Shown: one piece after another, positions 1 through 64,000 of the stretch | Position numbering within the stretch: position 1 is the first letter of the stretch | How the letters are laid out: each line of letters starts with the position of its first letter | From: an uncultured Thermoleophilia bacterium | GTDB lineage: Bacteria; Actinomycetota; Thermoleophilia; Gaiellales; Gaiellaceae | Direction: 5' to 3' | NCBI GenBank assembly: GCA_963826245.1 | Contig: CAWGWM010000003.1 | Coordinates: 99,194-163,193, forward strand | Length of the DNA: 64,000 nt | Position numbers and translations under genes: made by a program | The notes under the pieces: model-generated | Seen by the model: only the letters and a program-made list of their open reading frames with translations | The model's database searches: none | Told to the model about the DNA's origin: nothing

Positions 1-645
1 GGTGATCAGCCCGTCGACCCCCATGGAAACGAGCTCACGCGCGCGACCCGCAACGTTTGCGGGCCACGTCATGACGAAGTCGGCGACCGAGCGCAGCTCC
101 AGCATGGTGGCGGGGTCGAGGAGCCGTTCGTGGACGGAGACCCCCTGCAGACGATGCCTGCGACCACGACGGAGCAGCGCCTGCAGCTGCCGGGCGCTAC
201 CGGCCGAGTGAACTGTGCGAATGCCGGGCAGCCCTTCGAAGGGCTCGAGCAGCGCCCAGGCGCGGGCGCAGACCGTCACCCGCCGCTTGCCGACGAGTGG
301 ACGCAAGGCGCCGAGAACGTCGGCGGCGAGTCGCGGGTTTCGCCCCTTGAGGTCGAGCATCAGCTCCGTTTGCTGCCCGGTTACCTCGAGCAGCGCGTCG
401 AGTCGAAGGCGGGGCGCGAAAGGGCTCGCCAGCTGCCACGTGTCCCAGAGGACGGGGATCGGGCCGAGAGTCTTCAGATGGCGAACCTCGAGGCGGCCGC
501 GGAAGAGACGGACGTCGGCTTCGATCAGGCTCGCGCCGGCAGCCTCGGCTGCCCGAAGTCGGCCAAGGTCGTTCCCTGCCCGGTGCGCGACGAAGAAAGG
601 ATGCCCCTGCCGTCGCGCGCCGCCGCTGGCGGTGCGCGAGCTCAC
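1..645 (-). CDS. Glycerophosphodiester phosphodiesterase (GDPD)-like protein, 3' end runs off the window
   Basis: Not in the ORF track. Manual translation from GTG at 645 (GTGA overlap with the upstream stop) gives ...FFVAHRAGN...LIEADV...LMLDLK...MTWPAN...ELVSMGVDGLIT, the AHR, E-x-D and GVDGLIT motifs of GDPD. Confidence 0.85.
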   Translation of the reverse strand, partial: MSSRTASGGARRQGHPFFVAHRAGNDLGRLRAAEAAGASLIEADVRLFRGRLEVRHLKTLGPIPVLWDTWQLASPFAPRLRLDALLEVTGQQTELMLDLKGRNPRLAADVLGALRPLVGKRRVTVCARAWALLEPFEGLPGIRTVHSAGSARQLQALLRRGRRHRLQGVSVHERLLDPATMLELRSVADFVMTWPANVAGRARELVSMGVDGLIT

Positions 646-1496
646 GCCGACGAGTGTAGCGAGGCCCGAGATCGCGGGTTGTTCGGATTTTGCTCAGACG
701 AAGGCGACCGCGCCTCGGCGCGTTCGCGCCGCTCCAACGCCAGGGCGACGGCGAGTCCGATCGCGACGACCACGATGCTGGCGACGACGTCGAGAACGAA
801 GTGGTTCGCCGTCGCGATCACCGAGAACGCCATCGCAAGTGGCATCGCGACGGCGAACACGCGGACCGCGGCCGATGCGAATGCCGCAACCAGGACGATC
901 CCGACGAGGAGGTTCCAACCGAAGTGGAGGCTCGGCATTGCGGCGTACTGGTTGGTCAGGCTCGGTGGCTGCAATGCTCGGTAGGCGTGCGAGTGCTCCA
1001 GCACCGTGTCATCGAGACCCATGCCCGCGAGCCGGGGTGGCGCTGTCGGTAGCCGGTAGAAGAACAGGAAGCCGATCAGCCCCGAGGTGATGATCGCGTT
1101 GCGGAGGACGCGGTAGTGGCTCGGCCGATGCAGGTAGAGGAACGTCGCGGCGCCGATGATCACGGGCCAGTGCCCCCAGATGTAGATCCAGTTGACGAGC
1201 GTGACGAGCGTGACGCTGCCGCTCACGAGCGACTGGATCGATTCCTCCCAGGCGATTCCGAGCGCGTTCTCGATCCTCTCGATCGCCTTCGCATTCGAGA
1301 CCGCCTGCGTGATGCTGCCCTCCGTGACGGCCCTCACTGCGCAGTACACGGCGGCCGCGAACCCGACGATTGCAAGCTCACGGCCCAGCCTACGAAGGAC
1401 CGACGCCCGACCCGCGCCGTTCGCGAGGTGACCCTGGCCAATAGGACGCCGCGGCCTGATTCCGCGAGAGCCCCACGCACCCTGTGAGCCAACCAT
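642..1496 (-). CDS. PAP2-superfamily membrane protein (Aur1/Ipt1 inositolphosphotransferase-like)
   Basis: Motifs WIYIWGHWP, PTAPPRL, YAAMPSLHFGW and ATANHFVLD, with several hydrophobic segments. ATG at 1496 follows a GGAGG RBS. Confidence 0.85.
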   Translation of the reverse strand: MVGSQGAWGSRGIRPRRPIGQGHLANGAGRASVLRRLGRELAIVGFAAAVYCAVRAVTEGSITQAVSNAKAIERIENALGIAWEESIQSLVSGSVTLVTLVNWIYIWGHWPVIIGAATFLYLHRPSHYRVLRNAIITSGLIGFLFFYRLPTAPPRLAGMGLDDTVLEHSHAYRALQPPSLTNQYAAMPSLHFGWNLLVGIVLVAAFASAAVRVFAVAMPLAMAFSVIATANHFVLDVVASIVVVAIGLAVALALERRERAEARSPSSEQNPNNPRSRASLHSSA

Positions 1497-1573
1497 CGGT
1501 GTCCTCCACCTCCAGTATGCCTCATGCCAGCCGGGCATGCAGCCTCCCGGCAGGCGGGGTCAGCGTGGGGCAG

Positions 1574-3145
1574 TTACGGCACGGCGACTGCGAGGCCGAC
1601 ACCCATCATCTTGAGGTCGATCAGGCCGAGCGTGGCGAAGATCGCGAAGACGGCCACCATCACGACCGCCGCGTTCGTGACGACGCTCGCTGTCGCCTGG
1701 ATGCCGTGGGCGATCGCCCGATCCGTGGGCATGCCGCTGTCGTAGGCTTCGCGCACGCGGCTCAGGATGAGCACGTGGTAGTCCATCGAGAGGCCGAAGA
1801 GGATGACGAAGAGGAAGAGAGGCAGCCACGTGGTCACGCCGCCGATCGACTGGAAGCCGAGGGCTGATTCGAACCGACCGTCCTGGAAGACGAGGACGAG
1901 AACGCCGTAGGCGGCACCGACCGAGAGCAGGTTGAGGACGATCGCCTTCAGCGGGATGACGATCGAGCGGAGGGTGAGCAGGAGCAGGATGAAGGTCATG
2001 CTGAGCACGAACGCGAACACGAGTGGCGCGTGGGACTTCATCGAGTCGTTGAAGTCACGCGAGGCGGCCGTGAGTCCCGTCGTGTGGGCTTCCGCGCCGG
2101 GGACGAGACCGATGATCGTGGGGATGACGCGGTCGCGCAGCACGTCGAGCGCGTCGTTCGACGCGGCATCGGTGCCCGCGCCTGCAAGCGGGATCTGGAT
2201 CCTGGCGGCCCGACCCGAGTCGCTCGGCTCGACGCTGATCGGCTCCTTCATCAGGCCGCTCGCGAGCGCGCTTCGCCTCAGCTCTTCGATTCCGGCACGA
2301 ACCGCCGGAGCATCGACGTCTGGCGCGCTGACCGCGACAAGCGCCGGAACCGGGCCGCCCGGAAACGCGCTCTCAACGCGGTCGTAGACCTTCATCACCG
2401 GCAGGTCGTGCGGTAGCCCCTGCACCAGCACGGCCGTGAATCCGAGCAGCAGCGGGATCCCGGCCGCGACGAGCGCTCCGAAGGCGAGGAAGAGAATCAG
2501 GAAAGTCACCGGCAGCGACGTGAACTCGGCCCGCCTGAAGTCGTCCGCGATCCGCTTGCTGATCGCCTCGTTCGCGCTGCCGTCACCGACCTGCCCGATG
2601 TAAAGCGTCGGGTAGGCCCGCTGCACCGCGGCCGTCGCAGCCAGCGTCGGGCCGACTCGATACCCGGCGGTGTTCGGATCCCCCTTGATCTGGAACGTGA
2701 CGAGCGCCGAGCGACCGTCGGCAGAGAGTTGGCCGGTGTTGCCGGCGCCCAGCGGCGAGACGATCGATGCCAGCGTGGGCACTCGAGAGAGACGCAGCAC
2801 GAGTTCGTCGACGGCCGCCGCCAACTCGGCCGCGCCGAGCCGACCGTCGCGGCTCTGGATCAGCACGAGCTCACGCGCCCGCTCCGTCGGGAACTCCCGC
2901 GCCAGCACCTGCTCGACCGCGTGGGAGTCACCGATCGCGAAGTCCTCGTCCTTCATCAGCACGAGGCCGGACGCCTGACCGATCACGAACGCCACGACAA
3001 CGAAGCACAACCAACCGAGCACCGCGGCCCAGCGATGGCGAGCACTCCAGCGAGCTGCCTTCGCAGTCAGGTTTTCGGGCACCGTTGTCTGGAGCTTCTC
3101 GGGCGCCATTGCCTGGAGCGCTGCAAACCCACGGCGTGTGGTCAT
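1574..3145 (-). pseudogene. MMPL/RND-family transporter with internal deletion and truncated C-terminus
   Basis: MMPL motifs present (PLFLFVILFGLSMDYHVLILSRVRE, TASVVTNAAVVMVAVF). The first TM bundle jumps from GIPLLLGFTAVL straight to VQGLPHDLP, lacking the first GxxxDY helix set. The ORF ends at GLAVAVP* without the last TM helix. Confidence 0.75.
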
Positions 3146-3217
3146 CGGTGATCGTCCGTAGTCCGACGACGGGTTCCCCCGACAGCGCCTCTCGAGGTCG
3201 AACGGCGTGATTCGCCG

Positions 3218-3577
3218 CTAGTCCCATGCCTCCACGTCGACCTCCGACGTGATCCGACCGCCGGCGAGCTCGATGATGACCTGCTCGATGATCCGGCGGC
3301 CATCCTCGAAGCGAGCCGTGAGCCGGTAGGCGGCCCGGGACTCGCCGATCACCTCGTGCGAGATCCTCAGCTCGACCGGTGACGTGGCGACGCCTTCGAG
3401 GAACGAGTGGATCTGGCGCAGGCCGCGCATCACGTTTGGCGAGCGAGGCGGGTTGCGCTCTCGATACTCGTACTACTCCGCGTCCTCGGCGAAGAAGCTG
3501 CTCCACGCCGGCACGTCCTTGCGCTCGACCGCAGCCGCGTACGCAGTGAAGTCGAAAGAGTCGTGGCCACCACCCAC
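3218..3577 (-). pseudogene. SnoaL/NTF2-like protein interrupted by an in-frame TAG (3473-3475)
   Basis: ORFs 3473..3682 and 3218..3433 are in the same frame: ...FFAEDAE*YEYRERNPPRSPNVMRG...RITSEVDVEAWD. The start is approximate. Confidence 0.65.
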
Positions 3578-3772
3578 GGCCCGCAAGCCTATCCGGCGGC
3601 CGCGGGACAGGCGGGTCAGACGGGTCAGACGTGGAGCCTCAGCGACGACTCGGCGATACGGGCTCGAGTGGTTCGAGGCCATAGAGCAGCGCTCCGAGGA
3701 GTAGTGCCCGCGCCGCCGACACGCCGCCCGTGACGTATACGGTTCCTGGTGACACTCGCCGACGGGACGACA

Positions 3773-4490
3773 ATGAAGAGAGCCGAGACGACATCGTCAG
3801 ATCGTGCAGGCCGCTCGTTCTCGCCCGCGCTGTTCGCGTTTCTGCGCGACCTGCGCGAGAACAACGACCGCGAGTGGTTCAAGGCCAACAAGCAGCGCTA
3901 CGAGGAGTCCGTGCTCGAGCCCGCGCTCGAGCTCATCGCCGACTTCGCGCCGCGCCTGCACCGGATCAGCCCGCACTTCGTCGCCGACCCGCGTCCGGTC
4001 GGCGGGTCGCTCTTCCGGATCTACCGCGACACGCGCTTCAGCAAGGACAAGACGCCCTACAAGACGGCTACCGGGATCCAGTTCCGGCACGAGCTCGCCC
4101 GTAGCGCGCACGCTCCCGGCTTCTACCTCCACCTCGAGCCACGCTCGGTGTTCGTCGGCGTCGGTATCTGGCGGCCGGACGCCGCGACCCTCGGCAAGAT
4201 CCGCACGGCGATCGCCGAGAGCCCCGAGGAGTGGACGGCCGTCAGGTCGAAGGGCGGGCTCGGCCGGGGCTTCGAGCTCCGGGGCGACTCGTTGAAGCGC
4301 CCGCCGGCCGGCTACGACCCGGCGCACCCGCTGATCGAGGATCTCAAGCGCAAGGACTTCATCGCGGTCGCAACGCTCACACGAGAAGGCCGTCGTCTCG
4401 AAGGGCTTCGCCGACGAGCTCGAGGAGCTGTTCGGCTCCGCTGCACCGCTCGCGCGATTCGTCTGCGCGGCGACGGCTGTGCCCTTCTAG
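3773..4490 (+). CDS. DUF2461 family protein (TIGR02453-like), +1 frameshift near 4380
   Basis: Motifs LRENNDREWFKANK, FRIYRDTRFSKDKTPYK, APGFYLHL and IEDLKRKDF. The shifted frame gives a natural C-terminus (KGFADELEELF...AVPF*) ending at TAG 4488-4490. Confidence 0.9.
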
Positions 4491-5752
4491 GCGGGTGCCT
4501 CGGTGCCCGGGGGCTTGATCGTGGCCGTGAAGGCGGCGGCGACGAGCGTGACCGCGGCGCACAGGAGGATGACCGGTGAGTACGAGCCGAATGCGTCGTT
4601 TCCGAGCGAGAGGAGGAGCGGTCCGACGGCGGAGGACCCCACCATGATGCTCGCGGCGATGCCGATGATCGCTGCGATATGGCCCGTCCCGAACCAGCGA
4701 GGATAGGTCGCGGAGCTGATTGCGCGGATCTGCCCCATCCCGACGCCGAACACGAAGCCGTACAGGTAGGCGATGGGGCCGGGGCTGACGACGGTCGCGA
4801 GGACCATCCCGAACGCGAGCGTGACTCCGGCGATGGGAAGGAGGATCCGGGCCGAGACCCGGTCGCTGAGCCAGCCGAACAGGAACCCGGCCGTGACCGT
4901 TCCGAGAACCTGGGGCAGGAACACGGTCGCGGCCTCGATCCGGTTCAGGCCCTGGGCCGTCAGGATCGCGAACTGGTGGAAGATGAGCCCCGTGCCGATG
5001 CTCGCGCTCAGGGCCGAGATCGAGGCCACGGCCCAGAAGGCCTTCGTACGCACTGCGTCGTGCGACGTGTAGGAGCGCCGCTCGATGCCCGACCCTGCTG
5101 ACGGCTCCGCGCGACCGTCGGGCACCTGCCCGATGTCCGCCGGACGGTCGATGATGGCGAACAGCGCGATCGGCACGACGGTGAGCCAGATCACGATCCC
5201 GGACACGACCCAGGCGCCTCGCCAGCCAACCGCAGTGATCACCTGCGTGAGCGCGAGTGGGGCGAGTGCCATCATCCCGGCCGATACCGTCATCGAGATG
5301 CCGATCGCGAGGCCGCGCCGACGGTTGAACCAGAGCGCGATGCCCGTCTGACCCGTGAGGGTCAGGGCGCCCTGTCCCAGCATGCGAATCCCGACGAAGG
5401 CGAGGGCGAGAGTGACGATCCCGTGCACCGCTCCCGTCGCGATGAGGGCCGCGCCGAAGGCTGTTCCGATCACGAGCAGCGCACGGCTGATGCCCGCGAC
5501 ATCGACCCACCGACCGACGAGCGGCAGGGCGATCGCTCCGATCACGGTTCCGACGAGGTACGCGCCCGAAACGGCGGAGCGGGAGAGGTCGAGCGCGCCG
5601 ATGAACTCGTCGATGAAGACGGCGACGCCGACTGTCTGTCCCGGCGCGCTCAGGCCCAGGATCAACGTGCACCAGGCGAGCATCCACCAACCGCGGAACC
5701 GACGCCTCTCTCCGGCCACCGGGAACGTGACGATCGATTGCCCGGCTTCCAC
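4487..5752 (-). CDS. MFS transporter
   Basis: About 12 hydrophobic segments, with GRWVDVAG and GWLSDRVSAR MFS loop motifs. Confidence 0.9.
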   Translation of the reverse strand: MEAGQSIVTFPVAGERRRFRGWWMLAWCTLILGLSAPGQTVGVAVFIDEFIGALDLSRSAVSGAYLVGTVIGAIALPLVGRWVDVAGISRALLVIGTAFGAALIATGAVHGIVTLALAFVGIRMLGQGALTLTGQTGIALWFNRRRGLAIGISMTVSAGMMALAPLALTQVITAVGWRGAWVVSGIVIWLTVVPIALFAIIDRPADIGQVPDGRAEPSAGSGIERRSYTSHDAVRTKAFWAVASISALSASIGTGLIFHQFAILTAQGLNRIEAATVFLPQVLGTVTAGFLFGWLSDRVSARILLPIAGVTLAFGMVLATVVSPGPIAYLYGFVFGVGMGQIRAISSATYPRWFGTGHIAAIIGIAASIMVGSSAVGPLLLSLGNDAFGSYSPVILLCAAVTLVAAAFTATIKPPGTEAPA

Positions 5753-5866
5753 TGCGATCCAGCCTAGCGAAGCGCCCGGCGCGATCCTCGCCGAGGGGCG
5801 GCCGGGCGCCCGGCGCCGGAGCCGACACGACCGAGGTCGCGTGGCGGCGCCGGGCTCGCACCGGTT

Positions 5867-6286
5867 TCAGGCTTGCGCCATCGCCGGCAATGCGCCGATC
5901 TGGCCGAGAAGCGCGACGGTGTCGACGATCTCCCACTCCTCGGCGATCCGTCCGCCTTCGCAGCGGCTGATCGTGATTCCGCTGAACGCCACGTCCCTTC
6001 CGCTCGGCGGCATCCCCATCAGGTCGCCGTCGTGCGTGCCCGTGATCGTGTAGCGCGTCGTCACGTAGTCTCCGTCGGCGAATTGCTGCTCGATCGCAAC
6101 GCTCAGCCCACTGAGCGCCGCGCGAAAGACCTGCACCCGCTGCTTGAGGCCGTCAGGGCCCCGAACGTCGTCGGGATGGAGCGTGTAGTCGGCCGCGACG
6201 ATGTCGTCGAGCGCGTCGAAGTTCCCCTGAGACGCGTTCTCGAAACATGCGCGTACCGCTGCCTTGTTCTCGTCGTTGCTGCCCAT
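5867..6286 (-). CDS. SnoaL-like ester cyclase family protein
   Basis: ENKAAVR...IEQQFADGDYVTTRYTITGTHDGDLMGMPPSGR...GRIAEEW, with a GGAGG RBS before ATG 6286. Confidence 0.9.
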   Translation of the reverse strand: MGSNDENKAAVRACFENASQGNFDALDDIVAADYTLHPDDVRGPDGLKQRVQVFRAALSGLSVAIEQQFADGDYVTTRYTITGTHDGDLMGMPPSGRDVAFSGITISRCEGGRIAEEWEIVDTVALLGQIGALPAMAQA

Positions 6287-6372
6287 TCCGTTCCTCCTCC
6301 AGTCGTTTGACCTGACGACCTGGAGGATCGCGTCGGTGGCGTGGGGATGCATCGGTAGGACTACCTACGTGG

Positions 6373-8013
6373 CTACCGATCTTTTGCCGGGCGGCGCACC
6401 GCGTACGTCGCAGCCTCGGAACGACTGCGCAGCCCGAGCTTCGAGAGGATGTGGGCCACGTGGTGCTCGGCGGTGCGGCGGCTGATCACGAGTCGCTGCG
6501 CGATCTCCTCGTTCGTGCATCCATCGCCGAGCAGTGTCAGCACCTCGAGCTCGCGCCTGGTCAGGTTGCCGGCCTGCCTCGGGGACGTCCGTCCGGTCGC
6601 GCCGAGGTCACGGAGCAGAGCTGCCGTGAGGTCAGCGTCGGCGAGCGCGCCGATCCGCTCGAACGCTCCGAGCGCAAGCTGCGCCTCCGCGACGGCGGCC
6701 ACCGGCGCGTCCGCCGAGAGCGCCCGGGCGAGCTCTCGCTGGGCACGCGCTGCCTCGAGTGGGAGTTGAAGCCGGGAGAAGCGTCGCAGCGCGGCCTGGA
6801 GGTGTCCCGCTGTGCTCGCATCGCCTGTGGCGGCCTGAACACGCCCTTCTGCGAGCTCGGCGAACGCGAGCGCAGCGTCGTCCTCGTTCGAGGTCGCGAT
6901 GGCCGCAAGCTCTTCGAGTGCGGCGTGTGCGGCCGGCAGATCGTTCCGTGAGACGCTGATCTGCACCAGCATCTCGAGAATCGGGGCGCAGGCGGGATCG
7001 GTCCGTGTCTCGCCGGCGAGGCAGAGACGTGCGAGCTGATCCGCGAGGACGAGCTCTCCACGGGCGAGCGCAACGGCGGCGAGAGTGCGCCGGGCGATCG
7101 GATGAGACTCGTGGCCGTCGATCAGTCGGCGCGCCTCCTCGTAGCGTCCCTGGCGGGCCCGCAGGTCACCGAGTCGAGCGAGCGGCCAGCCGCTCAGCCC
7201 GCGGTAGCCTCCCTCGAAGACGCGCGCGGCCTCGAGGAGTTGCTCCTCGGCTTCGGCCCAGCGGCCGACTGCGATCAGAATGCCGCCGTAGTGCGTTCGG
7301 CAGACGGGGGAGACGAAGTCGCTCCAGGCGCCGAAGGCGCCGGCGACGGCGAGCCACTGCTCGGCCCGTGTCACGTCGAGGGCGGTCTCGCACGCGCTCA
7401 GCAACCGGCAGTAGATGTCGCCGACGGGGACCACGCCCACGACTTCTCCGGCGGAGACTGCGGTCATCGCCTCGTCGAGCAGCTTCATCCCTTCCCGCAC
7501 GCGGCCGGCGGCGACGTGGGACTCGCCGAGCAGCGAGAGCGCGTCGAACTCGAGGTCGACGTCGCCGAAGCGTCGTGCGATCGCGAGCGCCGCGGTCGCG
7601 AGCTTCTGACGTTCGTCGGCATCGTCGGCGAACGGAGCACCGTCGAGGACGAGCCAGCCGTGGCCGGCGCACTCGTCCTCGTTCTCGAGCAACGACGCTG
7701 CACGCGCCATCCAGCCGCTCGCGACGGTCATGTTGCCGTTGATCGTCCCGTGCAGGAATGCGAGCCATCGGGCGCGATCGGCTGCCGCGACCGGGTTGTT
7801 CTCCTGCCGGTAGGCGGCGAACGCGCGCTCGGTCACGTCGATCGCGCGCTGGTAGTCGTGCAGGAAATGGAGTGCCCGGCCGAACCCGTCGAGTGTCTCT
7901 CCGGTCTCTCGAATCGCGCCCGCACTCTCGAAGCAGGCACGCGCGTTTTCCCAATCGGCGTCCGCGAGCGCGTTCCAGCCGTCGCGAACAGGGTTGTCGG
8001 TCGTGCCGTCCAT
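6373..8013 (-). CDS. LuxR-family transcriptional regulator with N-terminal TPR-like region
   Basis: C-terminal LTRRELEVL...TNEEIAQRLVISRRTAEHHVAHILSKLG helix-turn-helix, preceded by long alanine-rich helical repeats. Confidence 0.9.
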   Translation of the reverse strand: MDGTTDNPVRDGWNALADADWENARACFESAGAIRETGETLDGFGRALHFLHDYQRAIDVTERAFAAYRQENNPVAAADRARWLAFLHGTINGNMTVASGWMARAASLLENEDECAGHGWLVLDGAPFADDADERQKLATAALAIARRFGDVDLEFDALSLLGESHVAAGRVREGMKLLDEAMTAVSAGEVVGVVPVGDIYCRLLSACETALDVTRAEQWLAVAGAFGAWSDFVSPVCRTHYGGILIAVGRWAEAEEQLLEAARVFEGGYRGLSGWPLARLGDLRARQGRYEEARRLIDGHESHPIARRTLAAVALARGELVLADQLARLCLAGETRTDPACAPILEMLVQISVSRNDLPAAHAALEELAAIATSNEDDAALAFAELAEGRVQAATGDASTAGHLQAALRRFSRLQLPLEAARAQRELARALSADAPVAAVAEAQLALGAFERIGALADADLTAALLRDLGATGRTSPRQAGNLTRRELEVLTLLGDGCTNEEIAQRLVISRRTAEHHVAHILSKLGLRSRSEAATYAVRRPAKDR

Positions 8014-8121
8014 GTCCCAATCTTCACATGGTCGGCCGAACGTGACGAGGGTCCCGGGATCTGCGGGGGCCTCGTCGGGCTGTGACAGCGATCGCTGGTC
8101 GACGTGTTCGATGCGCGACGG

Positions 8122-8562
8122 CTACGCCCAGAACGCGTCCCAGGCGTAGAGCCCGAAGAAGTGCTCGCGGCCGGAGACGAGCTGGCCGTCCTCGACCTCG
8201 AAGACGATGCAGCAGTCGACGTCGAGCTTCTTGCCGTTCCGCTCGCCGGTGTTCCGGTGGATCCCGACGACGGACTTCAGCTCCGCCTGGAAGGTGCCGG
8301 CCGTCTCGCCGCCGTACCTGCCGAACTGGCCGAAGACCGCGTCGCGGCCCTCGTAGCTCCCGGCGATGGGGCTTCGCCCGGGGGCGCCCGCGAGCTCACC
8401 GAGACGGACTGCCAGCACGGCCGTGCGGAGCGCGTGCTCGTGCGGCTGACCCGTGCCGAGATCGGTTGCGAGCGAGAGGGCGCCGACGACCTCGGCCGCG
8501 CGGATCGGTGCTTCGATCGAGGGCGCCTCGCCAGCGGGCCAAGCGGGCGGGTTCCCCGTCAT
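8122..8562 (-). pseudogene. Chimeric ORF: HD-GYP/LuxR regulator N-terminus fused to a SnoaL-like C-terminus
   Basis: The N part, AEVVGALSLATDLGTGQPHEHALRTAVLAVRLGELAG, is typical of HD-GYP-LuxR proteins. The C part, PGRSPIAGSYEGRDAV...GREHFFGLYAWDAFWA, is typical of SnoaL-like proteins. The junction is near 8385. Confidence 0.6.
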
Positions 8563-8592
8563 CGCGGCATCCTAACTCGATGGGCGAGGGCG

Positions 8593-9143
8593 CTACAGCG
8601 CGGAAGGCAGGGGAGACGCAATGCTCAACAGGACGTCGATCAACTCGGCGGGTGACGAGCGGTCGGCAGCGTCCGTGGCCCGGTGGATGAACGCGATGCG
8701 GCCGCCGGCGTCGACGACGAGGTCGATACCGAGGAGCAGAGTGTCGTCACCCTTCGTCACGCTGACCCGCTCGCGCGCGAGAAGCGCCGGGTGCCCGCGG
8801 CGAGGACGCGCGGGCGAAGGATCCAGGTGGGACGGGGTCGGAGAGCACCGAGCGCACGGTAGAGGGTGCGCTTCGGATCGGCGATGACGAGGATCCCCCC
8901 GAGCTCGAGCTCGGTGCGCCAGGCGGAAGCCCGCTCCGCGCTCTGCGGGGTGACGACGACGAGCCGGCCGCCGGCTCTCTCGATCTCGGGAGCGGCCTCC
9001 GCGACACGGCGGAGGTAGGAGCGGCAGACGTTTCAGCCGGGGTGGCGGCCGAGGTAGACGACCGACGGGTGGCCGGCGAGATCGTGCTCGGTGACCGGAG
9101 TGCCGTCGGCGTCTTGGAGCTGGAACGGCGGGAACGTGTCCAC
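8593..9143 (-). CDS. Probable selenoprotein: SelL-related / PRXL2 (AhpC-TSA_2) thioredoxin-fold redox protein, Sec at TGA 9035-9033; -1 frameshift near 8790
   Basis: Manual translation from GTG 9143: MDTFPPFQLQDADGTPV...SVVYLGRHPG-U-NVCRSYL...LVVVTP...VIADPKRTLYRALG... then, after a 1-nt shift, LLGIDLVVDAGGRIAFIHR...*. It has a UxxC motif and a SECIS-like hairpin downstream of the UGA. Confidence 0.85.
8996..9015 (-). promoter_or_regulatory. Bacterial SECIS-like hairpin of the SelL/PRXL2-like gene
   Basis: CCUCCGC-CGUGUC-GCGGAGG, a 7-bp stem whose loop starts 24 nt after the UGA and has G at loop position 2. Confidence 0.7.
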
Positions 9144-9182
9144 ACCGACAGGGTAGCAGTAATCAGGACAAAACTTGGACAG

Positions 9183-9818
9183 TCAGACGAGCCGGTTCTG
9201 GGTCGCCCAGCGCGCCAGCTCGTGGCGGCTCGAGAGCTGCAGCTTGCGGAGGACGCTCGAGACGTGGCTCTCGACCGTCTTCACGGAGAGGCTGAGTCGG
9301 GCCGCGATCTCCTTGTACATGTAGCCGCGCGCGATCAGCTGCAGCACCTCTCGCTCCCTCGGAGTGAGCTCGTCGAGCTCCGTGTTGCCGCCCACCTGCT
9401 CGCCGGCCCGGAATGCGTCGAGTGCGAATCCCGCGAGCCGTGGCGAGAACACCGCGTCCCCTTCTGCCACGCGCTCGATCGCGCTCGTCAGCTCCTCGCC
9501 CGAGATCGTCTTCGTCACGTACCCGCGCGCGCCGGCCCGGATCACGGCCATCACGTCCTCGGCGGCGTCCGAGACCGACAGCGCGAGGAAGCGCACGCCT
9601 GGTCGATCGGGCGCGACCGCGTTGATCACGGTGTCGCCGCCACCGTCCGGAAGGTGGACGTCGAGGAGGACGACGTCGGGGTCGAGATCGCGGATGAGCG
9701 GCACGGCCTCCGCGACGGTCGCCGCCTCACCGACGACCTCGACCGCATCGCCGAGCTCGGCCCGGACGCCCGAGCGGAAGAGGTGGTGGTCGTCGACGAG
9801 GACGACGCGGCGTCTCAC
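9183..9818 (-). CDS. NarL/LuxR-family response regulator
   Basis: VVLVDDHHLFRSG, VVLLDVHLPD and GARGYVTK receiver motifs, plus LTPREREVLQLIARG helix-turn-helix. GTG 9818 overlaps the kinase stop. Confidence 0.95.
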   Translation of the reverse strand: MRRRVVLVDDHHLFRSGVRAELGDAVEVVGEAATVAEAVPLIRDLDPDVVLLDVHLPDGGGDTVINAVAPDRPGVRFLALSVSDAAEDVMAVIRAGARGYVTKTISGEELTSAIERVAEGDAVFSPRLAGFALDAFRAGEQVGGNTELDELTPREREVLQLIARGYMYKEIAARLSLSVKTVESHVSSVLRKLQLSSRHELARWATQNRLV

Positions 9819-10891
9819 GACGGTGTCCTCGGCAGGGTCAACTCGATCTCGGATCCCTCGCCCGGTGCGCTCGTGATCTTCGCCGTTCCGCCCGCGCGTT
9901 GCATCCGGCCGAGGATCGACTCGGAGACGCCCCTGCGATCCGACGGGACGGACGCCGGTTCGAAGCCGACGCCGCGGTCGCGAACGAAGACCGACACGGT
10001 GTCGTCGCTCACCTCGGAGTAGACGTCGACGAGTTCGGCCTGCGCGTACTTGGCGCTGTTCGTCATCGCCTCGCGCGCTGCGAGGCCGAGCGCCTCGACC
10101 CCCTCGTCGAGCGGACAGTCGCCGGAGCTCGCAAGCTCGACCCGCACGCCGTAGCGCTCCTCGACGTCCGCGGCGGTCGACGACAGGAGGGAGACGAGTG
10201 ACTCGGCTTCGCCCGGCGAGGCTTCGCCGTAGAGCCACGAGCGAAGCTCACGCTCCTGCCGTCTCGCGTACGCGGCGACCTTGCGCGGCTCTGCGGCATG
10301 GCGTTGGATCAGGGCGAGCGTCTGCAGCACCGAGTCGTGGACGCGCGCTGCGACCTCGTCGCGCTCCTCGCTCCGGATCCGCGCGGCGCGCTCGGCGTCG
10401 CGATCGACCGCGAGACGCCAGAGCCACGGCCCGGCGATGAGGAGCAGCGAGCCGGCGACCGCGCCCGGGGCGAGGACGGACTGGTCGACGCCGCCACGGG
10501 AGAGGACGAGCACCGCTCCCACGGCCGCGACCGTGACGCCGAGGGCAGACAGGGGTGCGTTCCTCGCGAACGTCCCGCCGCGACGCCAGATCAGCGTCAG
10601 CCCTCCGGCCACGAGCGCGATCCCGACAACGACGCGATCGTTGAGGCCGAGCGCGTGCAGGACGGCCGAGACACCGAGCAGGCCAAGGATGGCGACGGCC
10701 CAGACGTTGCGGGAGTCGCTGTAGGCCCAGAGTGCGAGGTAGAGCAGCACGCCGGCTCCTCCGGCGAGCGCGAGCAGCGCGAAGATCAGGCGGATCAGGG
10801 TCGGATCGACGCCGAGGGTCTGCGCGATACCGGCGCAGACCCCCGCGACGACCCGGTCGTCCGAGCTACGAGCGAAGGAGCGGATCGCCAT
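9815..10891 (-). CDS. PspC-domain sensor histidine kinase
   Basis: N-terminal PspC motif RSSDDRVVAGVCAGIA, several TM segments, H-box VHDSVLQTLALI, and ATPase motifs REAMTNSAKYA, VRDRGVGF and GEGSEIEL. Confidence 0.92.
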   Translation of the reverse strand: MAIRSFARSSDDRVVAGVCAGIAQTLGVDPTLIRLIFALLALAGGAGVLLYLALWAYSDSRNVWAVAILGLLGVSAVLHALGLNDRVVVGIALVAGGLTLIWRRGGTFARNAPLSALGVTVAAVGAVLVLSRGGVDQSVLAPGAVAGSLLLIAGPWLWRLAVDRDAERAARIRSEERDEVAARVHDSVLQTLALIQRHAAEPRKVAAYARRQERELRSWLYGEASPGEAESLVSLLSSTAADVEERYGVRVELASSGDCPLDEGVEALGLAAREAMTNSAKYAQAELVDVYSEVSDDTVSVFVRDRGVGFEPASVPSDRRGVSESILGRMQRAGGTAKITSAPGEGSEIELTLPRTPS

Positions 10892-10897
10892 CGACGA

Positions 10898-11818
10898 TCA
10901 TCGTAGGGAGCGCCTGACCTCGACGAGCCCGGCGCCGACGCTCGCGTCGAGCACGAGCACGCGCAGGCCCGTTCCGGCGACCGAGACGTCTGCGTTCCGC
11001 CCGTCGTCTGTGCGGCCGAGCATCTTGACCTCTCCGGCCTGGGCGGTCGCCGTCCCGCGTAGGGCGACGTCGCCCGGCACGATCACCCTGAGGGCGCCGA
11101 GGCCCACGCGCGCGTCGATGTGCGTCTCGCCGACGGGGAAACGCGTGCCCGCGAGGTCGATCCGGAGGTCTCCGATCCCGAGGTTGTACTCGCGTTGCAC
11201 GCTTGCCGCACTCGCCGGCTGGTACGTCCGCTCTCCGATGCCGTTGCGGACGTCGACGTGGAAGATCGTCGCGACCGCGGCGGCCGTGGCCAGGATCGCG
11301 ACGACGATGACGGCAAGAACCACGGAGGTCACGGCGATGACCCGCCCACCACGGGACGAGGCATCGACGGGGGTACCGTCCTGCGCGTGTCCGAGGTCGG
11401 CGGACGCGCTCCGTGACGAGGGTCGTTGCGTCCACAGGATCACGGCACCTGCGAGGAGGACGAGCACCCAGGCCGCGTCCCCCTGCGGCCAGAGCGTCGC
11501 ACGCGAGAGCAGCACCGCCGCCGCCACTGCGATCAGGCCGACGCCGATCAGCGGCCATGGTCGCTCGCGCCGTGACCGAAGGGCGTCGGCCGCGATCGAA
11601 TCGGGCTTCCCCTCCTCGGGGATCACGAGCACCGCGGCCAGGTAGATCAGGATTCCCGCGCCGCCGAGGAGCGTCAGGACGACGAAGCCGACCCGGTAGA
11701 ACGCGGGGTTGAGGTCGAAGTAGCGCGCCAGTCCTTCGCAGACGCCGGCGAGCATGCGGTTCGAGCGACTCCGCTCGAGGCGCTTCACTGCTGTGTGGTC
11801 GATCGTGTGTTCAGTCAT
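10898..11818 (-). CDS. PspC-domain membrane protein with LiaF/DUF2154-like C-terminal beta domain
   Basis: LERSRSNRMLAGVCEGLARYF (PspC), TM segments and C-terminal YNLGIGDLRIDL...GLGALRVIVP...SVGAGLVEV. Confidence 0.88.
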   Translation of the reverse strand: MTEHTIDHTAVKRLERSRSNRMLAGVCEGLARYFDLNPAFYRVGFVVLTLLGGAGILIYLAAVLVIPEEGKPDSIAADALRSRRERPWPLIGVGLIAVAAAVLLSRATLWPQGDAAWVLVLLAGAVILWTQRPSSRSASADLGHAQDGTPVDASSRGGRVIAVTSVVLAVIVVAILATAAAVATIFHVDVRNGIGERTYQPASAASVQREYNLGIGDLRIDLAGTRFPVGETHIDARVGLGALRVIVPGDVALRGTATAQAGEVKMLGRTDDGRNADVSVAGTGLRVLVLDASVGAGLVEVRRSLR

Positions 11819-11906
11819 GGCTGCAGCGTTGCTCACGGCGACGCGTGCGTCTATCCGGAATGACCCCGAAACGACCCTGACTCGCACTCCAGGGGAGAAC
11901 GAAAAT

Positions 11907-12040
11907 GCACCGAGTCGGTGATCCCCGCGAGTGCCAGGGCCGACTGACCTGCCGCCGAAGCGACCTGCCGATTGGCCGGCTCTCTGGCGCTTCAGTTGAC
12001 TTGCGTCGCCTGCTGCGCCTGGAGACTCCGTGCTCGGTGC
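11907..12040 (-). ncRNA. Candidate structured non-coding RNA or regulatory leader (~134 nt)
   Basis: The predicted start at 12040 follows a sigma70-like promoter. The 5' end GCACCGAG is complementary to the 3' end CUCGGUGC. Internal GAC-GCAA-GUC (GNRA) and CGC-UUCG-GCG tetraloop hairpins are present, and a 3' hairpin is followed by AUUUU. There is no credible ORF. Confidence 0.5.
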
Positions 12041-12046
12041 TCGACC

Positions 12047-12076
12047 AACATACGTCCCTGCCGAGCCGGCCGTCAA
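12047..12076 (-). promoter_or_regulatory. Sigma70-type promoter (-35 TTGACG, 18-nt spacer, -10 TATGTT)
   Basis: TTGACG at 12076-12071 and TATGTT at 12052-12047 on the minus strand. Confidence 0.55.
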
Positions 12077-12193
12077 TGGTCGCCGCCACGTAAAGTCCGC
12101 TCGTTGCGGACAAATGTTTCGAGGGCGAATTCCCCGGCCGGATGTGCGGGCTCCTCTTGGCGGGACATGTCTCGCAGGTGATTGAATGCACCC

Positions 12194-12448
12194 GTGGCTA
12201 CCCGACCGAGCATCCGGATCGAGTACTGCGTTCCCTGAAGCGCGTTGCCGAACGCCGCCGGTCTGGCGGTGCGGGTGCTGGAGGAGTGGGAGGGGCGGCT
12301 CGGGGCGCTCGAGGTCATTCCCGGGAGCGGCGGGATCTTCGACGTGCACGTCGACGGCGAGCTCGTCTTCACGAAGTCGATGCTGGGGCGGTACCCGGAG
12401 CCGGACGACGTCCTGCCGTTGTTGCGGGAGCGCATCGAGAGCGCCTGA
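12194..12448 (+). CDS. Probable selenoprotein: SelW/SelT/SelH (Rdx) family, Sec at TGA 12236-12238
   Basis: GTG 12194 gives MATRPSIRIEYCVP-U-SALPNAAGL...LEVIPGSGGIFDVHVDGELVFTKSMLGRYPEP (84 aa). It has a CxxU motif and the Rdx GxFEV/D-like motif. The ORF track only begins after the UGA. Confidence 0.93.
12253..12271 (+). promoter_or_regulatory. Bacterial SECIS-like hairpin of the SelW-like gene
   Basis: CGCCGCC-GGUCU-GGCGGUG, with the loop 21 nt after the UGA. The GGUCU loop resembles the apical loop of the E. coli fdhF SECIS. Confidence 0.8.
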
Positions 12449-12517
12449 GCCCGCCTCTCGGGACATGTCCGAAAGAGCGACTTGTGCGGAGAGCGGCCCC
12501 GATCTAGCGTCGACGCC

Positions 12518-13114
12518 ATGTCGATTGCCGAGCTCGCAACACCGTTGCAGCACTCACCCGGTCGCCGTGCGGATGACCGAGACGAGCGACGCCTACGGGG
12601 CGTTCGCCCGCTCGTCAGCGACGGCGGCTGCGATGTGCGCCTCCGCGGAGGCCCGCACGTGGGTCTCGTGCGCGTCGCGTTGCTCGAATGGCTGCCGCTG
12701 TCGTCGGCAGAGCTCGCCCGGTACGGGCCCGGCAGAATCGAAGAGCCCGTCCTCTCGTGCCTTGCAGCCCTCGTTCGTCCGCCCACGATCTGGCCGCTCG
12801 AGGAGGCCATCGCTGCGGCCCGCCTCCTCGGGCGCGGAGGGCCGCTCGAGCGCGTGCCGTTCGCCTGGCTCGCGGAGCACGCCAGGGGCCGCGTCGACCG
12901 CGTCCACCTGACGCGCGTTCGCAGGCGTGGCGCACGGATCGCGACGCAACTCCCCCTCGCGGAGCTCCCGCGCGCGAGCGTCGCGGTCGAGCTCGCATGC
13001 GCCCTGATCGAGGCCGACGACGAGGCGTGCGCGTCGGTCGCGGCCCTCGCGCTCGCCCGGTACTCGCTCAGTCAGGTCGTCGCCCGGGAGGCCGAGGTGC
13101 TGCACCTACCATGA
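12518..13114 (+). CDS. Hypothetical protein
   Basis: Co-directional ORF with protein-like composition filling the gap between the SelW-like gene and the ABC genes. No recognisable motif. Confidence 0.6.
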   Translation: MSIAELATPLQHSPGRRADDRDERRLRGVRPLVSDGGCDVRLRGGPHVGLVRVALLEWLPLSSAELARYGPGRIEEPVLSCLAALVRPPTIWPLEEAIAAARLLGRGGPLERVPFAWLAEHARGRVDRVHLTRVRRRGARIATQLPLAELPRASVAVELACALIEADDEACASVAALALARYSLSQVVAREAEVLHLP

Positions 13115-13115
13115 C

Positions 13116-14873
13116 CTGATCGCGACCTCGAACCTCCGCACCTTCGTCCGGCTGCTGCAATTCCTGCGGCCGTACCGATCGTCCCTGATCATCTCGACGT
13201 TGCTCGCGATCCTCTCGCAGGCTGCGGCGATCGCGGTCATCATCCTCACCGGCTTCGTGATCAACGAGTTACGCGGGGGGCAGGACGGGCACTACCTCGC
13301 GTTCCTGATCCTCTCGATCCTGGGTGTCGGCCTGCTGCGCTCGCTCCTGATGCTCGGCCGCCGCTTCATCTCCGGGAAGCAGGCCCTCGCCGTCGAGTGG
13401 GACATGCGCGACGCGCTCTACTCGCGGCTCCTTCGGCTCTCGTTCGGCTACTACGACCGCCACCAGACCGGCCAGCTGATGTCACGGGCGACCGTCGACC
13501 TGCAGACGATCCGCTTCTTCCTCGGCTACGGCCTGATCTTCTTCGCACAGCACGTGATCACGATCGTGTGTGTCACCGCGGTTCTCTTCTTCTACGAGTG
13601 GCGTCTCGCACTGATCGCCCTTGCGATCACGCCGCTGCTCGTCGGGGTCGCATATCGCTACAGCCACGTCTCCCACCCCGTGCTCCGCGACGTGCAGCAG
13701 AAGCTCGGGGAGGTTGCGACCGTGTCCGAGGAGTCGATCGTCGGCGTGCACATCGTCAAGTCGTTCGCGCAGGAGGAGCAGGCGGAGCGGCGGTTCCGAC
13801 GGGCCTCGGACGACGTCTTCGAGGCGGCGGTCCGTGCCAACACGCAGCGCTCGCTCTACGTGCCGCTGCTCACCTTCCTACCGATGCTCGCCCAGGCCGG
13901 TGTCCTCCTCGCGGCCGGCCACTACGTCGTCCAGGGCGATCTCACGATCGGCGGGTTCTTCGCCTTCAACCTGCTCCTGATGATGCTCGTGATGCCGCTT
14001 CGCATGCTCGGGATGTGGGTCGGGCAGGCGCAGCGGGCGACGGCCTCGGGCGAGCGGTTCTTCGAGGTGATCGACGAGCCGGAGGAGATCTCCGATGCGG
14101 CTTCTGCCGTCGAGCTCGCCCCCGGCCCGGGGCGCATCGTCTTCGAACGCGTCACGTTCGGCTACGACCCGGACCGGCCCGTGCTCGAGGGCATCGACCT
14201 CGAGATCGATGCAGGCACGACGATCGCCCTGATCGGTGCCTCGGGATCGGGCAAGACGACCCTCGCGTCGCTCGTGCCGCGCTTCTACGACCCCGTGGCG
14301 GGCAAGGTGCTGATCGACGGCGTCGACGTGCGGGACGTGACCCGACGCTCGCTCCGCCGCGAGGTCGGCGTCATCTCGCAGGATCCGTTCCTCTTCTCGG
14401 CCAGTGTCCGTGACAACATCGCCTTCGGGGTACCCGACGTCTCCCCCGAGCTCGTCGAGGCGGCAGCCCGTGCGGCGCAGGCGCACGCCTTCATCGAGGA
14501 GCTGCCGAACGGCTACGAGACGGTGATCGGCGAGCGCGGCATCACGCTCTCGGGCGGGCAGCGGCAGCGGCTCGCGATCGCGAGGGCGCTCGTGATCGAC
14601 CCGCGGATCCTGATTCTCGACGACGCCACTGCGTCCGTCGATGCGACGACGGAGGCCCTGATCCGCACCGGGCTCACCGAGGCGATGCGTGGCCGGACGA
14701 CGATCGTCATCGCGCATCGGCTCTCGACGATCGCGCTCGCCGACACGATCGTCGTCCTCGAGCACGGCACGATCGCCACGAAGGGGACACGCTCCGAGGT
14801 CCTCGAGACGAGCGCGGTCTTCCGCGAGATCCACGAGTACGGTCTCCTCCAGGAGATAGGGGTGTCGGCATGA
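13116..14873 (+). CDS. ABC exporter half-transporter (TMD + NBD), subunit 1
   Basis: TM domain, Walker A GASGSGKTT, signature LSGGQRQR and ILILDDAT. The frame extends upstream of TTG 13200 to a CTG at 13116, so the start is uncertain. Confidence 0.93.
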   Translation: MIATSNLRTFVRLLQFLRPYRSSLIISTLLAILSQAAAIAVIILTGFVINELRGGQDGHYLAFLILSILGVGLLRSLLMLGRRFISGKQALAVEWDMRDALYSRLLRLSFGYYDRHQTGQLMSRATVDLQTIRFFLGYGLIFFAQHVITIVCVTAVLFFYEWRLALIALAITPLLVGVAYRYSHVSHPVLRDVQQKLGEVATVSEESIVGVHIVKSFAQEEQAERRFRRASDDVFEAAVRANTQRSLYVPLLTFLPMLAQAGVLLAAGHYVVQGDLTIGGFFAFNLLLMMLVMPLRMLGMWVGQAQRATASGERFFEVIDEPEEISDAASAVELAPGPGRIVFERVTFGYDPDRPVLEGIDLEIDAGTTIALIGASGSGKTTLASLVPRFYDPVAGKVLIDGVDVRDVTRRSLRREVGVISQDPFLFSASVRDNIAFGVPDVSPELVEAAARAAQAHAFIEELPNGYETVIGERGITLSGGQRQRLAIARALVIDPRILILDDATASVDATTEALIRTGLTEAMRGRTTIVIAHRLSTIALADTIVVLEHGTIATKGTRSEVLETSAVFREIHEYGLLQEIGVSA

Positions 14874-16675
14874 AGGTGTGGCAGGCAGGGGCGCACCTCT
14901 CGGAGGAGCGCGGCGGAAAGGTCGGCGACTGGTCGTGGAAGCAGTCGCGCCGCCGGATCCGGATGCTCCTCGGCCTCGTGACGCCGTATCGGGCACGCAC
15001 CGCCGGAGCGGTCGTGTCGCTGATCGCGTTCACGCTCGTGGCTCTCCTCCCACCACTGCTCGCCAAGCTCGCCGTCGACCAGGGGATCAAGGACGGCGAT
15101 CTGCGGCAGCTCGTCTGGATCGTGGTCGCGTTCGTGATCGTCGGTCTCGCGACGTTCGGCCTCTCGTCGCTCCAGACCTATCTGACCGGCTGGGTCGGGG
15201 AGCGCGCCCTCGCCGACCTCAGGATTCGACTGTTCGAGCACCTGCAGCGCCTCTCCCTCGGGTACTTCGAGCGCAACCGCACCGGCGCGATCGTCAGCAG
15301 GATCACGAACGACGTCGAGGCGCTCGACACGCTGATAACGGACGGTGTCACGTCGCTCGTCCAGAACGTGATGCTGCTCGTCGGGACGGCGGTCGTCCTC
15401 TTCGTCCTCGACTGGCGGCTCGCGCTCGCGACGCTCTCGGTGATCCCGTTGATGGCGCTCGCAACGGTCTGGTTCCGGATCCGCTCGAACCGCGCCTACC
15501 GGCGGGTGCGGGAGCGCATCGGCCTCGTCACGGCGACGCTCGCCGAGGACATCGCGGGCATGCGCGTCGTGCAGTCGTACGCTCGCGAGCCTCGCAACCA
15601 GTCGAGCTTCCGGGGCATCAACACCCTCTACCGGGACGCGAACTACGAGACGATCGTCCTCAACGGCCTCTATTTCCCCGCCGTCGACTTCCTCGCCTCG
15701 CTGGCCACTGCGATCGTGCTCGGCTACGGCGGCTACCTGCTCGTCAACGATCAGGTCACGGTCGGCACGTTGCTCGCGTTCTTCCTCTACCTCGCCAACT
15801 TCTTCGACCCGGTACAGCAGCTGTCGCAGCTCTACAACACGTTTCTCTCCGCCACCGCGGCGCTCGACAAGATCATCGAGGTGCTCGACGAGGAGCCGGA
15901 GATCGTCGACGGCCCGGCCGCGATCGCACTGCCGCGCATCGACGGGCACGTCCGGTTCGAGGAGGTGCGATTCGGGTACGGCTCGCTCCCCGAGGTGCTG
16001 CACGGCATCAGCCTCGACGTGCCGGCGGGAACGTCGGTTGCGCTCGTCGGGCAGACGGGCGCCGGCAAGTCGACGATCGCGAAGCTGATCGCACGCTTCT
16101 ACGACGTCCGCGAGGGCCGGATCACGATCGATGGGCACGACGTCCGTGAGGTCGAGCAGAGGTCGCTGCGTCGCCAGCTCGGCGTCGTTCCCCAGGAGGG
16201 GTTTCTCTTCGCCGGCACGGTGGCGGAGAACATCGCCTTCGCGCGACCCGATGCGACGCGGGAGGAGATCGCGGCGGCGGCCGTCGCCGTCGGCGCCGAC
16301 GGGTGGATCCGCGAGCTCGAGCACGGCTACGAGACACAGCTCGGAGAGCGCGGCTTCCGGCTCTCCCTCGGCCAGCGTCAGCTGATCGCGTTCGCGCGCG
16401 CGCTGCTCGCCGATCCGCGCATCCTGATCCTCGACGAGGCGACCTCGTCGGTCGACATCGGCACCGAGCGCGTGATCGAGCGGGCGCTGCAGAAGCTTCT
16501 CGCCGGGCGGACGGCGTTCGTGATCGCGCACAGGCTCTCGACGATCCAGGGCGCCGACCTCATCGTCGTCCTCGCGCACGGGCAGATCGTCGAGCAGGGG
16601 ACGCACGCCGAGCTCATGCGGCGCGAAGGCGTCTACCGCGGGCTCTACGGCGACTGGGCCGAGCGCGTCGCGTAG
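14870..16675 (+). CDS. ABC exporter half-transporter (TMD + NBD), subunit 2
   Basis: GQTGAGKST, LSLGQRQL and ILILDEATS. ATGA overlap with subunit 1 suggests a heterodimer. Confidence 0.95.
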   Translation: MKVWQAGAHLSEERGGKVGDWSWKQSRRRIRMLLGLVTPYRARTAGAVVSLIAFTLVALLPPLLAKLAVDQGIKDGDLRQLVWIVVAFVIVGLATFGLSSLQTYLTGWVGERALADLRIRLFEHLQRLSLGYFERNRTGAIVSRITNDVEALDTLITDGVTSLVQNVMLLVGTAVVLFVLDWRLALATLSVIPLMALATVWFRIRSNRAYRRVRERIGLVTATLAEDIAGMRVVQSYAREPRNQSSFRGINTLYRDANYETIVLNGLYFPAVDFLASLATAIVLGYGGYLLVNDQVTVGTLLAFFLYLANFFDPVQQLSQLYNTFLSATAALDKIIEVLDEEPEIVDGPAAIALPRIDGHVRFEEVRFGYGSLPEVLHGISLDVPAGTSVALVGQTGAGKSTIAKLIARFYDVREGRITIDGHDVREVEQRSLRRQLGVVPQEGFLFAGTVAENIAFARPDATREEIAAAAVAVGADGWIRELEHGYETQLGERGFRLSLGQRQLIAFARALLADPRILILDEATSSVDIGTERVIERALQKLLAGRTAFVIAHRLSTIQGADLIVVLAHGQIVEQGTHAELMRREGVYRGLYGDWAERVA

Positions 16676-17235
16676 CGCGCAAGCATGGCCCGCGCATCGA
16701 GCTTCTCGGCCGCGGCGAGCGCCTTCGCGGTCTGCTTCGAGGTGTCTCGGCCGAGGGCGCCGCTCAGTGCCCACCGACGGGCCAGTCGCGTTAGGCGGAA
16801 CTGGTCGCCGAGATCGGGCTCGTGCTTCGGATCGAGATAGAGCTCGAGCGCGACCCTCCGCACGAGCGCCGGGTCGGCGGGCAATCGGCTTACCGTCTCG
16901 AGGCGGTAGGCCACGAGAGCGGTGAGAACCTGGAGCTCGCGGACACCGGTGCGGACTGCGAGACCGACGGCGACCGAGGTCGAGGCGACCATCACCCACG
17001 GCACGCGTGTGAACCGCGCCCCCTGCGCGACGGTGCGAAGGACGGGAACCGCGAGCACGACAACCCGTTGGATGTTGTCCGCCAGAGCTTCCGTCTCGGC
17101 CTCGCCGGCGAGGAGCCTGCGGCCCTCCGCGGCCGAGGTCACGCGCTCACCCGTCATGACGACGCGGTCGACCGTGGCCTCCACGAGGCTCCCGACCGCC
17201 TCGGTGAGGGCGCCTGTCGCTGTTCGCGGGCTCAT
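16645..17235 (-). CDS. Hypothetical protein
   Basis: Protein-like segment MSPRTATGAL...ARYATRSAQSP with a TACGGT -10-like box 7 nt before the ATG. Confidence 0.7.
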   Translation of the reverse strand: MSPRTATGALTEAVGSLVEATVDRVVMTGERVTSAAEGRRLLAGEAETEALADNIQRVVVLAVPVLRTVAQGARFTRVPWVMVASTSVAVGLAVRTGVRELQVLTALVAYRLETVSRLPADPALVRRVALELYLDPKHEPDLGDQFRLTRLARRWALSGALGRDTSKQTAKALAAAEKLDARAMLARYATRSAQSP

Positions 17236-17255
17236 GGCTGCAACCGTACCGTCGC

Positions 17256-18807
17256 TCACCAGTCGGTCGGCCGGTAGTCCTTCAGGAACTTCCCCCACAT
17301 GTGCTCGCCCGTGTTCATGCCGTCGACGATCGGGTCGACGATCCGCGCCGCTCCGTCGACGATGTCGAGCGGCGGCCGGAAGCGATGCTCGGCCGTCTTC
17401 TGCTCGGCGATGTGGAGCGGATCCTCGTCGGTCACCCAGCCCGTGTCGACGCTGTTCATGTGGATGCCGTCCCCGTGGTAGTCCGTGGCGGAGGTGCGCG
17501 TCATCATGTTCAGCGCGGCTTTCGCCATGTTCGTGTGGGGATGACGTGTCGTCTTGAAGCGCCGGTAGAACTGCCCCTCGACGGCCGACACGTTGACGAT
17601 GTGCTTGTCGCGGTTCGGCGTTCGCAGCATCATGGGCTTGAGTCGCGCGTTGAGGACGAACGGCGCGACGGCGTTGACGAGCTGCGTCTCGAGGAGCTCG
17701 ATCGTGGACACCTCGGCGAGGAGGAAGCGCCACGAGTTGCGATCGCGGAGGTCGACTTGCTGCAGGTCCTGGTCGAGCCGGCCCTCGGGGAAGAGATGGC
17801 CCTGGTCGTCTGCCTCTTCCGGAAGCAGCCGTACCTGCGAGAGCGCCGCCGAGGCCGCGGTCTCGAGGGCTGCAGGCGGCGAGTCGGCGAGCACGGGCAC
17901 CCCGCCTTCCAGCATGTCGTAGCGACGGAGCCCCGAGTAGTCACCGAGCAGGCGCTGCACCTCGTCGGCCAGGGCTCCCTCCGACGCGAGCTCGGCGGCC
18001 ATCATGTGGCGATAGAAGTCCGGTGGCCGGCGGACGGTCTGGCAGGCGTTGTTGATGATGTAGTCGAGGCGGTCGTGCGTCTGGAGCAGGTGCTGGCTGA
18101 ACGCCTCGACGCTCGGCGTGTGTCGGAGGTCGAGGCCGTAGATCTCGAGGCGCTCGCGCCAGTCGTCGAAGTCGGCCTCTTGCGCATAGCGTGACGCGGA
18201 GTCGCGCGGGAATCGCGTCGTCACGACGACGTGCGCCCCGGAACGGAGCAGCTTGATGCCGGCCTGGTAGCCGATCTTGACCCGCCCGCCGGTGAGCACC
18301 GCAACCCGATCCGGTGAGGTCGGTCGTCTCGAAGCGCTTCGCGAAGTTGAACGCGGCGCACGGCGGGCACATCTGGTCGTAGAAGTGGTGGAGCTCCCGG
18401 TACGGCCCCTTGCAGATGTAGCAATGCTGTTCGTCGGTGGTCTCGCGAACGCCCGGGCCCTCGTCCGCCTCGACGAGGCCCGCCGGCGGGTAGACGTTCG
18501 GCGTCGTGAACACCGGCTTCCCGCGCAGCACGCGGATCCCCGTGTCGGCGAGCAGCGCTTCGTCGGCCCGGATGCTCGCGTCGCGCTCCTCCTTGCGCTT
18601 CGCCTTCGTGTAACGGCGCCGTTGGACGGCGTCCGGGTTGAAGACGTTCGCGGCGGCGGTGAGCAGGCGGGTGCGCTCCTCGACGGAGAGCGCACCGAGG
18701 AGCCCGCGGTCGCGGACGACGGACTCGAGGATCTCTGTCGCGGTGCGCAAACGCTCGGCGCTCGCCGCTCCGTCGCCGGTCTTCTCGTTGTTCTCTGCCC
18801 TCGACAT
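17256..18807 (-). CDS. SDR-family oxidoreductase with long Cys-motif N-terminal extension; frameshift near 18309
   Basis: N part CYIC...CPPC...KRFETTDLTG continues in another frame as RVAVLTGGRVKIG...YIINNACQT...HIVNVS...HTNMAKAALNM...MNSVDTGW. Confidence 0.85.
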
Positions 18808-18864
18808 CGCCGGGCAGGGTATCTGGCGGCAGGGCGGGGAACGGCTCGACTACGCTGCACGGCA

Positions 18865-21516
18865 ATGGCGCCAGAGACCCCCGACAGCGATCCCGTCGAG
18901 ACCCGGGAGTGGCTCGACTCCGTCGACGCGGTCGTCGAGTCGGAAGGCCGGGAGCGCATGGGGTTCCTCCTCGATCAGGCGATCGACCACGCACAGGAGT
19001 ACGGGGTCAAAGTCTCGGCGGGGTTGAGCACGCCGTACGTCAACACGATTCGCGTCGACGAGGAGCCGGCGCTTCCCGGAGACCCCGACCTCGAGGCGCT
19101 CGCGACCGCCCTCGTCCGCTGGAACGCGATCGCGATCGTGCTGCAGGCGAACGCGGAATCGACCGAGCTCGGCGGGCATATCGCGAGCTATCAGTCTGCC
19201 GAGACGCTCTACGAGGTCGGGTTCAACCACTTCTGGCGTGCGCGGTCCGACGATCACGGGGGCGATCTCGTCTACATGCAGGGTCACTCCTCGCCGGGGA
19301 TCTATGCGCGTGCGTACCTCGAGGGACGGCTGAGCGAGGAGCAACTCCACCGCTTCCGCCGTGAGGTCGACGGCGATGGCCTCTCCTCGTACCCGCATCC
19401 CTGGCTGATGCCGGAGTTCTGGCAGTTCCCGACGGTCTCGATGGGCCTCGGCCCCCTGATGGCCATCTACCAGGCGCGGTTCATGAAGTATCTCGCAGCC
19501 CGTGGCGTCGTCGATCCCGGCGACCGCAAGGTGTGGGCCTTCATGGGCGACGGTGAGATGGACGAGCCGGAGTCGATGGGCGCGATCTCGCTCGCCGGTC
19601 GCGAGAAGCTCGACAACCTCGTCTTCGTGATCAACTGCAACCTGCAGCGGCTCGACGGCCCCGTGCGCGGCAACGGGAAGATCATCCAGGAGCTCGAGAC
19701 CAACTTCACGGGCGCCGGCTGGAACGTGATCAAGGTGATCTGGGGCTCCAGCTGGGATCCGTTGCTCGAGGCCGACACCGAGGGATGGCTCCACTTCCGC
19801 ATGGAGGAGGCCGTCGACGGCGAGTACCAGAGCTTCAAGTCGAAGGACGGTGCCTACGTGCGCGAGCACTTCTTCGGCAAGTACCCGGAGACGCGCGCGA
19901 TGGTCGAGGACTGGACGGACGAGCAGATCTGGGGGCTTCGCCGCGGTGGGCACGACCCCCAGAAGGTGTATGCCGCGTACGCGCGCGCGATGCAGGCGAA
20001 CGGCCAGCCGACGGTGATCCTCGCGAAGACGATCAAGGGCTACGGCATGGGCGAGGCGGGTGAGGGGCGCAACATCACCCACCAGCAGAAGGCCATGAAC
20101 GAGGAGGCCCGGCTCGCGATCCGCGACCGGCTCGGCCTCCCTCTCACCGACGAACAGGCGACCGGAGCGTTCTTCCACCGGCCGCCCGAGGACAGCCCGG
20201 AGCTGCGCTACCTTCTCGAGCGCCGCGCCGTGCTCGGCGGCAGCCTGCCCGCCCGCCATACCGACGCGCAGCCACTGCCGACGCCGGGGCCGGTCGAGAC
20301 CGTGCTCGAGGGCAGCGGCGAGCGCGAGAATTCGACGACGATGGCCTTCGTTCGGATCCTCAACACGCTCGTGCGTGATCCCGCGATCGGTGAGCGGGTG
20401 GTGCCGATCGTCCCCGACGAGTCACGCACGTTCGGGATGGAAGGCATGTTTCGCCAGCTCGGCATCTTCTCGCAGGTCGGGCAGCTCTACCAGCCCGAGG
20501 ACTCCGAGGACTTCATGTTCTACCGCGAGGACGAGCACGGCCAGATCCTGCAGGAGGGGATCAACGAGGCCGGGGCGTTCTCGTCCTGGATCGCGGCCGC
20601 GACCTCGTACGCGAACCACGGTGTCACGATGGTGCCCTTCTACATCTTCTACTCGATGTTCGGGTTCCAGCGGATCGGCGATCTCGCGTGGGCGGCCGGC
20701 GACAGTCGTGCGCGCGGCTTCCTGATCGGCGCGACGGCCGGTCGGACGACGCTCAACGGCGAGGGGCTCCAGCACGAGGACGGGCATTCGCACCTCCTCG
20801 CGTCCGTCGTTCCGAATTGCCGCGCCTACGACCCCACGTACGGCTACGAGCTCGCGGTGATCGTGCGCGACGGGCTGCGGCGCATGTGCGAGGAGCAGGA
20901 AGACGTCTTCTACTACCTGACCGTGATGAACGAGAACTACGTCCAGCCGGCGCTGCCCGAGGGCGCCGAGGAGGGCATCCTGCGGGGTATCTACCTCCTC
21001 CGGGAAGGTGCCGGCGACGGCCCGCGGGTGCAGCTGCTCGGCTCGGGGACGATCCTGCGCGAAGTGATCGCCGGTGCCGATCTGCTCGAGGCAGACTTCG
21101 GCATCGCCGCGGACATCTGGAGCGTGACCAGCTTCACGGAGCTCCGGCGCGACGGGCTCGAGGTCGAGCGCTGGAATCGGCTCCATCCGACCGAGGAGCA
21201 GACGCTCCCGTTCGTGGAGGAGGCATTCGCCGGTCGGGAGGGGCCGTACGTCGCAGCCACCGACTACCTCCGTTCCTTCGCCGACCAGATTCGCCCATTC
21301 GTGAAGGGGCGCTACTCGGTGCTCGGCACCGACGGCTTCGGGCGGAGCGACTACCGCGTCAAGCTGCGGCAGTTCTTCGAGGTCGACCGGTTCCACGTCG
21401 CGGTGGCGGCGCTGAAGGGTCTCGCCGACGACGGTGTGATCGCGCCGATGATCGTGCAGGGCGCCATCGAGCGCTACGGGATCGACACCGACTCCGACGC
21501 TCCCTGGCATCGCTAG
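18865..21516 (+). CDS. aceE: Pyruvate dehydrogenase E1 component (homodimeric type)
   Basis: DSDPVETREWL, GGHIASYQS, TPP motif GDGEMDE...NCNLQRLDG, TTLNGEGLQHEDG and LGTDGFGRSD. Confidence 0.97.
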   Translation: MAPETPDSDPVETREWLDSVDAVVESEGRERMGFLLDQAIDHAQEYGVKVSAGLSTPYVNTIRVDEEPALPGDPDLEALATALVRWNAIAIVLQANAESTELGGHIASYQSAETLYEVGFNHFWRARSDDHGGDLVYMQGHSSPGIYARAYLEGRLSEEQLHRFRREVDGDGLSSYPHPWLMPEFWQFPTVSMGLGPLMAIYQARFMKYLAARGVVDPGDRKVWAFMGDGEMDEPESMGAISLAGREKLDNLVFVINCNLQRLDGPVRGNGKIIQELETNFTGAGWNVIKVIWGSSWDPLLEADTEGWLHFRMEEAVDGEYQSFKSKDGAYVREHFFGKYPETRAMVEDWTDEQIWGLRRGGHDPQKVYAAYARAMQANGQPTVILAKTIKGYGMGEAGEGRNITHQQKAMNEEARLAIRDRLGLPLTDEQATGAFFHRPPEDSPELRYLLERRAVLGGSLPARHTDAQPLPTPGPVETVLEGSGERENSTTMAFVRILNTLVRDPAIGERVVPIVPDESRTFGMEGMFRQLGIFSQVGQLYQPEDSEDFMFYREDEHGQILQEGINEAGAFSSWIAAATSYANHGVTMVPFYIFYSMFGFQRIGDLAWAAGDSRARGFLIGATAGRTTLNGEGLQHEDGHSHLLASVVPNCRAYDPTYGYELAVIVRDGLRRMCEEQEDVFYYLTVMNENYVQPALPEGAEEGILRGIYLLREGAGDGPRVQLLGSGTILREVIAGADLLEADFGIAADIWSVTSFTELRRDGLEVERWNRLHPTEEQTLPFVEEAFAGREGPYVAATDYLRSFADQIRPFVKGRYSVLGTDGFGRSDYRVKLRQFFEVDRFHVAVAALKGLADDGVIAPMIVQGAIERYGIDTDSDAPWHR

Positions 21517-21680
21517 CACGCGTCGCGCGTCGGCCGTCCGTGCCGGAACTGTGCCGATCGTTGCACACAGCCGCTTGAAACAGCGGTTCCTGTCGCAGCT
21601 GTCCCCGAGGGACACTAGCGGCCGATCGGCGTTCGTCGTACTTCTTCCGGTCTATCAACCATGACCGAAGGAGGATGGAT

Positions 21681-22599
21681 GTGACCAGGCAGATGATGGC
21701 CGTCGCCGGCGCCGTGATGGTGGCCTTCGCGGGCGTCGTTGCGTACGCGACTGCAGCGGGCGACACGCCGACCAAGATCGAGGCGTGCCGGAACCTCCGG
21801 CACGGCCTCGTCCGCATCGTGCTCGACTCGAGCGGCTGTAAGAGCAACGAGGTCCCGCTCGCGTGGGACATGCAGGGCACGCCGGGCCTGGCCGGCCCGG
21901 AAGGGCCGGAAGGTCCGGCCGGGACCCGCCGGGCCTGCGGGGCCGAAGGGCGAGCCCGGTGGGGGTCTCGTCTCGGTCGATGCGCTCGACGGCACGGCCT
22001 GTACGACGTTCGACGGCGAGCCGGGCCAGATCGACGTCGGCTCGACGGCGACGGATCTGATCACGCTGACCTGTGAGACCGGCGGCACGCCACCGCCGCC
22101 CACGGGTAGCTCCCGGCTCGTCATCAACGAGGTCGACTACGACCAGGTCGGCGCCGATACGGGTGGCTTCGTCGAGATCGAGAACACCGGCACGACGGCG
22201 GCATCGCTCGACGGCGTGGCCCTCGTGCTCGTCAACGGCGGAGACGGTGCCGAGTACTTGCGCAAGGTGCTGACGGGCAGCCTCGCCGCAGGAGCGAGGT
22301 TCGTGATCGATGTCGACCCGCAGAACGGCGCACCCGACGGTCTCGCGCTCGTAGACACCGGCAAGGGCGTGTTGCTCGACGCGCTCAGCTACGAGGGCGC
22401 GATCACGGCAGCGACGGTCGGCTCGAAGGTATTCGACCTCGTAGAGGGGGCGATGCTCCCCGTCGACGTCGTCGACTCGAACACCGTCGACGGGTCGCTC
22501 GCCCGGATTCCGGACGGGAAGGACACCGACGACGCAGCCTCGGACTGGGCCTTCACGACGACGCCGACGCCCGGCGCGGCGAACGTGAAGACGCCGTGA
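21681..22599 (+). CDS. Secreted collagen-like repeat / lamin-tail-domain protein; +1 frameshift near 21924
   Basis: Signal peptide, then a G-X-Y run (GLAGPEGPEGPAG|PAGPAGPKGEPG), then LVINEVDYDQ...FVEIEN...SLARIPDGKDTD...PTPGAAN (lamin tail). An AAGGAGG RBS precedes GTG 21681. Confidence 0.8.
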
Positions 22600-22617
22600 G
22601 TCGGACCGCGTGACGCG

Positions 22618-22653
22618 GGCCGGGGTGGGGCCGTTCGCGGCCTCACCCCGGCC
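22618..22653. terminator. Hairpin between convergent genes
   Basis: Inverted repeat GGCCGGGGTG-GGGCC...GGCC-T-CACCCCGGCC. Confidence 0.55.
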
Positions 22654-22670
22654 GTCTCGCGGCGTGGCGG

Positions 22671-23749
22671 CTAGCGATTCCCCTTCAGCCGCATGTTCTC
22701 TCGTGCCTGCCTGGAGATCGCGACCCACTTCTTGCGGGCCGCGGCCGCCGCGCGCTTGTCGAGCTTCCGGTCGAGATGCTCGAGCTCGGCCTGGAGCTTG
22801 AGGTAGCTCTCCCAGCGCTCGGCGGAGAGCGTGCCGTCGTCGAGCGCGGCGTGCACCGCGCACCCAGGCTCGCGATCGTGAGCGCAGTCGGAGAACTTGC
22901 ACGATGCGAACAGCGTGGTGACGTCGTCGAACGCCTCGTCGATCCCCTCGTCGGCAACCCAGAGCTGGAGCTCGCGAATGCCGGGCGTGTCGATGACGAG
23001 CGCCCCACCGGGCAGCAGGATGAGCTCGCGGCGCGTGGTCGTGTGGCGGCCCTTGCCATCGTCGCGGATCTCCTGTGTCGCGAGGATCTCCTCGTCCGCG
23101 AGGGTGTTGACGAGCGTCGACTTGCCGACCCCCGACGAACCGAGGAGCACGGCCGTCAGGCCGGCCGCGAGCTGCGCTCTGACGTCGTCGAGGCCGACGC
23201 CGGTCTTGCTCGAGATCGGGATGACCGGCACGCCCCCGGCAATCGTCTCGACCTCTGTAACTGCCGTCTCGGGCGATTCGTGGAGGTCGGCCTTCGTCAG
23301 CACTATGACCGGTCGAGCTCCGCTCTCCCAGGCGAGGATCAGGTAGCGCTCGAGGCGTCGCAGGTTGAGATCCTCGTTCATCGAGGCAACGAGCAATGCG
23401 ACGTCGATGTTCGTCGCGAGCACCTGCTCCTCCGTTGCCTGCCACGCGGTCTTGCGGGAGAACTTCGTGAAGCGGGGCAACACCGCCGTGATCGTCCCTG
23501 AGCTGTCCTCGGGCCGAGGGGCGACGACCACCCAGTCGCCGACGACGGGAAGATCGGCCGTCGTGGCTCGGCCTCGTGGACGAGTCGGCGAGGGACGTCA
23601 CAGCGCAACTCGCCGTGGACGGTGAGCACGTCGTAGGCACCTCGATGTTGAACCGACACGCGTCCGGCGGAGACGCCTTCGTCGTCGGCGAACGGTTCGT
23701 AGAGCGTCTTCAGTCGGTCGTTCCAGCCGAGTGATTCGAGTTCGGGCAA
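22671..23749 (-). CDS. rsgA: Ribosome small subunit-dependent GTPase A; -1 frameshift near 23567
   Basis: Circularly permuted GTPase motifs LTKADL, GSSGVGKST, GRHTTT and DTPGIREL, plus zinc finger CKFSDCAHDREPGC. The N-terminus (LGW...GRVSVQHRGAY...VGDWV) lies in the adjacent frame. TTG start with a GGGAG RBS. Confidence 0.92.
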
Positions 23750-23779
23750 GCGATAACTCCCTTTCGTCCTCGGGTACAT

Positions 23780-23942
23780 GAAAGCGGCGCGCGGGACGGC
23801 GCGCCAGTCGACGAGGTCTGGTCGGGAGTTCGGAGGTGATCCGGGCTAGCCGACGGACCGCGCGACGCGGAAGGTGGAGGCAGTTCTGACAAGCATGAGA
23901 ACCTCCTTCGGTCGGGAACGATCCTCGAGCGAGAGAAGCGTA
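23780..23942 (-). promoter_or_regulatory. Putative leader-peptide transcriptional attenuator upstream of rsgA
   Basis: -10 TACGCT (23942-23937), AAGGAGG RBS, a 16-codon uORF and a GGCGCGC-CGUCCC-GCGCGCC hairpin followed by GCUUUC. A competing CGCGCGG segment lies inside the uORF. Confidence 0.55.
23846..23896 (-). CDS. Putative leader peptide MLVRTASTFRVARSVG
   Basis: Perfect AAGGAGG RBS 5 nt before the ATG at 23896, with TAG at 23848-23846. Confidence 0.55.
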   Translation of the reverse strand: MLVRTASTFRVARSVG

Positions 23943-23966
23943 TCGCAGATTCCGCTGCGGTACGAG

Positions 23967-25139
23967 CTACGGGCTGTCCGCCAGCACCGCTTCTGCGGCG
24001 CGGCGGCCCGAGCGGAGCGCGCCGTTCAGCGACGGATGCTCGCGATGGTCCCCGCACGCATAGAGACCGTCGGCGAGGCGAACCGGCTGCGTGACGAAGC
24101 CGCCGACCGGATAGGCGGGGAGCGCGCGTCGGATTCGATACGACCTCAGGTGGCGCCAGTCGCCCACCTGGGTGCCGAACCAGCCGCGAAGTTGCCTGTC
24201 GACTGCATCGAGATCGGGCTCGCGGGCGCCGAGGATCGTCACGGAGACGAGCGAGCGCCCTGCCGGGGCGTAGCCGGGCGCCGCCTCACTCGGCACGCAG
24301 AGGTTGTTGATCGGCCCACCCTCGCCGTTGACCACGAGCCATGGCCCCGGGACGGGGGTCGCGGGCGCGTCGTAGTAGATGCACGTGACGCCGTTCCAGC
24401 CGTGGGCCGGCTCGTCGACGATGCCCGCCGCTGCCAGGACGACCGCGTCGGCCCGGAGCTGCTCGCCTGTCTCGAGAGAGACGGCGTGTGGGCCGACCGC
24501 CGCCACCGACGTACCGGTGCGAACGTCGACCCCCTGGGCGAGTTGGCTCGCGATCGACCCCATGCCCCTCGCCGGAAGCGCCGCGGTTCCGTCGGCGAAC
24601 GCCTTCAGCACGAAGTCGAGGAACCGGCTGGACGTCGTCAGCTGCTGCTCGAGGAAGATGCCTCGGAGAAACGGTGCGAAGAAGCGCTCGGTCGTCGCGC
24701 GCGAGAGACCGGAGCGCCGGAGCGCGTCGGCCGTCGTGGTCTCGTCGCGCGACCCGCGCAGAAGCTTCAGGATCGCCGCGCCGTCGCGCACCCCGACGAC
24801 GCCACCGGCGAGTGCCCGAATGCTCCGGACCGGCGACTGGCGCGGATCGGCGAGTCGGCGGAATCGCCCGTCGGCTCGGATGATGGCTCCGCGCGAGAGC
24901 TCGCCGAGCTCGAGCCGCCCGTAGTCGAGCGCGGAGCGGGCTTCCGGATAGGCGGTGGGGAGGACCTGGAACCCGTGATCGAGGAGGAAGCCGTCGACGA
25001 CGTCGGTGCGCACCCGTCCCCCGACCGCGTGCGACCGCTCGAGCACGAGAGGAGCACGCCCCTCGGCGACGAGCGCACGGGCGCAGGCGAGACCGGCGAC
25101 CCCGCCACCGACGACGATGACATCGTGTTCGTCACTCAC
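23967..25139 (-). CDS. FAD-dependent oxidoreductase (amine oxidase / protoporphyrinogen oxidase-like)
   Basis: VIVVGGGVAGLACA, VGGRVRTD...LDHGFQVL and GLYACGDH...SLNGALRSGRRAA. Confidence 0.9.
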   Translation of the reverse strand: MSDEHDVIVVGGGVAGLACARALVAEGRAPLVLERSHAVGGRVRTDVVDGFLLDHGFQVLPTAYPEARSALDYGRLELGELSRGAIIRADGRFRRLADPRQSPVRSIRALAGGVVGVRDGAAILKLLRGSRDETTTADALRRSGLSRATTERFFAPFLRGIFLEQQLTTSSRFLDFVLKAFADGTAALPARGMGSIASQLAQGVDVRTGTSVAAVGPHAVSLETGEQLRADAVVLAAAGIVDEPAHGWNGVTCIYYDAPATPVPGPWLVVNGEGGPINNLCVPSEAAPGYAPAGRSLVSVTILGAREPDLDAVDRQLRGWFGTQVGDWRHLRSYRIRRALPAYPVGGFVTQPVRLADGLYACGDHREHPSLNGALRSGRRAAEAVLADSP

Positions 25140-25198
25140 GACCGCGAGCGTACCGCGGCACGCCTACTGCTGATGCAACATCGCGCGCGGCCCACCGC

Positions 25199-26092
25199 TC
25201 AGGATGAGCCCGAGAGAGCGTGCGCGAGAGCGGCGTCGAGATGGGGGTAGCCGAAGGAAAAGTCCGACCGCAGGAGTTTCGTCGGAACGACGTGTTGTCC
25301 CTCGAGGAGCATCGCGTTCCCCATCTCCCCGAACGCGAGCCTGATCGCGAGCGCGGGCGCCGGCATGATCGTCGGCCGGTGGAGCGCGTTTCCGAGCGCC
25401 TTCGTGAAGTCGGCGTTCGTTCCGGTCTCCGGCGCGGTGACGTTGACCGGCCCGTCGAGTGGTTGCTCGAGGGCGAAGAGGTACGCGGCAACCGCATCGT
25501 CGAGGGAGACCCAGCTCCACCATTGCTTCCCGCTGCCGACCCTTCCGCCGACCCCGAGCTTGAACGGGAGCAGCATGCGCTGCAACGCGCCACCGTTCTT
25601 CGCCAGGATCATTCCCTGCCGCAGGTGCACGACCCGGAGACCGGCGGCCCGCGCGGGCTCCGCGGCCGCCTCCCACTGCTCGACGACCTCTGCGAGAAAC
25701 CCCTCGCCGCGTGGCGCGCTCTCGTCGAGTTCCTCGGCGCCGCGGTTCCCGTAGTACCCCGTCGCCGAAGCGCAGAGGAGTATCGGCTTGCCCGGCAGCC
25801 CGGCCGCCGTCTCGGCGATCAGGCGCGTACCCTCGACGCGCGACTCGAGGACTCGCCGCCGGACAGACTCGCTCCAGCGCTGCCCGATGTTCTCGCCGGC
25901 GAGATGAACGATCGCGTCGACGTCCGCGAGCGCCTCCTGGTCGATCGTGCCGGCGGCGATGTCCCACTGCGCTTCGCCCGGCCCGGCGGGGGCGCGGCGC
26001 ACGAGACGGACGAGATCGTGGCCTGCATCTGCGAGCGCGGAGGTGAGCGCCGTTCCGATCAGGCCCGTCGATCCCGTGAGAGCGATCCTCAT
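25199..26092 (-). CDS. TIGR01777-family NAD-dependent epimerase (YfcH-like)
   Basis: MRIALTGSTGLIG, VHLAGENI, SATGYYG, GFLAEVVEQWE and GSGKQWWSWVSLDD. Confidence 0.93.
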   Translation of the reverse strand: MRIALTGSTGLIGTALTSALADAGHDLVRLVRRAPAGPGEAQWDIAAGTIDQEALADVDAIVHLAGENIGQRWSESVRRRVLESRVEGTRLIAETAAGLPGKPILLCASATGYYGNRGAEELDESAPRGEGFLAEVVEQWEAAAEPARAAGLRVVHLRQGMILAKNGGALQRMLLPFKLGVGGRVGSGKQWWSWVSLDDAVAAYLFALEQPLDGPVNVTAPETGTNADFTKALGNALHRPTIMPAPALAIRLAFGEMGNAMLLEGQHVVPTKLLRSDFSFGYPHLDAALAHALSGSS

Positions 26093-26155
26093 GACCGGAA
26101 CATATACAAAACCTGGACCGCGGCGGCGTCGGGTGGGTCATGCGAAGATCGAAGC

Positions 26156-27031
26156 GTGGACGTCGAAGCGATCATCGAGCGCGTCTGGCCCGGGGAGCAC
26201 GCGAGCGCCGACGTGCTCGGCCGCGGCTTCACCCATCACAATTTCAGGGTCGACGTCGGAGGCGAGTCCTACGTCCTTCGCATCGCCGGGTCCGATGCGT
26301 CCCTCCTCGGAATCGACCGCCGCGTCGAGCACGAAGCGTCGCTCGCAGCCGCTGCCGTCGGAGTCGGCCCCGACGTCGTCGGATTCGTCGAGCCCGAGGG
26401 GTATCTCGTCACGCGCTTCATCGACGGCGAGATCGTTCCGGTCGAGCGCCTGCGAGAGACCGCTTCCATCGAGCGGGTCGCCAGAGCGCTCCGGGCAATC
26501 CACCGAGGGCCGTCGTTGTCCCGTCGGTTCAATGTCTTCAGGGTCGTCGAGGAGTACCGCTCGACCGCCTTCGCTCACGGCGCGGAGGTGCCGCCGGTCT
26601 ACGTCTGGGCGAGGCAGATGGCGCGTCGGGTCGAGCGAGCGCGTGGCGTCTTCGCCGAGCGGCCGTGTCACAACGACCTGCTCAACGACAACCTGCTCGA
26701 CGACGGCCGCAGGATCCGCATCGTCGATTGGGAGTACGCCGGCATGGGCGATGTCTTCTTCGACCTTGCGAGCTTCTCCACCAACCACGGGCTCGATCGT
26801 GAGGCACGGCGCTTACTGCTGGCCGCCTATGCCGGCGATGTGCGGGAGGGCGACGAGCGCGTGCTGGAGCTGATGCTGTTCATGTCGGACTTCCGCGACG
26901 CCATGTGGGGCGTCGTCCAGGGTGCGGTCTCCGACCTCGACTTCGACTTCGCGTCCTATGCGCACGAGCACTTCGAACGGCTCGAGGCGACCGTCGCCTC
27001 GCCCGCCTTCGTGGCAGCACTCGGCGACTAG
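26156..27031 (+). CDS. Choline/ethanolamine kinase-family phosphotransferase
   Basis: LGRGFTHHNFRV, YVLRIAG, PCHNDLLNDNLL and IRIVDWEYAGMGDVFFDL. Confidence 0.88.
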   Translation: MDVEAIIERVWPGEHASADVLGRGFTHHNFRVDVGGESYVLRIAGSDASLLGIDRRVEHEASLAAAAVGVGPDVVGFVEPEGYLVTRFIDGEIVPVERLRETASIERVARALRAIHRGPSLSRRFNVFRVVEEYRSTAFAHGAEVPPVYVWARQMARRVERARGVFAERPCHNDLLNDNLLDDGRRIRIVDWEYAGMGDVFFDLASFSTNHGLDREARRLLLAAYAGDVREGDERVLELMLFMSDFRDAMWGVVQGAVSDLDFDFASYAHEHFERLEATVASPAFVAALGD

Positions 27032-27056
27032 CACTCGAATCACGTCGATTCGGGCC

Positions 27057-27152
27057 CTAACGCGTCGGCCAGAGGACCGCGGCGACCGCGGCCGCCTCTG
27101 CGGCGAGGCTCAGCATCGCCACGATCTTGAGGACGTCGGAGCGCCGCTGCAT
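27057..27152 (-). CDS. Possible small membrane peptide (31 aa)
   Basis: MQRRSDVLKIVAMLSLAAEAAAVAAVLWPTR: a basic N-terminus plus one hydrophobic helix, in an otherwise empty intergenic gap. Confidence 0.35.
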   Translation of the reverse strand: MQRRSDVLKIVAMLSLAAEAAAVAAVLWPTR

Positions 27153-27273
27153 GGGGTCGGTATCGGCGTTTCGGCGCCTTGCCTTGAGGCCGGCAGCGGG
27201 TCAAACAGGCGGCCGGCCATTCGTTGCGCAACGGTCTAGACAATTACACTGCATCCGCAGTACGCTGAGTCGC

Positions 27274-28023
27274 ATGGATGGCATGGTCAATCTGGAGCCC
27301 GCTCGCGGATCAAAGCCGCTGCACACGACGATCGCGGATCAGCTCGCCGCTGCGATCGTCGACGGCCGCCTTGCCGCCGACACGCGCCTGCCGCCCGAGC
27401 GGCAACTTGCCGCGTCGCTCGGCGTCAGCCGGATGACTGTCCGGCAGGCGCTCGGGGAGCTCGAGCGCGCAGGGCTGCTGCGCCGCGTCGTCGGTCGCGC
27501 GGGAGGGACATTCGTCCGGGATGCGACGGACGCCGTGGTAGGCATGAGCGGGGTGTCTGTAGCACTGAGACGTCAGGGCGGGGCCGGGCACGCCGAGCTG
27601 GTCTCGGCCGAGGTCGAGCCGGCGGGGAAGCGGACGGCTGCGGCGCTCGGTCTCGCACGCAACGACCGCATCGTCGTCATCACGCGCCTCCGGCTTGCGG
27701 GCGGGAAGCCACTCGGCGTCGAGCGCTCCTCGCTTCCGGCGGCCCTGTTCCCCGATATCGAGGACATGTACCTCACCGGCTCCCTGTACGACCTGATGGA
27801 CGTCGGGTTCGGCCTACGACCCGTCCGCGCCGTCGAGCGCCTCGAGACTGCAGCAGCCCGACCGTCGGACTCCCGTACGATCGCCGCCAAGCGCGGCGTC
27901 CCCGTTCTCCTCGTCGAGCGCGTCGCCTACGCCGCCGACGGCACACCCGTCGAGTTCGCTCGTGATCGCTACCGCGGCGATCGCACATCCCTGATCGTCG
28001 AGTCGCTCCACCTCGGAGACTAG
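27274..28023 (+). CDS. GntR-family regulator with UTRA domain
   Basis: LPPERQLAASLGVSRMTVRQAL...GGTFV, with C-terminal VERVAYAADGTPVEFARDRYRGD. Confidence 0.93.
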   Translation: MDGMVNLEPARGSKPLHTTIADQLAAAIVDGRLAADTRLPPERQLAASLGVSRMTVRQALGELERAGLLRRVVGRAGGTFVRDATDAVVGMSGVSVALRRQGGAGHAELVSAEVEPAGKRTAAALGLARNDRIVVITRLRLAGGKPLGVERSSLPAALFPDIEDMYLTGSLYDLMDVGFGLRPVRAVERLETAAARPSDSRTIAAKRGVPVLLVERVAYAADGTPVEFARDRYRGDRTSLIVESLHLGD

Positions 28024-28053
28024 TGGCGCGTCCCACCCGTGGCGTTCGCGCGT

Positions 28054-28752
28054 CTACGGGTCGGGCGGGCGGAAAGCGACGAACGGGTCGGTGATTTCGA
28101 GCGACTGCTGTGCGAAGGAGAACTCGTCCGCGGGACGACCGCCGGTCCGTCCCGGGTCTCGGCGCCCGCCTGTCGGCGCGATCGCGCCTCGTCGGAGCAA
28201 CACGCGTTTCAGGTTGGTCGCGGAGACGTCATAGCCGAGCGCGGCCGCGTAGACGTCGCGCAACTCGGTCAGCGTGAAGGTGACGGGAGCGAGAGCGAAC
28301 CCGATGTTCGAGTACGAGAGCTTGCCCCGCAGGCGCTCGCGCGCCGAGTGGATGATCGCGCCGTGGTCAAAGGCGGTGGGAGGGAGGTCGTCGACCGGGT
28401 GCCAGCTCGTATCCTCCGGCACCGAGGGGTCGACTCCGAGCCGTACGAGACCGACGTACGCGGTGGCGATCTCCCACTCGACGGGATTCCGCCCGGGGTC
28501 TCCGTACGTTGCGACCTGCTCGAGGTGCGCGACCTCAGCCAGGTCGACCTTCGCAGCCAGATGCCGTCTGATCGATGCCTCGAGCGTCTCGTCGGCTGCG
28601 AGCACGCCGCCAGGCAGTGCCCAGGCACCGCTGAACGGGTCGAGTGCACGTTGCCACAGCAGAGCCTGGAGAACGCCGTCGCGGACCTGCATCACTGCGG
28701 CGAGGGTCGCCTGTGCCGGTCTGATATGCTCGCCCCGAGGTTTACGACTCAT
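28054..28752 (-). CDS. nrtR: NrtR-family Nudix-related transcriptional regulator
   Basis: Nudix-like WALPGG...HLEQVATYGDPGRNP, LAFDH-like TAFDHGAII, then LRGKLSYSNIGF...FTLTELRDVY...GRPA winged helix. Confidence 0.88.
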   Translation of the reverse strand: MSRKPRGEHIRPAQATLAAVMQVRDGVLQALLWQRALDPFSGAWALPGGVLAADETLEASIRRHLAAKVDLAEVAHLEQVATYGDPGRNPVEWEIATAYVGLVRLGVDPSVPEDTSWHPVDDLPPTAFDHGAIIHSARERLRGKLSYSNIGFALAPVTFTLTELRDVYAAALGYDVSATNLKRVLLRRGAIAPTGGRRDPGRTGGRPADEFSFAQQSLEITDPFVAFRPPDP

Positions 28753-28762
28753 AGACAAAAAC
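28740..28762. promoter_or_regulatory. Putative NrtR operator
   Basis: GTTTACGA-N7-ACAAAAAC, an imperfect AT-rich palindrome over the nrtR start codon. It resembles the actinobacterial NrtR box as I recall it (GTTTTCGA-N7-TCGAAAAC). Confidence 0.55.
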
Positions 28763-28780
28763 TAGCGAAAGGCTCGGACG

Positions 28781-29821
28781 ATGACAACGCGAAGGGCTCG
28801 ATGGGCGATCGCCGGAGCGGTTGGGGCCGCTGTCGCACTGCTCGCGGCGAGCTGTGGCTCGAGCGACAACGGAGCCTCGGGGACGACGGACAGCACACCC
28901 ACCGGCATCAAGGTGGGGCTGATCACCGACCTCGGGCAGCTCAACGACAACGGCTTCAACGAGCTCGCCTACAACGGCCTCAAGCGCGCCGAGAGCGAGC
29001 TCGGAGTCCAGGGTCGCGTGATCCAGTCGAAGTCGGCAGCGGATTACATCCCCAACATGACCACGCTCGCGCGCCAGGGCTACGACCTGATCATCGGCGT
29101 CGGCTACGCGCAGGGAGACGCGATCGCGAGTGCTGCGAAGGCCTTCCCCGACACGAAGTTCGCGATCGTGGACGTCGACCAGGCGACACTCAAGGGGACG
29201 CCGGCGAACGTCGAGGGCCTGCTCTTCCGCGAGGAGCAGGTCGGCTATCTCGTCGGGTACCTCGCGGCGCTCTCGGCCAAGCGCGCCGGCGGGAACGTGA
29301 TCAGCGCCGTCGGCGGCTACAAGGAGCCTCCCGTCGACCGCTACATCGCCGGGTACAAGGCCGGTGCCACCGCCGCAGTCCCCGGAATCGTCGTCAAGTG
29401 GGGATACTCGCAGGACTGGGACGACCTGGCGAAGTGCAAGGAGCTGGCTCTCGACCAGATTTCCGCAGGCTCGAACGTCGTCTTCCAGGTCGCGGGGGGC
29501 TGCGGTCTCGGGGCGCTCCTCGCGGCGAAGCAGAACAAGGTCTGGGGCATCGGCGTCGATGCCGACCAGTCGTTTCTCGGCCCACACGTGCTGACGAGCG
29601 GGCTCAAGGGGGTCGACAGTGCGGTCTTCCTGACGGCCAAGGCCGTCGAGGACGGGACGTTCGCCGGTGGTGGGAACGCCGTCTTCGGCCTCAACGAGGA
29701 GGGGGTCGGACTCGGGACGTTCAGTCCGGACGCCAACGCCGACGACATCGCGAAGACCAAAGACGTCGAGCAGCAGGTCGCCGACGGGACGGTCGACGGC
29801 ATCCCGACGACCGTCGGGTAG
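28781..29821 (+). CDS. BMP-family ABC substrate-binding lipoprotein (PnrA/TmpC-like, probably nucleoside-binding)
   Basis: Lipobox LLAASC, plus DLGQLNDNGFNELAYNG, FREEQVGYLVG, VFQVAGGCGLG and WGIGVDADQ. Confidence 0.93.
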   Translation: MTTRRARWAIAGAVGAAVALLAASCGSSDNGASGTTDSTPTGIKVGLITDLGQLNDNGFNELAYNGLKRAESELGVQGRVIQSKSAADYIPNMTTLARQGYDLIIGVGYAQGDAIASAAKAFPDTKFAIVDVDQATLKGTPANVEGLLFREEQVGYLVGYLAALSAKRAGGNVISAVGGYKEPPVDRYIAGYKAGATAAVPGIVVKWGYSQDWDDLAKCKELALDQISAGSNVVFQVAGGCGLGALLAAKQNKVWGIGVDADQSFLGPHVLTSGLKGVDSAVFLTAKAVEDGTFAGGGNAVFGLNEEGVGLGTFSPDANADDIAKTKDVEQQVADGTVDGIPTTVG

Positions 29822-29835
29822 CGGCCGCTGACGTG

Positions 29836-29862
29836 GGGTGCGGGCTCGACGAGCCCGCACCC
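29836..29862. terminator. Bidirectional terminator-like hairpin
   Basis: Perfect 12-bp stem GGGTGCGGGCTC-GAC-GAGCCCGCACCC between convergent genes. Confidence 0.7.
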
Positions 29863-29875
29863 AGCAGCCGTTCCG

Positions 29876-30946
29876 TCAGGCGGTGCGCACCGAGTGGACG
29901 GGTGGCAGGTGATCGGCGACCGGAGCCCAGGTTTCGCCCGCGTCGGCCGATCCGAAGACGTCGCCCGACGTGGCGCCGAAGTAGAGCTCGAGATCGCCTC
30001 CGGCGCCGGCCGAGTCGAACGCCTCCCGAAGCACCGTCAGGTACGCATCGCGTGGCGGAAGCCCGTCGCCCCTCGGCGTCCACGTCGCTCCCGCATCGCG
30101 CGTCTCCCAGACCCGCACCGTTCCTCCAGGCGTCGTCCGGTCCTCGGCGCCGATCAGCGGGATCACGTACGCGCTGTCGGGGTCTGCGGGGTCGACGACG
30201 ATCGGGAATCCGAAGTCCGACGGGAGAGCCGTCCCGCTACCGATATCGAGCCACGAGGCGCCCGCGTCGTCCGAGCGGTAGACGCCGCCGTGGAACTGCA
30301 TGAACAGGCGCTCCGGGCGTGCCGGCGAGCGGCGCACGTTGTGCACGCAGCGCCCGAGCGGCTGGTCGCGCGACTCCTCGGGGAGATAGGCCGGGTCGAT
30401 GCCGGAGTTCGAGTGGCGCCATGTCGCCCCGCGGTCGTCCGACAGCCACACGCCGACGGCCGAGACGCAGACCATCAGCCGGTCGGGGTCGCCCGGCCAG
30501 GGGACGATCGTGTGCAGGCAGAGCCCTCCTCCGCCGGGCGTCCAGTCGGGCCGCGTCGGGTGATCCCAGAGGCCGCGATTCAGCTCCCAGGTCAGCCCGC
30601 CGTCGTGGCTCTCGAACAGGCAGCCGGGATCGCCTCCTGCGTACAGCGTCCCGTCGGCCTCACCTGCACCGATCACCCAGATCCGGGCGAGGGAGGCGTC
30701 TCCTTCCTCCGGGAGCGTGACGCCGGAGGTCTCCTGCCACTCTCCGGCGGGGTCGTCGGCGACCCAGATCCGGCCGCCGTAGAACCACGAGGTCACCGAG
30801 GCCAGGTAGCGGCCCGAGCGAGAATCGCGCATGGCGTATTCGACCGACTGCCCCGGGAAGGCGCGCGCCCTGACCTCGAAGCCGCCCCCGACGTCACCGT
30901 CGAGAACGAACAGCCCTTTCTTCGTCCCCACCAGGATCTCCGTCAT
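29876..30946 (-). CDS. BNR/Asp-box beta-propeller protein (WD40/YVTN/sialidase-like)
   Basis: Repeated SxDGGxTW motifs (SHDGGLTW, SDDRGATW, SDDAGASW, TRDAGATW, SADAGETW), starting MTEILVGTKKGLFVL. Confidence 0.9.
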   Translation of the reverse strand: MTEILVGTKKGLFVLDGDVGGGFEVRARAFPGQSVEYAMRDSRSGRYLASVTSWFYGGRIWVADDPAGEWQETSGVTLPEEGDASLARIWVIGAGEADGTLYAGGDPGCLFESHDGGLTWELNRGLWDHPTRPDWTPGGGGLCLHTIVPWPGDPDRLMVCVSAVGVWLSDDRGATWRHSNSGIDPAYLPEESRDQPLGRCVHNVRRSPARPERLFMQFHGGVYRSDDAGASWLDIGSGTALPSDFGFPIVVDPADPDSAYVIPLIGAEDRTTPGGTVRVWETRDAGATWTPRGDGLPPRDAYLTVLREAFDSAGAGGDLELYFGATSGDVFGSADAGETWAPVADHLPPVHSVRTA

Positions 30947-30947
30947 C

Positions 30948-31205
30948 TCATCCTCCTGTGATCGCCGGCAGGACGTGGATCCGGTCGGAGGCGCCGACCT
31001 CCGTCTTTCCCTGCGCGAGTTGACCGTTGACATAGACGTTGACGTGCTCGCGGATCATCCGGCGCTCGTCGAGCACCCACCCGGAAATCGCGGGGGAGCG
31101 AGCTTCCAAAGCGATCAGCGCCTCCTTCACGGTGCTCCCCTCGAGGTCGAGCTCGCGGGCTCCGGCGAGCTCGGAGAGCGGTGCGCGGAGCAGAACGAGC
31201 GCCAT
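30948..31205 (-). CDS. MoaD/ThiS-family ubiquitin-like protein
   Basis: 85 aa beta-grasp-like sequence with HVNVYVNG and C-terminal LPAITGG. Confidence 0.9.
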   Translation of the reverse strand: MALVLLRAPLSELAGARELDLEGSTVKEALIALEARSPAISGWVLDERRMIREHVNVYVNGQLAQGKTEVGASDRIHVLPAITGG

Positions 31206-31297
31206 CGCGGAATCCTATCGCCCCGCCTATGGGATGAGAAAGAGGCGCCCGCTCGTTACAAAGCGGTACTACATGTTCTCGACGAGGAGGAGGTCAC

Positions 31298-31702
31298 ATG
31301 GCTCATCTTTCCGATGCGCAGCGCACATTCATCGACGCCAACCCGCACGTCGGCACCGCCACGACGTTGAGGGCGGATGGGTCGCCCCATTCCACCGTTG
31401 TCTGGGTCGACACCGACGGAGACGTCCTGCAGTTCAACACGGCGCGGGGGCGTGCCAAGGAGCGTCACATCCTGCGCGATCCACGTGTCGCCGTGACGAT
31501 CATCGATCCACAGGATCCGTTTCGCTGGGTCGGCGTCAGCGGTGCGGCGGAGCTCGTCGACGAGGGTGCAGACGCGCATATCGACAGGCTTGCGAAGAAG
31601 TACCTCGGCGCTGACAGTTACCCGTTTCGAAGCGCCGACGAGCAACGCGTGACGGTCAGAATCGCGATCGACAAGGTGGACGGGATCGGCATCGACCAGT
31701 AG
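31298..31702 (+). CDS. PPOX-class F420-dependent oxidoreductase
   Basis: ATTLRADGSPHSTVVW, KERHILRDPRVAV and IDRLAKKYLG...YP...RVTVRI. Confidence 0.92.
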   Translation: MAHLSDAQRTFIDANPHVGTATTLRADGSPHSTVVWVDTDGDVLQFNTARGRAKERHILRDPRVAVTIIDPQDPFRWVGVSGAAELVDEGADAHIDRLAKKYLGADSYPFRSADEQRVTVRIAIDKVDGIGIDQ

Positions 31703-31714
31703 TGGGCTGGAGCC

Positions 31715-32926
31715 CTACGGGGTGAGCTCGAGCACTCCGTAGGGCGCGCCGTAGTCGGCGAGCTTGTCGAGGAACGGCCGCGGAGGAAATGCCTCCGGGC
31801 CGAGCACTCCGGCGCCGCTCCACGCTCCGTCCGCGAGGAGCTCGAGAGCGCACGCGGGGTTGAGCGCGGTCTGCCAGACGACCGCCTGCGAACCGTACTC
31901 GCGCATCGACCACTCGTTGTCGACGACGTGGTAGAGGTACGTCTTCCGCGGCTTCCCGTCCTTGCCGATCCCGGTGACGAGCGTCCCGGCGCACGTCTTG
32001 CCGGTCATCCGGTCACCGAGCGTCGCGGGGTCGGGGAGGATCGCGGCGATCACGTCCCGCGGGGCAACCTCGACCCCCTTCACCCGCACCTTCTCCTTCG
32101 AGTCGAGCCCGAGGAGGTGGATCGTCTTGAGGATGTCGATGAACTCGTTCCCGAGCCCGTACTTGAACGTGACGCGCTTGCAGTCGACCCAGCGCGGCAC
32201 GAGCAGTACCTCCTCGTGCTCCACGTTGACGCACTCGACGGGGCCGATTCCCTCGGGGAAGTCGAACGTCTCCGGCTCGGAGAACGGTTCCGTCGTGAAC
32301 CAGCCGCGGCCCTTCTCCCAGATCGCGGGAGGATTGAGGCACTCCTCGATCGTGGTCCAGATCGAGAACGTGGGAGCGAACGCGTATCCCTCGACCACGA
32401 GGTTGGCGCCGTCGCGCACCCCCACCTCGTCGATCTCGGAGAAGAGCTCGTCGGCAGCGTGGCGCGCGAAGACATCGGCGGCGCCCGGCTCGATGCCCAT
32501 CCCGACGAGCGCGAGCTGGCCCTTCGCCTCCCAGGCGCCCGCCCGCTCGAACTGGTAGTCACCGAGCTTGACGCCGCTCTTCTCGAACGGATGCGTCGGG
32601 TGCGGCTCGGACAGCGTCATCGCCATGTCCAGGTAGGTGACGTCCGCGTCGAAGCAGGCGTTGAAGATCGGGACGTTGAAGATCGGATCGACGGCGTTCA
32701 GAACGTGCGTCGCGGCTGTGGCCTGGATCAGCTCGGCGACCGATTCCTGCGCCGAGGCGTCGACGCGATGGGCGCTGAAGCGCGCGTCACCGAGCGACGA
32801 GACGACGGCCTCGGAGCGAGCTGCGTCGTAGTCGGCAAGTGCGCAGTTTTCGAAGAACGAGCGCCGCTCGATGATGCGGGCGAACGCGGCGCCGACGCCA
32901 CCCGTCCCGACGACGAGGATTCTCAT
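31715..32926 (-). CDS. Saccharopine dehydrogenase-like oxidoreductase (carboxy(nor)spermidine dehydrogenase-related)
   Basis: MRILVVGTGGVG, VLNAVDP, YLDMAM, GMGIEPG, WTTIEEC and VNVEHEEV. Confidence 0.85.
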   Translation of the reverse strand: MRILVVGTGGVGAAFARIIERRSFFENCALADYDAARSEAVVSSLGDARFSAHRVDASAQESVAELIQATAATHVLNAVDPIFNVPIFNACFDADVTYLDMAMTLSEPHPTHPFEKSGVKLGDYQFERAGAWEAKGQLALVGMGIEPGAADVFARHAADELFSEIDEVGVRDGANLVVEGYAFAPTFSIWTTIEECLNPPAIWEKGRGWFTTEPFSEPETFDFPEGIGPVECVNVEHEEVLLVPRWVDCKRVTFKYGLGNEFIDILKTIHLLGLDSKEKVRVKGVEVAPRDVIAAILPDPATLGDRMTGKTCAGTLVTGIGKDGKPRKTYLYHVVDNEWSMREYGSQAVVWQTALNPACALELLADGAWSGAGVLGPEAFPPRPFLDKLADYGAPYGVLELTP

Positions 32927-33043
32927 GAGATGGTTCTACCTGAACGAGTTGTGTCGGGGTGCGACGCGCGGCCCGGTGAGGAGCGCGAATCCCGGTGATA
33001 CGCTCGCGCGACCAGAGATGTTCGTCCCCGGGAGGAGTCAGAA

Positions 33044-34489
33044 ATGAGCGTTGCCGCGAGCCAGCACAAGATGTTCATCGGCGGTGAGTTCGTCGATTCG
33101 TCGACCGGCGAGACCATGGAGGTTCTCAACCCCGCGACCGGCGAGGTGATCGCGGAGGTACCGCGCGGTAGCGCCGACGACGTCGAGCGTGCCGTCTCGG
33201 CGGCGAAGGCGGCGTGGGACGAGTGGCGCTTCAAGACCCCCAAGGACCGGATGGAGCTGCTCCTCGCGCTGGCCGACGTGATCGAGGAGAACGCCGAGGA
33301 GCTGGCGCGACTCGAGTCGCTGAACGTCGGCAAGCCGTGGTGGGTTGCGGTCGACGAGCCCGGGATCATGGTCGACAACCTGCGCTTCTTCGCGGGCGCC
33401 GCGCGGAACCTCGAGGGCAAGGCGGCCGCCGAGTACGTCGAGGGCTACACCTCGATGGTGCGCCGGGAGCCGCTCGGCATCGTCGCGGGGATCTGCCCGT
33501 GGAACTATCCACTCTTCATGGCGGTGTGGAAGATGGGCCCCGCGCTCGCCGCCGGCAACGTCCAGATCCTCAAGCCTGCCGAGCAGACACCGTTGACGAC
33601 GCTCCGTTTCGTCGAGCTGGCCCAGGAGGTGCTCCCGCCCGGCGTCCTCCAGGTGGTCACGGGTGACGGCGTGCCGGTCGGCGACGCTCTCGTGCGTCAT
33701 CCGGCGATCTCGCTCGTCTCGCTCACCGGTGACACGGCGACCGGGAAGCTGATCGCGAAGAACGCCGCCGACACGGTCAAGCACGTTCACCTCGAGCTCG
33801 GAGGGAAGGCTCCGATGGTCGTCCTCGACGACGCCGATCCCGCGGCGGTGGCCGAGGCGATCAAGATCGGCGGCTTCTTCAACTCGGGCCAGGACTGCAC
33901 CGCGTCCTCGCGCATCCTCGTCGACGAGCGGATCTACGACGACGTCGTGGCTCGCACCGTCGACGCGGTCGGGTCGTTGACGGTCGGCGATCCGGGCAGC
34001 GACGACGAGATCGGGATGGGGCCGGTGATCTCCGCCGAGCAACAGGAGCGGGTGCTCGGGTTCCTCGAGCGCGCCGTCGACGCGAAGGCATCCGTCCTCA
34101 CGGGCGGGGGGTCGGTCGGCAACCGCGGGTACTTCGTCAAGCCGACGATCGTCGCCGACGTGGAGCAGGACGCCGAGATCGTCCAGAGCGAGGTCTTCGG
34201 GCCGGTCGTCACGATGCAGCGGTTCTCGTCGGACGAGGCAGCGGTCGCCATGGCGAACGACGTCCGCTACGGGCTCGCCTCCTCGGTCTTCTCGGAGAAC
34301 GTCGGGCGCGCGCTGAAGGTCGCGGCCAGGCTCGACTTCGGATGTGTCTGGATCAACGAGCACCTCTTCCCGCTGACGCCCGAGATGCCGCACGGTGGCT
34401 TCAAGGAGTCGGGCTACGGCAAGGACATGTCCGCGTACTCGATGGAGGAGTACACGCGGGTCAAGCACGTCTGCGTGAAGCTCGCGTAG
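33044..34489 (+). CDS. Aminobutyraldehyde dehydrogenase (ALDH family)
   Basis: PWNYPL, LKPAEQTP, LELGGKAP, FNSGQDCTA, EVFGPV and PHGGFKESGYGKDMS, in a polyamine gene context. Confidence 0.9.
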   Translation: MSVAASQHKMFIGGEFVDSSTGETMEVLNPATGEVIAEVPRGSADDVERAVSAAKAAWDEWRFKTPKDRMELLLALADVIEENAEELARLESLNVGKPWWVAVDEPGIMVDNLRFFAGAARNLEGKAAAEYVEGYTSMVRREPLGIVAGICPWNYPLFMAVWKMGPALAAGNVQILKPAEQTPLTTLRFVELAQEVLPPGVLQVVTGDGVPVGDALVRHPAISLVSLTGDTATGKLIAKNAADTVKHVHLELGGKAPMVVLDDADPAAVAEAIKIGGFFNSGQDCTASSRILVDERIYDDVVARTVDAVGSLTVGDPGSDDEIGMGPVISAEQQERVLGFLERAVDAKASVLTGGGSVGNRGYFVKPTIVADVEQDAEIVQSEVFGPVVTMQRFSSDEAAVAMANDVRYGLASSVFSENVGRALKVAARLDFGCVWINEHLFPLTPEMPHGGFKESGYGKDMSAYSMEEYTRVKHVCVKLA

Positions 34490-34639
34490 CCCGGGTTCTC
34501 GCGGCGGAACAACGATACCGCTCGAATCCGGGCTACCCGAGCTTCCGATGTTTCTTGCGCGCTGCGCGCGATCCGTGGTGGAAGAGTCTTCGTCTCTACC
34601 CCGAGCTTCGGCTTTTTTTCGCGCTGCACGCGCTGCTCG

Positions 34640-35245
34640 TTGCATGACGAACCGCACCGGGCATTGACGAATCGCGCCGTCGATGATATGCAACTCCTCG
34701 CGTTGCGTGGCGCACCTCTCACGAATGGCGACCAGACCGAGATCGGTGATCGCGGCCCTGTCCGTCGCGCCCGGAGGCTCGATGCGGTCGACCGTGGCAT
34801 CATCGAGGCGCTCCAGCGCAACGGCCGCCAGTCGTTTCGGCGCATCGCGGCGACACTCGGCGTGTCCGAGGCGACGGTCCGCGCCCGCTATCGCCGGCTC
34901 TGCGCCGACAACATCCTGCAGGTCACCGGGATCACGAACCCGCTCGGGCTCGGGTTCGAAGCCCAGGCGATGGTCGGGATCAGGACGGCGGGGCCGCCCG
35001 AGCGGGTCGCCGACGAGATCGCACGCTGGGACGAGGCCGAGTACGTGGTCGTCACCGCCGGCCGGTTCGACGTGCTCGCGGAGGTCCTCTGTCGGGACCG
35101 TCGCTCCCTGCTCGATGTCACGAACCGGATTCGTGCTCTCCCGGACGTGATCACGACCGAGAGCTTCCTCTACCTCGAGCTGTGGAAGCAGCTCTACGAC
35201 TGGGGGGCCAGGGTTCCGGAGTCAGCCGCGAAGGAGGCGTCATGA
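34640..35245 (+). CDS. Lrp/AsnC-family regulator
   Basis: LDAVDRGIIEALQRNGRQSFRRIAATLGVSEATVRAR and VVVTAGRFDV. The true start may be later. Confidence 0.9.
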   Translation: MHDEPHRALTNRAVDDMQLLALRGAPLTNGDQTEIGDRGPVRRARRLDAVDRGIIEALQRNGRQSFRRIAATLGVSEATVRARYRRLCADNILQVTGITNPLGLGFEAQAMVGIRTAGPPERVADEIARWDEAEYVVVTAGRFDVLAEVLCRDRRSLLDVTNRIRALPDVITTESFLYLELWKQLYDWGARVPESAAKEAS

Positions 35246-35270
35246 GTGTTCTGGTGCGAGGCACCAACTG

Positions 35271-36392
35271 ATGGGCACGGTGGAGCCCGGCGCTCCTGCC
35301 GGGGCTGCATCCGGGGCGGCGACGTCGGTCCCGATCGACGTCCGGTTGGAGAACGTCGTCAAGCGGTTCGGCGAGACGGTCGTGGCGGTCGACGGTGTCA
35401 GCGTCGAGATCCCGCACGGCTCGTTCTTCGCGATGCTCGGCCCGTCGGGATGCGGGAAGACGACGACCCTGCGGATGATCGGTGGCTTCGAAGAGCCGAC
35501 CGAGGGCTCGATCTATCTCGGTGACAAGGACGTCGTCGGCCTGCCGCCCTACAAGCGCGACGTCAACACGGTCTTCCAGAGCTACGCGCTCTTCCCGCAC
35601 ATGACGATCTTCGACAACGTCGCCTTCGGGCTCGAGCGCCGCGGAGTCGACAAGAAGGAGATCAAGGGGCGCGTGCTCGAGATCCTCGAGCTCGTCGACC
35701 TGAAGGGGAGGGAGAGCGGGAAGCCGAAGCAGCTCTCGGGCGGTCAGCAGCAGCGGGTCGCACTCGCGCGCGCTCTCGTCAACACGCCCCGCGTGCTCCT
35801 CCTCGACGAGCCGCTCGGCGCCCTCGACATGAAGCTCCGCAAGCAGATGCAGCTCGAGCTGAAGCGGATCCAGGCCGAGGTGGGAATCACGTTCGTCCAC
35901 GTCACGCACGACCAGGAAGAGGCGATGACGATGGCCGACACGATCGCCGTCATGAACGCGGGAAAGATCGAGCAGCTCGGCTCGCCGACCGAGCTGTACG
36001 AGCGGCCGAAGACGGCCTTCGTCGCGAACTTCCTCGGGACATCGAACCTGCTCGACGGCACCGTCGAAGGTCAGGGCACGGTGCGCCTCGACGACGGCAC
36101 GCTCGTCTCGGTCGACACGGACGGTGCGAGCGGGCCGATCTCCGTGGGAGTCCGGCCCGAGAAGGTGACGCTCGGCAACGAGCATGCCAACACGCTCGCC
36201 GGAAGGGTGAAGGAATCGGCCTACATCGGCGTCGCGACGCACGTCGTCGTGACGACCGCCGTCGGCGACGTGTCCGTGTTCCATCAGAACAGCGAAACCG
36301 GCGGGCTCGTGCCTGCGCCGGGAGACAGCGTCAACGTGAGCTGGCGGGCCGATTCCGGCTTCGTCGTACAACGGGGGGAGGCACCCACATGA
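35271..36392 (+). CDS. potA: Polyamine ABC transporter ATP-binding protein
   Basis: GPSGCGKTT, RDVNTVFQSYALFPHM, LSGGQQQRVALARAL and LLDEPLGALD. Confidence 0.92.
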   Translation: MGTVEPGAPAGAASGAATSVPIDVRLENVVKRFGETVVAVDGVSVEIPHGSFFAMLGPSGCGKTTTLRMIGGFEEPTEGSIYLGDKDVVGLPPYKRDVNTVFQSYALFPHMTIFDNVAFGLERRGVDKKEIKGRVLEILELVDLKGRESGKPKQLSGGQQQRVALARALVNTPRVLLLDEPLGALDMKLRKQMQLELKRIQAEVGITFVHVTHDQEEAMTMADTIAVMNAGKIEQLGSPTELYERPKTAFVANFLGTSNLLDGTVEGQGTVRLDDGTLVSVDTDGASGPISVGVRPEKVTLGNEHANTLAGRVKESAYIGVATHVVVTTAVGDVSVFHQNSETGGLVPAPGDSVNVSWRADSGFVVQRGEAPT

Positions 36393-37534
36393 CATCGCGC
36401 TATACACGTCGAGAGATCGTTCAACGCGGCGCCGCAGGCGTCACGATCCTCTCGCTGCCCGGGCTGCTCGCAGCCTGCGGAGGCGGCGGAGGAGGGAGCT
36501 CGAGCGGCGAGGTCAACGACGTCCTCAACTTCTCGAACTGGCCGCTATACATCGACGTCGACGAGGAGACCAAGGCGCGACCCACGCTCGACGCCTTCAC
36601 GGCCGACACCGGCATCAAGGTCAACTACTTCGAGGACATCAACGACAACGCGACCTTCTTCGCCAAGATCCAGGGGCCCCTCAGTCAGGGCAAGGGCGTC
36701 GGGCGGGACATCATCGTGCTGACCGACAACTCGCGGTTCCCCGCGCTCCTTGTCGCGAAGGACTGGCTGGAGCCGCTCGACAAGGACAAGATCCCGAACA
36801 TCTCGAACCTCATCGACGCACAGGCGAGCCCGCCCTTCGACCCCGATCGGACATACTCGTTGCCGTGGCAGTCGGGCATCACGGGCATCGCGTGGAACGA
36901 GGACGTGACCGGGCCTGTGACCTCGATCGATCAGCTTCTCAACGAGCCCAAGCTGAAGGGCAAGGTCACCATGCTCACGGAGCTCGCCGACTCCGTGGGA
37001 CTGACGATCCTCTCGAACGGCGGCGACCCGTCCGACTTCACCGCCGACGAGTTCGGCGAGGCGGTCGATACGATCCAGAAGGCCGTCGACAGCGGTCAGA
37101 TCCGCCAGTTCACGGGCAATGACTACGCCCAGCCGCTGACCAAGGGCGACATCGCCGCCGCCGTCGCATGGTCGGGCGACATCGTGCAGTTGCTCGCCGA
37201 CAACCCGAAGCTCAGGTGGGCGATCCCGGAGGCCGGCGGCATGATCTGGACGGACAACATGCTGATCCCGCAGGGCGGCAGCGCGGCGACCGCTTCGACG
37301 TACATGAACTCGGTCTACGACCCGGCCGTCGCAGCGCAGATCGCCGCCTACGTCAACTACGTGACGCCGGTCAAGGGAGCGAGGGAGGAGCTCGCGAAGA
37401 CCGATCCCGAGACCGCGAACAACACGTTGATCTTCCCCACCGACGACATGCTCTCGTCGGTGCACCAGTTCAGCTCGGAGGCGCTCGAGGACGAGGAGTA
37501 CCAGGACACCTGGCAGAAGGTGCTCGGCGCCTGA
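36389..37534 (+). CDS. potD: Polyamine ABC transporter substrate-binding lipoprotein (PotD/PotF-like)
   Basis: Tat-like RRE and lipobox LLAAC, plus LNFSNWPLYID, PWQSGITGIAWN, WSGDI and IWTDNMLIP. Confidence 0.88.
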   Translation: MTSRYTRREIVQRGAAGVTILSLPGLLAACGGGGGGSSSGEVNDVLNFSNWPLYIDVDEETKARPTLDAFTADTGIKVNYFEDINDNATFFAKIQGPLSQGKGVGRDIIVLTDNSRFPALLVAKDWLEPLDKDKIPNISNLIDAQASPPFDPDRTYSLPWQSGITGIAWNEDVTGPVTSIDQLLNEPKLKGKVTMLTELADSVGLTILSNGGDPSDFTADEFGEAVDTIQKAVDSGQIRQFTGNDYAQPLTKGDIAAAVAWSGDIVQLLADNPKLRWAIPEAGGMIWTDNMLIPQGGSAATASTYMNSVYDPAVAAQIAAYVNYVTPVKGAREELAKTDPETANNTLIFPTDDMLSSVHQFSSEALEDEEYQDTWQKVLGA

Positions 37535-37544
37535 TGACGGAGAC

Positions 37545-37574
37545 GGCCCGGGCGGGGAGCTCTCCGCCCGGGCC
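37545..37574 (+). promoter_or_regulatory. Intra-operon mRNA hairpin after the substrate-binding gene
   Basis: 11-bp stem GGCCCGGGCGG-N8-CCGCCCGGGCC. Confidence 0.55.
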
Positions 37575-37586
37575 CGATGCACCCCG

Positions 37587-38444
37587 ATGACGATCTTCCA
37601 TCGACACCGCTGGCTCGCTCCGATGCTCCTGCTCCTGCCGGGGCTCGCCTGGCTCGCCGTGTTCTTCGCCGTCCCGCTCGGGTTCCTCGGCTACCAGTCG
37701 CTGCAGTCCGGCTCGTTCCTGAGCGGGTACTCGTTCACCTGGTCGTTCAGCAACTACACCGACGCGATCTCCGAGTACAGCGACCAGTTCATCCGGTCGT
37801 TCGTCTACGCCGGCATTGCGACGATCCTCTGCCTCCTGATCGCCTACCCGCTCGTCTACTGGATCGCGTTCCGCGGCGGGCGCTGGAAGAACCTCTTCCT
37901 CGTCGTCATCGTCGCTCCGTTCTTCGTCTCGTACCTCGTGCGGACGCTCGCGTGGCTCAACATCCTCGCCGACGAGGGCCCGGTGGTCGGCGTCCTCCGG
38001 TGGCTCCATATCCTCGCGCCGGACGGCCGCCTGCTGGCCACGGGCTTCGCGGTCGTCGCGGGGATCACCTACAACTTCCTGCCGTTCATGGCGCTCCCGC
38101 TGTACGTCTCGCTCGAACAGCTCGACGTTCGGCTCCTCGAGGCGGCCGGCGACCTGTACGCCAGCAAGCGTGCCGCCTTCATGCGCGTGACGCTGCCGCT
38201 GTCGGCGCCGGGGATCGTCGCCGGCACGTTGCTCACGTTCATCCCGGCCGCCGGTGACTTCATCAACGCGCAGCTTCTCGGGACGCCGCAGCAGAAGATG
38301 ATCGGGAACGTGATCCAGTCGCAGTACCTGGAGCGGATCAACTATCCGTCCGCGGCGGCGCTCTCGTTCATCCTCATGGCGATGATCCTCGTCGCGCTCG
38401 GGTTCTACGCCAAGGTCGTCGGCACGGAGAAGCTGACCGGATGA
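37587..38444 (+). CDS. potB: Polyamine ABC transporter permease
   Basis: TM segments, YNFLPFMALPLY...LLEAAGDLYAS (EAA loop) and MIGNVIQ. Confidence 0.9.
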   Translation: MTIFHRHRWLAPMLLLLPGLAWLAVFFAVPLGFLGYQSLQSGSFLSGYSFTWSFSNYTDAISEYSDQFIRSFVYAGIATILCLLIAYPLVYWIAFRGGRWKNLFLVVIVAPFFVSYLVRTLAWLNILADEGPVVGVLRWLHILAPDGRLLATGFAVVAGITYNFLPFMALPLYVSLEQLDVRLLEAAGDLYASKRAAFMRVTLPLSAPGIVAGTLLTFIPAAGDFINAQLLGTPQQKMIGNVIQSQYLERINYPSAAALSFILMAMILVALGFYAKVVGTEKLTG

Positions 38445-39274
38445 TCAGGCGCGCCCGCCACCACCTGCTGACCGTGTACGCGATGCTCGCGTTCGCGTAC
38501 CTGATGCTGCCGATCGCGGTCGTGATCCTGTTCTCGTTCAACAGCCCCAAGGGCCGCTTCAACTATGTCTGGCAGGGCTTCACGTTCCAGAACTGGATCC
38601 ACTGGGACGCGATGCCCGGCTTGAAGGACGCGCTCATCACGTCGCTCGAGATCGGCCTGATCTCGACGGTCGTCGCGACCATGCTCGGCACGTTCATCGC
38701 GCTCGCGCTCGTTCGCCACGACTTCCGCGGGCGGGGTGCCACGAACGTGCTGATCTTCCTGCCCATGTCAACCCCCGAGATCGTCCTCGGTGCGTCGCTC
38801 CTGACGCTGTTCATCAACCTCCAGGTGACGCTCGGGTTCGCGACGATCTTCATCGCTCACGTGATGTTCATCGTGAGCTACGTCGTGGTCACGGTGAAGG
38901 CACGCCTGATCGGCTTCGACCGGTACCTCGAGGAGGCAGCGATGGACCTCGGGGCGAACGAGTGGACGACGTTCCGGAAGATCACGCTGCCCCTGCTCGC
39001 GCCCGCCATCCTGAGCGCGGCGCTCCTCGGCTTCGCGCTCTCGATCGACGACTTCGTAATCACGTACTTCAACGCAGGCTCGACGACGACGTTCCCGCTG
39101 CTCGTTTGGGGGGCCGCGCGCGTGTCCGTGCCGCCGCAGATCAACGTCGTCGCGAGCGCGATCTTCCTCGTCGCAGTCGCGTTCATGGTCGGCAACATCC
39201 TGGTCGGCAACCGGCGCGGGCGCGAGGTCGCCGAGCCCGCGGTCCCGGCGGCGATGGCCCCGAGAGAAGGCTGA
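38441..39274 (+). CDS. potC: Polyamine ABC transporter permease
   Basis: LEEAAMDLGA...FALSIDDFVITYF. Confidence 0.9.
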   Translation: MIRRARHHLLTVYAMLAFAYLMLPIAVVILFSFNSPKGRFNYVWQGFTFQNWIHWDAMPGLKDALITSLEIGLISTVVATMLGTFIALALVRHDFRGRGATNVLIFLPMSTPEIVLGASLLTLFINLQVTLGFATIFIAHVMFIVSYVVVTVKARLIGFDRYLEEAAMDLGANEWTTFRKITLPLLAPAILSAALLGFALSIDDFVITYFNAGSTTTFPLLVWGAARVSVPPQINVVASAIFLVAVAFMVGNILVGNRRGREVAEPAVPAAMAPREG

Positions 39275-39275
39275 A

Positions 39276-40727
39276 GTGGGCCGGGGCGACCTTCAGCAGA
39301 ACGCGCGAGACCACCTCTGGATGCACTTCACACGCATGGGTGGGTTCGGCGACGGCCAGGACGTGCCGATCATCGTCAAGGGCGACGGCTGCTACCTCTG
39401 GGACGCGAACGGCAAGCGCTACCTCGACGCGTTGGCAGGGCTGTTCTCCGTCAACATCGGCTACGGCTTCGGCGAGGAGATCGGCCAGGCGGCCCTCGAG
39501 CAGATGTGCGAGCTGCCGTTCTACACCAACTGGTCGTACGCGCACCCCAAGGCGATCGAGCTCGCGACCGAACTCGCCTCGCTCGCGCCCGGCGACCTGA
39601 ACCGCGTCTTCTTCGTCTCGGGAGGCTCCGAGGCCGTCGAGTCGGCGTGGAAGCTCGCCCGGCAGTACTACGCGGCTCGGGGTGAGAAGCGGCTCGCGAC
39701 CGCGCTCGGCGAGCCGGAGACCCGGCACGACGCGATCTTCTCGGCTGCCCGGCGAGGACCGCACCGCTACAAGGCGATCGCCCGCCACATCGCCTACCAC
39801 GGGACGACGATGGGGGCGCTCTCGATCAACGGCATCCCCGCGCTGCGCGAGACGTTCGAGCCGCTCGTGCCCGAGGTGCGACACGTGCACAACACGAACC
39901 GCTACCACCGGCCGGGCGGCGAGACCGAGCAGGAGTTCACGCAGTTCCTCCTCGACGACCTCGAGCAGGCGGTTCTCGCCATGGGGCCCGAGACGGTCTG
40001 TCTCGTCCACATGGAGCCCGTCCAGAACGCGGGCGGCTGCTTCACGCCGCCCGAGGGGTACTGGGCCGGCGTGCGGGCGATCTGCGACGAGTACGACATC
40101 CTCCTCTCGGCAGACGAGGTGATCACCGCCTTCGGCCGCGTCGGGCACTGGTTCGGGTCGGAGCGCTACGACATCAAGCCGGACATCGTCACGTGCGCCA
40201 AGGGCCTGTCGTCGTCGTACGGCCCGATCGGTGCCGTGATCGCGACCGACCGCGTGATGGAGCCGTTCCTCGACGCGACGTCGGTGTACTCGCACGGCGT
40301 CACCTTCGGAGGCCATCCGGTGATGTGCGCGATCGCGCTCAAGAACATCGAGATCATGAAGCGCGAGGGCATCGTCCAGCACGTCCGCGACACGCAGGAT
40401 GCCTTCCGGGCCAAGCTCGAGACCTTGCTCGATCTCCCGATCGTCGGTGACGTGCGAGGGACGGGGTTCTTCTACGCCGTCGAGCTCGTCAAGGACAAGG
40501 AGAAGAGGACGACGTTCGACGACGCCGAGTGCGAGTCGTTGCTGCGCGGATACCTCTCACCGGCGCTCTTCGAGGCCGGCCTGATCTGCCGTCAGGACGA
40601 CCGTGGCGACCCGGTCGTGCAGATCTCGCCGCCTCTGATCGCGGGCGAGTCCGAGATGGACGAGATCGTCGGCACGCTCGGCACGGTCCTCGCCGAGGCG
40701 TCGAAGCGCCTGAAGCTCGGGGGATAG
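39276..40727 (+). CDS. Class III PLP aminotransferase (putrescine/omega-amine transaminase-like)
   Basis: YLDALAGLF, AYHGTT, EPVQNAGG, DEVITAFGR and TCAKGLSS. Confidence 0.92.
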   Translation: MGRGDLQQNARDHLWMHFTRMGGFGDGQDVPIIVKGDGCYLWDANGKRYLDALAGLFSVNIGYGFGEEIGQAALEQMCELPFYTNWSYAHPKAIELATELASLAPGDLNRVFFVSGGSEAVESAWKLARQYYAARGEKRLATALGEPETRHDAIFSAARRGPHRYKAIARHIAYHGTTMGALSINGIPALRETFEPLVPEVRHVHNTNRYHRPGGETEQEFTQFLLDDLEQAVLAMGPETVCLVHMEPVQNAGGCFTPPEGYWAGVRAICDEYDILLSADEVITAFGRVGHWFGSERYDIKPDIVTCAKGLSSSYGPIGAVIATDRVMEPFLDATSVYSHGVTFGGHPVMCAIALKNIEIMKREGIVQHVRDTQDAFRAKLETLLDLPIVGDVRGTGFFYAVELVKDKEKRTTFDDAECESLLRGYLSPALFEAGLICRQDDRGDPVVQISPPLIAGESEMDEIVGTLGTVLAEASKRLKLGG

Positions 40728-40810
40728 CTGCGGGAAGGGTACGGTTACCTCTACTGCGGCGACCCTACGGCTCGGGCAGTATCCCAGTCGGACCCGACGA
40801 GGAGGCGCAT

Positions 40811-41554
40811 GTGGAACATGGAAACGGATCGGCGGTCGTCGTCGCGCAGGACGTGACGCGGCGCTTCGGCGCCGGCGATACGGCTGTCGATGCCCTGCGG
40901 GGCGTCTCGGTCGAGGTGCCGGCCGGAAAGCTGACCGCGGTGATGGGGCCGTCCGGGTCCGGCAAGTCGACCCTGATGCACATACTCGCGGGTCTCGACA
41001 AGCCCACGTCGGGGTCGGTAGCGGTCGCCGGCAAGGAGATCACGACGCTGGGCGACGGCGAGCTCACGAAGCTGCGTCGAGAGCACATCGGCTTCGTCTT
41101 CCAGTTCTTCAACCTGTTGCCGATGCTGAACGCGAAGGAGAACATCCTGCTCCCGCTGACGATCGCCGGCGAGAAGCCCGACGAGGCGTGGATGACCGAG
41201 CTGATCGGCTCCGTCGGGCTCGGAGACAGGCTCGGCCATCGCCCCTCGGAGCTCTCCGGCGGACAGCAGCAGCGCGTTGCGATCGCGCGAGCGCTCGTCT
41301 CCCGTCCGGACGTCGTCTTCGCCGACGAGCCGACCGGCAACCTCGACTCGAAGACGGGCGGTGAGATCCTCGAGTTGCTTCGGCACGCCGTCGAGGACAT
41401 GCACCAGACGGTCGTGATGGTCACCCACGAGGCGCGTGCCGCGGCGATCTCGGACAGGGTCCTGTTCCTCGCGGACGGCAACATCGTTCGCGAGTTGTCT
41501 GGCGCATCCGTGCACGACATCTCCGCATCGATGGAAGAGATCAGCAGTCAATGA
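40811..41554 (+). CDS. ABC transporter ATP-binding protein (LolD/MacB-like)
   Basis: GPSGSGKST, FVFQFFNL, LSGGQQQRV and FADEPTGNLD, with an AGGAGG RBS before GTG 40811. Confidence 0.93.
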   Translation: MEHGNGSAVVVAQDVTRRFGAGDTAVDALRGVSVEVPAGKLTAVMGPSGSGKSTLMHILAGLDKPTSGSVAVAGKEITTLGDGELTKLRREHIGFVFQFFNLLPMLNAKENILLPLTIAGEKPDEAWMTELIGSVGLGDRLGHRPSELSGGQQQRVAIARALVSRPDVVFADEPTGNLDSKTGGEILELLRHAVEDMHQTVVMVTHEARAAAISDRVLFLADGNIVRELSGASVHDISASMEEISSQ

Positions 41555-44106
41555 TCAGGTTCGCGCTGAAGGGGATGGCGGGACGGAAGCTGCGCACCGC
41601 GCTCACGGCGCTCGCGGTGATCCTCGGCGTGACGATGGTCAGCGGTACGTTCGTCCTCACCGACTCGATCGACAAGGCGTTCGGCGCGATCTTCTCGAGT
41701 GTCTACGAAGGCACCGACGCGACGATCACGGGCAAGTCGGCCTTCGATCTCTCGGACGGGTCGGGGACGATCGCTCCGCCGTTCGACGAGTCGCTCCAGT
41801 CGGAGATAGCGGCGCTTCCCGGTGTTGCCGCGGCAATCGGCGGCGTCGGCGGCGAGGCACAGCTGATCGGGGACAACGGAAAGGCGATCGTCTTCGGGGG
41901 GGCGCCGAACCTCGGCTTCAGCGTCGACCCGACGAAGCCGGAGTTCAACACGCTCACGCTCGAAGAGGGTGCCTGGCCGGACGACGGCGAGGTCGTGATC
42001 GACATCGCGACCGCCTCGAAGAAGAATCTGGAGGTCGGCCAGTCGATCGGCGTGCAGGCAGAGGGGCCCGTCGACCAGTTCACGATCTCCGGTCTCGTGA
42101 AGTTCGGCTCGGTCGCCACGATCGGTGGCGCGACGCTCGCAGGCTTCAATCTCCCGACGGCGCAGCAGCTGTTCCGCAAGGTCGGCAAGCTCGATCAGAT
42201 CCGGGTCGCCGGTAAGCCGGGTGTCTCGCCGGCCCAGCTCGTGTCCGAGATCGCCGCGATCCTGCCCGAGGGAACGCAGGTGCGGACGGGGGCCGAGCAG
42301 GCAACCGAGGACGCCAAGGGCACGGACGAGTTCATCTCCTTCCTCCGCTACTTCCTGCTCGCGTTCGGCGTGATCGCTCTCTTCGTCGGAGCCTTCGTCA
42401 TCTTCAACTCGCTGTCGATCACGATCGCCCAGCGCACGCGCGAGCTCGCCACCCTGCGGACGCTCGGAGCCTCGCGACGCCAGGTGCGGTTCTCGGTCAT
42501 CGTCGAATCGCTCTTCATGGGGACGATCGCATCGATCATCGGGCTGTTCCTCGGCCTCGCGCTCGCAACGGGGCTGTTCAAGCTCTTCGACGCCGTCGGG
42601 TTCACGTTGCCGAACAGCGGGCTGATCTTCGGCACGCGCACGATCGTCGTCTCGCTGTTGCTCGGGATCAGCGTGACCCTGATCGCGAGCATCATGCCGG
42701 CGTTCAAGGCGACCAGGGTGCCGCCGATCGCGGCCGTACGCGAGGGCGCGTCGATCGCGCCGGGCCGCTTTGCCCGCTTCCGGACGCCGATCGCGGCCGT
42801 GATCACGTTGCTCGGCTTCGCGGGGCTCCTGTGGGGGCTCTTCGGGCCCAACCTCGATACGACCAAGATCCTCCTCTTCATGATCCTCGGCATGGTGCTC
42901 GTCTTCATCGGCGTCGCGATGCTCTCGGCGCCGCTGATACCGGGCCTGACGGGCATCCTCGGTTGGCCCGGTGCGCGACTCGGCGGCGCCGCCGGAGTGC
43001 TTGCGCGCGACAACGCCCGGCGGAACCCGCAGAGGACAGCCTCGACCGCGGCCGCGCTCATGATCGGCCTGGCGCTCGTCACGCTCGTCGCCACGCTTGC
43101 AGGCAGCGTCGTGCAGACGTTCACGGGGGCAGTGAACGAGATCTTCATCGGGGACTACGCCATCACGGCGCAGAACAACTTCTCACCGATCCCGGTGGAC
43201 GCGGCCAATGCCGCGGCCGCGGCACCAGGCGCGATCTCGGTCGGGAACGTCCGAACGGGCGAGACGCTCGTGTTCGGCTCGACCGAGTTCTCGACAGCGG
43301 TCGACGCGGGCGCGAAGGACGTGATCAAGCTCGACTGGGTCGAGGGGTCGAGCGCTGTCTTCGGTGAGCTCGGCAAGGACGGCGCCTTCGTCGACCAGGA
43401 CTACGCGAAGAAGCACGACCTCACGGTCGGGTCGCCGGTCGAGGTCACGTTCGCGAACGGAACGACGAGCGCATTCGTGATCAGGGGAATCTTCGACCCC
43501 CCGTCCGGCGGCTCGCCGTTCGGCGTCGTGACGATCTCGACCGAAGCCTGGGACGCGGAGAACCCGACGCCGAAGAACGTCTATTCGTTCGTGCTCATGA
43601 GCGGCGGGGAGACGGAGGCGAACGCCGCTGCCCTCGAGAAGGCGCTCGAGCCGTTCCCGAACGCCAAGGTGGCGACGAGGAGCCAGTTCGTCGACAACCA
43701 GATATCGGGGCTGAAGTCGGTCCTCAACGTCCTCTACGTCCTGCTCGGGCTGTCGGTCATCGTCAGCCTCTTCGGGATCGTCAACACGCTCGTGCTCAGC
43801 GTCTTCGAGCGAACGCGTGAGATCGGGATGCTGCGCGCGATCGGGATGACGCGGCGTCAGACCCGGCGGATGATCCGGCACGAGAGCGTGATCACGTCGA
43901 TGATCGGCGCCCTCATCGGCATCGTGCTCGGCGTCATTCTGGCCGGACTGCTGATCCTCAAGATCGACCTGATCGACTTCTCGTTCCCGACGACGCAGGT
44001 GATCGTGTTCGCCGTCGCGGCGGTTATCGTCGGCGTCGTCGCGGCGATCTTCCCGGCCCGCCGGGCTGCGAAGCTCAACCCGTTGGAGGCCCTGCACTAC
44101 GAGTAG
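41551..44106 (+). CDS. FtsX-like ABC permease (two FtsX domains)
   Basis: QRTRELATLRTLGAS and ERTREIGMLRAIG motifs in an 851-aa protein. Confidence 0.93.
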   Translation: MIRFALKGMAGRKLRTALTALAVILGVTMVSGTFVLTDSIDKAFGAIFSSVYEGTDATITGKSAFDLSDGSGTIAPPFDESLQSEIAALPGVAAAIGGVGGEAQLIGDNGKAIVFGGAPNLGFSVDPTKPEFNTLTLEEGAWPDDGEVVIDIATASKKNLEVGQSIGVQAEGPVDQFTISGLVKFGSVATIGGATLAGFNLPTAQQLFRKVGKLDQIRVAGKPGVSPAQLVSEIAAILPEGTQVRTGAEQATEDAKGTDEFISFLRYFLLAFGVIALFVGAFVIFNSLSITIAQRTRELATLRTLGASRRQVRFSVIVESLFMGTIASIIGLFLGLALATGLFKLFDAVGFTLPNSGLIFGTRTIVVSLLLGISVTLIASIMPAFKATRVPPIAAVREGASIAPGRFARFRTPIAAVITLLGFAGLLWGLFGPNLDTTKILLFMILGMVLVFIGVAMLSAPLIPGLTGILGWPGARLGGAAGVLARDNARRNPQRTASTAAALMIGLALVTLVATLAGSVVQTFTGAVNEIFIGDYAITAQNNFSPIPVDAANAAAAAPGAISVGNVRTGETLVFGSTEFSTAVDAGAKDVIKLDWVEGSSAVFGELGKDGAFVDQDYAKKHDLTVGSPVEVTFANGTTSAFVIRGIFDPPSGGSPFGVVTISTEAWDAENPTPKNVYSFVLMSGGETEANAAALEKALEPFPNAKVATRSQFVDNQISGLKSVLNVLYVLLGLSVIVSLFGIVNTLVLSVFERTREIGMLRAIGMTRRQTRRMIRHESVITSMIGALIGIVLGVILAGLLILKIDLIDFSFPTTQVIVFAVAAVIVGVVAAIFPARRAAKLNPLEALHYE

Positions 44107-44109
44107 GGC

Positions 44110-44133
44110 GGGGAGAGACTTCAGTCTCTCCTC
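44110..44133. terminator. Hairpin between convergent genes
   Basis: GGAGAGAC-TTCA-GTCTCTCC. Confidence 0.6.
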
Positions 44134-44142
44134 GGCACAGCT

Positions 44143-45555
44143 CTAGCTCCGCGTTCTCCGCGCGATACCGTCACGCTCGGCTGCCTCGGCGACCGCCGCC
44201 GCGACGGCCTGCGTCACGTCGCGGTTGAACACGCTCGGCATCACGTACTCCGGCCCGAGCTCGTCGTCGGCGATGACCGATGCAATCGCGTGACCCGCGG
44301 CGACCTTCATGCTTTCGGTGATCGTGCTCGCGCGCACGTCGAGCGCTCCGCGGAAGACGCCTGGAAACGCGAGCACGTTGTTGATCTGGTTCGGGTAGTC
44401 CGAGCGGCCGGTTGCGACGACCGCGACCTTGCCGGGCGGAAGATCCTCCGGCGCGATCTCGGGTGTCGGGTTGGCCATCGCGAAGACGATCGCGTCGTCC
44501 GACATTCGTGCGACTCCGTCCCTCGAGACCGCGCCGGGCATCGAGAGGCCGATGTAGACGTCGGCGCCTTCGAGGACGTCGTCCGCGGAGCCGCTCGCGC
44601 GATCCGGATTCGTCCGGCTCGCGTACGCCTCCTTGGTCGCGTCGAGGCCGTCGCGCCCCACGTAGATCGCACCTTTTCTGTCGCACCCGATCACCGTCCG
44701 GACACCCGCGTTGAGCAGGATGTCGGTGACGGCGACGCCCGCCGCACCGACTCCGGTGACCACGACCTTGACGTCGCCGATCCGCTTGCCCACGACCTTC
44801 AGCGCGTTGAGCAGCGCTGCGAGCACGACGATCGCCGTGCCGTGCTGGTCGTCGTGGAAGACCGGGATGTCGAGCTCGGCGCGGAGCCGCCGCTCGATCT
44901 CGAAGCACCGCGGGGCGGAGATGTCCTCGAGGTTGATCCCGCCGAAGCCCGGTGCTATCCCCTTGACGATCGCGACGATCTCGTCCGGATCCTTCGTATC
45001 GAGACAGAGCGGCCAGGCGTCGACGCCGCCGAACTCCTTGAAGAGGAGGGCCTTGCCCTCCATCACCGGCATCGCGGCCCGCGGGCCGATGTCGCCGAGC
45101 CCGAGCACCGCGGTGCCGTCGGACACGACCGCGACGGTGTTCTGCTTGATCGTCAGGTTCCAGGCCAACTCCGGATCGTCCGCAACGGCCCGACAGATCC
45201 GCGCCACCCCGGGCGTGTACGCCATCGAGAGGTCGTCCCGCGTCCTGACGGGGATCTTCGACTGCATCTCGATCTTGCCGCCGAGGTGCATCAGGAACGT
45301 TCGATCGGAGACGCGTTCCACCTCGACGCCCTCGGTGCCCCGGACGCTCTCGACGATGCGCGCCAGGTGCTCGGCGTCGGTTGCCTCGACCGTTACGTCG
45401 CGCAGCTTCGTTCCCTTGTCGACACGCACGAGGTCGATGGCGCCCATCGAGCCGCCCTCGTCGCCGATCGCCTTGGCGAGCCGGGCGAACGAACCGGGCG
45501 CGTTGGAGAGCCTGACGCGAATGGTTGCGCTGAACGACGCGGACAGATGGCTCAT
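44143..45555 (-). CDS. NAD-dependent malic enzyme with N-terminal ACT domain
   Basis: DDLSMAYTPGVA, VSDGTAVLGLG, PVMEGKALLFK, INLEDI, FHDDQHGT and GRSDYPNQINN. Confidence 0.95.
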   Translation of the reverse strand: MSHLSASFSATIRVRLSNAPGSFARLAKAIGDEGGSMGAIDLVRVDKGTKLRDVTVEATDAEHLARIVESVRGTEGVEVERVSDRTFLMHLGGKIEMQSKIPVRTRDDLSMAYTPGVARICRAVADDPELAWNLTIKQNTVAVVSDGTAVLGLGDIGPRAAMPVMEGKALLFKEFGGVDAWPLCLDTKDPDEIVAIVKGIAPGFGGINLEDISAPRCFEIERRLRAELDIPVFHDDQHGTAIVVLAALLNALKVVGKRIGDVKVVVTGVGAAGVAVTDILLNAGVRTVIGCDRKGAIYVGRDGLDATKEAYASRTNPDRASGSADDVLEGADVYIGLSMPGAVSRDGVARMSDDAIVFAMANPTPEIAPEDLPPGKVAVVATGRSDYPNQINNVLAFPGVFRGALDVRASTITESMKVAAGHAIASVIADDELGPEYVMPSVFNRDVTQAVAAAVAEAAERDGIARRTRS

Positions 45556-46760
45556 GTTCGAATCACTCCTTCTGCGGCCAGGGCCGCGATGTCCTCGGGC
45601 TCGTACCCGGCCGCACGCAGTATCTCTGCAGAGTGCTCGCCGACGGTGGGGGGACCGTACCGGTGAAGCGCCCGTTCCCCGTCGAACGACACCGGAAGCG
45701 CCGTCAGCTGGAGATCGGGGATCGACGGGTGGGGCAGAGACTGGAGGATCCCGAGCGCTTCCGTCTGCGGGGCATGCACGACATCCGCAACGTCTGCCAC
45801 CGGGGCGGCCGGAACGCCGGCGGCGGACAGGCGCTGCTGCCACTCGCCGGTGTCGCGCTCTCGGAGCGTGACCTCGAGGATCGAGCACAGCTCGTCTCGG
45901 TGCGCGACCCGGTCGCGGTTCGTCCTGAAACGCGGATCGTCGACGAGGGCAGGGAGCCCGACGACGGAGCAGATCGCGGCGAACAGGCGATCGTTGCCAC
46001 CGGCGATCATGAGCTCCCCGTCCCGTGTCGGAAACACCTGGTAGGGGGCCACCATCGGGAACCTCGTCCCCTGGCCGTGCGGGACGGTGCCGTCCGCCAG
46101 GTAGCCCGCGAGGTGATAGCCGATGTATCCGAGGGCCGTCTCGTAGAGCGAGACGTCGACCACCGATCCCGCACCGCTCCTGTCGCGGTCGAGCAGCGCG
46201 GCGAGGATGCCGAGTGCAGCCCACGTGCCGGTGCCCTGGTCGATCAACGAGGAGCCGACCCGGACGCCCGGGCGACCCGGCTCGCCGGTCATCGAGATGA
46301 GGCCGCCTGCCGCCTGCATGAGCGCGTCGTACCCCGGCTCGTCCTTCATCGGTCCCACGTGGCCGTACGCGCCGACCGAGCAGTAGACGAGTCGTGGGTT
46401 GCGCGCGCGGAGGGCGTCGGCCCCGAGACCGAGCTCGTCGGCGAGACCCGGCCGCAGGCTCTGGAGAAAGACGTCGGCTCCGTCGACGAGCCGCAGAAGC
46501 GCCTCGCGACCGCGTGGATCCCGCAGTGAGAGCGCGAGCGACCGCTTGCCCGCGTTGGCCGACAGGAACATCGTTCCCTCGCCGCTCCAGAACGGCGGCC
46601 CCCAGGCGCGGCCGTCATCGCCCGTGTCGGGGCGCTCGACCTTGATCACGTCGGCGCCGAGCGCCGAGAGGATCTGCGCGCAATACGGTCCCGCGATCGA
46701 TGTCGTCACGTCGAGGACGACCGTCCCCGAAAGCGGTGTGTGCGCCATGGCACCCATCAT
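45552..46760 (-). CDS. CaiB/BaiF class III CoA-transferase
   Basis: VLDVTTSIAGPYC, GADVIKVERP...GDDGR, NAGKRS and PGYDALMQA. Confidence 0.93.
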   Translation of the reverse strand: MMGAMAHTPLSGTVVLDVTTSIAGPYCAQILSALGADVIKVERPDTGDDGRAWGPPFWSGEGTMFLSANAGKRSLALSLRDPRGREALLRLVDGADVFLQSLRPGLADELGLGADALRARNPRLVYCSVGAYGHVGPMKDEPGYDALMQAAGGLISMTGEPGRPGVRVGSSLIDQGTGTWAALGILAALLDRDRSGAGSVVDVSLYETALGYIGYHLAGYLADGTVPHGQGTRFPMVAPYQVFPTRDGELMIAGGNDRLFAAICSVVGLPALVDDPRFRTNRDRVAHRDELCSILEVTLRERDTGEWQQRLSAAGVPAAPVADVADVVHAPQTEALGILQSLPHPSIPDLQLTALPVSFDGERALHRYGPPTVGEHSAEILRAAGYEPEDIAALAAEGVIRT

Positions 46761-46790
46761 GGCCGTTCAGCTCTCTGCGAGGATGCACTC

Positions 46791-47397
46791 ATGTTCCAGA
46801 TGATGGTCGACTGGGTCTCGGGCTCGAACTGGAGCTACGTGGCGGTCTTCGCGGTCGCGGTGCTCGACGCGTTCTTCCCCGTCGTCCCGAGCGAGACGAT
46901 GGTCATCGTCGCCGGAACCCTCGCGGGAGCCGGCGACCTCAACGTCTTCCTCGTGATCCTGGCGGCCTGGGGCGGGGCGGTGACAGGGGACAACATCTCG
47001 TACGGCATCGGCAAGGTCGTCGGCGAGCATACGGTCAAGCGTCTCTTCCGGCACGAGAAGGCCCACAGGGGCTTCGACTGGGCCGAGCAGCAACTCGAGG
47101 AGCGAGGGAGCTACATCATCATCATCGCGCGGTTCATCCCGTTCGGCCGCACGGCGGTCACGTTCACGGCGGGGTACACCCACGGCCTCCCGTGGCACCG
47201 GTTCTTCCGCTACGACGTCGTCGCCGGCGGTGTCTGGGCGACGTACGCGACGATGCTCGGGTACATCGGTGGGAAGCGGTTCGAGGAGCAGCCGTGGAAG
47301 GGCATCCTGCTCGGGCTCGCGATCGCGTTCAGCGTGGCGTTCGCAGTCGAGTGGATCGAGGCACCGGCGGTCGAAGGGCCCCGCATCGCAGCCGTGA
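46791..47397 (+). CDS. DedA-family membrane protein; probable +1 frameshift near 47359
   Basis: LDAFFPVVPSET, GDNISYGIG and ARFIPFGR. The shifted frame gives a natural basic tail WIRHRRSKGPASQP* ending at 47397. Confidence 0.88.
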
Positions 47398-47412
47398 CGC
47401 CAGGTCGCCTCG

Positions 47413-48168
47413 TCAGACGAGGAGCTTGACGAGCAGGACGACCGCGAGGACGAAGAGAACGAACAGCAGGAGGCCGATCGCGGCGATCGCGAGGCCGCCG
47501 AGGGCGAGGCCCATGACGGGCTTGGCGCTCACGTCGTCGCCCGTGAACGCCCTGTCGAGCTGTCGTTCGACGAACTGCTCGATTCGCTCCTCCAGTCGCT
47601 CGTCGACGCTCTTCGGCGTCTCGGTCTTGAGCGGCGGGAACGAGCGCGTGTCGTCGAGTGACAGCTCGTACAGTCGCTCGTGCTGAATGTCCTTCAGCTT
47701 CGCCTCGCCGAGGTCGACGACGTTCGCACCGTCCGGGAGGTCGTTTCCGATCAGCGATCGTGTCGTCTCGGAGAGCAGGATCTGGCCACCGTGACCGGCT
47801 CCACAGATGCGCGACGCGCGGACGACGTCGAGGCCGAGGTACCCCTCCTCGCCGACGGCGGGCTCCCCCGTGTGGAGCCCCATGCGCACGCGTACCGTCG
47901 TCTCGCCGGGCCACGGGTGATCGGCAAGGCGTCGCTGGGCGTCGACCGCGGCGCGTACGGCATCGCGGGCTCGGGGGAACGAGTAGAAGAAGGCGTCGCC
48001 CTGGGCATCGATCTCCGAGCCCCCGTTGCTTCCGAACGACTCTCGCACGATCCGCCGGTGGTCGCGCGTCACATCCGCATACGCGTCGCCCAGCTCCTGC
48101 AGCAGGCGGGTCGATCCCTCGATGTCCGTGAAGACGAACGTGACGGTTCCGGTCGGGAACGTCGACAT
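47413..48168 (-). CDS. Class III adenylate/guanylate cyclase-domain protein with C-terminal TM helix
   Basis: GTVTFVFTDIEGST, QGDAFF, VRMGLHTG and DVVRASRICGAGHGGQILLS. Confidence 0.9.
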   Translation of the reverse strand: MSTFPTGTVTFVFTDIEGSTRLLQELGDAYADVTRDHRRIVRESFGSNGGSEIDAQGDAFFYSFPRARDAVRAAVDAQRRLADHPWPGETTVRVRMGLHTGEPAVGEEGYLGLDVVRASRICGAGHGGQILLSETTRSLIGNDLPDGANVVDLGEAKLKDIQHERLYELSLDDTRSFPPLKTETPKSVDERLEERIEQFVERQLDRAFTGDDVSAKPVMGLALGGLAIAAIGLLLFVLFVLAVVLLVKLLV

Positions 48169-48235
48169 CGGGTGATCGTATCCGCGCTGCCGGGACGCCA
48201 CATCGTCTCGTGGGCGCCCCACGTAGGCTGAGATC

Positions 48236-50128
<1,893 letters not shown>

Positions 50129-50178
50129 CGGACAGAAAGGACGAGGTCACCCAACGCGGATCGACTACTCTCCCACGC

Positions 50179-51978
50179 ATGACAACCATCGAGCAGACAG
50201 GTGCGGAAGACGTTGCGTGGGACCTCTCCGACCTCTACGCCTCAGGCAACGACCCGCGCATCGAATCCGACTTCGCCGAGGCCGAGGTGGCGACGGCGGC
50301 ATTCCGCGACCGGTACTACGGCAAGGTCGCAGGCCTCTCGGCAGCAGAGCTCGCCGCGGCGATCGACGAGCGCGAGCGGATCGAGTCGATCGCGACGCGC
50401 GCGCTCTACTTCGCGCACCTCGAGTTCTCCACGAACATGGCGGATACCGCGCGCGGAGCCCTCGTCTCCAAGCTCGGCGAGAAGGCTGCGGGCCTCGAGA
50501 CACAGCTCCTCTTCTTCGGGCTCGAGTGGGCTGCGATCGAGGACGAGCCCGCAGCCGCGATCCTGGCGGATCCGGCGCTCGACCACTGGCGCCACTGGCT
50601 TGCATCCCAGCGCGTCTTCCGGCCGTACGTTCTCAGCGAGCCGGAGGAGAAGATCCTCACGGAGAAGGCCGTGTCGGGCGTCACGGCGTGGTCGCGCCTC
50701 TACGAGGAGGTGCTCGGCGCGATGCGCGTCGACCTTCCGGGCGCCGAGGAGCCGGCCTCGCTCGAGACGGCGATGGCGAAGCTCTACGCGACCGACCGCG
50801 ATGTCAGGCGGGGAGCCGCGGAGGCGGTCAGCCAAGCCCTCCAGCCGGGCCTCCGCACGCGCACCTCGATCTTCAACACGATCCTCGTCGACAAGTGGAT
50901 CGACGACCGGTTGCGCGGATACCCCACCTGGATCACCTCCCGGAACCTCTCGAACGAGACGACCGACGAGGCGGTGCAGGCGCTCATCGATGCAGCCACG
51001 TCACGCTATGACGTCCCGCAGCGCTACTACCGGCTGAAGGCGAAACTGCTCGGCCTCGACCGCCTCGAGTACTACGACCGGTTCGCGCCCGTCGCCGAGG
51101 ACGCGTCAAGGACGTCCTGGGCAGAGGCGCGGGACGTCGTCGTCGAGGCATACGCCGACTTCTCGAGCGACGCGGGCGACGCGGTCGAGCGGTTCTTCGA
51201 CGAGGGGTGGATCGACGCGCCGGTGCGACCCGACAAGCGCCACGGTGCCTTCTGCGCCACGAACGTCCCCGGCGTGCACCCCTATGTGTTCATGAACTAC
51301 ACGGGTGACCGCCGCTCGATCCTGACGCTCGCGCACGAGATGGGACATGCGCTTCACGGATCGATGGCGCAGCCGCTCGGCTACTTCAACGCGTCGACGC
51401 CGCTGACGACCGCGGAGACGGCCTCGGTGTTCGGCGAGGCGCTGACGTTCAAGCGGCTGCTCGAGTCCGAGAACGATTCGCGTAAGCGGCTCGACCTGCT
51501 CACGGGCCAGCTCGAGGACGCAATCGCGACGACGTTCAGGCAGATCGCGATGAATCGCTTCGAGCATGTCACCCACACCGAGCGCCGTGAGCAGGGCGAG
51601 CTGTCGCCGGAGCGGATCAACGAGCTCTGGATCGGGTGCCAGACCGCGCTGTTCGGCGATTCGGTCGGCGTCGAAGGGTACGAGAGCTGGTGGAGCTACG
51701 TGCCGCACTTCACGAACGTACCCGGGTACGTCTATGCGTACGCCTACGGCTATCTGTTCGCGCTCTCGATCTTCCGCTCGTATCAGCGGGAGGGAGACGC
51801 CATGGTCGCTCCGTATCTCGACCTTCTCCGCACGGGAGGCTCGAAGTCGCCGGAGGATCTCGCCCGCATGGTCGGGCTCGATCTCACGGACCCGTCGATC
51901 TGGGCGAGCGGCATCGACGCCATCTCCGACGATCTCGACGAGGCCGAGGCTCTCGCGGAGGAGATCGGGCTCGGCTAG
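50179..51978 (+). CDS. M3-family oligoendopeptidase (PepF-like)
   Basis: LTLAHEMGHALH zinc motif, AETASVFGE and YVYAYAYG. Confidence 0.93.
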   Translation: MTTIEQTGAEDVAWDLSDLYASGNDPRIESDFAEAEVATAAFRDRYYGKVAGLSAAELAAAIDERERIESIATRALYFAHLEFSTNMADTARGALVSKLGEKAAGLETQLLFFGLEWAAIEDEPAAAILADPALDHWRHWLASQRVFRPYVLSEPEEKILTEKAVSGVTAWSRLYEEVLGAMRVDLPGAEEPASLETAMAKLYATDRDVRRGAAEAVSQALQPGLRTRTSIFNTILVDKWIDDRLRGYPTWITSRNLSNETTDEAVQALIDAATSRYDVPQRYYRLKAKLLGLDRLEYYDRFAPVAEDASRTSWAEARDVVVEAYADFSSDAGDAVERFFDEGWIDAPVRPDKRHGAFCATNVPGVHPYVFMNYTGDRRSILTLAHEMGHALHGSMAQPLGYFNASTPLTTAETASVFGEALTFKRLLESENDSRKRLDLLTGQLEDAIATTFRQIAMNRFEHVTHTERREQGELSPERINELWIGCQTALFGDSVGVEGYESWWSYVPHFTNVPGYVYAYAYGYLFALSIFRSYQREGDAMVAPYLDLLRTGGSKSPEDLARMVGLDLTDPSIWASGIDAISDDLDEAEALAEEIGLG

Positions 51979-52212
51979 TTCCTCGTCTCGCAGTGGTCCG
52001 CCGGCAACTCGGCCGGTGGAACGCGGTGATACCGGGGCACCACGTGTGCGTCGAGCCCCGCACCACCATCGGGTGCCGGTGCGACCGTAGGGAGAATCCA
52101 CGGGCAAACAAATCGACCCGCACTGGCGTCTACGTGTTGGGACAGTTAGGGTCGTCCCGGCAACCTCGTCTCGACGACGACCAGTCACGTTTCATTCACT
52201 CAAGGAGCGCTC

Positions 52213-53445
52213 ATGCGCAGAATCACGATTCTCGCCCTCCTCGTCGTTACGGCGCTCGGCATCACGGCGTCGGCCGCGACGACGGCACCGACCGAGACGG
52301 GCATCACGGCCAAGAACGTCAAGATCGGCGGCACGTTCCCGCTCTCGGGTCCCGCGTCGCTGTACGCCACGATCCCGGTCGCGATGAAGGCCTATTTCTC
52401 GTACATCAACGCCCGCCGCGGCCCGGACGGCAAGCGCGGCGTCTACGGCCGCCAGATCGTCTGGAACTACAAGGATGACCAGTACTCGCCGGCGCAGGCA
52501 GTGCAGCTCACGCGCGGGCTCGTCGAGCAGGACAACGTGTTCGCGATCGTCGGCTCGCTCGGCACCGAGGTCAACACGGCGATCCGGCCGTACCTGAACT
52601 CGAAGAAGGTCCCGCACGTACTCGTCTCCACCGGTGCGACGACGTGGGGCGCGGACTGGAAGAAGTACCCGTGGACGACCGGCTGGCAGCCCGCCTACCA
52701 GTTCGAGGGCAAGATCTACGGCCAGGCGATCGCCCGCAACAGCCCGAATGCCAAGATCGGCGTCCTCTACCAGAACGACGACTACGGCAAGGACTACATC
52801 GCCGGGCTCGAGGAAGGCCTCGGCGCGAAGACGTCCAACATCGTCGCCAAGGAGCCGTTCGAGGTCACCGCGCCGAGCGTCGCGTCGCAGATCGCGAAGC
52901 TGAAGGCGAGTGGTGCGAAGGTGTTCGTCCTCCTCGCTACGCCGACGAAGACGATCCAGGCGTATGCGACCGCAGGAGCCCTCAAGTGGACGCCCGACGT
53001 CGTCTACACGAACTCCGTCTCGGCGACCGACACGTTCCTGACCCTCGCGAAGGCGAACGGCGGCGGCGCGCTCGTCGACAAGACGTTCACCACGCAGTAC
53101 GCGAAGGATCCGGCCAGCCCGGCCTGGGACAACGATGCCGGGATGAAGCTCTACAAGCAGGTGATGGCGAAGTACTACCCGAAGGGTCGGGTCACGGACT
53201 CCCTCAACCTGTACGGCTTCGGCACCGCGGAAGCGTTCGTCGAGCTTCTCTACAAGGCAGGCAAGAACCCGACGCGTGCGTCGCTGATGAAGGCGTTCCG
53301 CAACTGGAACCAGGCGAATCCGTTCCTGCTCCCCGGAGTCAAGCAGCGGACGGACGCGAAGAGCCAGTTCCCGATCAAGTGCGAGCGGCTGGTGAAGTTC
53401 ACGAACGGCACGTTCGTCCCGGTCTCGAGGATCAAGTGCCAGTAG
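52213..53445 (+). CDS. Branched-chain amino-acid-type ABC substrate-binding protein
   Basis: Signal peptide, GITAKNVKIGG..PLSGPA, DDQYSPAQ, LVEQDNVFA and LYQNDDYGKD, with an AAGGAG RBS. Confidence 0.9.
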   Translation: MRRITILALLVVTALGITASAATTAPTETGITAKNVKIGGTFPLSGPASLYATIPVAMKAYFSYINARRGPDGKRGVYGRQIVWNYKDDQYSPAQAVQLTRGLVEQDNVFAIVGSLGTEVNTAIRPYLNSKKVPHVLVSTGATTWGADWKKYPWTTGWQPAYQFEGKIYGQAIARNSPNAKIGVLYQNDDYGKDYIAGLEEGLGAKTSNIVAKEPFEVTAPSVASQIAKLKASGAKVFVLLATPTKTIQAYATAGALKWTPDVVYTNSVSATDTFLTLAKANGGGALVDKTFTTQYAKDPASPAWDNDAGMKLYKQVMAKYYPKGRVTDSLNLYGFGTAEAFVELLYKAGKNPTRASLMKAFRNWNQANPFLLPGVKQRTDAKSQFPIKCERLVKFTNGTFVPVSRIKCQ

Positions 53446-53469
53446 GCGCCTGAGCCCGACTCGGGTAAC

Positions 53470-54219
53470 TCAAGCACGACCGACGGGGCCGGCATCACCG
53501 GCCCCGTCGGCGTCTTCCGCCGCACTCGCGCTCCGGCCCTCCTGCAGCCGATAGCGCTGCCAGTACCCCTCCATCGTCGTCATGCGGGTGGTGCGGTGGG
53601 CGAGGTCCGGTGGGCTCACGTTGACCGCGCGGACGATCCAGGCGTCGCCGACGTCCAGGATGTTGACGCATCCCGGCGCCTGCTCGAAGTGACCGAGGAA
53701 CATCCGCTCGCCGGTGAGCGCGTGCGAGAGGATTGCGCGGTTGACGGCTCCGTGCAAGACGAGCAGCACCGTGTCCCAGGTCTCGCCCGCCAGAAGCCGC
53801 TCGAGCCCGGGGATGACACGGTCGAAGAGCTCGCCGATCGTCTCGCCGCCGAGGAAGCGCTTCTCGTTCGGGACGACGCCCCGGAACGCGTGCACGAAGG
53901 CTTCCTCGAGCTCGTGCTGAGGGATGGATGACAGTCGCGCACCGCGGATCTCGCGGAGCTCGGGCCACACCTCGACGGCACGCCCCGGCGCGACCAGCCC
54001 TGCGGTCTCCATCGTTCGGGGAAGCCCGCTCGCGATCACACGGTCGAAGACGATGCCCTCCAGGAGCTCGCGTGCCGCGTCCGCCTGCGCGCGGCCCTCG
54101 TCGGTCAGCGGCACGGAGTCCGGGTCGACGGGTCGACCGGCGTCGTCGAAGTACGCGACCGCACCGTGCCGCATGAGGTAGATCCGGCGCCGACCCGTCC
54201 CCGCGCCTCCCTGCGTCAA
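53470..54219 (-). CDS. Histidine phosphatase (phosphoglycerate mutase) family protein
   Basis: [23 protein letters not shown] and VLHGAVNRA. The TTG start overlaps the upstream TGA. Confidence 0.88.
53480..53510. terminator. Hairpin at a convergent gene junction
   Basis: 13-bp stem CCGACGGGGCCGG-CATCA-CCGGCCCCGTCGG. Confidence 0.65.
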
Positions 54220-55238
54220 CCCGTGAGCTCCGCGAGCGCCTGCAGCGCCTCCGGCTGCCGTGCCTGCAGGACGAGCGTCGTCACGTCGCTCTCGCGCCAG
54301 GCGGCGAGCCGGTCGGCGATGCGGGCACGGTCGCCCACGAGAGCGATCTCGTCGACGAGCGCGTCGGGGACGGCCGCGATCGCCTCGGCCCGCCGCCCGG
54401 AGAGGTAGTGCTCCTGGATCGCCTCGGCCTCGGCCTCGAACCCGTACCGTGCCGCGAGCCGCGTGTAGAAGTTCTGGCCGCGGGCGCCCATGCCACCGAC
54501 ATAGAGGGCGACCATCGGCTTGAGGAAGTCGCGGCATGCCCGCACGTCGTCGGCCATGACGACGGGCACGAGCGGAGCGAGGTCCCAGTCCGCTGGCCGT
54601 CCGCCGCGCCGCGCGAAACCCTCCTCGAGGGCCGGGCCGTGGACGCGAGGGGCGCGCTCGGGCGAGAAGAAGATCGGCAGCCAGCCGTCGGCGATCTCGG
54701 CCGTCAGTGCGACGTTCTTCGGCCCGATCGCGGCGAGATAGATCGGCACCTCGTTCCTCAGTGGGTGCACGATGATCTTCAGAGGCTTGCCGAGGCCCGT
54801 TGCGCCCGGGCCGCTGTACGGGATGTCGTAGTGCTCCCCGTGGTGCTCGAGCGGCTCCTCTCGACGCAGGATCGTGCGCACGATCTCGACGTACTCGCGC
54901 GTCCGCGTCAGCGGCTTGCCCCAGGCCTGGCCGTGCCAGCCCTCGGCAACCTGCGGTCCCGACGTGCCGAGGCCGAGGAGGACGCGGCCACCGGAGAGGA
55001 TGTCGAGCGTCGCGACGGTCGTCGCCGTCGCCGCCGGCGAGCGGGCAGGCATCTGCATGATTCCGCTCGCCACCGCGATCCGCTCCGTCGTCGCCGCGAT
55101 CCAAGCCATCGGCGTGACGGCGTCCGTCCCGTAGGCTTCGGACGTCCAGACCGAGTGGAATCCGAGCCGGTCTGCCTCCTGCGCGAGGGCGATGCCGCCG
55201 ACCGGGTCGTCGTACCCGAGTTGCAGAGCGAGGCGCAT
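54216..55238 (-). CDS. LLM-class F420-dependent oxidoreductase
   Basis: [46 protein letters not shown] and EIADGW. Confidence 0.93.
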
Positions 55239-56456
55239 ATGAACGATCCTACTCGTGTGACGTCCCTCTTTCCTCCGGCCTTCGTCGAGAAACGCTCGCA
55301 CTACCGCGAGTTCATGCAGCAGCACGTGCTTCCGAACGAGGGCGTGCTCGACCGGGAGGGCGACGAGGCAGAGCAGCTGATCGCGAGCCTGCAGGAGAGG
55401 GCGAGAACGACGGGCCTCTGGGCGCCGCACGTTCCTCCCGACGCCGGCGGGACGGGCGCGGGCTTCCTCTACTACGCCTGCCTGAACGAGGAGATCGGCC
55501 GCTCGCGCTGGGCGCAGCTCGTCTTCGGCTGCCAGGCACCCGATGCCGGGAACGCCGAGATCCTCCATCACTTCGGCTCGCCCGACCAGAAGGTGCGCTT
55601 CCTCGAGCCGCTCGTCTCCGGTCGCGCCCGCTCGTTCTTCTCGATGACCGAGCCCGACGTGGCCGGCTCCGACCCGACCCTGTTGCAGACGCGAGCGGTT
55701 CTCGACGGCGACGAGTGGGTGATCGACGGGCACAAGTGGTTCTCGAGCGGCGCCGACCGATCGACCTTCGGGATCGTGTTCGCGATCACCGATCCCGAGG
55801 CGAGTACCTACGCAAGAGGGACCATGATCCTCGTACCGACCGAGACACCGGGCATCGAGATCACGCCGACCGCCGTGATGGGCCATCGCGGACGCGGCTG
55901 GAACACGCATTGCGAAGTGCGCTACAGCGGCGTTCGCGTTCCTGTCGCGAACACGCTCGGCAATCGCGGTGAGGCGTTCCTGCTCGCGCAGAAGCGCCTC
56001 GGCCCCGGGCGGATCCACCACGTCATGCGCTGGCTCGGGCAGATGCAACGCGCCTTCGACCTCATGTGCTCGTACGCGCTCGAACGGGAGGCATTCGGCG
56101 GACCGCTGGCCGACAAGCAGACGGTGCAGAACTGGATCGCAGACTCCGCGGCAGAGATCCAGGCGTGCCGTCTCCTGACGATGGACGCGGCCCGCAAGAT
56201 CGACGAGGGCTCCGAGGCGCGAGTCGAGGTGTCGCTGCTCAAGTTCTACGCCGCCCGCGTGCTGAACGAGGTGATCGACCGGGCGATCCAGGTACACGGC
56301 GCCCGGGGCCTCACCGACGCCACGCCCCTCGCCGAGATGGCGATGCAGGCGCGGGCCGGACGAATCTACGACGGGCCGGACGAGGTGCACCGCATGGTGG
56401 TCGCACGCCGGATCCTCAAGAGCTACGCCGCCGGCGAGAACTGGGAGTTCTCCTAG
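55239..56456 (+). CDS. Acyl-CoA dehydrogenase (ACAD10/11-like short form)
   Basis: [42 protein letters not shown] and [10 protein letters not shown]. The start could be GTG about 55256. Confidence 0.92.
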
Positions 56457-56488
56457 GCAGCCGCCGCCAAGCGCGTGAGCCCGAGGAG

Positions 56489-57181
56489 TCAGTGCTCGAA
56501 GTCGGGCGGCGCGACCGCGAGACCTTCGGGCGTCTTCGCGCCGGGAACGTTCGCGAACCGGAAGTCGACCGGTTCTCGTCCGGGCTGCACGGCCCATGCG
56601 TGACCCGTCTGTCCCGAGCAGAGAGCCAGCCAGACGGCGGCTGCTACGTCGCTCGCCTCGACGAGCGGGAACCGCGCGCTCTCGATGGCCTCACGCGCAG
56701 CACCGGTCAGCATGGGTGTATCGGCGATGCCCGGGCAGACGGCGTTGATCGAGATTCCGCGTGCCGCGAGTGCGGGGGCGACGCTGCGGACGAGACCGAC
56801 GACTGCGTGCTTGCTGGCGGCGTACACCGGGTCGGAAGGCATCGCGGTCAAGCCGGCGAGCGAGGCTGTGGCGACGATCCGGCCTCCTTCCGGCATGACC
56901 CGGGCCAGATGCCGGATCCCCAGGAAGACGCCGTCAACGTTGACCGCCATCGCCCGGCGGTAGCTCTCGAGGGGTATCGCAGCCGGGTCCGAGCCCCCGC
57001 CGAGGACACCGGCGTTGAGGCAGGCGACGTCCAGCGGCCCGATCGCCTCCCACTGCTGCGGATCGGTGACGTCGAAGCCGGTCGTCAGGTCGAGGACGTC
57101 GACGTCGAAGCCTTCGCTGCTCAGGCAAGACACGATCGCGGCGCCGAGTCCGGATGCCCCCCCGGTGACGAGCGCCTTCAC
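56489..57181 (-). CDS. SDR-family oxidoreductase
   Basis: [27 protein letters not shown] and NAVCPG. Confidence 0.9.
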
Positions 57182-58102
57182 GGGACGAGCACGACCTTGC
57201 CGGTCGAGTGCCGTTCCTCGATCAGTTGGTGCGCACTCGCCGCGTCCGCGAGCGGGAAGCTCGCACCGACGATGGGGTGCAGGGCCCCGGCGCCCCACAG
57301 ACGCAGGAGCTCGAGGGCGGCATCCCGGACGAGCGCAGGCTCCCGCCGCATCAGCCGGCCGAGGTAGAAGCCCTGTACGCCGACGTTTCGCCCCACGAGG
57401 AGCGCTGGATCGAGAGCGGGCCAGAGCCCGGCGGCGAAGCCGATCGCGATGACCGACCCGAGAGGGCGCAGCAAGCGATATCGAATCCGCGAAGACCTGG
57501 CCACCGACGGGGTCGATGACGACGTCGACGGGCTCGACCTCCGCGAGTTGCCCGTAGGTGACGACCTGGACGGCTCCGAGGCTGAGCGGCAGCTCGGCTT
57601 TCGCCGTCGAGCCCACGGTCGCGACGACCTCGGCGCCGAGGTGGCGAGCGGCGACGACCGCCGCGCTCCCGACCCCTCCCGCAGCCGCGTGGACGAGGAC
57701 GCGCGTGCCGGGGCCGACGCGGGCCTGCACGGTGAGCGGGATCCACGCCGTCAGGTAGGCCATCAGGAAGCTCGCACCCTCCTCGAACGATGCGCCCTCG
57801 GGGAGGTCGAACGTCCACTGGTCGTCGAGCGCAACCTGTTCGGCGTACCCGCCGCCGGTCGCGAGGACGAGGCCGAGGACACGGCGGCCGTCCGCGGTCG
57901 TGCCGGCGACCTCGGTGCCGGGCACCCACGGGAGGTCGGGCATCTGCGGGTAGAGGCCGCGACGGACGAGGATCTCGAGGAAGTTGATCGCAGAGGCCCT
58001 GACGTCGACGATGACCTGCCCGGCTTCCGCGGCGGGCGCCGGGATGTCGCGCACGACGAGCTCCTCGGAGCCCCCGATCCCCTCGAGGACGACGGCCTTC
58101 AT
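57178..58102 (-). CDS. NADPH:quinone oxidoreductase (MDR family); +1 frameshift near 57474
   Basis: SAINFLE...PGTEVAG and VHAAAGGVG, with the C-terminus [10 protein letters not shown] in the adjacent frame. Confidence 0.88.
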
Positions 58103-58883
58103 CAGCGGCCGGAGAACGTGGGCGCGCGCTTCTCGACGAACGCTGCCACGCCCTCCTGCCCGTCCTCGCTCAGGAGACAACGACGGAACGCGTCGGCCTC
58201 TCGTCGCAGGCCCTCCTCGAGCGAGAGATCGCGGGTCGTTCGGGCGAGCTCGCGAACGACGGCTATCGCGTGCGGCGACTGTGCGGCGAAGCCCGCGGCG
58301 ATCGCCGTCGCTGCCGCGATCAGCTCGTCGGCCGGCACGACGCGCTCGACGAGGCCCCAGGCGTACGCGGTCTCGGCGTCGATGAACTCCCCGCCCAGGT
58401 TCAGAAGGTTGGCCCGGCCGATGCCGATCAGCCGTGGCAGGCGCTGGGTGCCGCCGCCGCCCGGAATCAGACCGAGCTTGATCTCCGGCTGGCCGAGCTT
58501 CGCGTCCTCCGAGCAGATGCGCACGTCGCAGCACATCGCGAGCTCGAGCCCGCCGCCGAGGCAGTACCCCTGGATCGCCGCGACGAACGGGATCCGGGCT
58601 GCGTCCATCCGGTGGCCGACGAGTGAAGCCCGCGGGCCGCACCGCCCTCTGCGGCGCCGCTCTCGCGGAGCGCCGGGAACTCCTTGATGTCCGCTCCCGC
58701 GACGAACGCCCGCTCACCCGCGCCGCGGAGGACGACCGCGCGCGTCTCGGGGTCGGCGTCGAGCCGCTCGACCTCGGCCTCGAGCTCCTGAACGAGCGCG
58801 GTGGCGAGCGCGTTCATGGGGGGGTTGTCGATCGTGACGAGCGCGACCGCTCCCTCGTGCTCGGTCGTGATGAACGTTCCCAC
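58102..58883 (-). CDS. Enoyl-CoA hydratase/isomerase; -1 frameshift near 58620
   Basis: AFVAGADIKEF, then in the adjacent frame GYCLGGGLELA...GQPEIKLGLIPGGGGTQRL. Confidence 0.9.
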
Positions 58884-58913
58884 TGTTCCTCCTCGGTATG
58901 GCGAAAACGGCGT

Positions 58914-60515
58914 CTAGGAGAACTGTGCTCGGAGTGCCGTCTTGCGGAATTTCCCGACGGCCGTCTTCGGGATCTCGTCGACGGCCTCGAACCGCTCCGG
59001 CAGCCACCACTTCGCGAAGTGCGGCGCCAGGAACTCGCGGAGTTCGTCGCCGTCGGCCGTCTGGCCCTCCCGGAAGACGACCACGGCCAGCGGGCGCTCG
59101 GACCATTTCTCGTCGGGAACGGCGATCACGGCCGCCTCCGCAATCGCCGGATGCCCCATCAGCGCGTTCTCGAGAGCGACGGTCGAGATCCACTCGCCGC
59201 CGGACTTGACGAGGTCCTTCGAGCGATCCTTGATCTCGACGTAGCCGTTCGGCTCGATCGTGACGATGTCCCCGGTCTTGAACCAGCCGTCCTCGGTCCA
59301 GCGGTCTCCCGCCTCGGGCGCCTCGTAGTACGACGATGAGATCCAGGGCCCGCGGACCTCGAGCTCGCCCATGGTGGCGCCGTCCCAGGGCACGAGGCCC
59401 TCCTCGGCGCGGGCGCGGATCTCGACGAGTGGTGCCGGAAGGCCCTGCTTGGCGCGGTAGGCGTACTGCTCGTCCTCCGGGAGCGCGAGCTCGCGGCTCG
59501 AGAGGGCGGAGATCGTCCCCATCGGAGCCATCTCGGTCATGCCCCAGGCGTGCACGATGTGCAGCCCGTGGCGCTTCTCGAACCCCTCGATCATCGTCTG
59601 GGGGGCGGCCGCGCCCCCGACGATCATCGAACGCAGCCGGGAGACGTCCCACTTGTCGGGCTGGGCGTCGAGGAGTTGCAGGATGCCCATCCAGATCGTC
59701 GGCACGCCCGCGGTGACGGTGACCTCCTGCTCGACGAACGCGTCGAGCAAAGAGGTTGGATCCATGTGCGGCCCCGGGAAGACCTGGTCCGAGCCGACGA
59801 GCGTGCAGGTGAACGGGAAGCCCCACGCGTTCGCGTGGAACATCGGTACCACCGGCAGCACGACATCGGCTTCGGCGATCCCGAGCGAGCTGGACTGCGT
59901 CGACGCGAGCGAGTGGAGCACGATCGCTCGGTGCGAGTAGACCACTCCCTTGGGCTGCCCTGTCGTGCCGCTCGTGTAACACATCGCGGCGGCCGAGCGC
60001 TCGTCGATGTTCCGGTACGAGAATGCCTCCGGGTCGGCGGTCGCGAGCAGCTCCTCGAAGTCGATCGCTCCGGGAGGCGTCTCTCCTGCGCCGATCGCGA
60101 CCACGTGCTCGAAGCCGACGCGATCCTTGAACGCCTCGACCAGCGGCCAGAGGGTCTTGTCGGCGATCAGCACACGATCTCCGGCGTGCGTCGCGATGTA
60201 CGTGAGATCGTCGGGGTGAAGCCTCAGGTTGAGCGTGTGGGTGACGAACCCGCCGATCGGCGCGCCGAGGTACGTCTCCATGTGCTCGTGATGGTTCCAC
60301 GCGAACGTGGCGACCCGATCGCCGTCGACGAGCCCGAGCTCGTTCCGGAGGGCAAGGGCGAGCTGCTTGGCGCGGCGGGCGAAGTCGGTGTAGGTGTACG
60401 TGTGCCAGCTCTTGTCCGGGAGCCGGCTCGCGATCTTCTTGTGACCGAACAGCTCCTCGCCGCGACGGAGGATCGCAGCAACATCGAGCTCGTAGTCCAT
60501 CGTCAGTCCCTGCAT
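58914..60515 (-). CDS. Fatty-acid/acyl-CoA ligase (AlkK/DmdB-like)
   Basis: YTSGTTGQPKGV, PMFHANAWG, AWGMTE, WFKTGD and DRSKDLVKSGGEWI. Confidence 0.93.
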   Translation of the reverse strand: MQGLTMDYELDVAAILRRGEELFGHKKIASRLPDKSWHTYTYTDFARRAKQLALALRNELGLVDGDRVATFAWNHHEHMETYLGAPIGGFVTHTLNLRLHPDDLTYIATHAGDRVLIADKTLWPLVEAFKDRVGFEHVVAIGAGETPPGAIDFEELLATADPEAFSYRNIDERSAAAMCYTSGTTGQPKGVVYSHRAIVLHSLASTQSSSLGIAEADVVLPVVPMFHANAWGFPFTCTLVGSDQVFPGPHMDPTSLLDAFVEQEVTVTAGVPTIWMGILQLLDAQPDKWDVSRLRSMIVGGAAAPQTMIEGFEKRHGLHIVHAWGMTEMAPMGTISALSSRELALPEDEQYAYRAKQGLPAPLVEIRARAEEGLVPWDGATMGELEVRGPWISSSYYEAPEAGDRWTEDGWFKTGDIVTIEPNGYVEIKDRSKDLVKSGGEWISTVALENALMGHPAIAEAAVIAVPDEKWSERPLAVVVFREGQTADGDELREFLAPHFAKWWLPERFEAVDEIPKTAVGKFRKTALRAQFS

Positions 60516-60516
60516 C

Positions 60517-61443
60517 TCACTCCCCGTCGTCGAGTAGATGGGCAGCCACCTCGGAGCGAAGCTGCGCCCCGGACGCCTCCCAGGCTTGAATCCAGAGTGC
60601 GCGCTTGTACAGCCGGTGGAGGACGTGCTCCCACGTGAAACCGATCCCGCCGTGAACCTGGATCGACCGCTCGCACGCTGCGACCGCCGCGTCGGCGCAG
60701 TGTGACTTGGCCGCCGCCGCTGCGATCGTCGCGCGGCCGTCTCCCTCGGCGATACACCAGGCGGCGAAGAGGGCGAGCGACCGCCCGAGCTCGAGCTCCA
60801 TGAGCGTCGTCGCGAGCGGATGCGAGATCGCCTGATAGGTGCCGATCGGCTTCCCGAACTGCTCGCGCTCCTTGGCGTAGTCGACGGCGAGCTCGAGCGC
60901 CCGCGAGCCGACACCGCACGCCTCGAGCGACAACGCGGTCAACGACCGCGTGCGCATCTCCGGCACCAGGGCGGAGCTCGCGAGCCTGCGTCCCGGCTCG
61001 CCGCCCGAGACGACGCCGAGGGGCCGCGTCTCGTCGTTCGTCGACAGCACCTCGCGGTCGGCGCCCTCGAGCTCCCAGATCGAGTCGCCGCCGACGCACG
61101 CGACGCGGGCCGCCGTGTCGAGGTCGGCGACGAGCGGACCGGTCGCCAGCGTCCAGCTCGCTTCACCCCGTGCCACCTCACCCTGGAGGTCGGGTGGTAG
61201 GGCCGGCAACACGACGCCGACCGTCGACCAGTACGGCGCGTGCGTGAGCGCCCTTCCCATCTCCTCGAACAGGATTGCCTCCTCGAGGAATCCGAGCCCG
61301 GCGCCGCCGTCGGCCTCGCCGACCGAGACCCCTGTCCAGCCGAGTTCCGCGAGCTCCTGCCACGACGGCTCGGGGTGCGTGGCGAGAAACGCCCGTGCCT
61401 GGGCACGGAGCTCTTCCTGCTCGGGGGTGAACGAGAAATCCAC
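60517..61443 (-). CDS. Acyl-CoA dehydrogenase-family protein (short, probable beta subunit)
   Basis: FSFTPEQEEL, REQFGKPIGTYQAISH and IQVHGGIGFTWEH. Confidence 0.88.
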   Translation of the reverse strand: MDFSFTPEQEELRAQARAFLATHPEPSWQELAELGWTGVSVGEADGGAGLGFLEEAILFEEMGRALTHAPYWSTVGVVLPALPPDLQGEVARGEASWTLATGPLVADLDTAARVACVGGDSIWELEGADREVLSTNDETRPLGVVSGGEPGRRLASSALVPEMRTRSLTALSLEACGVGSRALELAVDYAKEREQFGKPIGTYQAISHPLATTLMELELGRSLALFAAWCIAEGDGRATIAAAAAKSHCADAAVAACERSIQVHGGIGFTWEHVLHRLYKRALWIQAWEASGAQLRSEVAAHLLDDGE

Positions 61444-62603
61444 TACCGCGACCTCGGGAGGCCGAGCACCCGCTCGGCGATGATGTTGCGGAGGATCTCC
61501 GACGTTCCCGCCTCGATCGTGTTGCCGCGGCTGCGGAGCTGCGCGTACTGCCAGTAGCCACCGTACGGCGCGTTTTCGGCGAGAAGCTGGGCGTCGGGAC
61601 CGAGGAGCTCGAGCGCGAGCTTCGTGACTCGCTGTGCCGCCTCGGACCACTGCTGCTTCAGGATCGAGCCCTCGGGGCCGGGAACGCCGGTCTTCATCAG
61701 AGCCGACAGCGATCGGTACGCCGTGTAGCGGAGGCCCTGCAGCTCGATCCACTCGCGGGCGATCGCGTCGCGCTGTAGCGGTGTCGCGCCGCGGTCACGC
61801 GCGAGCTCGATCAGCTTTCCCACCATCACCTCGAGTGCCGCGGTCAACGCGAAGCCGAGCGTGCCGCGCTCGTGGAGGAGCGTCGTCATCGCGACCTGCC
61901 AGCCGCCGCCGATCTCGCCGATCACGTTCTCGACGGGCACCTCGACGCCGGTGAAGAAGATCTCGTTGAACTCCGCCTCACCCGTGATCTGGCGAAGTGG
62001 CCGCACCTCGACGCCGGGCGACTTCATGTCGACGATGAGGTACGTCAACCCCGCATGCCGCTGCGAGTCGGGGTCGCTGCGCGTGACGAGAATGCACCAG
62101 TCCGCGATGTGGGCGTACGACGACCACACCTTCTGCCCGTCGACGACGAAGTGGGGTCCCTCGAGCCGGGCGCTCGTGCGTACGGCGGAGAGGTCGGACC
62201 CGGCATCGGGCTCGGAGAAGCCCTGGCACCAGATCTCCTCCGCCGAGAGGATGCGCTTCAGGTGGCGCGCTTTCTGCTCCTCGCTCCCGAGGGCGATGAT
62301 CGTCGGGCCGGCCATACCGAGCCCGATCACGCCGAGATGGGGTGGTGCCTCGGCCCGCGCCGTCTCCTCGAGGAAGATCGCCTGGTAGCTGTAGGGCTTG
62401 CCGCCGCCTCCGTACTCCCTCGGCCACGTGAGGCCGATGTAGCCCGCGTCGTAGAGGGCGCGGCTCCAGTCGCGGATCGAGCTGTCCGAGTAGCGTTCCT
62501 CACCGCCACGGTGGCCACGCAGGTCGGACGGTACGTTCGCCTCGAGCCAGGCGCCGAGCTCCGCGCGGAAGGCCGCCTCGTCCGGAGTATCGCGGAGGTT
62601 CAT
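61443..62603 (-). CDS. Acyl-CoA dehydrogenase-family protein (probable alpha subunit)
   Basis: WCQGFSEPDAGSDL, GQKVWSS, FNEIFF, TTLLHER and NTIEAGTSEILRNIIAERVLGLP. Confidence 0.92.
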   Translation of the reverse strand: MNLRDTPDEAAFRAELGAWLEANVPSDLRGHRGGEERYSDSSIRDWSRALYDAGYIGLTWPREYGGGGKPYSYQAIFLEETARAEAPPHLGVIGLGMAGPTIIALGSEEQKARHLKRILSAEEIWCQGFSEPDAGSDLSAVRTSARLEGPHFVVDGQKVWSSYAHIADWCILVTRSDPDSQRHAGLTYLIVDMKSPGVEVRPLRQITGEAEFNEIFFTGVEVPVENVIGEIGGGWQVAMTTLLHERGTLGFALTAALEVMVGKLIELARDRGATPLQRDAIAREWIELQGLRYTAYRSLSALMKTGVPGPEGSILKQQWSEAAQRVTKLALELLGPDAQLLAENAPYGGYWQYAQLRSRGNTIEAGTSEILRNIIAERVLGLPRSR

Positions 62604-62733
62604 TGCAGGTGATCCTAGAGGGTTCCTGCCCGACAGACCAACGCACCTGCGCTTAACCGTCCGTTCACTCTGGCCGTGGGCGGTCTGTCTAGGCTGACTC
62701 GAAGGCCCGAAGCCATCGCAAAGGAGGAGCCCG

Positions 62734-63750
62734 ATGTCTACCCCCGAGATCCCCCCGGCCTCTGTGTCCGCCGACCAGCGTGGCCAGCTGGAAGAGGCCC
62801 TCGTCGAGATCAAGCGGGTGATCGCAGGGCAGGACGAGATGCTGGAGCGCGTCCTCGTGTGCCTCGTCGCGGGAGGGCACCTCCTGATCGAAGGCGTGCC
62901 GGGCCTCGCCAAGACGCTCACGATCAAGACCACCGCCGCCGTCCTCGGCGGCAGCTTCCGGCGCGTCCAGTTCACGCCCGACCTCGTGCCCAGCGATCTC
63001 GTCGGGACGAGGATCTACCGGCCGGATTCGGGCAGCTTCGACACCGAAGAAGGCCCGGTGTTCTGCAACTTCCTCCTCGCAGACGAGATCAACCGCGCTC
63101 CCGCAAAAGTCCAGTCGGCGTTGCTCGAGGTGATGCAGGAGCGGCAGGTGACGATCGGCCACGACACGCTCCTCGTTCCCGATCCGTTCCTCGTCATGGC
63201 GACGCAGAACCCGATCGAGTCCGAGGGAACCTACCCCCTGCCCGAGGCGCAGGTCGACCGCTTCATGCTCAAGGTCATCGTCGGGTACCCGAGCCGTGAC
63301 GAAGAGCTGACGGTCGTGCAACGGTCGCTCGTCGACCCCGTCGCGGTCCGACAGGTGCTCGAGATCGTGGCGTTGAAGCAGCTGCAGCGCGCGGTGCTCG
63401 AGGTCTACGTCGACCCGTCGATCGTCGCCTACGCCGTGTCGCTCGCCGAGGCCACGCGCGACCCGGCCGCCTTCGGGCTGCCCGAGATCGCAGGGCTCGT
63501 CGAGTACGGTGCGAGCCCTCGCGGGCCGATCTCGCTCGTGCAGAGCGCCCGCGCGCTCGCTCTGATTCACGGCCGGGACTACGTCCTCGGCACCGACGTC
63601 CGCTCGCTGGCACGGGACGCGCTTCGGCATCGCCTCGTGCTGACGTACCGTGCGCTCGCCGAGCAGCGGACGGCGGACGACGTGCTCGAAGCCGTTCTCG
63701 AGGCGGTCGCGGCGCCGCCGCTCGAGCTCGGGCGGCCGGTCGCCGCGTGA
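62734..63750 (+). CDS. moxR: MoxR-family AAA+ ATPase
   Basis: GVPGLAKT, RVQFTPDLVPSD, LADEINRAPAKVQSALLE, ATQNPIE and GASPR. Confidence 0.95.
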   Translation: MSTPEIPPASVSADQRGQLEEALVEIKRVIAGQDEMLERVLVCLVAGGHLLIEGVPGLAKTLTIKTTAAVLGGSFRRVQFTPDLVPSDLVGTRIYRPDSGSFDTEEGPVFCNFLLADEINRAPAKVQSALLEVMQERQVTIGHDTLLVPDPFLVMATQNPIESEGTYPLPEAQVDRFMLKVIVGYPSRDEELTVVQRSLVDPVAVRQVLEIVALKQLQRAVLEVYVDPSIVAYAVSLAEATRDPAAFGLPEIAGLVEYGASPRGPISLVQSARALALIHGRDYVLGTDVRSLARDALRHRLVLTYRALAEQRTADDVLEAVLEAVAAPPLELGRPVAA

Positions 63751-64000
63751 GCCCACTGCGGGCATTCGGAGTCGTCGAGACGCCGGAGCGCCCCGGCCCC
63801 GGGCCGATGCCGGAGCCGCTGCTTCGGGCGCTCGAGCTCTCCATCGGCCGTCGCGTCGACGGCCTCCTGGCCGGTGATCATCGCTCGAGCCTGCTCGGGC
63901 GCGGGAGCGAGCTCGCGCAGGTGCGGCCCTACGTTCCCGGCGACGACGTGCGCCTGATCGACTGGAACGTGACCGCGCGGACCCGTGAGCCGCACATCCG
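63747..64000 (+). CDS. DUF58 domain protein, partial (3' end outside the window)
   Basis: Not in the ORF track. GTG overlaps the moxR stop and gives ...GDHRSSLLGRGSELAQVRPYVPGDDVRLIDWNVTART... Confidence 0.9.
   Translation, partial: MSPLRAFGVVETPERPGPGPMPEPLLRALELSIGRRVDGLLAGDHRSSLLGRGSELAQVRPYVPGDDVRLIDWNVTARTREPHI

What the first reader, a model, noticed from the sequence alone, without database searches (positions are those of the whole stretch)
12194..12448. Hidden SelW/Rdx selenoprotein (CVP-U) with an fdhF-like SECIS
The ORF caller starts this protein at 12245, just after a TGA. Seen in the sequence: extending upstream in frame gives MATRPSIRIEYCVP-TGA-SALP, which places the TGA at the second position of the CxxC/CxxU redox motif of Rdx/SelW proteins. 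A hairpin CGCCGCC-GGUCU-GGCGGUG begins its loop 21 nt downstream. Established knowledge: bacterial SECIS elements lie just 3' of the Sec UGA, and E. coli fdhF has a similar GGUCU apical loop. Inference: the UGA is read as selenocysteine.
Basis: partly seen in the sequence, partly recalled or inferred. Interest (0 to 1): 0.8.

Follow-up and report, generated by a model that had tools for sequence, protein, structure and literature searches.

The report
Miscalled selenocysteine Rdx/SelW-like gene
A small redox-protein gene of a Gaiellales-type actinobacterium has a TGA codon that almost certainly encodes selenocysteine, so gene callers cut the protein short; it is a new lineage-wide example of a selenoprotein family known since 2005.

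Summary
Window 12194-12448 (+) is one 84-codon gene of the Rdx/SelW-like family. Its TGA (12236-12238) is the second position of the CxxC/CxxU redox motif (C-V-P-U). Read through, the protein matches Pfam Rdx over the whole profile (61.8 bits, against 40.3 bits for the 67-aa called ORF). The TGA aligns with Cys of solved CxxC homologues.

About 68 related genomes, mostly Gaiellales/Thermoleophilia MAGs, keep the same in-frame TGA. The eight codons before it are conserved as protein while synonymous sites vary. Only two genomes of that set have Cys.

Twenty-one nt downstream lies a 7-bp hairpin with an RGUCU loop. It shows compensatory changes at four of the seven stem pairs and frozen synonymous sites. 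It is lost in the diverged Cys forms.

The window itself holds no sel genes or tRNAs. However, eight related MAGs with the TGA form, one a closed chromosome, also carry tRNA-Sec(UCA). One of them also shows selA-selB next to that tRNA.

Bacterial SelW-like CxxU selenoproteins are already described, so this is a new member of a known kind. Its practical value is in correcting annotation.

The parts
12194..12448 (+). Full coding sequence of the Rdx/SelW-like selenoprotein: 84 codons including Sec, then a stop at 12446-12448
   Evidence: Translation is. Pfam Rdx PF10262 scores 61.8 bits over profile positions 2-73 of 74 when read through. NCBIfam TIGR02174 CXXU_selWTH scores 44.5 bits against a cutoff of 34.2. 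Solved homologues 3DEX and 2FA8 align over residues 3-82.
12194..12196 (+). GTG start codon
   Evidence: It aligns with the start codon of the orthologues: ATG in 47 and GTG in 7 of 68 at codon -14. Conservation is lost upstream of it, and an in-frame stop lies at -19 (12179-12181 in the window).
12174..12178 (+). Possible Shine-Dalgarno sequence AGGTG, 15 nt before the GTG
   Evidence: Read directly from the sequence. This is inference only, and the spacing is rather long.
12227..12238 (+). Redox motif C-V-P-U (TGC GTT CCC TGA)
   Evidence: Cys -3 and Pro -1 are invariant and Val -2 is present in 65 of 68. The motif aligns with the CxxC of 3DEX and 2FA8 and with CVPC homologues.
12236..12238 (+). 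In-frame UGA read as selenocysteine (inferred)
   Evidence: TGA is present in all but two (L046, L060) of the related loci whose motif codon could be read. No variant appears in public contigs. TGA is otherwise an ordinary stop here, ending 20 of 42 predicted genes.
12253..12271 (+). SECIS-like hairpin: 5' arm 12253-12259, loop GGUCU 12260-12264, 3' arm 12265-12271
   Evidence: It is in the minimum-free-energy fold. Over the ten pairs tested (this stem plus the weak lower helix) 91.3% of cells pair, and the seven stem pairs pair in about 97%. Four stem pairs show changes on both sides, and 0 of 500 shuffles reach the observed values. Loop positions G26, C28 and U29 are invariant and U27 is present in 66 of 67. 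GGT is only 11% of Gly codons in the window.
12248..12274 (+). Possible lower extension of the hairpin: CCG 12248-12250 pairing with CGG 12272-12274 across an AA bulge
   Evidence: It is in the minimum-free-energy fold. Only about 75% of cells pair and there is essentially no covariation, so support is weak.
12245..12448 (+). The 67-aa ORF as called mechanically (TTG start): an artefact of treating the UGA as a stop
   Evidence: It matches Pfam Rdx only from profile position 14 and lacks the redox motif. Public databases hold the same truncated calls of 57-67 aa, for example 'Rdx family protein [Gaiella sp.]'.

Best explanation
Window 12194-12448 encodes a single 83-residue protein of the Rdx/SelW-like family. 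This is a family with a thioredoxin-like fold. Its redox motif is Cys-Val-Pro-Sec.

Proposed mechanism:
- Translation starts at GTG 12194.
- At UGA 12236-12238 the ribosome does not terminate.
- The hairpin 21 nt downstream (7-bp stem, loop GGUCU) acts as a bacterial SECIS. It recruits SelB-GTP carrying Sec-tRNA(Sec), which inserts selenocysteine.
- Translation then continues to the stop at 12446-12448.
- The product is a small thiol/selenol oxidoreductase whose physiological substrate is unknown.

Shown here:
- Family membership.
- The position of the UGA in the motif.
- Conservation of both reading-frame halves.
- Conservation and covariation of the hairpin.
- A tRNA-Sec gene in eight related genomes that carry the same gene, with selA-selB beside it in one of them and in other Gaiellales-type genomes.

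Inferred:
- Actual Sec insertion.
- SelB binding.
- The redox function.
For: Family:
- Pfam Rdx scores 61.8 bits over the full profile when read through, against 40.3 bits from profile position 14 for the called ORF.
- TIGR02174 CXXU_selWTH is above its cutoff.
- Solved Rdx proteins 3DEX (E 4.5e-13) and 2FA8 align from residue 3, with the UGA opposite the second Cys of CxxC.

Recoding:
- 68 distinct upstream sequences keep I/V-R-I-E-Y-C-V-P directly before the TGA.
- Synonymous sites vary there (Arg CGC 35 / CGG 30 / AGG 2 / CGT 1; Val GTC 32 / GTT 31).
- A start codon sits at -14, and conservation is lost beyond it.
- TGA is a normal stop in this window, ending 20 of 42 genes.
- Only L046 and L060 have Cys.

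SECIS:
- The seven upper-stem pairs form a standard pair in about 97% of cells, and compensatory changes occur at four of them (CG to UA or GC, GC to AU).
- 0 of 500 shuffles reach the observed values, and slid controls pair in 30-58% of cells.
- The Gly codon in the loop is GGT in 55 and AGT in 11 of 67, so its third base is T in 66 of 67. GGT is 11% of Gly codons in the window, and T is 6.3% of third positions.
- The diverged Cys forms have lost the loop and the hairpin.
- The loop shares GGUCUG with the E. coli fdhF SECIS.

Machinery:
- selA-selB(-tRNA-Sec) clusters occur in Gaiellales-type MAGs.
- tRNA-Sec occurs in at least 119 genomes.
- Rfam RF01852 scores 61-69 bits against a gathering score of 47.
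- Eight MAGs hold both the TGA gene and tRNA-Sec: L002/L348, L003/L395, L007/L380, L009/L339, L020/L351, L023/L381, L038/L372 (closed chromosome OY969104.1) and L050/L369.
- L003 and L007 are syntenic relatives whose ABC transporter is 91-93% identical to the window's.
- SelD with its own active-site UGA is present in Gaiellales MAG L475.
- The metagenomes that hold the window also hold selA/selB contigs about 85% identical to L395, at similar depth.
- Reads confirm the TGA.

Literature:
- Bacterial SelW-like CXXU selenoproteins are established (PMC1088965, PMC1794560).
Against: - No selA, selB, selC or selD lies in the 64-kb window, and the rest of this genome could not be read.
- SelD was found in only one Gaiellales MAG. 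One of the two search patterns required Cys at the active site and cannot match the Sec form.
- Hairpin stability is not better than shuffled sequence.
- No Rfam family matches the hairpin.
- The hairpin lies in coding sequence, so part of its conservation is shared with protein constraint.
- The covariation control by shuffling does not correct for relatedness of the sequences.
- There is no expression or protein evidence. The one metatranscriptome contig covers only 31 nt.
Confidence: 0.9

Rival explanations
1. The TGA is a true stop. The functional product is the 67-aa protein from TTG 12245, as the gene caller has it. The 14 upstream codons are untranslated, or a separate mini-ORF.
For: This is how gene callers and public databases treat it: many hits are 57-67 aa, including 'Rdx family protein [Gaiella sp.]'. 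TGA is a common stop in this genome.
Against: The truncated product lacks strand 1 and the CxxC/U motif that define the family, since Pfam matches only from position 14. The eight codons before the TGA are conserved as amino acids with synonymous variation in 68 sequences, in the same frame as the downstream part. A 14-codon mini-ORF would have no reason to end exactly at the Cys column of homologues.
Confidence: 0.03
2. The UGA is read through, but not as selenocysteine. Instead a near-cognate tRNA inserts Trp, Cys or Arg, or the UGA codon is reassigned.
For: Sequence alone cannot tell which residue is inserted. Sec machinery was not seen in this very genome.
Against: UGA is a regular stop in the window, so there is no reassignment. 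A dedicated, covarying hairpin at SECIS distance is conserved only in the UGA forms. tRNA-Sec co-occurs in the same MAGs, with selA and selB beside it in one of them. The position is the classic Sec/Cys site of this family (PMC1088965).
Confidence: 0.04
3. The gene is a pseudogene, or the TGA is an assembly or sequencing error of TGC/TGT.
For: Single-base neighbours of TGA occur in relatives: TGT, TGC and GGA.
Against: The TGA is identical in about 68 independent genomes and in contigs of three public runs. Purifying selection acts on both sides.
Confidence: 0.01
4. The hairpin is only a by-product of the conserved peptide N-A-A-G-L-A-A and has no RNA function.
For: It lies in coding sequence for conserved residues. 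Its stability is not above shuffles.
Against: Synonymous third positions inside it are frozen (for example the GGT T in 66 of 67), while those outside vary freely, against an 11% GGT usage. Paired changes alter both amino acids together (Ala to Thr with Ala to Val) and keep the pairing. The diverged Cys homologues replace G-L by A-L and lose the hairpin.
Confidence: 0.02

Closest known systems
Bacterial SelW-like (Rdx family, PF10262 / TIGR02174) selenoproteins with a CXXU motif
   Same: Same Pfam and TIGRFAM family. Same N-terminal motif, with Sec as the second redox residue. Same small size. Same Sec/Cys interchange among homologues. A SECIS hairpin directly after the UGA with G in the apical loop. 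This was described as the most abundant selenoprotein family of the Sargasso Sea set (PMC1088965) and as occurring in several bacterial phyla (PMC1794560).
   Different: The lineage: Gaiellales/Thermoleophilia (Actinomycetota). I found no paper in the held library describing selenoproteins there. The motif is C-V-P-U and the SECIS is very uniform, with an RGUCU loop. In the genome set scanned, the Sec form outnumbers the Cys form by about 68 to 2.
E. coli fdhF SECIS (SelB-binding hairpin)
   Same: It sits in the coding sequence right after the UGA. The apical loop starts with GGUC, and the hexamer GGUCUG is shared. The loop begins 18 nt after the UGA in fdhF and 21 nt here. The GU of the loop, which is the SelB contact in fdhF according to established work recalled from memory, is invariant or nearly so here.
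   Different: fdhF has a 4-nt loop closed by A-U and a bulged U in the upper stem. Here there is a 5-nt loop on an uninterrupted 7-bp G+C-rich stem with no bulge. Binding by SelB was not tested.
Solved Cys-containing Rdx proteins: 3DEX (SAV_2001, Streptomyces avermitilis), 2FA8 (Atu0228), 2OJL, 2OKA, 2OBK
   Same: They align over residues 3-82 (E 4.5e-13 to 9e-8). IEYC-xx-C aligns with IEYC-VP-U.
   Different: Those proteins have Cys, not Sec, and are about 20 residues longer. No biochemical function has been assigned to them.
Mammalian selenoprotein W (SELENOW) and MIEN1/C17orf37 (2LJK)
   Same: Same fold family. CxxU is in the same position in SelW.
   Different: They have a eukaryotic 3'-UTR SECIS and different machinery. 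Sequence similarity is weak (E 1.9e-6 to 2LJK).

Membership tests
Rdx / SelT-SelW-SelH family (PF10262, TIGR02174) | Profile match above the curated cutoff | tested here: met
   PF10262 scores 61.8 bits against a cutoff of 22.6, over profile positions 2-73 of 74. TIGR02174 scores 44.5 bits against a cutoff of 34.2.
Rdx / SelT-SelW-SelH family (PF10262, TIGR02174) | CxxC or CxxU motif after the first strand near the N-terminus | tested here: met
   C-V-P-U at residues 12-15 aligns with the CxxC of 3DEX and 2FA8 and with CVPC homologues.
Rdx / SelT-SelW-SelH family (PF10262, TIGR02174) | Thioredoxin-like fold | not tested
   Inferred only from sequence homology to solved structures. No structure prediction was run.
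Bacterial selenoprotein gene | In-frame UGA aligned with Cys in homologues | tested here: met
   
Bacterial selenoprotein gene | Coding conservation on both sides of the UGA in one frame | tested here: met
   Upstream codons -8 to -1 are conserved with synonymous variation in 68 sequences. The downstream part is 59% mean column identity with 16 invariant residues.
Bacterial selenoprotein gene | SECIS hairpin just 3' of the UGA with a small apical loop containing G | tested here: met
   A 7-bp stem and RGUCU loop lie 21 nt after the UGA. Four stem pairs show compensatory changes, and 0 of 500 shuffles reach the observed values. [quoted passage not shown]
Bacterial selenoprotein gene | selA, selB, selC and selD in the same genome | not testable with these tools
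Tested in relatives: tRNA-Sec occurs in eight MAGs that carry the TGA gene. These include a closed chromosome and two syntenic relatives, and selA-selB lies beside the tRNA in one of them, L395. SelD was found in one Gaiellales MAG only.
Bacterial selenoprotein gene | Selenium shown in the protein | not testable with these tools
   This needs 75Se labelling or mass spectrometry.
fdhF-type SECIS | GGUC apical loop with the G-U contacted by SelB | tested here: met
   The loop is GGUCU. G26 is invariant and U27 is present in 66 of 67. The hexamer GGUCUG is shared with fdhF.
fdhF-type SECIS | Bulged U in the upper stem and a 4-nt loop | tested here: not met
   The stem is an uninterrupted 7 bp and the loop is 5 nt. 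It therefore works like, but is not a copy of, the fdhF element.

The most novel reading that the evidence does not exclude
Gaiellales, an abundant soil and sediment order of Actinomycetota, may be an almost uniformly selenocysteine-using lineage. In it this Rdx-U protein would be a core selenoprotein, SelD would itself be a selenoprotein, and one nearly invariant RGUCU SECIS would be shared across hundreds of species. All of this is currently invisible because public annotation truncates the gene to 57-67 aa. The loop's identity with E. coli fdhF would then point to very old conservation of the SelB-SECIS contact, and would predict that E. coli SelB can decode this element.
Probability: 0.55. 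Interest if true: 0.4.

Novelty: new member of a known kind. Interest (0 to 1): 0.3.

Why it matters
Practical consequences:
- It corrects a systematic annotation error. More than 600 stretches in the species-representative genome set match this gene, and public protein sets list it as a 57-67 aa fragment without its active site.
- It marks Gaiellales/Thermoleophilia as selenium users. That is relevant to trace-element ecology of soils and sediments, where they are abundant.
- It gives a clean comparative data set for bacterial SECIS rules in a high-G+C lineage: 67 distinct UGA forms, recent Cys converts that still carry the hairpin, and older Cys forms that have lost it.

It does not reveal a new mechanism.

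Tried and rejected
- Thermodynamic significance of the hairpin: z = 0.72 for 71 nt and -1.2 for 45 nt. Rejected as a criterion, because the genuine fdhF SECIS scores no better.
- Rfam at gathering threshold over the whole window, and at E <= 10 on 12180-12330: no SECIS family, only chance hits.
- ARAGORN on the window: no tRNA.
- tblastn of E. coli SelA, SelB, SelD and FdhF against the window and the 80 Rdx loci: nothing.
It showed that generic patterns cannot target one lineage.
- SelD search with a Thermoleophilia SelD alignment: only one Gaiellales hit. One of the two patterns required Cys where that hit has UGA.
- Synteny as a functional clue: the neighbours are conserved only in the closest relatives. 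They are a PspC/LiaF stress module upstream and a hypothetical gene plus two ABC exporters downstream. No functional link is claimed.
- A scan of the window for further in-frame TGAs flanked by coding-like sequence gave only two artefacts. The filter also missed the Rdx gene itself, so it is not a reliable negative.
- Literature searches for Gaiella or Thermoleophilia together with selenoproteins found nothing relevant. Term searches in two recent bacterial selenoproteome papers also found nothing.
- The metatranscriptome run X17 gave only a 31-nt partial match, which is no evidence on expression.

Full report
**What is in the sequence**

On the + strand a GTG at 12194 opens a frame that reads VATRPSIRIEYCVP, then TGA (12236-12238), then SALPNAAGLAVRVLEEWEG...RERIESA, and ends at TGA 12446-12448. 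The mechanical ORF list starts the protein at TTG 12245, which gives 67 aa. An in-frame stop lies at 12179-12181, so the frame cannot start further upstream than TTG 12182. It is CGCCGCC, loop GGUCU, GGCGGUG. It is part of the minimum-free-energy fold, and 21 nt separate the UGA from the loop.

**Family**

With the TGA written as Cys, the 84-residue product matches Pfam Rdx (PF10262) at 61.8 bits over profile positions 2-73 of 74. The 67-aa call matches only from position 14, at 40.3 bits. NCBIfam TIGR02174 (CXXU_selWTH) is above its cutoff.

Against solved structures the best matches are bacterial Rdx proteins: 3DEX (E 4.5e-13), 2FA8, 2OJL, 2OKA and 2OBK. In these alignments 'IEYCTQC' or 'IRYCTQC' lies opposite 'IEYCVP-U', so the TGA is the second residue of the CxxC motif.

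**Relatives**

A protein search returned 846 hits. Most are 57-67 aa, which are truncated calls. A minority are about 83 aa with CVPC.

A scan of one genome per species found more than 600 matching stretches. The 80 best are almost all MAGs labelled Gaiella, Gaiellaceae, Gaiellales or Thermoleophilia.

- In about 68 of them the same in-frame TGA follows IEYCVP. Only L046 and L060 have TGC.
- Across 68 distinct upstream sequences, codons -8 to -1 are I/V-R-I-E-Y-C-V-P.
- Synonymous variation occurs there: Arg CGC 35 / CGG 30 / AGG 2 / CGT 1, and Val GTC 32 / GTT 31 / GTG 2.
- Codon -14 is a start codon (ATG 47, GTG 7).
- Conservation disappears beyond that point, and in-frame stops appear.

The short upstream piece is therefore translated, in the same frame as the downstream part. 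A stop at the TGA cannot explain that.

TGA is otherwise an ordinary stop in this window, ending 20 of 42 predicted genes, so the codon is not reassigned. Contigs of three public metagenome runs (sediment and marine sediment) laid on the locus show no other letter at the TGA.

**The hairpin**

Stability is uninformative in 69% G+C DNA. The z-score is -1.2, and the genuine fdhF element gives -0.87 in the same test. The comparative evidence is what counts.

In 67 distinct UGA-form sequences, aligned without gaps:
- The seven upper-stem pairs form a standard pair in about 97% of cells. The figure for all ten pairs tested, including the weak lower helix, is 91.3%.
- Changes on both sides occur at four stem pairs: 18:36 CG to UA/GC, 21:33 CG to GC/UA, 22:32 GC to AU six times, and 23:31 CG to UA.
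- 0 of 500 shuffles reach the observed values.
- Sliding one arm by 1-3 columns drops pairing to 30-58%.

Loop positions 26, 28 and 29 (G, C, U) are invariant. U27 is present in 66 of 67, and position 25 is G or A.

U27 is the third base of a Gly (or Ser) codon. GGT is only 11% of Gly codons in this window, and T is 6.3% of all third positions. That base is therefore held by something other than the protein.

Several of the paired changes alter both amino acids together, such as Ala to Thr with Ala to Val. This is what an RNA constraint inside a coding region looks like.

The hairpin's fate in Cys-form homologues fits this reading:
- The two diverged Cys-form genomes have lost both the loop and the stem.
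- Two Cys forms from metagenomes, with TGT and TGC, still carry most of the hairpin and look like recent conversions.

A lower three-pair extension is predicted but is poorly supported.

The loop shares GGUCUG with E. coli fdhF, which I fetched and read. The geometry differs, however. fdhF has a 4-nt loop and a bulged U. Here there is a 5-nt loop on an unbroken stem.

No Rfam family matches the element.

**Sec machinery**

The window has no tRNA gene and no selA, selB or selD, and the rest of its genome could not be reached. I therefore tested relatives.

- A G+C-biased DNA pattern for the SelA pyridoxal-phosphate motif found selA-selB clusters in Gaiellales-type MAGs, some followed by a tRNA-Sec.
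- All 119 are called tRNA-SeC(UCA) by ARAGORN. Of these, 52 also have selB in the same 8-kb block, and 38 of those have selA as well.
- Rfam RF01852 scores 61-69 bits against a gathering score of 47.

Eight MAGs appear in both lists, with the TGA-Rdx gene and tRNA-Sec:
- L002/L348
- L003/L395 (selA-selB-selC)
- L007/L380
- L009/L339
- L020/L351 (same contig)
- L023/L381
- L038/L372 (closed chromosome OY969104.1)
- L050/L369

L003 and L007 share the window's gene order. Their ABC transporter is 91-93% identical to the window's, so they are close relatives.

SelD was found in only one MAG labelled Gaiellales. There its active site reads HGSG-TGA-ACK, so SelD is itself a candidate selenoprotein. 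Its Sec form cannot match the one of my two search patterns that required Cys at this site.

The metagenomes that hold the window also hold selA/selB contigs about 85% identical to L395, at depths like the window's. This is circumstantial.

**Mechanism and confidence**

The best explanation is standard bacterial Sec insertion. SelB, carrying Sec-tRNA(Sec), is recruited by the hairpin while the UGA is in the A site. The result is an 83-residue Rdx protein with a Cys-x-x-Sec redox centre. I put this at 0.9.

The steps shown are family membership, motif position, translation of both halves, an RNA-level constraint on the hairpin, and the presence of the machinery in the clade. Sec insertion itself, SelB binding and the redox role are inferred.

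The rivals each fail against one or more of the results above, and together they get about 0.1. They are a true stop, non-Sec read-through, a pseudogene or sequencing error, and a hairpin that is only a by-product of the peptide.

**Context**

The neighbours are as follows:
- Upstream and divergent: a PspC/LiaF-like membrane protein and a PspC-domain histidine kinase.
- Downstream: a conserved hypothetical gene and two ABC exporters.

The rest of the window is ordinary chromosomal metabolism and transport. The gene order is kept only in the nearest relatives, so I draw no functional link from it.

**Comparison with what is known**

Bacterial SelW-like proteins with CXXU were described in 2005 as the most abundant selenoprotein family of the Sargasso Sea data. 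Their SECIS hairpins have a small apical loop containing G (PMC1088965).

[quoted passage not shown] The roughly 68 to 2 ratio seen here fits that.

I found nothing in the held library on selenoproteins in Gaiella or Thermoleophilia. The finding is a new member of a known kind. Its value lies in annotation repair and in marking a large soil and sediment lineage as a selenium user.

Noticed in passing
L475:4028-4093 (Gaiellales MAG CAZWAR010000076.1): The SelD homologue has an in-frame TGA at the active-site position (LSHGSG-TGA-ACKLGP). A 7-bp hairpin with a GGAC loop lies about 16 nt downstream. SelD itself therefore looks like a selenoprotein in this lineage.
   Followed up: partly
L208:2353-2445, L395:4525-4617, L372:7072-7164 and at least 116 further loci: A Gaiellales-type tRNA-Sec has a 35-nt core that is near-identical across at least 119 genomes. 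It often lies just downstream of selA-selB. Rfam RF01852 scores 61-69 bits.
   Followed up: yes
L444:177-428, L445:301-561, L446:301-552, L443:301-552: Public protein calls of this family show W, G or C at the Sec position.
- The 'W' (P0003) is really TGA in the DNA.
- The 'G' (P0009) is a genuine GGA with an intact hairpin, on a 598-nt contig.
- TGT (P0004) and TGC (P0002) forms still carry most of the hairpin and look like recent Sec-to-Cys conversions.
   Followed up: partly
L075:3012-3080 (Gammaproteobacteria MAG); L070:3012-3080 (Ilumatobacteraceae MAG): Distant Rdx homologues also have an in-frame TGA in the CxxU position. The gammaproteobacterial one has a hairpin with an AGUCU-containing loop like the Gaiellales element. 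The Ilumatobacteraceae one has a different downstream sequence.
   Followed up: no
window:58102-58608 (-): The enoyl-CoA hydratase ORF matches Pfam ECH_1 only from profile position 88 of 251. Only about 200 nt separate it from the upstream acyl-CoA synthetase gene. Its N-terminus seems to be missing, through truncation, a frameshift or an unusual start.
   Followed up: no
window:8122-8562 (-): A 146-aa ORF with coding-like composition has no Pfam match. It lies in the same frame directly upstream of the TPR-LuxR regulator gene 6373-8013, separated by one stop codon. I did not check which stop codon it is, or whether homologues are fused.
   Followed up: no
window:9815-11788 (-): Two adjacent PspC-domain genes lie divergent from the Rdx gene. 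One has a LiaF-like C-terminal domain and the other a histidine-kinase ATPase domain. Together they look like a cell-envelope stress module. The pairing with Rdx is kept only in the closest relatives.
   Followed up: partly
window:12482-13114 (+): The gene directly downstream of Rdx has no Pfam match. It is conserved at 40-58% identity at the same position in nine related loci.
   Followed up: no
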